From IMG/VR virus record IMGVR_UViG_3300048850_000048, positions 1-30,113 of that record: a stretch of 30,113 nt of DNA; one strand, written 5' to 3'. Position numbers and translations under genes: made by a program. This document shows, one piece after another, positions 1 through 30,113 of this stretch. Under the pieces are notes generated by a model. That model worked only from the letters and a program-made list of their open reading frames with translations. It was not told the origin of the DNA and made no database searches. This stretch comes from a virus (Duplodnaviria > Caudoviricetes). Positions within the stretch are counted from its first letter, which is position 1. Every line of letters begins with the position of its first letter.

Positions 1-1
1 G

Positions 2-43
2 CAGGGACGCGCCCGATCGCGGCGCGTCCCTGTCTCTGTTTTT
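2..43 (+). terminator. Strong hairpin, possible intrinsic terminator upstream of the cII-like gene (tR1-like position)
   Basis: Perfect 12-bp stem CAGGGACGCGCC (2-13) / GGCGCGTCCCTG (21-32), followed by TCTCTGTTTTT. Confidence 0.5.
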
Positions 44-171
44 GCATCTGCGTACCCATGCGGCCCTCCGTGATTTGATGGGCTGACCTTATGCGCGGGG
101 CTCTCGCGCTTCACTGAATCCTTTCGCGGTTTTCTTTCCTTGATCTCCACGGCTTTTCCGGGGGTGTTTTC

Positions 172-630
172 GTGCGCTTTGATGAATCTCTCATTTCCCT
201 GAAGGGTGCGACCGAAGCGAGCTTCAAGCTCGGCGGCGGGCTTACTTCTTTCGCGCTGCTGACAAGGGTCGGCGTCTCGACCCTGTCGAAATACGCCTCT
301 GTCAACGAGGAATTTCGCGACAATGTCATCCCCGTCGATATCGCCGTCGAGGCGGACAGACGGGCCGGATCTCCGATCATCATCGCGGAGGCGGCGCAAC
401 AGCTCGGCTATGGGCTCTCGCCGCTAGCTGGCCAAGTCGAAGGCAAGCCGGTGACCGAGGCTGCGGCGCTCAGGGTGCTGCACGAGGCCAACGACGTTTC
501 CCGCGCCATCGTCGCGGCGATGGCCGACGGCAGAATCGATGCGCTCGACCGGAAGAAGATCGCTCAGGAGACGCGCGAAGCCATCCGCGCAATGCAGGAA
601 GTGCTCGCCGGCCTGGAGGGCGCGGAATGA
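172..630 (+). CDS. Phage CII-like regulatory protein
   Basis: 152 aa, GTG start. N-terminal HTH-like segment (LTRVGVSTLSKY) and C-terminal 'ADGRIDALDRKKI..E..EAI' typical of phage CII-family regulators. Sits at the head of the early rightward operon. Confidence 0.6.
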   Translation: MRFDESLISLKGATEASFKLGGGLTSFALLTRVGVSTLSKYASVNEEFRDNVIPVDIAVEADRRAGSPIIIAEAAQQLGYGLSPLAGQVEGKPVTEAAALRVLHEANDVSRAIVAAMADGRIDALDRKKIAQETREAIRAMQEVLAGLEGAE

Positions 631-779
631 CCTCGCTTGCGCGGCAGGCTCTCGTCGAGCGGGTGTTGATGTTCTGGCGCGAGGGGCAGTGCGACACGCA
701 TTCTATCGCAGCCGAGCTGCAGATCTCTGAGCGCGAGGTCTGCGACATTATCGAACAATCGGAAGGTCGGCGGCCATGA
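627..779 (+). CDS. Small HTH-like protein (50 aa, not in the ORF track)
   Basis: MTSLARQALVERVLMFWREGQCDTHSIAAELQISEREVCDIIEQSEGRRP. ATGA overlaps with both neighbours, GGAGG lies upstream, and 'THSIAAELQISEREV' is HTH-like. Confidence 0.7.
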   Translation: MTSLARQALVERVLMFWREGQCDTHSIAAELQISEREVCDIIEQSEGRRP

Positions 780-2299
780 GCGGGCAACTTCCGAAACTTG
801 GATTGAAGGCGCAGCTGATCGTCGATGCGGTGTTGCAAGCGGGCGTCTATCGCGCGGAGAAGCCATCCGATGTCATCGCATGTCGCAGCCTGAACGGCCG
901 CGGGCTGGTTGCTCGCGACAAGAAAGATGGGGCGGTCTGGTATCCGACGGCAAAGCTTTGCGAGCTGGCCGGGGTGACGCCGCCAAAAATCGGGCAGGGG
1001 GGCGAGGGCGGACCCGGCGCGCCGGATTCTCGGGTTCAACCCGAGGAGGGCGCCGATCGCCTCCCTGCGCCGGCCGACGAGATCGAGGCCTCGCCGACGG
1101 CTGACCTGCCGCCGTTGACGCGTCTGCCGCACCATCCCCTGGCGGCGCTCTTCCCCATGTTGCCCGACGACGAGTTGCGCCGCCTCGCCGACGATATCGA
1201 GGCGAACGGGCAGCAGGAGCCGGTTTGGCTGCTCGACGGCAAAATCCTCGACGGGCGGAACCGAGAGGCGGCGTGCCATCTGGTCGGTATCGACGCCTGG
1301 ACGAAGGAATACGAGGGCAAGGACCCGCTCGGCTTCGTGCTCTCGCTCAACCTGCATCGCCGGCACCTGACGGAAAGCCAGCGTGCCATGGTGGCGGCGC
1401 GGATCGTCGACTGGGAACGCGGCATCAATCAGAACACCGCCGGGGATGCAAATTTGCACGCCCGCGAGGCGGGGCGCCGGCTCTCGATTTCCGAGCGCGC
1501 GGTGAAGGCGGCAAAGCGGGTGCGCGATCACGGAGTCGAGGCACTGTCCGATGCAATTCGTGATGGCCGGATCTCGGTTCATGCTGGCGAGGCGCTTAGC
1601 CATCTGGAGCGCGAGGCGCAGGAAGAGGCGCTGCGGCTCGAGGAAAAGCAGATCGTCCAGCGCGCCAAGGAAATTCGCCAAAAGCGGCAGGAGATCCGCC
1701 ATGCCGTGCGGCTGACGCATATGGCGCACGTTGCGGAGGCGGGCTCGTCGACAGCGGGCAAGGTCGGCCAGAAGTTTCCGGTCATCTATGCCGATCCGCC
1801 GTGGCAGTTCGGCGTGCGCTCGGAAGTGACAGGGCGCGAGAAGAGCGCCGAGAACCATTATCCGACCATGCCGACGGATGCGATCTGCACGCTCTTCGAC
1901 GAGATCGGCGCGCCGCCCAAAGCCGACTCCGTTCTTTTCCTTTGGGCGACAAACCCGATGCTGCCCGACGCTTTCCGCGTCATGGCCGCGTGGGGCTTCA
2001 CCTATGTGCACCACTGGATCTGGGACAAGGAAGTGGCGGGCACCGGCTATTGGGGCCGCGACCGGCACGAGCTGCTCCTGATCGGCAGGCGCGGCGACCC
2101 GGTCTCGCCGCTTCCCGGCTCGCAGCCGGAGACGGTCTATCGCGAGCGGAAGGGCAGGCATAGCGCCAAGCCCGACTACTTCTCCGAGCAGATCGAGCGG
2201 CTCTATCCCGCAATGCCCCGGCTCGAAATGTTCTGCCGCAGCCCGCGCCCGGGCTGGACGGCATGGGGGTTTGAAGCGGGCGTGGAGGCGGCAGAATGA
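776..2299 (+). CDS. ParB-like domain fused to an MT-A70-family N6-adenine methyltransferase
   Basis: ParB/Srx-like segment HPLAALFP..LADDIEANGQQEPV..ILDGRNR..A, then an HTH (AGRRLSISERAV). MT-A70 motifs follow: VIYADPPW, LFLWAT, WGF.Y..WIWDK, HELLLIG, HSAKP, LEMFCR..PGW.AWG.E. Confidence 0.85.
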   Translation: MSGQLPKLGLKAQLIVDAVLQAGVYRAEKPSDVIACRSLNGRGLVARDKKDGAVWYPTAKLCELAGVTPPKIGQGGEGGPGAPDSRVQPEEGADRLPAPADEIEASPTADLPPLTRLPHHPLAALFPMLPDDELRRLADDIEANGQQEPVWLLDGKILDGRNREAACHLVGIDAWTKEYEGKDPLGFVLSLNLHRRHLTESQRAMVAARIVDWERGINQNTAGDANLHAREAGRRLSISERAVKAAKRVRDHGVEALSDAIRDGRISVHAGEALSHLEREAQEEALRLEEKQIVQRAKEIRQKRQEIRHAVRLTHMAHVAEAGSSTAGKVGQKFPVIYADPPWQFGVRSEVTGREKSAENHYPTMPTDAICTLFDEIGAPPKADSVLFLWATNPMLPDAFRVMAAWGFTYVHHWIWDKEVAGTGYWGRDRHELLLIGRRGDPVSPLPGSQPETVYRERKGRHSAKPDYFSEQIERLYPAMPRLEMFCRSPRPGWTAWGFEAGVEAAE

Positions 2300-2598
2300 C
2301 TTCGATCCTCCCAATCATCGAAGAGCTTGCCGACGCCCCGGACCATGCCGCGCGGGCGCTATGGCTGCTCGAAGTGCCGCTCGCGGTGATCATTCGCGAC
2401 CAGGTGATGATCCACCGGCTGCTGTCTGCGGCCGGTTTTCACGAGGGCCTAGCCTACTTCGCAGCCGAGATCGCGGCGCTTTCGGCCACGCGCGGCCGGG
2501 ACGGGCTCGCGCCGAACACAATCCGCATGACGCGGGAATACGCCCGCATCGGAATTCAGGTCATTGCGCGCGGGGGCGCGGTAGAGAGGGGTAGCTGA
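2296..2598 (+). CDS. Hypothetical phage protein
   Basis: 100 aa, ATGA overlap with the upstream gene, GGAGG SD. Confidence 0.6.
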   Translation: MTSILPIIEELADAPDHAARALWLLEVPLAVIIRDQVMIHRLLSAAGFHEGLAYFAAEIAALSATRGRDGLAPNTIRMTREYARIGIQVIARGGAVERGS

Positions 2599-2870
2599 TG
2601 GGCGTTCCAGTCCAATTCTCAGGCGCGAACATGTTGCTGCGGGCGCCGGAAGGCGCCGAGAACGTTTCGGACATGCACACTTTCACCAATGGCATGTGCT
2701 CGGTCTCCTGCTGGGAGCTTTCAGCGGAGGAGTTGGCGGAGGTCAACCGCACGGGGCGCATCTACCTGTCCGTCTTCTCGGGCCGCACGCAGCCGCCGGT
2801 CTTCGTCGGCGACGAAGAGACCGTCCGCTCCATTGTCGTCGACTTTGGTGGCGTATGGAGGCGCCGATGA
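2598..2870 (+). CDS. Hypothetical phage protein
   Basis: 90 aa, TGATG coupling, GAGG SD. Contains 'SCWELSAEELAEVNRTGRIYLSV...QPP'. Confidence 0.65.
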   Translation: MGVPVQFSGANMLLRAPEGAENVSDMHTFTNGMCSVSCWELSAEELAEVNRTGRIYLSVFSGRTQPPVFVGDEETVRSIVVDFGGVWRRR

Positions 2871-3523
2871 GGCCGTTGCGCGTTCTCGTTGGCTGCGAGA
2901 CATCTGGCCGTGTTCGCAGAGCGTTCCTCGATCGTGGGCATGATGCATGGTCCTGCGACTTGCTGCCGGCCGACGATCGCAGCAATCGGCATATCGTTGG
3001 CGATATCCGCGATCTGCTCGGTGACGGATGGGATTTGCTGGCTGTCATGCATCCGCCGTGCACGCGCCTCTGCAATTCCGGCGTTCGCTGGCTCAAGGTG
3101 CCGCCCCCGAGGCGCACGCGCGAGGAAATGTGGGCGGAGCTCGATGCCGGAGCGGCGCTCTTCTCCGATTGCTGGAATGCGCCGATCCCGCGCGTTGCCG
3201 TCGAAAACCCGGTGATGCACCGCTATGCAAAAGAGCGGATCCGCAATTATCAGCCGCCAGCGCAGACCGTGCAGCCGTGGTGGTTTGGCGATCGCGCCTT
3301 CAAGGCGACGTCGTTCTATCTGCGGGAGTTGCCAAAGCTCGTCGCAACGAACCGTCTGACGCCGCCGAAGCCTGGGACGGAAGAGCGCAAGCAATGGTCT
3401 GCGGTGCATCGCGCCTCACCGGGCAAGGATCGTTGGAAAATCCGTTCGATGACATACCCGGGTATCGCCGAGGCGATGGCGGATCAGTGGGGCGGCTATG
3501 CAATGCAGGAGGTGGCGGCGTGA
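2867..3523 (+). CDS. Short phage DNA cytosine methyltransferase-like protein
   Basis: 218 aa from ATG 2867 (ATGA overlap, GGAGG SD). Motif I-like RVLVGCETSG, catalytic motif IV-like HPPCT, motif VI-like VENPV, and QPWWFG..K.T. Confidence 0.65.
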   Translation: MRPLRVLVGCETSGRVRRAFLDRGHDAWSCDLLPADDRSNRHIVGDIRDLLGDGWDLLAVMHPPCTRLCNSGVRWLKVPPPRRTREEMWAELDAGAALFSDCWNAPIPRVAVENPVMHRYAKERIRNYQPPAQTVQPWWFGDRAFKATSFYLRELPKLVATNRLTPPKPGTEERKQWSAVHRASPGKDRWKIRSMTYPGIAEAMADQWGGYAMQEVAA

Positions 3524-4773
3524 GCCAGGAAGCTACGATCCGCCGTGGGGTGCGCAATGCGCGCTATGCGGCGATACCTAACCATGTTTTCGAAGACGAT
3601 CGGCTTTCGATGGAGGCGCGGTGGCTGTTGAGCTACCTGCTTTCCAAGCCGGACAACTGGACCGTTGTGATCGGCGACATCATCAAAAGAGGCAATTGCG
3701 GGCGTGACAAGGCCCGCAAAATGATCGCCGAGCTGGTCGAGGTTGGCTATGCGGAGCGAGAACAGCAGCGCGAGGACGGCAAATTCGGATCATCCGTCCT
3801 CGTAATCTTCGATGAGCCGCGCGCCTTTCCAGCCGCTGAAAACACCCGAGAAACGGGAGGTGTTGCAATTCTACCGCAGACGGATTTACCGGCGACGGCA
3901 TTACCGGCGCCGGATTCACCGTCGCCGGTAAAACCGGCACATAGTAATAACTCAGATCTAGCAAATACTGATGATCAGAATCTGAGAGAGGGCGGGCGCG
4001 AGGCTTCGGAAGATGGGCAGGAGCCGGAAGATCCGAGGAAGATCGACGCTGCCTTCTGGGCGCTGGTGAAGGACTGGCCCGGTTTCGCGGGCATGCCGAA
4101 AGAGCCAGCGCGGCGTGCCTGGTTCGCTCTGACGGCAGAAGAACGACGGGAAGCGGCCGAGCGGTTCCCTCGTTGGCTGCAGCTCCTGAAGGCTCAGAAG
4201 AAATCTCACACGCCGGCGCCATCGACCTATTTCGGGGAAAAGCTCTGGCTGGACGTGCCGGCGCAGGATGAGGCTGCGAAGCCGTCTAATGCAATGGCGG
4301 CGCCGTTCGGCAAGCTCTGGTCGGCGACGAGGATCTCGGAACTGCTGCTGCCGCCAACCGGCATCATCGCTCCACCAACGCAGTTCCAGCTATCCCTCAT
4401 CAGACAGGGAAAGACGACGCTCGCCGAGGTTCGGGCGGAACAGCGCATGCGTTGCGGCTGGCCAGCGGTCAACACGATGCACGAACGGGCGCGGGAACGT
4501 CAGGGGTGGCTCTGCCCTCTGGCGCTTGAGGGAGTGGCACAGTTCTTCCAGCAGGTGCACCGCGACGGCGATCAGCTTGCGGCATGGCGGAGAGAACATA
4601 AGCGCCGCGGCTGGCCGTTCCCAGAAGGCAAGCTGCCTGATTGGTCCTACTTCCCGCCGGTCGAAGGTGAGGGCGATTTCGACCTCCTCGTCGCCGAAGC
4701 CGTCGAGCGCTTCCGAGACCAGATATCCGACTATCTCTCAAACAGGAGCAAGGGCGATGATCATGCAGCGTAG
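3520..4773 (+). CDS. Phage replication initiator (N-terminal winged HTH, lambda O-like position)
   Basis: 417 aa from GTG 3520 (GTGA overlap, GGAGG SD). 'YAAIPNHVFEDDRLSMEARWLLSYLLSKPDNW...ELVEVGY' matches phage Rep N-termini. Internal iterons, then an FW..WP...K..A..AW / YF.EK.W domain. Confidence 0.75.
   Translation: MSQEATIRRGVRNARYAAIPNHVFEDDRLSMEARWLLSYLLSKPDNWTVVIGDIIKRGNCGRDKARKMIAELVEVGYAEREQQREDGKFGSSVLVIFDEPRAFPAAENTRETGGVAILPQTDLPATALPAPDSPSPVKPAHSNNSDLANTDDQNLREGGREASEDGQEPEDPRKIDAAFWALVKDWPGFAGMPKEPARRAWFALTAEERREAAERFPRWLQLLKAQKKSHTPAPSTYFGEKLWLDVPAQDEAAKPSNAMAAPFGKLWSATRISELLLPPTGIIAPPTQFQLSLIRQGKTTLAEVRAEQRMRCGWPAVNTMHERARERQGWLCPLALEGVAQFFQQVHRDGDQLAAWRREHKRRGWPFPEGKLPDWSYFPPVEGEGDFDLLVAEAVERFRDQISDYLSNRSKGDDHAA
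3871..3990. repeat. Putative replication origin: 15-bp tandem iterons plus AT-rich tract
   Basis: CTACCGCAGACGGAT / TTACCGGCGACGGCA / TTACCGGCGCCGGAT / TCACCGTCGCCGGTA / AAACCGGCA at exact 15-bp spacing (3871-3939), followed by AT-rich ATAGTAATAACTCAGATCTAGCAAATACT. Confidence 0.7.
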
Positions 4774-5416
4774 CACGTTTACCGGAAGCCCTATCGCGCT
4801 GCACGGCCATGATCGCTTCGACGATCGGATGCGGCGAATCACTGACGGACTGCTCGACGAGGGCGCACTCGTCACGACGAATTGCCGAATCAACGGCGGA
4901 AAAGCACCGTGGTTTGCTCTTCGGGTCTGGACCGGCCGTGAGAGAGATGTGGAAAAAGCGCTAGATGCGATGGGCATTAAGTCGCTTGTGCCGATGCGAA
5001 AAGGGCCGGATCATCGCCGTCGTGGTCGTGTGATAGAGGGTGCGATGATGCCCGTGATCCACGGTTATGTGCTTGTCCAGATGATTGCCCGTGCGGAATA
5101 TCTGGGGGGCTTGCAGGGCGTCGAACATGTGATTGGCGTGCTCGGAGGGTGCGATCGCCCGATGCGCCTGAGCGACAAGGAAATAAGCAGATTCAATGCT
5201 CTGGCTAGGAATGGTGATTACGATTGGGAACGTCCCGTCACCTTGGCGGTGAAGGCTGGAGAGCCGGTCTCGATCACGGCAGGACCGTTCTGCGATCGGA
5301 AGGCAACTGTCGTCACGCCAAGCCGGAATGGCCGTGGTGATGTGGTGGTATCGATCGACTTCATGGGTGGTCAGGTTCCGGTGACGGTGCCTCTTGCTCT
5401 TCTCAGAAAGTTGTGA
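4757..5416 (+). CDS. NusG-family transcription antitermination protein (phage paralogue)
   Basis: NGN domain WFALRVWTGRE..V...L...G..S.VP...P.IHGYVLV...V.GVLG and KOW motif GEPVSITAGPF...ATV. Start at ATG 4757 or 4763. Confidence 0.85.
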   Translation: MIMQRSTFTGSPIALHGHDRFDDRMRRITDGLLDEGALVTTNCRINGGKAPWFALRVWTGRERDVEKALDAMGIKSLVPMRKGPDHRRRGRVIEGAMMPVIHGYVLVQMIARAEYLGGLQGVEHVIGVLGGCDRPMRLSDKEISRFNALARNGDYDWERPVTLAVKAGEPVSITAGPFCDRKATVVTPSRNGRGDVVVSIDFMGGQVPVTVPLALLRKL

Positions 5417-5418
5417 GA

Positions 5419-5583
5419 GTCATTCTGCCACTGGATGAGCTGATGATCCTGCAGTGAGCCTCTGAGAACGCCTAACCAGCGGGGAGCAATCCCGAGGTCG
5501 GTACACCGGTCAGCCCCAGCCCTGAGAGCTTCGAAAGCAGAGGCACCGATTCAGGGCAAGTGCGAAAGCTATGACCAGATGAC
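5419..5583 (+). ncRNA. Candidate structured leader RNA with crossing helices
   Basis: Multiple complementary segments (listed in findings) and GCAA/GAAA-type loops. No ORF. Lies between the NusG paralogue and a terminator. Confidence 0.55.
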
Positions 5584-5584
5584 A

Positions 5585-5607
5585 GGCGGCCGAGAGGTCG
5601 CCTTTTT
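5585..5607 (+). terminator. Intrinsic terminator gating the late operon
   Basis: GGCGGCC-GAGA-GGTCGCC followed by TTTTT, 12 nt before the HNH start. Confidence 0.8.
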
Positions 5608-5619
5608 CGTTTAAAGGAT

Positions 5620-5982
5620 ATGGGCAGGCTCTCGACCATCAAGCCAAGGATTGCGACGCTAGCACCGAAGATTGGTCGTGCGCCTGGTGATGAGAAGGCT
5701 CGCCTTCGTGAGCGTGATCAGCAGGTGGGCTGGCGCAGCTGGTACAAGACGGCACGTTGGCAAAAGCTGCGCATGTCCGTGCTCATCCGCGATCGCTTCA
5801 CTTGCCAGATGATCGGATGCGGTCGCATCCAGCCGAACACCTCGTTGCTGGTCGCCGATCACAAGCTCCAGCATCACGGCGACGAGGCGCTGTTCTGGGA
5901 TGAGAACAATCTCCAGTGCCTCTGCAAGGCCTGCCACGACAAGCTGAAGCAGAAGCAGGAGCGGGCGCAGGCGCGCTGGTGA
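5620..5982 (+). CDS. HNH endonuclease (terminase-associated, HK97 gp74-like)
   Basis: RDRFTCQMIGC...VADHK..H.GDEALFWDENNLQCLCKACHD. AAGGA SD. Upstream of terS. Confidence 0.9.
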   Translation: MGRLSTIKPRIATLAPKIGRAPGDEKARLRERDQQVGWRSWYKTARWQKLRMSVLIRDRFTCQMIGCGRIQPNTSLLVADHKLQHHGDEALFWDENNLQCLCKACHDKLKQKQERAQARW

Positions 5983-6027
5983 GATCCGTGGTCCGGCGGT
6001 ACCGGACAATCAAGAAGGAGAAGACGC

Positions 6028-6285
6028 ATGAGCGTACGGAATGTCAGAGCGAAGTTCTTCGTCTCCGAGGTGAGGCATGTTGGCACCCCGGCCACCGATC
6101 CATTCGCGGTCGTTACCCTCTTGCCGGTGTTCAGCACATATGGCGATGGCAAGGCCAACGAGAGTTGGTCCAAGCACACGCCCTCGGGCAAGATCGAGAT
6201 GAACATCACCAATCCGGATGCGATTGACGCATTCGATGTCAGCAAAGCCTACTTCGTCGACTTCACCCCCGTCGAAGGGGCCTGA
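6028..6285 (+). CDS. Hypothetical phage protein
   Basis: 85 aa, strong AAGGAG SD. Contains 'VRAKF...N.SWSKHTPSGKIEMNITNP...YFVDFTP'. Confidence 0.7.
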   Translation: MSVRNVRAKFFVSEVRHVGTPATDPFAVVTLLPVFSTYGDGKANESWSKHTPSGKIEMNITNPDAIDAFDVSKAYFVDFTPVEGA

Positions 6286-6295
6286 GGCCCGCAAG

Positions 6296-6369
6296 GGAGG
6301 GGGGTGGGGCAAAAGTCTGCAAGCCCCTGCCTCCTAGACCCGCGCCCCCCTCACTCAGGGATTTTTTTT
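6296..6369. other. Candidate cos/packaging site region
   Basis: G-rich run (GGAGGGGGGTGGGGC), then AAAAGTC, CCCGCGCCCCCC and a T8 run, immediately upstream of terS. This is the usual location and composition of cos in HNH-associated terminase phages. The exact cut site cannot be determined. Confidence 0.45.
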
Positions 6370-6861
6370 GTGAAGACTGAGAATTTCGACCTATTCGGGA
6401 ATCCGTGGGTTGATCGGCCGACCAAGAGAGGACGGCCTCCCCATGAGGTATCAGCCAGAAACCGCAACAGAGTCAGTATGTTGGTTGCGCTGGGTTGGGC
6501 GAACCCACGCATTGCATCCGCCCTCGGCATCACTTTGCCCACGTTGCACAAATATTATTTTTACGAGCTTCGCCAGCGGGAGGTTGCCCGCGATCGGCTG
6601 GAGGTTCGTCGGATGGAGTTGGCCTGGGAGCTTGCCGAGAAAGGAAATATTGGCGCCTTCAAGGAATTTGGCAAGCTGCTTGACCGCAACGATCGCATGG
6701 AGATCGAGCGGGAACTTGGCTCCGATACCAAACCGGACGAGAAAGCCACGGCGACGGAACGCGTCGGGAAAAAAGCCCTGGATGCGCGGCGCGCGCTCGA
6801 TGCCGACGCTGATCTGATGGCCGAGCTGGAGCAGGAAGCTTCACAGAATGCTCGACACTGA
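6370..6861 (+). CDS. terS: Terminase small subunit
   Basis: GRPPH motif and HTH (WANPRIASALGITLPTLHKYY). Overlaps terL. Start uncertain (GTG 6370 or GTG 6304). Confidence 0.7.
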   Translation: MKTENFDLFGNPWVDRPTKRGRPPHEVSARNRNRVSMLVALGWANPRIASALGITLPTLHKYYFYELRQREVARDRLEVRRMELAWELAEKGNIGAFKEFGKLLDRNDRMEIERELGSDTKPDEKATATERVGKKALDARRALDADADLMAELEQEASQNARH

Positions 6862-8548
6862 TGATCTTCCCCGTTTCGCTTGCCCAGATTGGTGGGAAAA
6901 GCTGCAAGCCGGCGACACGCCTATGGCCGACGTCCCCCTGAACAGGCAGCGGTCAGCGAAAGCCTTGGCATTCTTCAATCGGCTAAGGCTGCCCGACGTT
7001 CCCGGAAATCCGCCTCTGTCCGAGGCTTGCGGGGATTGGTTTCGGGACATCCTATGTGCGTTCCTCGCAAGCGAAGACCCAGAAACGCAGCGCCGCCTGG
7101 TTTGGGAACTTCTCTGCATGGTGCCGAAGAAGAACTCCAAGACGACATATGTCGCTGCACTCGGCTTGACGGCGCTATTCATGGAGGAAGCGCCAAAGAG
7201 ACAGATGCTTATTGTGGCGCCCAGCCAGAACATTTCCGAGCGCTGCTTTGAGCAGGCACAGGGGATGATCCGGATCGATCCGAAGCTGAGCGAAGTCTTC
7301 AGGATACAGGATCACCTAAAGTGCATCACGCGCACGAAGACCGGCACGAAGCTCAATGTGAAGACCTTCGACACGTCGATCGTCACCGGCGAAATTCCGG
7401 TCCTGACCATCATCGACGAGCTGCACGAACTAGGGAAGAACGCCAAAGCGACGCGCGTGATGCAGCAGATCCGTGGTGGCGGCATCACGAAGCAGCGCGG
7501 CCAGGTTCTGATGATCACGACCCAGTCGGACGAGCGTCCGGCGGGGATCTGGGAAGTGGAGTTGAAAAAAGCCCGCGCCATCCGAGACGGCAAAGGCGGC
7601 GCGGCGCCGATCATGCTCCCGGTTCTCTACGAGTTTCCCCATGAGAAGCAGCTCGATCAGGACTATTGGCGCGACCAGAAGAACTGGTCGTACCTGCTGC
7701 CAAATCTCGGTCGTTCCATAGACCCGCAGGCCCTCGTCGACGACTACGAGAATAACGGCAAGGTCAGCAAGGAAGCCGAACAGGTCTGGACGAGCCAGCA
7801 TCTGAATATCGAGATTGGTGTAGGCCTCGGCGGAGACTCCTGGTCGGGTGCACTGCATTGGTCCAACTGCATCGATGACAGCCTAAACGGCCTCGATGAT
7901 CTCCTGGCGCGCTCCGAGGTGTGCACCATCGGCATAGACTGGGGCGGGGCCGACGACCTTGCGGCGCTCTATGTCATTGGTCGGGAAAAGAAAACCAAGC
8001 GTTGGCTTGGATGGGGAAAGGCGTGGGCCCGTCCGTCTGTCTTCGAGCAGAGGAAGAGTATCGCGCCTCGGCTTCGCCAGTTCGAGCAAGATCGCGACTT
8101 GATTATCTCCGCGACCGGTGAAGAGCAGGCGGCCTCGTGCGCGGCGATTTGCAAACGCGTGGCGGATACGGGTCTGCTTCCAGAAGCAGGTGGGATTGGC
8201 CTCGATGTTGCAGGCGTTGCCCTTCTCTTGGACGCGCTGGAGGAGGAACGGCTCGAGCAGCCGATGGTGCAGGCTGTCGCTCAAGGGTGGAAGCTGCAGT
8301 CGGCCATATCCTCTGTGCCTCTCAAGCTGGAAGATCGGCGGTTTCTTCATGGTGATCAGCCAATCATGGCCTGGTGTGTCGGAAACGCAAAACAGACACT
8401 TAGGGGGAGCAATTACGTCGTGACGAAGGAAGTTTCGGGCGCGGCGAAGATTGACCTCCTGATGGCGCTATTCAATGCGGCAATGCTGATGTTTCTGAAC
8501 CCGGAAGCGAAGCGAGAGCCTGCCTACCAGATGCTGGTTTACGGCTAG
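6848..8548 (+). CDS. terL: Terminase large subunit
   Basis: Walker A variant VPKKNSKT, Walker B IIDELH, coupling motif ITT, nuclease motifs GIDWGGADDL and KID.LMA. Confidence 0.92.
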   Translation: MLDTDDLPRFACPDWWEKLQAGDTPMADVPLNRQRSAKALAFFNRLRLPDVPGNPPLSEACGDWFRDILCAFLASEDPETQRRLVWELLCMVPKKNSKTTYVAALGLTALFMEEAPKRQMLIVAPSQNISERCFEQAQGMIRIDPKLSEVFRIQDHLKCITRTKTGTKLNVKTFDTSIVTGEIPVLTIIDELHELGKNAKATRVMQQIRGGGITKQRGQVLMITTQSDERPAGIWEVELKKARAIRDGKGGAAPIMLPVLYEFPHEKQLDQDYWRDQKNWSYLLPNLGRSIDPQALVDDYENNGKVSKEAEQVWTSQHLNIEIGVGLGGDSWSGALHWSNCIDDSLNGLDDLLARSEVCTIGIDWGGADDLAALYVIGREKKTKRWLGWGKAWARPSVFEQRKSIAPRLRQFEQDRDLIISATGEEQAASCAAICKRVADTGLLPEAGGIGLDVAGVALLLDALEEERLEQPMVQAVAQGWKLQSAISSVPLKLEDRRFLHGDQPIMAWCVGNAKQTLRGSNYVVTKEVSGAAKIDLLMALFNAAMLMFLNPEAKREPAYQMLVYG

Positions 8549-8561
8549 AGGAACCACAAAC

Positions 8562-10529
8562 ATGAACAGGATGTATTCAATCCTGACCGTGAAAGCGGTC
8601 GAGGAGGATGAGCGCGTTATTCGCGGTGTTGCCACGACGCCGAACCCCGATCGCGTCGGGGATATCGTGGAGCCGCTCGGCGTGCGGTTCAAAAACCCGA
8701 TGCCGCTCCTGCATCAGCACGATCACGATAAGCCAGTCGGTACGGTCACGTTCGACCGTCCCACCAAGGATGGGATCACCTTCGAAGCAAAGCTGCCGAA
8801 AATCGACGAGCCTGGCCCGTTGCGCGATCGCGTCGAGACGGCTTGGGGCGAAGTGAAGGCCGGCTTGGTCCGTGCCGTCTCCATCGGCTTCCGGGCTATG
8901 GAATACGCCTTTCTCGACAGCGGAGGCATCCGGTTCACCGAAACAGAAGTACTCGAACTCTCGCTTGTCAGCGTCCCGGCCAATGCGGACGCTGTCATTT
9001 CCACCATCAAGTCGATTGACCGCCCTCTGCTCGCCGCGTCTGGCAAGGAACCTAAGGCGGATGACCGGCCTGTCCCTCCCGGCGCTGCGGGAAAATCCAA
9101 GCACTCAGTCAATCTCAACATCAAGGAAAACCCAGCTATGAAGACCATTGCTGAACAGATCGCGGCGCTGGAAGCCTCCCGTCAGGCAAAGGCCGCGCGC
9201 ATGGCCGAAGTCATGCAGAAGTCCATGGATGAAGGCCGCTCGACCGACCAGGCCGAACAGGAAGAGTTCGACACCCTCGAGCAAGAGGTCGAGGCCATCG
9301 ACGGTGACCTGAAGCGTCTCCGCGCTCTTGAAAAGGCTCAGGCCTTGAACGCCAAGCCGGTTATCCCCGGCGCCATAAAGTCGGCTGCGGCTGGCACTTC
9401 CATTCGTACCGGCACTGTCCCGCTGAAGGCTGAACCGGCGAAGGGCATCCGCTTTGCCCGCTACGCCAAGTGCCTTGCGATCGCACACAAAACGCACCAG
9501 CCGGTGGTCAATATCGCCGAAGGCCTTTACGGCAAGAGCGATCCGGATCTTGTCGACATCGTCAAGGCGGCCGTCTCTGCTATGACGACCGGCAACACTC
9601 CCGCGCTGGTCGGTAATGAGGGAGGTTTTGCCGACTTCGTCGAATTTTTGCGGCCGATGACGATTCTCGGACGCTTCGGTGCCGGGAACATCCCGTCCCT
9701 GACGCAGATCCCGTTCCGAATTCCCTTCATTTCGGAAACCTCGGAAACCGATGCGCAATGGGTGGGTGAAGGCAAGGGCAAGCCGCTAACCCGGTTCACT
9801 CTCGATCGAGGAGAGTTGACCCCGCTCAAGATTGCAACGATCGCAGTCCAGACGATGGAGCTTATCCGCGACAGCTCGCCATCTTCAGACGTCCTGCTCC
9901 GCAACTCCCTCGCAAAAGCTGTTGCCAAGCGTTCGGACGTTTCATTCATCGATCCGACCTCGGCGGGCGTTGCCGGCGTCCGGCCACCATCGATTCTCAA
10001 TGGTGTCACGCCCATCGTGAACAGCGCGGCAACCGGGGCCGATGGCGTTCGCGAAGACGTCCAGGCCATCATTGGCGCCTTCGTAGCGGCGAACAACCCG
10101 CTGACGTCGGGCGTGTGGGTCATGGGCGGTACTTATGCGCTCCGACTAATGATGATGCTGAACCCGCTCGGCCAGCGGGAATTCCCTGGCATCACGATGC
10201 AGGGCGGTACGTTCTTCGAGCTGCCGGTAATCGTTTCCAATTACTTGGGTGACTATGTCGCGCTGGTGAATGCCGAGGACATCTACCTGGGCGATGAAGG
10301 CGGCGTCGACATCGCCATGTCTACGGAGGCCTCGCTGGAGATGGTGGACAACCCGACGCAGGACTCCGGTGCTGCAGATCCTGTGGAGACGACAGTCGTG
10401 TCCATGTTCCAGACCAATAGCGTGGCGTTCCGTGCCGAACGGACAATTAACTGGGCTCGCCGTCGTGCGAGTGCCGTCGCCTGGATGGATAACATCACCT
10501 GGGGCGACCCGGTACCGGCTACACCCTAA
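8562..10529 (+). CDS. Fused HK97-type prohead protease and major capsid protein
   Basis: Protease motifs DRVGDIVEP.G, LLHQHDH..PVG, SIGF, ELSLVSVPAN. Capsid motifs AQWVGEGKGKP and MFQTNSVAFRAE..INW. Internal AAGGA SD with an in-frame ATG at 9138. Confidence 0.92.
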   Translation: MNRMYSILTVKAVEEDERVIRGVATTPNPDRVGDIVEPLGVRFKNPMPLLHQHDHDKPVGTVTFDRPTKDGITFEAKLPKIDEPGPLRDRVETAWGEVKAGLVRAVSIGFRAMEYAFLDSGGIRFTETEVLELSLVSVPANADAVISTIKSIDRPLLAASGKEPKADDRPVPPGAAGKSKHSVNLNIKENPAMKTIAEQIAALEASRQAKAARMAEVMQKSMDEGRSTDQAEQEEFDTLEQEVEAIDGDLKRLRALEKAQALNAKPVIPGAIKSAAAGTSIRTGTVPLKAEPAKGIRFARYAKCLAIAHKTHQPVVNIAEGLYGKSDPDLVDIVKAAVSAMTTGNTPALVGNEGGFADFVEFLRPMTILGRFGAGNIPSLTQIPFRIPFISETSETDAQWVGEGKGKPLTRFTLDRGELTPLKIATIAVQTMELIRDSSPSSDVLLRNSLAKAVAKRSDVSFIDPTSAGVAGVRPPSILNGVTPIVNSAATGADGVREDVQAIIGAFVAANNPLTSGVWVMGGTYALRLMMMLNPLGQREFPGITMQGGTFFELPVIVSNYLGDYVALVNAEDIYLGDEGGVDIAMSTEASLEMVDNPTQDSGAADPVETTVVSMFQTNSVAFRAERTINWARRRASAVAWMDNITWGDPVPATP

Positions 10530-10548
10530 TCCCGTCCCGCATTTGTCT

Positions 10549-10577
10549 GCCGGTCCCATTTTGTGGGGCCGGCCTTT
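10549..10577 (+). terminator. Hairpin after the capsid gene (weak terminator or mRNA stabiliser)
   Basis: GCCGGTCCCA-TTTTG-TGGGGCCGGC followed by CTTT. Confidence 0.5.
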
Positions 10578-10593
10578 AACAAGGAGAGGCGAC

Positions 10594-10833
10594 ATGAAGA
10601 AATCTTCCTACATGACTCGAGCCATGAAGGCGCACGATCCGCGTTACGCTTCCATCCTTTCTAAGCTCGGATATGCGCGGGCTGACAGCGTTTCTGCTGC
10701 GGAAAAAGAGACCGTGGAGGCAGATGGCCTTACAGAACTGCGCAAAATGTACCAGGAGCTGGTCGGCAAACGTGCGTTCAACGGATGGGATGCTGAAACC
10801 CTTACTCAGAAGATCACCGAAGCGAAGGTTTGA
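10594..10833 (+). CDS. Small head-region protein
   Basis: 79 aa from ATG 10594 with AAGGAG SD. C-terminal 'LRKMYQELVGKRAFNGWDAETL..KI' small helical domain. Confidence 0.7.
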   Translation: MKKSSYMTRAMKAHDPRYASILSKLGYARADSVSAAEKETVEADGLTELRKMYQELVGKRAFNGWDAETLTQKITEAKV

Positions 10834-10838
10834 TCAAA

Positions 10839-12182
10839 ATGCGCTTCTTCGGTCTGAGCATAAGCCGCGCCAAGGCGACCAGCGAAAAAGGGATGTCGCC
10901 CGTCAGCCAAGGGCGCGGCGGCTGGTGGCGTATCCTTGAGTCATATGCCGGTGCCTGGCAACAGAACGTAGAAGTCCGCTACGACTCCGTCCTTTCCAAT
11001 CACGCCGACTTCGCTTGTCGCACTCTGATTGCATCAGACATTGCGAAGCTGCGCATCAAGCTGATGGCGAAAGACAGCGACGGCATCTGGAGCGAGACCA
11101 GCAACTCGGCTTACTCGCCCGTCCTGCGCAAGCCGAACCATTACCAGAACCGGATCCAGTTCATGGAGAGCTGGGTTCTCTCGAAGCTTCAGCGCGGCAA
11201 TGCCGTGATCCTAAAGCAGAGAGACGGCAGGGGCGTCGTGCAGCGCCTATATGTCCTCGACTGGGCGAATGTGACGCCGCTCGTATCCGATGACGGCAGT
11301 GTGTTCTACCAGCTGAATACGGATAGTCTCTCTGGCTTGCCAGAATCGGTAACAGTGCCCGCTCGAGAGGTCATACACGACCGATTCAACTGCTTCTTTC
11401 ATCCACTCGTCGGACTTTCGCCCATCTTTGCCGGCGGCCTTGCCGCCATGCAGGGTCTCGCGATCCAGAACGACAGCACACAGTTCTTTCGGAATGGTGC
11501 TCAGCCAGGAGGCGTGCTGACGGCGCCGGGAGCAATATCCGATGAAACGGCGAAGCGCCTCAAAGATTACTGGGATAACAATTTCTCCGGAAAGAATGCC
11601 GGAAAGGTCGCCGTTCTCGGAGATAATCTCAAATATGAGGCGATGCGGGCGAAGGCGGTCGACTCTCAACTTATCGAACAGCTGAAGTGGACTGCTGAGG
11701 TCGTCTGCTCAACCTACCACGTTCCGCCTTACAAGATCGGCGTAGGCGCCATGCCGAGCCACAATAATATCCAGTCCCTCAATGTCGAATACTATTCCCA
11801 GTGCCTTCAGGTGCTGCTGGAATCGATCGAGCTTTGCCTGGATGAGGGCCTTGGTATGGGTGAGAACATCGGGACAGAGTTCGACACCGACAATCTCCTG
11901 CGCATGGACAGCGTCACTCAGATGGAAGTGCTGGACAAGTCCAAAGGGATTATGAGCCCGAACGAGCAGCGCAAGAAACTCGAGCTGAAGCCAAAGACCG
12001 GGGGAGATAGCCCGATGCTTCAGCAGCAGAACTTCAGCCTGGAAGCGCTCTCTAAGCGGGATGCGCTCGCCGATCCGTTCGGGCCTAGTCCAGGGCCGGC
12101 TGCAGCCGAGCCCGCCAATGATAATGCGACTGAGGCAGAAGCCCGGTCCGCCCTCGTGGAAATTCTCAAAGGACTCCGCTGA
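10839..12182 (+). CDS. Portal protein (HK97 family)
   Basis: LRKPN.YQNRIQF.ESW..SKL..GNA, EVIHDR, GLSPI, FFRNGAQPGGVL, VPPYKIG, MSPNE.R. Start at ATG 10839 (or TTG 10830). Confidence 0.92.
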   Translation: MRFFGLSISRAKATSEKGMSPVSQGRGGWWRILESYAGAWQQNVEVRYDSVLSNHADFACRTLIASDIAKLRIKLMAKDSDGIWSETSNSAYSPVLRKPNHYQNRIQFMESWVLSKLQRGNAVILKQRDGRGVVQRLYVLDWANVTPLVSDDGSVFYQLNTDSLSGLPESVTVPAREVIHDRFNCFFHPLVGLSPIFAGGLAAMQGLAIQNDSTQFFRNGAQPGGVLTAPGAISDETAKRLKDYWDNNFSGKNAGKVAVLGDNLKYEAMRAKAVDSQLIEQLKWTAEVVCSTYHVPPYKIGVGAMPSHNNIQSLNVEYYSQCLQVLLESIELCLDEGLGMGENIGTEFDTDNLLRMDSVTQMEVLDKSKGIMSPNEQRKKLELKPKTGGDSPMLQQQNFSLEALSKRDALADPFGPSPGPAAAEPANDNATEAEARSALVEILKGLR

Positions 12183-13036
12183 TGACATTCGACGGCAAGG
12201 CCTTCGGCAAAGAGATCGTTGGCGTGGTCAAAAGCTACTTGGCAAAGGAACTCGCGCCCATCTCAGCGCGCCTCGATGCGTTGGAGAAACGCGTCGAAGC
12301 CATCCCGACGCCTGTGGATCTTTCCGAAGATCTGGCCGCTTTGAAAGCGGCCGTCGACGCGATCGTCATCCCGGACCTTCCGGAGATCCCGGTGCTTCCA
12401 GACATTCCAGCGATCGTGGCTGATGCAGTCAATGATGCCGTCGCGGCCATTCCAACCCCACGAGACGGCAAGAGTGTGACTATCGATGACGTCACTCCTC
12501 TGATCGCCGCCGAAGTGGAGAAATGCGTCGGTGATATTCCGCGACCGAGAGACGGCGAGCCCGGTCGAGATGGGTTGGATGTGAAGGAAATGTTCCGCGC
12601 GGAGGGAGGCCGATTGATTGCCGTGATGAGCGATGGAACGACACGCGACCTCGGCGTCTTCGTGGGGAAGGACGGCAATCCCGGCAAGCCAGGAGCTGAT
12701 GGCTTCGGCTTTGACGACATGGATGTGTCCTACGACGGAGAAAAGACGATTACCCTGAGATTTGCCAAGGGCGAACGCACCAAGGAGTTCGCTTTCGAGA
12801 TCCCCGTGGTTATTGACCGCGGCGTTTTTCGGGAAGGCAGCGAATACAAGGCTGGGGACGGTGTCACCTGGGCCGGCAGCTTCTGGATTGCGCAAAAGCA
12901 TACGTGCGCAAAGCCTGATACCGGCGAGGACTGGCGCCTGTCGGTGAAGCGGGGTCGCGATGGCAGAGACGGCATGGCGAAAGAGGCGAAGAACTCGCAG
13001 CCGGTACGCATCGGAACGCCAGTGAGGTCTAACTGA
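12182..13036 (+). CDS. Portal-coupled protein with short collagen-like repeats and a C-terminal aromatic beta domain
   Basis: TGATG coupling to portal. PRDGK, GEPGRDG and GKDGNPGKPGADG repeats. C-terminal RGVF..G..Y..GD.VTW.GS.W...W.L.VKRGRDG. Confidence 0.7.
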   Translation: MTFDGKAFGKEIVGVVKSYLAKELAPISARLDALEKRVEAIPTPVDLSEDLAALKAAVDAIVIPDLPEIPVLPDIPAIVADAVNDAVAAIPTPRDGKSVTIDDVTPLIAAEVEKCVGDIPRPRDGEPGRDGLDVKEMFRAEGGRLIAVMSDGTTRDLGVFVGKDGNPGKPGADGFGFDDMDVSYDGEKTITLRFAKGERTKEFAFEIPVVIDRGVFREGSEYKAGDGVTWAGSFWIAQKHTCAKPDTGEDWRLSVKRGRDGRDGMAKEAKNSQPVRIGTPVRSN

Positions 13037-13338
13037 TGGCACTTGTTTCCCTGGACGATCTCGACTTCCAGCTTCGCCTCGACCTCGCTCGGGATGGTGC
13101 CGGAACGATTGATGATCCACTCGCACCGCAGTTTCTGAAGCTTGCTGATCGGGCATCACTTATCGTTCTTAGACATGTGAAGCGAGAGGATGATCCGTGG
13201 ACTGAAGAGGATGCCCCGGATGATATCCGCGCTGCGACCCTCATCGTCGCGCGCAATCTTTGGGATGAGGTCGATGAGCCTGTTTCCGATGCTGTAGTGA
13301 ACCTTCTCCGGGGGCGTCGGGACCCGACGCTGGCATGA
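13036..13338 (+). CDS. Head-tail connector (HK97 gp6-like)
   Basis: MALVSL.D...QLR.D...P.DI.AATL....L....LL...R.P pattern, and position. Confidence 0.75.
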   Translation: MALVSLDDLDFQLRLDLARDGAGTIDDPLAPQFLKLADRASLIVLRHVKREDDPWTEEDAPDDIRAATLIVARNLWDEVDEPVSDAVVNLLRGRRDPTLA

Positions 13339-13676
13339 TGAAAGCTGGAAACCTCGACCGGCGGATCACCATTGAGCGCGAAATCGAGACGGGGCGCAAT
13401 GAGGTCAACGAGCCGATTTATGCTTGGACCGCGCTTGCGACGGTTTGGGCGCGTCGTCGCGATGCGAGCGATGGGGAGCGGGAAGCGGCAGGGCAGGTGG
13501 GCTCGACGCTGTTGAGCCGGTTCGTCATTCGCTCGTCGTCTACCTCCCGGACGGTCACGCCGGTCGACAGGATCAACTATTCGGGCGGCACCTGGAACAT
13601 CCTCGGAGTGAAAGAGACCAAGGAGGGGCGCATGCGCTTTCTCGAAATCACCGCCATCCGGGATTCGGACCAATGA
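13335..13676 (+). CDS. Head closure protein (SPP1 gp16-like)
   Basis: MKAG.LDRRITI.R...W..LATVWA...G.E...F.IR...DRI...WNI..V pattern. Confidence 0.85.
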   Translation: MMKAGNLDRRITIEREIETGRNEVNEPIYAWTALATVWARRRDASDGEREAAGQVGSTLLSRFVIRSSSTSRTVTPVDRINYSGGTWNILGVKETKEGRMRFLEITAIRDSDQ

Positions 13677-14125
13677 GGATCAAGGTCAAGGTCAAGGGGT
13701 TCAAGGAACTCGACAGGGCGCTCCAACAGCTCACGAGGGCGACGGCAAAAGCCGTTGCTCGCCGAGTCCTGGCGAAGGCGGCGGAGCCGATCGCGGAAGC
13801 CGGGTGGGCGAATGCGCCGCTTGGCCCGACAGGCAATCTGAAGGCCTCCTATGGCGTCGGCACCAAACTGACGCGCCGGCAGTCGAAGTTGCACAAAAAG
13901 GAAAGCCCCGTAGAGGTGTTCGTCGGCCCGAACGATCCCGCCGCCATCCAGACCGAATTCGGCAATGAGCACCAGGCGGCCGAGCCGCATATGCGTCCGG
14001 CCTGGGACGCGAACAAGGACCGGGCGCTCGAAATCATCTCGGAAGAGCTGGGTTCTGAAATCGAAAAGGCCGCGGCGCGTGCTGCGAAGCGAGCCGCGCG
14101 TTTGGCGAGAAAGATGGGCGGTTGA
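13673..14125 (+). CDS. HK97 gp10-like tail-completion protein
   Basis: ATG 13673 (ATGA overlap). Motifs V.GFKEL..AL, AP..TGNLKAS, EFG.....AEPHMRPAWD. Confidence 0.85.
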   Translation: MRIKVKVKGFKELDRALQQLTRATAKAVARRVLAKAAEPIAEAGWANAPLGPTGNLKASYGVGTKLTRRQSKLHKKESPVEVFVGPNDPAAIQTEFGNEHQAAEPHMRPAWDANKDRALEIISEELGSEIEKAAARAAKRAARLARKMGG

Positions 14126-14128
14126 TCC

Positions 14129-14527
14129 ATGGAAGCAGCATTGACGGCGCTTTTGCTCGGCGACGCCCGGGTGAAGCAGCTTGCCGGCAGCAAGGTGCAC
14201 TGGGTGCGAGCGCCGCAAGGCATCGTGCCTTCCTATGCCGTTTTGCAGGTGATTTCCAGCCGCGACGATTACCATGCGCAGGGGGCTTCCGGCCTCACAG
14301 ACGCGCGTGTGCAGATTGATTCCTACGCCGGAACCTACCTTGCGGCCGTCCGGCTATCGGACGCAATCCTGGCCGTTCTCTCGGGTTATCGCGGCGTCGT
14401 CTCCGGCGTGCGGCTGCAGGCGGGCTTCGTCGATAACCGCCGCGACTTTCCCTCGTCCAGCAGCGGCGACGTGATGCCGCTGTTCCGGCGTTCCGCAGAC
14501 ATCATCATCTGGCATTCAAGCCTCTGA
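14129..14527 (+). CDS. Tail terminator (DUF3168-like)
   Basis: APQG...Y.VLQ.IS...RVQID.YA.TY..A..L..A...L pattern, directly before the tail tube. Confidence 0.8.
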   Translation: MEAALTALLLGDARVKQLAGSKVHWVRAPQGIVPSYAVLQVISSRDDYHAQGASGLTDARVQIDSYAGTYLAAVRLSDAILAVLSGYRGVVSGVRLQAGFVDNRRDFPSSSSGDVMPLFRRSADIIIWHSSL

Positions 14528-14541
14528 AAGGGAGCCTAATC

Positions 14542-15231
14542 ATGGCAGACACTGAAGCATCCATTGGCTACGGCATCACTTTCGAGATGGCCGATATCCT
14601 TACGCCTACCGTGTTCACCTATCTCTCCGAGATTTTCGATGTGACGCCGCCGTCGGACGAAACGGACCAGGTCGACGCGACGCACATGCAGAGCCCGAAC
14701 AGGACGCGCGAATTCATCGACGGCCTCACGGATCCGGGCGAGGCCTCCTTCGAAATGAACTATGTGCCCGGCTCGGCAAGTGACAAGGCGCTGATTGCGG
14801 CAAAGGGCAAGCGCAAGTGGTGCCGCATCACCTTTCCCAACGGCGTGCAGACCCTGTTCACGGGCAGCCGGCAGACTTACGAGAAAGCCGCGCCCACGGA
14901 CGACAAGATGACGGCGACGGTCACCTTCAAGGTTTCTGGCGATCCGGTGCATACGGACCCAACCGCTCCGCGCAATATTTCCGTTCCGGTCATAAGCGGA
15001 ACAGCCAAGGTCGGTGCACCGCTCGTCGTCGACCCCGGGATCTGGGCTGGCTCGATGCGGCTCGAATATCAGTGGAAGGCGGCCGGCGCGGCGATCACCG
15101 GCGCAACTGGTCTCTCCTATGTGCCCGTCACCGACGATGTCGGCGACACGATCACCTGCGAAGTCACCGCGCACAACGATGATTTCAACACCATGGTTGC
15201 CAGCGCGGCAACTGTGGCAGTCGTCGCATAA
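14542..15231 (+). CDS. Tail tube protein with C-terminal Ig-like domain
   Basis: D.VDATH..SP...REFI.GL.DPGE.SFE.NY.PG and TFKVSG.P. C-terminal P.ISGT..VG..L....G.W...YQW...I.GATG..Y....D.G..ITC.VTA.N. Confidence 0.88.
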   Translation: MADTEASIGYGITFEMADILTPTVFTYLSEIFDVTPPSDETDQVDATHMQSPNRTREFIDGLTDPGEASFEMNYVPGSASDKALIAAKGKRKWCRITFPNGVQTLFTGSRQTYEKAAPTDDKMTATVTFKVSGDPVHTDPTAPRNISVPVISGTAKVGAPLVVDPGIWAGSMRLEYQWKAAGAAITGATGLSYVPVTDDVGDTITCEVTAHNDDFNTMVASAATVAVVA

Positions 15232-15240
15232 GGACCTTTC

Positions 15241-15603
15241 ATGACCAACAATGTCCGGGGCGTCGTCACCCACGAAATCGACGGCAAAACGCTCAGCTTC
15301 AGGCTCGGCGCCAACGAATGGTGCGAGCTTGAGGACGATTTGGGCAAGAGCACCGGGGCAATCATCAAGGACTTGGAGCGAGTCGTGGCTACCGAAGCGG
15401 TCGATTTCCGAATGTTCCGGTCCATATTCCGGGCCGCCCTGTCGTTCTCGGTCCCCGAAGTCACGGCCAAGGATTCCGGTGAATTGATGAGCGCGGTCGG
15501 GCTCGAAGAGGCCGGGCTGCTCATTGCCAAAATCGTCCAGGCGGGAATGCCGGAGGTGAAGGGCGGCGCGGGAAAGTCGAAAAGGGCAGCGAGAAGCCGA
15601 TAG
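15241..15603 (+). CDS. Tail assembly chaperone (gpG equivalent)
   Basis: 120 aa between tail tube and tape measure, ending with the slippery G GGA AAG. Confidence 0.8.
   Translation: MTNNVRGVVTHEIDGKTLSFRLGANEWCELEDDLGKSTGAIIKDLERVVATEAVDFRMFRSIFRAALSFSVPEVTAKDSGELMSAVGLEEAGLLIAKIVQAGMPEVKGGAGKSKRAARSR
15570..15576 (+). promoter_or_regulatory. -1 programmed ribosomal frameshift site GGGAAAG
   Basis: Same heptamer as lambda G/T, in X XXY YYZ phase. The -1 frame stays open to the stop at 15917. Confidence 0.85.
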
Positions 15604-15917
15604 ATTGGGCCTCGCTGCTCGAACGCTGGGTGGAGGTCGGGCAGGACCCTGCCCATTTCTGGAAACTCACTCTCCGCGAAATCGAGATCGTCATTCGCGG
15701 TTCGGTGGTGCAGCGCCGCCATCGCCAGAACGATCTCATCACTGCCGCCTGGTTCATGGCGCGCCTGTCCGCATACGCCCCCACTAAGCCTAAAGACTTC
15801 ATCAAGCTCCAGAAGATTCTGCTTCGCGAGCATGAACAGGAACGGCCCGGAAAGCCCGATTGGCAGCATGTCTACGCCAAGGTAATGGCCTGGGGCTCGA
15901 AGAAGGCAAACTCATGA
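15570..15917 (+). CDS. Tail assembly chaperone gpT part (expressed as a G-T fusion of about 225 aa)
   Basis: The -1 frame reads GKVEKGSEKPIDWASLLERWVEVGQDPAHFWKLTLREIE.... The 'P..FW.LT..E' motif is typical of gpT. Confidence 0.8.
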   Translation, partial: GKVEKGSEKPIDWASLLERWVEVGQDPAHFWKLTLREIEIVIRGSVVQRRHRQNDLITAAWFMARLSAYAPTKPKDFIKLQKILLREHEQERPGKPDWQHVYAKVMAWGSKKANS

Positions 15918-17797
15918 AAGCTGTGATCGGTGCGCTCCGAGCGGTACTCGGATTGGACTCGGCTGCCTTCGACAAGGGTATTGCCGATGCGCAATCTCGC
16001 CTTAAAAAATTCGCTCCGGCACTGAAGAAAGGGCTGATGGCCGCGAGCGCCGCAGCCGCAACGGCCGGCGCGGCGATCGGGGTCGCGCTTAAAGGCGCGA
16101 TCGACGAGGCCGACGACATGAGCAAGCTCGCGGCCAAGATCGGCGTGCCGATCGAGGAGTTGTCGCGCCTGAAATATGCCGCCGACCTTTCCGGCGTCTC
16201 GATCGAGGGCGTTGCGAACGGCTTCAAGAAGTTGTCGACCAACATGGCGGACGCGGCCGGCGGCAACAAGACGGCGGCGGAAGTGTTCACTCAGCTTGGT
16301 GTCGCTGCCACGAATGCCGATGGCTCCCTGCGTTCCTCCTCTGCCGTTCTGCTCGATGTTGCCGACAAATTCGCGGCGATGGAGGACGGGGCGCAGAAGA
16401 CAGCGCTTGCGGTGCAGCTCTTCGGCCGCTCCGGACTGGATCTCATTCCCCTTCTGAATGGCGGGGCGGCCGGCCTCAAGCAGATGACCGACGAGGCGGA
16501 GGCCCTCGGGCTCACGATCACGGCCGAAACTGGTAAGGCCGCGGAGGAGTTCAACGATAATATCAGCCGCTTGCAGGCGACGCTCTCCGGGCTCGTGACG
16601 CAGATCGCCAGTGCCTTGGCTCCGACACTTGCCAGGATCAGCGATTTCGTGGTCGGCGTGTCGGAAGCGTTCCGCGGTCTCTCTCCGCAGACACAGGCAT
16701 TCATCAGCGTTCTGGCCGGACTGACGGTCGCCTTCAGCGCGCTCGCCGTTCCGCTTGGGCTGGTCGTAGCCGGCATAGCGGCGATCGGCGCTCCGATTGC
16801 TGCGAGCATCGCCGGCATAGTTGCTTTGACCGCGGCCATAGTCGCGTTCTGGCCCGAAATTCAGGCGGCGTGGGAGTGGGTGAAAAAGCTCGCCGACGTG
16901 TTCGTCGTGCTTCACACGCAAGCGATAAATGCCGTGATCCAGAAGTTTCGGGAGCTGGGATCGGCGATAAAGTCATCGCTGGCTGGGTTGGGGCGGGAGA
17001 TTATCGACGTGTTCAAGGCGCTCCCCGGCCAGATGCTGGAGATTGGCGGGCAGATCGTCGACGGCCTCTGGCAGGGCATCCAGGCGAAGTGGGAAGGCCT
17101 GAAGGCTAAGGTGATTGGACTTGGCGAGGGCATGGTCGGCTGGTTCAAGTCCCCGTTCGATATCCATTCGCCGTCCCGCGTCATGCATGAGATCGGCGTG
17201 AACATCATGGAAGGCCTCGGGCTGGGGCTCGAGTCATCTTCCGGGCCGGTGCTTGCAACCGCCCAGAACGTTGCCGGTGGGATCCGCGGTGCATTCCATG
17301 GGATGGAAGACGTCGGGTCCGGCCTCGGGCAGGGGATGACCAGCGCGCTCGACGGCATAGGTTCGTCGCTCGCGGCCGCCATTAAAGGCACCAAAACGTG
17401 GCGCGACGTGGCGCTCGACGCGCTCCGCAGCATCGCATCCAATCTGCTGTCGACGATGAACTTCGGCGGCGGTTTCGGTGGTGGACTGCTTAAGGGGCTG
17501 CTCGGCGGTCTCGTCGGTTTCCAGAACGGCGGATCGTTTCAGGTCGGCGGGGCAGGTGGCATCGACAGCCAGATCGTCGCCTTCCGCGCGAGCCCCAATG
17601 AGCGGGTGAGTATCACCAAGCCCGGCCAGCGTGCCGGCGGCGGAACGTATGCGCCTGTCTACAATATCGACGCACGCGGAGCGGACCAGGCGGCGATCGC
17701 GCGGCTGGAGCGCGGGCTTGCCGAGCGCGACCGGACGGAAGCGAAGCGGGTGGCTGGGTATGAGCATGCCCGCTCGACACGAAACACGAGGCCCTGA
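15914..17797 (+). CDS. Tape measure protein
   Basis: 627 aa from ATG 15914. Ala/Gly-rich helical sequence with IGALR..LGLDSA.F, LFGRSG..LIP.LN.G, F.IHSPSRVM and C-terminal GF.NGG. Confidence 0.92.
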   Translation: MKAVIGALRAVLGLDSAAFDKGIADAQSRLKKFAPALKKGLMAASAAAATAGAAIGVALKGAIDEADDMSKLAAKIGVPIEELSRLKYAADLSGVSIEGVANGFKKLSTNMADAAGGNKTAAEVFTQLGVAATNADGSLRSSSAVLLDVADKFAAMEDGAQKTALAVQLFGRSGLDLIPLLNGGAAGLKQMTDEAEALGLTITAETGKAAEEFNDNISRLQATLSGLVTQIASALAPTLARISDFVVGVSEAFRGLSPQTQAFISVLAGLTVAFSALAVPLGLVVAGIAAIGAPIAASIAGIVALTAAIVAFWPEIQAAWEWVKKLADVFVVLHTQAINAVIQKFRELGSAIKSSLAGLGREIIDVFKALPGQMLEIGGQIVDGLWQGIQAKWEGLKAKVIGLGEGMVGWFKSPFDIHSPSRVMHEIGVNIMEGLGLGLESSSGPVLATAQNVAGGIRGAFHGMEDVGSGLGQGMTSALDGIGSSLAAAIKGTKTWRDVALDALRSIASNLLSTMNFGGGFGGGLLKGLLGGLVGFQNGGSFQVGGAGGIDSQIVAFRASPNERVSITKPGQRAGGGTYAPVYNIDARGADQAAIARLERGLAERDRTEAKRVAGYEHARSTRNTRP

Positions 17798-18519
17798 TGG
17801 GACGGTTGATCTCGATGCCGAACGGCCTCTGGCCGCGTTCGATGGAGCCGCTTTCCGGGCCTCGCGTCGTCGGCGGCGCTGCGAACACCTCGATCGGCAA
17901 CTTCATGCAGACGGTCGCATCGCCCTTCGGCGGCTGGCGCTGGCAGTTCGTGTTCCCGGTCTCCAAGGATGCGAAGTTCCGCCGCTACCGTGGCTGGGTG
18001 ACGGCGCTTCATGGCGGGGCCAATGCGACCCGCGTACCGTTCGGCGATCCGGACATGATGACGCTGCTCGAGGCGGGTATGACCGTCACGCCGGCGCAGG
18101 AGCGGTTCGGGCTGCCCTGGAGCAATGGCGAGACCTGGAGCAACGGGCAGAACTGGAAGGTGACGGCGCCGAATGTGCCGGTCGCCGCAGCTGCTGAGCG
18201 CGATGCGACGATCATCCGGCTTGCGGATGCCTTTTGGGGCCATCGACTGCAGATGGGCGATTATCTCGGTTTCTTCCCGTTTCATTTCGGGCTCTACACG
18301 ATCACCGAAGAGCTGGGCGATGGGGAATATCGCATCTGGCCCCCGCTCCGGAAGGCTCTGACGGCCGGTGATTTCGCGACGCTTTATCCGACCATGGCGA
18401 TGCGGCTGGAAAGCGAGGATGCGGCGACTGCTGCGCGCGGCGTCGCCTACGCCGAAGAGGCGAGCGTCACGCTGGTCGAAGTCTTCGATTACGACCTCAG
18501 GGACTATTTCGCGGACTGA
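17797..18519 (+). CDS. Distal tail (Dit-like) protein
   Basis: Position after the TMP, TGATG coupling, 'L.GG.N...VP' and 'IWPPLR' motifs. Confidence 0.6.
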   Translation: MGRLISMPNGLWPRSMEPLSGPRVVGGAANTSIGNFMQTVASPFGGWRWQFVFPVSKDAKFRRYRGWVTALHGGANATRVPFGDPDMMTLLEAGMTVTPAQERFGLPWSNGETWSNGQNWKVTAPNVPVAAAAERDATIIRLADAFWGHRLQMGDYLGFFPFHFGLYTITEELGDGEYRIWPPLRKALTAGDFATLYPTMAMRLESEDAATAARGVAYAEEASVTLVEVFDYDLRDYFAD

Positions 18520-18521
18520 TC

Positions 18522-19106
18522 ATGGCGAATTTGTTTTCAGCCGAGGACATGGCGTTCCTGCGCCGGCCCCACATCGCGCGGGCATGGTTTGCGGACCTCG
18601 ATCTGCCGTCTGGCCGCTGGCGGCTTCATAATGGTGTCGGCCGCAAGACAGTCGGCGGGATCGAATGGCGCGGGGTTTCCGATCCCGCTGGCGGACAGCT
18701 TGTGTCCGTCGGTTCTGTTGAAGATCCGCGCTTCGGCCAGGCCGCTAAGATTGATGTCGTAATTGCCGGCGTCAATCTGGACTTCCTGCGATCGGTGAAA
18801 GATCAGGGCCGCCTGATCGAGGGGCGGCTTGCGGACGTCTATTGGTGCGCTTTCGACCAGGAGACGCAAGAGGTTTGGGCTTCGGGGCTGAAGAAGCTTT
18901 TCCCGGGATATCTCTCGTCGCCGAAAATCCGCTGGAGCGGCGTCGGCGTGCGAACCGTGGCGTTCACGATCGAGAGCCTCTGGCATTCGCAGAACTTTCC
19001 TTTCGGCGGCAAGTGGACGCCGGCGGATCAGCAGGCGCGCTATCCCGGAGATAAGGGGCTCGAATTCGTCGGCGTGAAGGTGCAGGAGATCATCCGTGCG
19101 GACTGA
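18522..19106 (+). CDS. Tail tip/hub protein
   Basis: C-terminal 'T.ADQQARYPGDKGLEFV' motif typical of siphovirus tail-tip genes, and position. Confidence 0.65.
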   Translation: MANLFSAEDMAFLRRPHIARAWFADLDLPSGRWRLHNGVGRKTVGGIEWRGVSDPAGGQLVSVGSVEDPRFGQAAKIDVVIAGVNLDFLRSVKDQGRLIEGRLADVYWCAFDQETQEVWASGLKKLFPGYLSSPKIRWSGVGVRTVAFTIESLWHSQNFPFGGKWTPADQQARYPGDKGLEFVGVKVQEIIRAD

Positions 19107-19497
19107 CCTTGTCGAGCCGCTCCGCGCCTTCATCGTCGAGGCACAGGAAAGCGAGAGCGTCTGGGGCGTCTCCGACTGCTCGAAATGGCCGGCGGCATGG
19201 GTCGAGCAGCTGCACGGCCGCAAGATCGCCCTGCCGCGCTGGACCAGCCGCGAGGAGGCGCGTCGGCTGATCGCCAGGGCCGGATCCCTGGAGCGACTAT
19301 GGTCCGTTGCGCTGGCCGAGTTCGGCCTGTTCGAGACCGGCAGGCAGCAGCTCGGTGATGTTGGCGTAATCGAGACCGCCCGTTATGGGCAGGTCGGCGG
19401 CATCTTTCTTCATGGAGAATATTTTGCGTGGCGCGCCGAGGCCGGCGTCGCCTTCCTCGTTCCCCGGACCATCGTCAAAGCTTGGTCGATCAGGTAG
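19096..19497 (+). CDS. NlpC/P60-like tail assembly protein
   Basis: WG.SDC..W.A.WV and GDVGV motifs, located before the large tail-tip gene. Confidence 0.65.
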   Translation: MRTDLVEPLRAFIVEAQESESVWGVSDCSKWPAAWVEQLHGRKIALPRWTSREEARRLIARAGSLERLWSVALAEFGLFETGRQQLGDVGVIETARYGQVGGIFLHGEYFAWRAEAGVAFLVPRTIVKAWSIR

Positions 19498-19500
19498 CCG

Positions 19501-21681
19501 ATGAAATCCCTCAGATTAATGTTTGCCAGCGGCGCGTCGTTCGTCGCAATGACGGTCGACGCCCATGCGGACCCGGTGTCGCTGATCGCCACGGCCATCC
19601 ATGGCTTTCTGCTGTCGAGCACGGCCGTCGCCGCCACGGCCGCTGGCACTCTCGCGACCATCGCCGCAAACGTCATCGTCGGCGGCGCGCTGGTCGGGCT
19701 ATCGCTCGTCGGTCGACAGCGCCAGACCGGCACGGTGAAAGCCGCAGACGCCAAGGGCACCTTCGAGAGCGGCGAAAGCTCGGTGATCGAGGGGCTCGGC
19801 CGCGTGCGTGTCGGCGGCCTCAAAGCCTTCGGCAATACCGATGGCTCGACGCGCTGGCGGCTCGTCTGCCGGCTGCAGGGGCCCATCGATGCCGTGGAGG
19901 CCTATTTCGTCGGTGGTCGCGAGGTGACGGTCGATCCGGACGGTGATGTTTCTTCGCCACCCTGGTCCCGTTCGGGCAGTTCCTGGATGAAGTGGAGGGA
20001 CAAGAAGGGAACCGGTTCGGAGACCGCATGGCCGGAGTTGATCAGCGCTTTCCCGGCGCTATGGACGAGCGCGCACCGTGTTCGTGGGATCGCGCAGTCA
20101 CTGGTGACCTTCTTCAATCCGGGACTCACCTCGTCAAAGTATCTGTCGCTCTACCAGGGCGGCGTGCCTGACACCGAAGAGCTGATCCGTGCCTCGCTTG
20201 TCTATGATCCCCGAGACGGATCCGCCAATCCTGACAATGACGCGACCTGGAGCTGGAGCGAGAACGGAATCCTCTGTGCCGTACATGTGCTGCGCCGTGA
20301 CCCGGCCTTCACGTCCGACCGATTTGATTGGCCGCTGATCACCACGCAAGCGGTAAAGGCCGATATTTACGTTGCGACGAAAACCGGAACCGAGAAGCGG
20401 GCGCGCTGCGGCGCCATGTGGGCATGGGAAGGCGCCCGCAAGGACACGATGGAGGATATTCTCGCCTCCATCGGGGCTGAAATCCGGCTGACCGCCGACG
20501 GCAAGATTTGGTTCGAGCTGATCGACGACGACCCCTTGCCGGAAATCACCTTCGAGCCGCGCGACACTCTGGAGCTTGACTGGATATCAGGCCCGGAGGC
20601 GGTGGAGCGGCCGAACATCTGCCGCATCAAATACTATTCGCCTGAGCGCAATTACGAGCTGGCCGACATCGACATGACCGGGATCGGCTGGGCGCGCATC
20701 GATGCCGAGGTGACGCTCTACGGCCCGAAATATCACGATGTCGAATTGCCCTTCTGCCCATCCGCCAGCCAGGCGCAGCGGATTGCGCGCCGGCGCTTCC
20801 TGCAGGCGCGGGGTGATACCGGCGTTGCGGTGACGAACATGGTGGGGCTCGCCGGATGGGGTGTGCTCTACGGGAATATTGAGCTGCCGGATCTCGGTGA
20901 TGTGGAGAAGGTGAAGCTTTCGCCGCCCCGCGTAGACGACAGCCGCGGCACGGTGGAAATACCCTTCTCTGTTTGGCCGTCTCTGCCGGCATGGAACCCT
21001 GCGACCGACGAGGCGGACGCGCCGGACCCTCTGCCGGACATGCAGTATGAAAGCGACCTTCCGACGCCGGACGCCCCAACCGCAGCGAGGCACATCACGT
21101 ATCCGGTAAGCGGCGGGAAGGAACTAAGAATTGCCTATGCGCTTCCGGCGGGCAGCTTCAGCACGATCGAGGCGACCTATCGCGCCTATAGCGGCGGCTT
21201 GCCGGGGTTATGGCTGCCGACAAATGAGCAGCAGACCTTCGCGTGGGCTCCCGTTGATAGAAACGGCGTGGATATCGATGCGCGGGTCAGAGTCTTCGAG
21301 GGTGACGACGGAAGCTATTATTCGGATCTGCTGCACACGACGGTTTCCGTCAACGATACCCCGTGCGGCCAACCGCATCTTGTTTCTGGCGGGGTGAGTG
21401 AGACCGACAGCACCGGGTCGCTCAATGTCACGGTGTATGCCGACGAGTTGCGGTGCGCGTCCATCCGGCTCGACCGCCGCGTCGACCAAGGATCGGGCTT
21501 CGGGCCCTGGCTGAAACGCGGCGAGCAGGATGTTCGACCTAACCAGAACCGCGCTTTCGATGACAGTTACACTAATGGGGCTGCGTTCGAAAATCACACG
21601 GTCGAGTGGCGGCTGATCACGACCACGAGCGGCGGTGTCGACGGCACGCCGCGCACCTTCTCTGTCACCGTCAATCCCTAG
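19501..21681 (+). CDS. Tail tip / central host-specificity protein
   Basis: 726 aa with GRVRVGG, W...HR.RGIA, VYDPRD...W.WS.N..L and S..QAQRIA motifs. Beta-rich C-terminus. Confidence 0.8.
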   Translation: MKSLRLMFASGASFVAMTVDAHADPVSLIATAIHGFLLSSTAVAATAAGTLATIAANVIVGGALVGLSLVGRQRQTGTVKAADAKGTFESGESSVIEGLGRVRVGGLKAFGNTDGSTRWRLVCRLQGPIDAVEAYFVGGREVTVDPDGDVSSPPWSRSGSSWMKWRDKKGTGSETAWPELISAFPALWTSAHRVRGIAQSLVTFFNPGLTSSKYLSLYQGGVPDTEELIRASLVYDPRDGSANPDNDATWSWSENGILCAVHVLRRDPAFTSDRFDWPLITTQAVKADIYVATKTGTEKRARCGAMWAWEGARKDTMEDILASIGAEIRLTADGKIWFELIDDDPLPEITFEPRDTLELDWISGPEAVERPNICRIKYYSPERNYELADIDMTGIGWARIDAEVTLYGPKYHDVELPFCPSASQAQRIARRRFLQARGDTGVAVTNMVGLAGWGVLYGNIELPDLGDVEKVKLSPPRVDDSRGTVEIPFSVWPSLPAWNPATDEADAPDPLPDMQYESDLPTPDAPTAARHITYPVSGGKELRIAYALPAGSFSTIEATYRAYSGGLPGLWLPTNEQQTFAWAPVDRNGVDIDARVRVFEGDDGSYYSDLLHTTVSVNDTPCGQPHLVSGGVSETDSTGSLNVTVYADELRCASIRLDRRVDQGSGFGPWLKRGEQDVRPNQNRAFDDSYTNGAAFENHTVEWRLITTTSGGVDGTPRTFSVTVNP

Positions 21682-21714
21682 CACAGCTATTCCCTTTTCT
21701 TCGGAGATGCATGG

Positions 21715-24279
21715 ATGTCCGTTTTCACGAAACCGGCAAACGAAACTTTCGCGCCCTATGACAGCGCCGGAATGGCGCGCGAGATTGTGCCGCAGGAGGC
21801 GCAGGTCTGGGGTACGGAGGTTGAGCGGCTGATCCTTGGATTCCAGGCGGGCGGCGGCATCATCTTCGAAACCAAGGCCCAGATGGATGCGAGTCTTGCC
21901 TATGCCGCGAACCAGCAGGCTTGGGTTATGGGCGACCCTGTCGTCGGCAACAACGGCATCTATCGCAAGTTTGGCGCTTCCGGGACGGGCTCATGGCAGA
22001 GATTGGGTGACCTTCCTTATTCGTTCATTAAGGCGACGGACATCGGCGCCGGCACTCCCAACGCCATTCAAGCCGCCACTAGCATTCCGGTTTCCGAATC
22101 CGCTCTCATCTGGACCAATGTTTTCGAGAGCAACACGGCATCTCCGGTTACCATTTCCTTCAACGGTGGATCGGCCCTGACGATCAAGGCATTCGATGGG
22201 GCGGACATCCTGGCCGACGGCCTGACGGCCGGCATGGTCGTCGGCGGTTTTATCTCCGGCGCGACATTCCGGCTGATTTCCGACCAGTCGAGGGCCGCAC
22301 TGATCGCGGCCATCAACGCGGCAGTGACAGCGGCGCAGAATGCAGAGCAAGCGGCTGAAGCGGCGCAGGCTGCTGCCGAGGATGCGGCCGAGACGGCGGC
22401 TGGCCTGGTCGTCGATCTCGTAAGCCAGGGCAACGTGCCGATCTTCGATAGCCGGGATACGGTGGCACTTTATGACATGGCGAATTTCAACACGGTGATC
22501 ATCAACAAGTTCAACAGCACGTCGAACGTTGCGCCTGCACATTACGTGAAGGTGGCCCAGCCTGCGAACGTTGAGCCGACGTCTCCCCTGAAATTCCAGA
22601 GTGCTGACGGCTATTGGTTCCGCATGTCGGCATCGCGTCTGGACCTCTCTGCCTGCGGCGACACGCTCGACGCTGCAATTGACAATGCCGTTGCACACGC
22701 CTCCGTGCCGACCATCATGGAGTTGACGGCTGACATGACCATGGCGAGCGAAGCCACGGTTCCAAAAGAGTGGGTCTTCCGCATTACGGCCGGCCGGGTC
22801 ATCCTCAATGGCCACAAGCTGAACCTGCAAGGCAATGTAAAGGCGCCTTGGCGCAAGGTCTTTAATGACGACGGCGGCGGTTCCGTTGTCGGCATCAAGC
22901 GCCCATTTCTCTATTGGTGGGGTGGGAAAGCGGACTGGAACGGCTTCACTGGAACAGATTGTTCACCGGCTCTGCAAAAGGCGATCGTTTGTGTCCAATC
23001 TCCCGAAACCGGCAGTAGCGACGGACATGGTCATCCTGCCGTGAAAGCTGGAGGCGGATCGCACAAGCTAGCATCGCCGGTGATCTTCAATCCTGCGTTG
23101 GGATCGCCGACAGGCTTGGAAGGTAATGGCGTCATGCTCGGAACTGCGAGCGGTACGCGTTTCGCGTCGATGATCTCTGCGGGGATTTGCATTTACGTTG
23201 CTGCTAGTTACCTACCATCCGAGGATGGCAGGTTATGTAGTTATAGGTTTCGACATTTTGTTGTCGACGAAGCCTATGGAACCGGCAATGCGACGTACGG
23301 CATGCATTTCGGTGATGCGGGCATTGACGCCGGCGACCCGAACAACGGTTCGCGCATGCTCGATAGCGCGGCGACCCTGAACGTGATCGAGGGTGTGCAC
23401 GTCCGAGAATTCTTGGTGAACGTTCAAATGACCAACGTCCGTAACGTGCTCATCACCAACTGTCAGTTCGAAAGCAAGGCGAAGATCGGCAAGAGCTTGG
23501 CGATCAGCGTTACCAAGTCTGGAAAGTTCAGCGGTGAAATCGTCGTCGATCGAAATGTTGTGCTGATCCAGCCCGCCAACCAGGGCACGGCGCTCGAAAT
23601 CAGTATCCCGTCGACCATCACGGCCGATGCAGAAATTCGCGGCATCAAGATACTGACCGGCGGCATCTATGGGGGCCAGTACAAGGTCAACATCGATATT
23701 CGATCAAATGCGACCTATAAGGCGTATGCCGGCCACTTCTGGTACGATAATGGCTACCAGCTAGACGCCGGGTTTGTAATCTTTTCCGATTACGGCCTTT
23801 ACATGCAGTCGCATGGACCGAATTCTCGTATCGAAGAAATCGATACGAGCAGCCCATACTTCTCGGGGATCACGGTTTGCGGTATTTGGGGTCAGCAAGT
23901 CAACGACGGCACGGGATTTGGGACCATCCAAGCAGTTAGTATTCGGTCGCCTAAGTTTAATTATTGCGTCAATGAGTTGGTGCACTTCGAAGGCGGAAGG
24001 GGCATCACGATCGACGGAGCGCAGATTTACGACTGCGGAAATAGCGCTTCGACTGCGACACGCTATTTCTACTTCAACAGCGTGACGGATTTCTCGGTGA
24101 CTCTCACAAAACGCATAAAGAACGATCCAGTGGCCTGGCCTGGCGGTACGATCACGAAGGGCGTCCAGATCGATGGCGCGTCCGATCGATACGTGGTTCG
24201 AGGGAACAGTTTCCTCACCACGACGCCTGTAAACGACAACGTCTCTGCGACCAACAGAGACGTTGCGGCAAACTGGTGA
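21715..24279 (+). CDS. Tail spike/fibre with predicted beta-helix (possible polysaccharide depolymerase)
   Basis: N-terminal anchor, Ala-rich coil AAQNAEQAAEAAQAAA, pectate-lyase-like start GGKAD...GTDCSPALQKAI, then Asn/Gly/Ile/Val-rich beta repeats. Confidence 0.75.
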   Translation: MSVFTKPANETFAPYDSAGMAREIVPQEAQVWGTEVERLILGFQAGGGIIFETKAQMDASLAYAANQQAWVMGDPVVGNNGIYRKFGASGTGSWQRLGDLPYSFIKATDIGAGTPNAIQAATSIPVSESALIWTNVFESNTASPVTISFNGGSALTIKAFDGADILADGLTAGMVVGGFISGATFRLISDQSRAALIAAINAAVTAAQNAEQAAEAAQAAAEDAAETAAGLVVDLVSQGNVPIFDSRDTVALYDMANFNTVIINKFNSTSNVAPAHYVKVAQPANVEPTSPLKFQSADGYWFRMSASRLDLSACGDTLDAAIDNAVAHASVPTIMELTADMTMASEATVPKEWVFRITAGRVILNGHKLNLQGNVKAPWRKVFNDDGGGSVVGIKRPFLYWWGGKADWNGFTGTDCSPALQKAIVCVQSPETGSSDGHGHPAVKAGGGSHKLASPVIFNPALGSPTGLEGNGVMLGTASGTRFASMISAGICIYVAASYLPSEDGRLCSYRFRHFVVDEAYGTGNATYGMHFGDAGIDAGDPNNGSRMLDSAATLNVIEGVHVREFLVNVQMTNVRNVLITNCQFESKAKIGKSLAISVTKSGKFSGEIVVDRNVVLIQPANQGTALEISIPSTITADAEIRGIKILTGGIYGGQYKVNIDIRSNATYKAYAGHFWYDNGYQLDAGFVIFSDYGLYMQSHGPNSRIEEIDTSSPYFSGITVCGIWGQQVNDGTGFGTIQAVSIRSPKFNYCVNELVHFEGGRGITIDGAQIYDCGNSASTATRYFYFNSVTDFSVTLTKRIKNDPVAWPGGTITKGVQIDGASDRYVVRGNSFLTTTPVNDNVSATNRDVAANW

Positions 24280-25197
24280 TCAAAGAAGCTTCGGGTTGAC
24301 CCAGTACTGGCCACCGTCGCGGGAGGTCCACCCTGTGACATCGGGCCGGTCGGCAAAATACTGAAACTTGGTTGGGCGCTCCCGCACGAGTGCCCAGCCG
24401 TTTGCGGCAAAAAGCTCGAGGAGTTGCCCTTCGATCAGACGTGAATGTGTACCTACAAAAAGGCGCCGGACTTTCGAATTAAGCAGCTCGATGGCAGAAG
24501 TCAGAACCGTCGCCTCGACGCCTTGAATGTCAACATGAACGAGGTCGAAGGTCTCTCCGTCAATCACATCGGCGAGCGTGATCGCGGTTACTTCCTCGTT
24601 TTCAACGACACGACCGACATAATCTACTCCGGTGTTCTCCTCGACGGCCTGGCCGCCGTTCTGGCCGAAGTCGGTCACTTTCGGGAAATAGAGAGTGCCT
24701 GGATGAGAGGCGACCGCTGCCTTGATGGTGCGAACCGTCGCCGGATCGACGCCATTGTCAGCCAAATGCTGCGGGATGAGGTCGTACAGCGTTTGGCTGG
24801 CCTCGACGGCGGTGATGTAAGGGGTCAGGCCTCGCCGTGTGGCGTTGACATGTGCCGCACAGCTCCAAGGCGCGTAGGAAGCGCCGATCTCAGCCATTCT
24901 GAAGGCATCGCGGCTGTTGTTGATCGCGTCGAAGAGAACAAAGTATTCGATCGCCTCGGCTCGCAAGGCGTCGTCGGGGATAGGTAAGTCTTTGATCACC
25001 CAACCGTCCATATGCGTTGCCCATGGATGGTATTCCGATCGGGCCTTGATACCCATGAAGTCGGTGATCATCCCAGGCGTGCCTTCGCACTCTTGGTAAA
25101 ACGAGGAAAACAGATCCTTATCGGAGGGCTCCCACCCTCCGAAGAAGTCATCCAGAAGGGCAGCGCGAGAGGAGATGGCGTCATCAGGTCGTGACAT
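24280..25197 (-). CDS. FkbM-family SAM methyltransferase
   Basis: AEIGASYAPW, AVEAS, DLVHVDIQGVE, LFVGTH. GGAACC SD-like sequence upstream. Confidence 0.8.
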   Translation of the reverse strand: MSRPDDAISSRAALLDDFFGGWEPSDKDLFSSFYQECEGTPGMITDFMGIKARSEYHPWATHMDGWVIKDLPIPDDALRAEAIEYFVLFDAINNSRDAFRMAEIGASYAPWSCAAHVNATRRGLTPYITAVEASQTLYDLIPQHLADNGVDPATVRTIKAAVASHPGTLYFPKVTDFGQNGGQAVEENTGVDYVGRVVENEEVTAITLADVIDGETFDLVHVDIQGVEATVLTSAIELLNSKVRRLFVGTHSRLIEGQLLELFAANGWALVRERPTKFQYFADRPDVTGWTSRDGGQYWVNPKLL

Positions 25198-25217
25198 AGA
25201 GGTTCCCGTTATGTTTA

Positions 25218-25997
25218 TCAGACTGATTGGTTGACAAGGTCGAAGACGTCTTCCGCCGTCTTCATCCGAGTGCGCAAGAATGTGAGCGCTTCGTGTGGCT
25301 CGGCCGGAAGCGGAGTGGTGTCGCCGTTGAGCGGGTTTACAACCGCGAGAAGTCCAAGAGTTCTTTTCATCTGAGAAAAATAGTCTCTCGGGTCCATGCC
25401 TATGTGGTTGACTACCGCGTGCTCGTTGAACTCCAAAAATACCGTGGGTCGATGGCGTAGCAGCGTGTTAAATCCACCCTTTAATACAGCCAGTTCGAAG
25501 CCCTCGACGTCTATTTTGATGAAGTCAATCTCGGGGATCTGGTGAAGAGCAACGAAGCCGTCAATGCTTGTCATATTCACACTAATTCCTTGCCCAGACA
25601 AAGAGACATGGTTTGTGTGTGATGTGCTCTTGTCGTCATTGAATTTGACGACACCGGCTTTTTCTCCGACAGCCAAAGGCTGGAGAGATATGTAATTCCA
25701 GTCACCGTTGCGATCGATGTTGGCCTTCAGGTGGCCATAAGTCGTTGGGGAGGGCTCAAAGCCTATTATTTTGCTGGTGGGGCAGAGTTCGGACATCAGG
25801 AGCGTGCTCAGCCCGATGTTTGCCCCGACATCCAGCATGACACCCATGGGCTTCCTCTTCGACAGCCTGAACAGATAGTTCGCTAGGGCGCCTAGGTCGT
25901 GATCTGGCAGGGTGTTGAAATATGCATCTTCGGCTTCGCCTTGGACGTCATAAACCCTCTCATAACCCCTGAATTGTTTGAGCGGATTATCCCCCAT
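25218..25997 (-). CDS. FkbM-family SAM methyltransferase
   Basis: LDVGANIG, FEPSP, IDFIKIDVEGFE..VL.G, P.VFLE. Confidence 0.9.
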   Translation of the reverse strand: MGDNPLKQFRGYERVYDVQGEAEDAYFNTLPDHDLGALANYLFRLSKRKPMGVMLDVGANIGLSTLLMSELCPTSKIIGFEPSPTTYGHLKANIDRNGDWNYISLQPLAVGEKAGVVKFNDDKSTSHTNHVSLSGQGISVNMTSIDGFVALHQIPEIDFIKIDVEGFELAVLKGGFNTLLRHRPTVFLEFNEHAVVNHIGMDPRDYFSQMKRTLGLLAVVNPLNGDTTPLPAEPHEALTFLRTRMKTAEDVFDLVNQSV

Positions 25998-26722
25998 CAG
26001 ATGCCGAGCCTTTGTGCGGTGTTGAACATTCTCTCTTCCGAGGAAGCTAGGACCTTCAGGACTTCACGGCGGCTGCCTCCCTCGGCTAGGTAATGGGTGT
26101 GGTAGGCAATGCCGTTTTCGTCGGGCTCGCGGGTAAGGAAGAATCTGTAGGCGCGTTCAATGAACTGGATGTCAGTCAGGTCTTCCGCAAGGGATAGTTC
26201 CTGCCAGTCCCATTCTTTGGTGGCCTCGGTGCAAATCACCCACCCATCGATGTAGGTGTATTCGCCTGGTTTCAGCCCTGCGGCATTGAGGTAGACATCA
26301 AGGCAGATTTCCGTGAACCCATTGAAATGAAAGTCTCCGGTTTGAGCCTGGTTGCCGAACATCATCTTAAGCCAGTTATAATGGCGGACGAAGTTAGGCT
26401 CCTCTTCCATCTGCTGGGCAAGCTTCAGTGGGTTGCTGGTTTCCAGCCACATCTTCCCGCCTTCTTTCAGAAGAGCGGTCCATTCTAAGAGTGCGCCCAT
26501 CATGTACTGTCGGGGGATGTGCTCAATGATGTTGGCTACCACCGCGTACTCATATTTATTCTTTGGGATAGCGGAAAAGTCATTGTCGGCCAGGACGATA
26601 TCCGGGTTGCAGGACTCATCCATGTCGATATTGAGGTACCCGTGGCGGTAATCGTGGCCACACCCGATGTTCAAATGTGTCGCGCTTTCGAGGAGTTCGC
26701 GCTGCTTCCCAGACAAGTCCAT
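25997..26722 (-). CDS. Class I SAM methyltransferase with C-terminal DUF4214-like domain
   Basis: LNIGCG....GYLNID, IIEH, LK.GG. C-terminal FIERAYRFFL.REPDE.G..Y....L..G.SR..V...L..S.E. TGATG coupling to the next gene. Confidence 0.8.
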   Translation of the reverse strand: MDLSGKQRELLESATHLNIGCGHDYRHGYLNIDMDESCNPDIVLADNDFSAIPKNKYEYAVVANIIEHIPRQYMMGALLEWTALLKEGGKMWLETSNPLKLAQQMEEEPNFVRHYNWLKMMFGNQAQTGDFHFNGFTEICLDVYLNAAGLKPGEYTYIDGWVICTEATKEWDWQELSLAEDLTDIQFIERAYRFFLTREPDENGIAYHTHYLAEGGSRREVLKVLASSEERMFNTAQRLGI

Positions 26723-26755
26723 GCGTTGTTCCCAGCAAGAGTTTTGAGGGCGCAG

Positions 26756-26783
26756 AACCTACACATCGCCGCTGATTAGTCCA
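26756..26783 (-). promoter_or_regulatory. Putative sigma70-type promoter for the three-methyltransferase operon
   Basis: On the - strand: TGGACT-N16-TAGGTT, 33 nt upstream of the ATG. A similar motif recurs at 29375-29405. Confidence 0.45.
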
Positions 26784-26841
26784 GATCGAATCTAGCACCC
26801 CGCCCTCGTGTGGAATTTTTTCTTTCCAGCGAAGGTGACAC

Positions 26842-26910
26842 ATGGCTCGCGAAACTCTTCCCGTCGTCTTTCGACTCATGTTCGGGGATGAGGGCGGCTA
26901 TTCGAATCGC
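26842..26910 (+). pseudogene. 5' stub of a GH108-type endolysin
   Basis: AAGGTG SD then MARETLPVVFRLMFGDEGGYSNR, containing the GH108 EGGY motif. The expected D.GG.T..GI continuation is absent and the ORF runs into unrelated sequence. Confidence 0.65.
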
Positions 26911-27037
26911 AACGCGAGCCCGTACAGCGGTTGCTCGCTTACACGCAGCCGAGCGTGGGAGAATTCATCGCGGAGCTGCCGGTATTCGAGCGGCCCAGGT
27001 ATGGATGTGCGGCATAGCGGAGGGGTCGACGGGCGGA

Positions 27038-29317
27038 TTATCTCGACACGTTGACCCACGCTGGTACCTCACAGGCCTGACTAGCCACGAAGTGGCCTTC
27101 GAATTCCAAGAAGCCGAGGGTTTTAAACCAGCTGTGACAGGTGAAATTCTTGCCTGTGTCGATGATCCGACCAGTGGCCCTCTCTGCTTGGCTCAGCGCG
27201 ATCTCTGTGGCGACTGCCCCCATAGCTACTTCCGCTCCGAGGCCAAACACGCGACAAGAGAGTACCGCTTGAACGATCTCGCCGTCCTTCACTAAGACTG
27301 CACCGGTGATGCCGTTGTCGCCCGTCTTGTCCTTAAGGGAGGACAGCAGACAAACACCTCCGGCGATGAGGAAGTCCTTGAATTCGAGTAGTTCCCATCT
27401 CTTGCCGGTAGTGTTGAACTGGTTGGTCTTGTTGATGAGTTCGAAGCCGCGCTCAAATCGTGGTTTGTCATCGATGTCCATGATGAATAGCCGTTGTTCG
27501 ATCTGAAGCGAACTCAGCCAGTCCTCGCGAGACATCCGGCGCTCCATCTCGAGACGCTCGACGCGGGCTTGGACCATTTCCGTGCGCCTCGCTGACTCCT
27601 CGGTGATTTGGCCGACCCTTGTTTCAGGCGCCTGTAGAATAATGCGGCGCCAGTCATAATGATTTTCATTCAGGAAGCGCATATCGGGGAAGCGCGCCCG
27701 CACTTCGTCTATCTCACGCGGGTTGTCGTCGATGAAGAGTGTGTTCTGTGGGAGGATGTTTGTTTCCTGCAAAATCTCGGCAATGTTTTCTGATTTCGGA
27801 TTCCAATTGATCTTCATGGACGCGAAGTCTTCTGCAGTGATAGCTCCCTGCCAAATCATCTTCAGCCGCTCTAGCGTGGGGTCCTGATCATTCTTACTGG
27901 CTACAGCGAGCAATCCGCCGCGTGACTTGAAATACGTCAACGCCTCGATGAAACCGATTGGCCAACCTTCGGTCCGCTCCCAAAGCGGTCGATCTTCCTC
28001 AGCTGCGACGCCACGCCAAAGCGTGTCGTCAAGATCAACGATAATGAGCTTGATAGGCGTTTCGGCGCGCAGAATCGCTAGGTCGGTCTTGATCTTGTTG
28101 AGGAAGGCTTCCCCGTAGAGGCCCCTGAACGCGTCGATCTGCCAGACTTCCGCGGGCTGCCGAGAAGGGGCAACCCTCTCCTCATCAGCAACGCGCTGAT
28201 ATCCCTCAATGTTGCCAATAAACGCATTGTGGGTTGCGTGAGTTAGAATGTCGTCCTGGAAATGCATCCGACCAACGAAGTTTACAATTTCATTCGTGTC
28301 TACATAGATGAGATTGTCGTGTGATCTCATCAATTCACGCATGGTGTGGTTTAGTTTTCTGATGAACTCTTTGTAGGTGACGCGATCATTTGGCCGAACC
28401 GTTCCCATGTAATCGAAGGAGGGTTCAAAAAAATCAGGTATGAACAAAGGGACGCGTTGGCTGATTAACGATAGGCTCGACAGCTTGTTAGAGATGAGTT
28501 CGGCACAGTTTTGTACTAAGCTTTCTAGCTCCTGATCGCTCCGGAGGCGCGCCACCGCCATGTCGGCGGCAGTTAAAGGCAGTCCCGTTGCGTCGGCCAG
28601 CAGGTGCCTGAGTGTCAGGAAAAATACAGCAGCGTCAAACCCGTCCGTCGCGAGAGCGGGCAACTCATCATGACGGTGCGAAGTGGCCAACTGATGTTGC
28701 AATTGCAAGCCAAGGCTGCGCCCCGTCTGCACAAGCGGGCCCACACCACAAGTGCCAAGCAACAGCAACCGCGGAGGAACTTCCGAAAAGGAAAGGGACT
28801 GCGGCTGATCTGGAAGTCTCACGCGCGGGGCCAAGTCGTGGCGCGTCGCGTAGAGGTTCCTGAATTCGTCACTGCGAAGTAGGTTGTCGATCCACCAGCG
28901 GACACTTTCCCTCCTATCCATGCCATGCTTGAAAGCGTCGTTTCCGACGGGACGGTTTAGGATTGCCCGAAAAAGAAACTCGATTGTGGACGCAGAGGCT
29001 GGAAGGTCTGCAAACGGCACATTCTCGCTGTTGCTGCGATGATTGGAGAGGGAAAGAAAGCGAGAAATGAAGCTCCGAGGGTTCGCCTTTGCGCGCAATA
29101 GCACCGACGCTCTTTTGAGTCTTTCCTGCAGCTGACGCTTTTCCAGGCGGTATTGGCGAATCTTATGCCTAGCCTCTTCAAGTTCGCTGGTCAGCGCGAT
29201 GATGCGAGTTTCGTATTCGGTGCTTGTTTCATTCCGAACCACCATGATCGGACGTTCAGGTTCAACCGGATGCTCAACTTTCGTCTCTTCAAAGTCCGTT
29301 AGCGTCATCTCGATCAC
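27038..29317 (-). CDS. FkbH-like HAD-IIIC protein with N-terminal coiled coil and DUF4214-like segment
   Basis: HAD motif IVDLDDTLWRG, ASKND, INW.PK, LFIDDNP.E, C-terminal KTNQFN, D..GD.G, LSCRV.G. Start at GTG 29317 or ATG 29308. Confidence 0.88.
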   Translation of the reverse strand: MIEMTLTDFEETKVEHPVEPERPIMVVRNETSTEYETRIIALTSELEEARHKIRQYRLEKRQLQERLKRASVLLRAKANPRSFISRFLSLSNHRSNSENVPFADLPASASTIEFLFRAILNRPVGNDAFKHGMDRRESVRWWIDNLLRSDEFRNLYATRHDLAPRVRLPDQPQSLSFSEVPPRLLLLGTCGVGPLVQTGRSLGLQLQHQLATSHRHDELPALATDGFDAAVFFLTLRHLLADATGLPLTAADMAVARLRSDQELESLVQNCAELISNKLSSLSLISQRVPLFIPDFFEPSFDYMGTVRPNDRVTYKEFIRKLNHTMRELMRSHDNLIYVDTNEIVNFVGRMHFQDDILTHATHNAFIGNIEGYQRVADEERVAPSRQPAEVWQIDAFRGLYGEAFLNKIKTDLAILRAETPIKLIIVDLDDTLWRGVAAEEDRPLWERTEGWPIGFIEALTYFKSRGGLLAVASKNDQDPTLERLKMIWQGAITAEDFASMKINWNPKSENIAEILQETNILPQNTLFIDDNPREIDEVRARFPDMRFLNENHYDWRRIILQAPETRVGQITEESARRTEMVQARVERLEMERRMSREDWLSSLQIEQRLFIMDIDDKPRFERGFELINKTNQFNTTGKRWELLEFKDFLIAGGVCLLSSLKDKTGDNGITGAVLVKDGEIVQAVLSCRVFGLGAEVAMGAVATEIALSQAERATGRIIDTGKNFTCHSWFKTLGFLEFEGHFVASQACEVPAWVNVSR

Positions 29318-29374
29318 GGCATCATCTCTACTTAGGGTTTTGTACTTGCGGGAGTGTACTTGAGGATGAGCGCG

Positions 29375-29405
29375 AACCTACAACACATCCGCGCCGTTTA
29401 GTCTA
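29375..29405 (-). promoter_or_regulatory. Putative promoter of the FkbH-like gene
   Basis: On the - strand: TAGACT-N19-TAGGTT, similar to 26756-26783. Confidence 0.35.
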
Positions 29406-29512
29406 GGGACAGCCAACCCGCGCAGCATAGTTTTCTACCGACTGGCAGACAGCCGGTTCCCGTAGGTAACCTGATCCGTTTTCGGATCGCTTCTTAGCCC
29501 AAGGAAAACCAG

Positions 29513-29557
29513 ATGGATAAAACCGTGCCTCCCGGCGCGGCGGTCCTGCTCGACTTT
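29513..29557 (+). pseudogene. Probable 5' stub of another lysozyme-type endolysin
   Basis: AAGGA SD then MDKTVPPGAAVLLDF, resembling from memory the N-termini of rhizobial prophage lysozymes ('..LLDFI..E'). In frame with the GH19 ORF. Confidence 0.45.
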
Positions 29558-29605
29558 CCCTTCCAGCACCTTCGTTCCCAATCATCAGCTAATCAGGAGA
29601 CTTCG

Positions 29606-30113
29606 ATGAGCGCCATCACCGCTCAGCACGTTCACGCTGCCGCAAAGGGCAAAGTGAACGAGAGCAACCTCGCGTCCGCGCTCGTGGCGCTGGACAGGTA
29701 CGGGGAGCGCTTCGGCATGGATCGGCCGCACCGTCTCGCGCAGTATTTCGCCCAGCTCATGCACGAGAGTGGCGATTTCAAATCCGATTGCGAAATTTGG
29801 GGCCCTACGCCGGCGCAGCAGCGCTACGATACGCGCACCGATCTCGGCAACACGCCGGAGAAGGACGGCGACGGCTATCTCTACCGCGGCCGCACCGGCA
29901 TGCAACTCACCGGCAAGGACAACTATCGACAGTTCCGCAACTGGTGCCGTGCGGCCGGCCTCGATTGCCCGGATTTCGTCAAGGATCCGGACGCGGTCAA
30001 CACCGATCCGTGGGAAGGTCTGGTGCCGCTGTTTTATTGGGACACCCGCGACCTTAACCGCTGGGCCGATGAGGGCGACGCCGAGACCATCACGAAGAAG
30101 ATAAATGGCGGCA
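29606..30113 (+). CDS. GH19 (chitinase-like) endolysin, truncated by the window end; not in the ORF track
   Basis: CAGGAG SD. MSAITAQH...RLAQYFAQLMHESG.F...EIWG...DLGN....DG..YRGR..MQLTGKDNY...YW...LN..AD.GD...IT.KINGG. Frame is open to the window end. Confidence 0.9.
   Translation, partial: MSAITAQHVHAAAKGKVNESNLASALVALDRYGERFGMDRPHRLAQYFAQLMHESGDFKSDCEIWGPTPAQQRYDTRTDLGNTPEKDGDGYLYRGRTGMQLTGKDNYRQFRNWCRAAGLDCPDFVKDPDAVNTDPWEGLVPLFYWDTRDLNRWADEGDAETITKKINGG

Follow-up and report, generated by a model that had tools for sequence, protein, structure and literature searches.

The window studied here is a 30-kb stretch of viral DNA (30,113 nucleotides, positions 1 to 30,113 of record IMGVR_UViG_3300048850_000048) with genes in a lambdoid order: a CII-like gene, a methyltransferase, a replication initiator, a NusG paralogue, a gap, and then HNH, terminase, head, portal, and tail genes on the plus strand. 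The replication initiation gene (3028..4773, plus strand; phrog_270, E 3e-59) is in a λ O-like position. It overlaps the start of the gene for the NusG paralogue (4757..5416, plus strand; NGN and KOW domains; PF02357; phrog_6386), which encodes 219 amino acids if its start is at 4757; the start codon is uncertain, and 4763 is a possible alternative. The slot of this paralogue is that of Q in λ. No match to the Q family was found among the 15 early and late ORFs scanned, and the slot holds a gene of the NusG fold. Beyond the gap, the first late gene in the window encodes an HNH nuclease (5620..5982, plus strand; phrog_589), which in homologues is swapped for other genes, one alternative being a phrog_1924 minor tail protein. 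The large terminase gene (6848..8548, plus strand) is followed by head, portal, and tail genes on the same strand up to 24279.

Several features outside the gap were also recorded. The MT-A70 methyltransferase (776-2299) has a weak ParB-like match in its N-terminal part. A tract with a G-run, a C-run, and a T-run (6290-6370) lies ahead of the gene in the small-terminase position and resembles a cos-site region. The order at 8562-12182, where a fused protease-capsid gene precedes the portal gene, is unusual. A cargo block on the minus strand, opposed to the late operon (24280-29317), contains two FkbM methyltransferases, a DUF4214 protein, and a HAD-like protein, which suggests surface-polysaccharide modification.

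Fold of the intergenic RNA

The initial annotation had described the gap as ORF-free and dense in complementarity, with one strand able to pair with three upstream segments in crossing order as a pseudoknot or switch. No ORF of 60 or more amino acids lies inside the gap, and the segments listed were all present at their coordinates and complementary. The density itself was at the level of chance: the z-score of the minimum free energy (MFE) was −1.17 for 5410-5620 and 0.04 for 5430-5575, and the sequence has 10, 2, and 2 Watson-Crick stems of five, six, and at least seven pairs, where 150 shuffles averaged 10.5, 2.9, and 0.8. Because the single sequence does not show more structure than chance, the case for an RNA rests on conservation and covariation in its homologues. 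At least 182 distinct elements of 117–180 nt were collected, with membership defined by a paralogue directly upstream, in the λ Q slot; an anchored parse took 176 of the 182, and six were dropped. Alignment A1 consists of 64 close homologues collected by protein and by 5′ motifs.

In A1, 94.7% of the cells of a nested fold were paired, a total lowered by the inclusion of one misplaced pair (helix 10), and 10 pairs had two-sided changes; slid controls reached 47% at most. RNAalifold and the single-sequence MFE gave nearly the same nested fold. The fold begins with a 5′ module (5433..5517, plus strand) made of a GG-AYGA anchor (5433-38), P1 (GG/CC, 5433-34/5516-17), and P2 (GCTGA 5439-43/TCAGC 5510-14), which together close a variable domain. 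P2, the helix with the best support across the family, was missing from the list in the initial annotation. It had 92% of its cells paired in 176 elements, with many compensatory strand pairs; for its 48 distinct strand combinations, 77.5% were paired, compared with a mean of 55.8% and a maximum of 65.8% when shuffled. Within A1 it is nearly invariant, and its covariation appears across subtypes.

The variable inner domain of subtype A (5444..5509, plus strand) contains CC/GG (5448-49/5508-09), GUG/CAC (5454-56/5504-06), GCCUC/GAGGU (5458-62/5494-98), and two hairpins (5469-81 and 5482-93). Its helices were 98.8–100% paired in A1, with two-sided changes in the two hairpins only, so that the remaining helices within 5448-5509, being almost invariant, fit the fold without proving it. 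In subtypes B–G this domain is swapped for other folds. Downstream of it (5519..5557, plus strand), the P3 stem (5519-25/5551-57) carries an apical hairpin, P3b (5528-32/5540-44), and a conserved internal-loop strand, RYCGAY (5545-50). P3 was 93.9% paired, one of its pairs having 18 C-G to U-A changes (61 sequences), and P3b had two-sided changes at all five pairs (61 sequences). The highest-ranking covarying columns that can pair were pairs of the nested fold, with two exceptions. One of them, 5470-5547, has a column in common with a stronger nested pair. The other joins the first base of the 3′ loop (5564) to a position two bases after the ATG (5575); it could pair in 151 of 182 elements (G-C in 98, T-G in 36), and the covariation was not significant when counted in independent pairs on the tree (5.8 vs. 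0.7, median p 0.125).

Two helices named in the initial annotation are part of the nested fold: GCCCTGA/TCAGGGC was 94.8% paired and GGGA/TCCC 98.8% paired, both with two-sided changes (A1, n = 64). Four others broke in many homologues in A1, and the crossing or switch model was dropped for them: GCCTCTG/CAGAGGC was 84.6% paired, with one pair broken in 24 of 64; CACTG/CAGTG was 80.3% paired; GCTT/AAGC was 55.1% paired; and GGTCA/TGACC, of which four of the five pairs (GTCA/TGAC) fall inside A1, was 89.5% paired with zero two-sided changes. The pairs of GC-GAAA-GC were invariant across A1 and are therefore uninformative on covariation. GTCGGT/ACCGAT was 95.5% paired in A1, by one-sided (wobble) changes only; its full complement was present in 51 of 65 elements of the window's subtype (A), compared with 1 of 38 elements of subtypes B, C, and D, and it may form at most one 4-bp loop-loop contact in subtype A. 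In the proposed GTCAT/ATGAC stem, GTCAT falls within the predicted −10 box and outside the predicted transcript. The two near-direct repeats that had been noted were not kept as repeats in homologues, the second usually being GCCCTGACA. Thus the search for covariation yielded a conserved fold with compensatory changes and left most of the crossing helices unsupported: the covarying structure is nested. We conclude that the late operon is preceded by a non-coding RNA leader whose structure is conserved, and not by a pseudoknotted switch. K-turn, σ54, and hammerhead readings, judged by eye against the alignments, were also dropped. In the elements of subtype G (L186, L229, L259, L311, L319, L510, and L520), an extra hairpin is present between the predicted start and the GG anchor.

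Just behind P3 lies a 3′ module, AGU-GC-NNNN-GC-UAUG (5558..5573, plus strand), which has an ops-like outline and is a candidate pause or loading site. It is (nearly) invariant in A1 and conserved as sequence, without covariation; its columns in loci found by pattern were fixed by the search pattern, so that A1 and the model matches form the independent test of this conservation. This module is not universal, since four NusG-linked leaders (L470–L473) keep the 5′ module with a different 3′ end. Of 182 loops in the 3′ module, 110 are GNRA and 63 YACH, and the class flips in both directions among near-identical proteins, with 19 changes on the tree. Such free flipping is RNA-tetraloop-like and makes direct reading of the bases, as in ops, unlikely; base-specific reading of ops type was rejected because of the 19 changes. 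Relative to a Y/G pause, the GC-NNNN-GC hairpin would be shifted by one position from the register of ops. No GGTA loop, as in the ops word, was found among 182 loops. The ops site is 5′-GCGGTAGC and opsX is 5′-YGCGNAGCR (PMC11685472). P3 ends 14–16 nt ahead of the possible pause points, inside the range given in that paper for opsX hairpins.

A copy of the 5′ anchor word, GAYGA (5578..5582, plus strand), follows the 3′ module and, with the invariant ATG, creates a 3-codon mini-ORF in the window (5571-5582). GAYGA was found at most 25 nt behind the 3′ module in 111 of 181 homologues, compared with 12.8 when shuffled. The invariant ATG opens a peptide of at most four amino acids in 96 of 181 homologues, and 29 had no stop in the range read. 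This second GAYGA or mini-ORF could be a second protein-binding word or could serve to load ribosomes.

Promoter, terminator, and transcription

A weak σ70-type promoter is predicted in the 3′ end of nusG, with a start near 5430. Its −35 box, TTGCTC (5394..5399, plus strand), would lie within the last nusG codons and its weak −10 box, AGTCAT (5418..5423, plus strand), 18 nt beyond it, with A5430 as the predicted start. In all 176 parsed elements, a TTG was found 17, 20, or 23 nt before the nusG stop (12–26 nt upstream was searched), and in 162 of the 176 it was 36–41 nt before the GG anchor; the exceptions are ten elements with an additional 5′ hairpin and four in which this distance is shorter. 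In the family profile, 18 bases past the hexamer, the TATAAT base is the first or second choice at each position, and the predicted −1 and +1 positions are C (0.75) and A (0.58). A simple σ70 consensus scan of the window did not call this promoter.

The intrinsic terminator that the initial annotation had placed directly behind the element is present (5584..5613, plus strand), with a hairpin at 5584-5603 and a U-tract, and is tR′-like. A terminator-like hairpin was found at most 107 nt behind the element in 157 of 179 homologues, compared with 2 when shuffled. Few further terminators were seen in the late region, with five other plus-strand matches and the total at the level of chance, and this speaks against antitermination. 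In some loci (L029/L034/L035, L003/L038, and L050) the element is intact and other DNA after the 3′ module replaces or displaces the usual terminator; these are possible insertion hot spots or decayed prophages. At one of 20 loci scanned (L012), a tRNA-Met(CAT) gene (3297-3373) lies between the element and the terminator-like hairpin, and its position directly behind the element fits a transcribed leader.

In two isolate RNA libraries from one study, contigs were found that match homologue L028 without a difference across the element (3179-3410 and 3145-3394) and over parts of the next genes. These contigs extend 40–55 nt past the terminator, and one begins upstream of the predicted start. Late-gene contigs were present in the same libraries, at a depth of ~11, and DNA carry-over may be the source of the L028-identical contigs. 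Because they give no strand, ends, or level, they are a weak hint of transcription. Libraries X2 and X3 had no contig over the L028 nusG, and missing cover proves nothing; X1 and X4, mixed samples with small shares, were left out.

The NusG paralogue and the distribution of the element

The AlphaFold model of the paralogue had a pLDDT of 91.8, and its best PDB folds were NusG and RfaH. It scored below the NusG equivalog cut-off (42.1 vs. 135.7); together with PF02357 and the fold, this places it in the specialized class of NusG paralogues (NGN plus KOW) apart from host NusG. All three hosts checked hold a second, weaker-scoring NusG match. An extra N-terminal helix is predicted with confidence in the model at residues 21–45 (4817..4891, plus strand), as part of an extension of 39–66 amino acids that contains 13.4% Arg, compared with 8.2% in the body (55 proteins); host NusG has 1–12 residues at this position (24 loci). 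The helix is a candidate RNA contact.

A search with the NusG protein gave 51 loci, 50 of which had the full element directly behind the stop codon, the remaining one being cut by a contig end. The RNA could be recognized base for base even where the protein was only 35–45% identical. Scanning with a pattern for the 3′ part gave at least 120 viral matches. A paralogue was directly upstream in 116 of the 120 listed; one of the other four was a coding chance match, and three were near locus ends. When species genomes were scanned with the pattern, 60 of the 120 matches listed had a paralogue upstream, and all of those with a named genus belonged to the Rhizobiaceae, Brucellaceae, or Phyllobacteriaceae; 58 of the 120 look like chance, and two (L377 and L383), although their flanks are short, are apparently true elements. 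The covariance model R2, which covers the 3′ part, had strong matches in 13 of 151 genomes of the family and in 1 of 151 genomes of the order, the latter being the center genome itself. The paralogue was upstream at all 16 strong places and at none of 20 weak ones, and 28 host-nusG loci gave no match. Among the matches listed, the element was not found outside the Rhizobiaceae and close kin in the genomes searched. With the 5′-module pattern, 3 of the 120 matches listed were NusG-linked, all of the same family. Protein searches started from L319 and L473 gave no useful relatives, and the matches listed from a profile search of 301 genomes were mostly host nusG.

On the NusG tree (FastTree, 108 tips), there were 9 changes of RNA subtype and 30 of the first late gene, compared with about 48–49 for shuffled labels; both sets of labels were assigned by rules of our own, and the first-gene calls include some wrong frames. 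The difference between 9 and 30 changes indicates that nusG, the promoter, and the RNA travel as one module behind which late genes are exchanged. Co-inheritance would also be expected from physical overlap alone, because the promoter is inside nusG. Over the same family the protein diverges to about 20–35% identity, while the RNA frame stays constant.

The module is carried by the cultured phages phi2LM21, phi3LM21, vB_RleM_PPF1, Rivra, and vB_MseS-P1, which have only part of the window's element in common; this partial sharing exposes a constant frame around a replaceable inner domain. An annotated gene for a 50-amino-acid hypothetical protein lies over the element of PPF1 (L158, 1957-2109) and is probably a false call. 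The leaders that keep the 5′ module (GG-ACGA-P2...CCC) with a different 3′ end (L470–L472, after 2034, and L473, after 1884) suggest a wider, older family; L470 and L471 carry GC-GAA-GC, and L473 is phage vB_MweS-yong2 (OM681334). L473 and L161 (PP395642) are phages with recorded cyanobacterial hosts, yet they carry the rhizobial module. In L161 the subtype-A element is complete, and the NusG shares 54% identity with that of the window. The host labels of both phages may be wrong.

Scanning with Rfam 15 gave no matches in the window at the gathering threshold (best E 5.1, minus strand), and a scan of 12 homologous loci of other subtypes gave one tRNA and nothing else. The Rhizobiales-1 motif, described as a single hairpin with the consensus GAAAAGUGG...GUUUUCC and hundreds of copies (Weinberg 2010, PMC2864571), was rejected: its alignment rows differ, and the element is single-copy in the window. 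A catalogue by Fremin 2023 (PMC10690425) lists several 50–99 nt candidates from Sinorhizobium, Agrobacterium, and Ochrobactrum phages, and fragments of this RNA may already be among them, without a function. In the literature searched, with most subscription journals outside its reach, neither this RNA nor late control driven by NusG was described for rhizobial or agrobacterial temperate phages. The structured RNA family is real, has no Rfam entry, and is apparently unnamed.

Possible role in late transcription

The layout resembles that of λ Q and pR′-tR′, in which the replication gene is followed by the gene for the regulator and then, ahead of the virion genes, by a late promoter with a short leader and a terminator. 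Here the terminator is found in 157 of 179 homologues, and the promoter is predicted from conservation only. The λ-Q logic works in Alphaproteobacteria, as described for the Q21-like BrrG of the Bartonella GTA (10.1101/2024.11.20.624540). Both Q and BrrG act by binding to the promoter DNA and depend on a −10-like pause; the window's system instead has a regulator of the NusG fold and a conserved, covarying RNA of 100–165 nt. Bacillus LoaP resembles it in its parts. LoaP needs the dfn/mln leader hairpin to pass the leader terminator and binds the leader RNA (PMC12691694). The window likewise has a NusG paralogue and a leader terminator, and by analogy we propose that its paralogue may bind the leader and cause read-through. 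LoaP uses one small UNCG hairpin and acts on chromosomal antibiotic operons in Bacillota, whereas the window's leader is multi-domain. The window's paralogue scored 51.5 bits against the LoaP cut-off of 125, and differs in the approximately neutral mean charge of its KOW domain and in its extra N-terminal helix.

According to PMC11685472, UpxY is loaded where polymerase pauses behind an RNA hairpin whose end lies at −9 to −16, and the non-template strand has a hairpin, 5′-YGCGNAGCR. In common with UpxY-opsX and RfaH-ops, the window has a paralogue specific to its locus and, following an RNA hairpin, a GC-loop-GC word; in both cases the classes of protein and site cluster together. However, the site of RfaH and UpxY is DNA (12 or about 40 bp), that of UpxY being upstream of its own gene, whereas the window's element is downstream of nusG and, unlike ops and opsX, has a freely varying loop and long-range RNA covariation. 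The scores of the paralogue were 21.7 bits against the RfaH cut-off of 144.5 and 65 bits against the UpxY cut-off of 100. The system appears to follow λ-Q logic with parts of LoaP and UpxY type, and it does not qualify as a member of any of these systems.

In the initial annotation the RNA had been suggested to be an antitermination RNA or a loading site for a NusG paralogue. This part of the proposal remains the best reading, for which the close association of the element with the paralogue, with a predicted promoter, and with a terminator speaks; the pseudoknot or switch that accompanied it is not supported. As judged from sequence and its conservation, the leader is probably a loading site for the paralogue, which would carry RNA polymerase past the terminator into the late genes; we infer from linkage only that the paralogue acts on the late operon through this site. 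In λ, polymerase from pR′ halts at tR′ and a short leader is released. Here, a host σ70-type promoter, predicted from conservation, would start RNA near 5430 in the last nusG codons, and without the paralogue, polymerase would stop at the terminator and release a leader of ~180 nt. The nascent RNA would fold P1-P2 and the inner domain and then P3, a structure given by covariation with a putative role, and a pause of polymerase may occur close to the ops-like 3′ module, directly downstream of P3. The cognate paralogue, as a late product of the replication operon, would attach to the RNA frame, perhaps with its extra Arg-rich helix, and its NGN domain would dock on polymerase in place of host NusG. 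Phage specificity would come from the swappable inner domain. Polymerase modified in this way would read through the terminator and on into ~19 kb of packaging, head, and tail genes. A bolder proposal, which we advance tentatively and with less than even confidence, is that this may be a fourth design of phage late switch, combining an Arg-rich-helix NusG paralogue, a constant frame with an ops-like pause, and the inner domain as a key, in at least seven orthogonal pairs; the terminated leader of the lysogen might double as a decoy that sets an induction threshold.

Other explanations were weighed against a loading site in the RNA. Loading could take place on DNA alone, as with RfaH and UpxY, through the promoter, the ops-like 3′ module, and the upstream duplex, leaving the RNA as a pause hairpin and a stable small RNA, ended by the terminator, that does something else in the lysogen, such as serving as a decoy for the paralogue. 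Conservation of the 3′ module as sequence without covariation is in keeping with this, as are the short contigs over the element in RNA libraries and the finding that UpxY reads upstream DNA and not hairpin RNA (PMC11685472). We consider it rather unlikely, because the 3′ loop bases vary freely, the two strands of P2 covary although about 70 nt apart and are located well upstream of where a pause hairpin would be, and the inner domain tracks the protein tree. The converse explanation is that the RNA alone modifies polymerase, with the paralogue separate or only assisting. HK022 put is such a cis-acting RNA, which antiterminates without a dedicated phage protein. A large conserved frame with adjacent stems, exceeding the single hairpin of LoaP and constant even where the protein is down to about 20–35% identity, would suit an RNA of this kind. 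The element is constantly linked to the paralogue, which argues against the put type: it was found without the paralogue in no locus with full flanks (L377 has a short flank), and all 16 model matches were linked. Moreover, a constitutive RNA antiterminator behind a host-type promoter would give no late timing. To our knowledge, neither put nor EAR travels with a dedicated NusG paralogue, and RF01735 had no match to the window's element. We regard action by the RNA alone as unlikely. The Bacillus EAR (epsC, RF01735) is, like put, a cis-acting structured RNA linked to processive antitermination (EAR: PMC2864571).

An attenuator of riboswitch type, in which a ligand or protein makes the RNA refold to hide the terminator, would be in keeping with the conserved unpaired bases in internal loops, with a terminator just behind, and with the one crossing helix remaining in the window's subtype, GTCGGT/ACCGAT. 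In 157 loci, however, pairing of the terminator arm with its own leader (−9.1 kcal/mol) was hardly better than with a shuffled leader (−8.6 kcal/mol), so that no signal of an antiterminator helix against that arm was obtained. The spacer between element and terminator varies from 4 to 48 nt, the terminator sequences are unlike each other, and the tRNA gene of L012 or about 130 nt of inserted DNA (L003) can lie between the two. The variable spacer and the lack of special leader pairing argue against such a switch, which we judge very unlikely. It is extremely improbable that the element is a self-cleaving RNA or a virion or packaging RNA unrelated to transcription control. This reading draws on a CUGAUGA at 5440-46, a core word of the hammerhead, and on the adjoining HNH and terminase genes. 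The hammerhead ribozyme (CUGANGA...GAAA...UH core, three stems) was rejected, since the word is confined to one subtype, where it lies in a P2 strand, and is not kept across the family, and there was no match to an Rfam ribozyme; in addition, the RNA follows nusG and not the packaging module.

A loading site in the leader RNA is therefore the reading we carry forward. No late-control mechanism has been described in temperate phages of rhizobia and agrobacteria in the literature reached, and a predicted promoter, an RNA, a terminator, and a protein are now defined that can be tested in cultured phages. The system bears on the open question of how a NusG paralogue is directed to a single operon, through DNA as with RfaH and UpxY or through RNA as with LoaP. 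Swap tests can draw on the at least 182 variants found in nature, which fall into at least seven RNA subtypes. The structured RNA family is one that Rfam lacks, and it may supply orthogonal parts for antitermination. From the sequence comparisons, the RNA is likely the cis part of a late switch driven by a NusG paralogue, which would be a new variant of processive antitermination.
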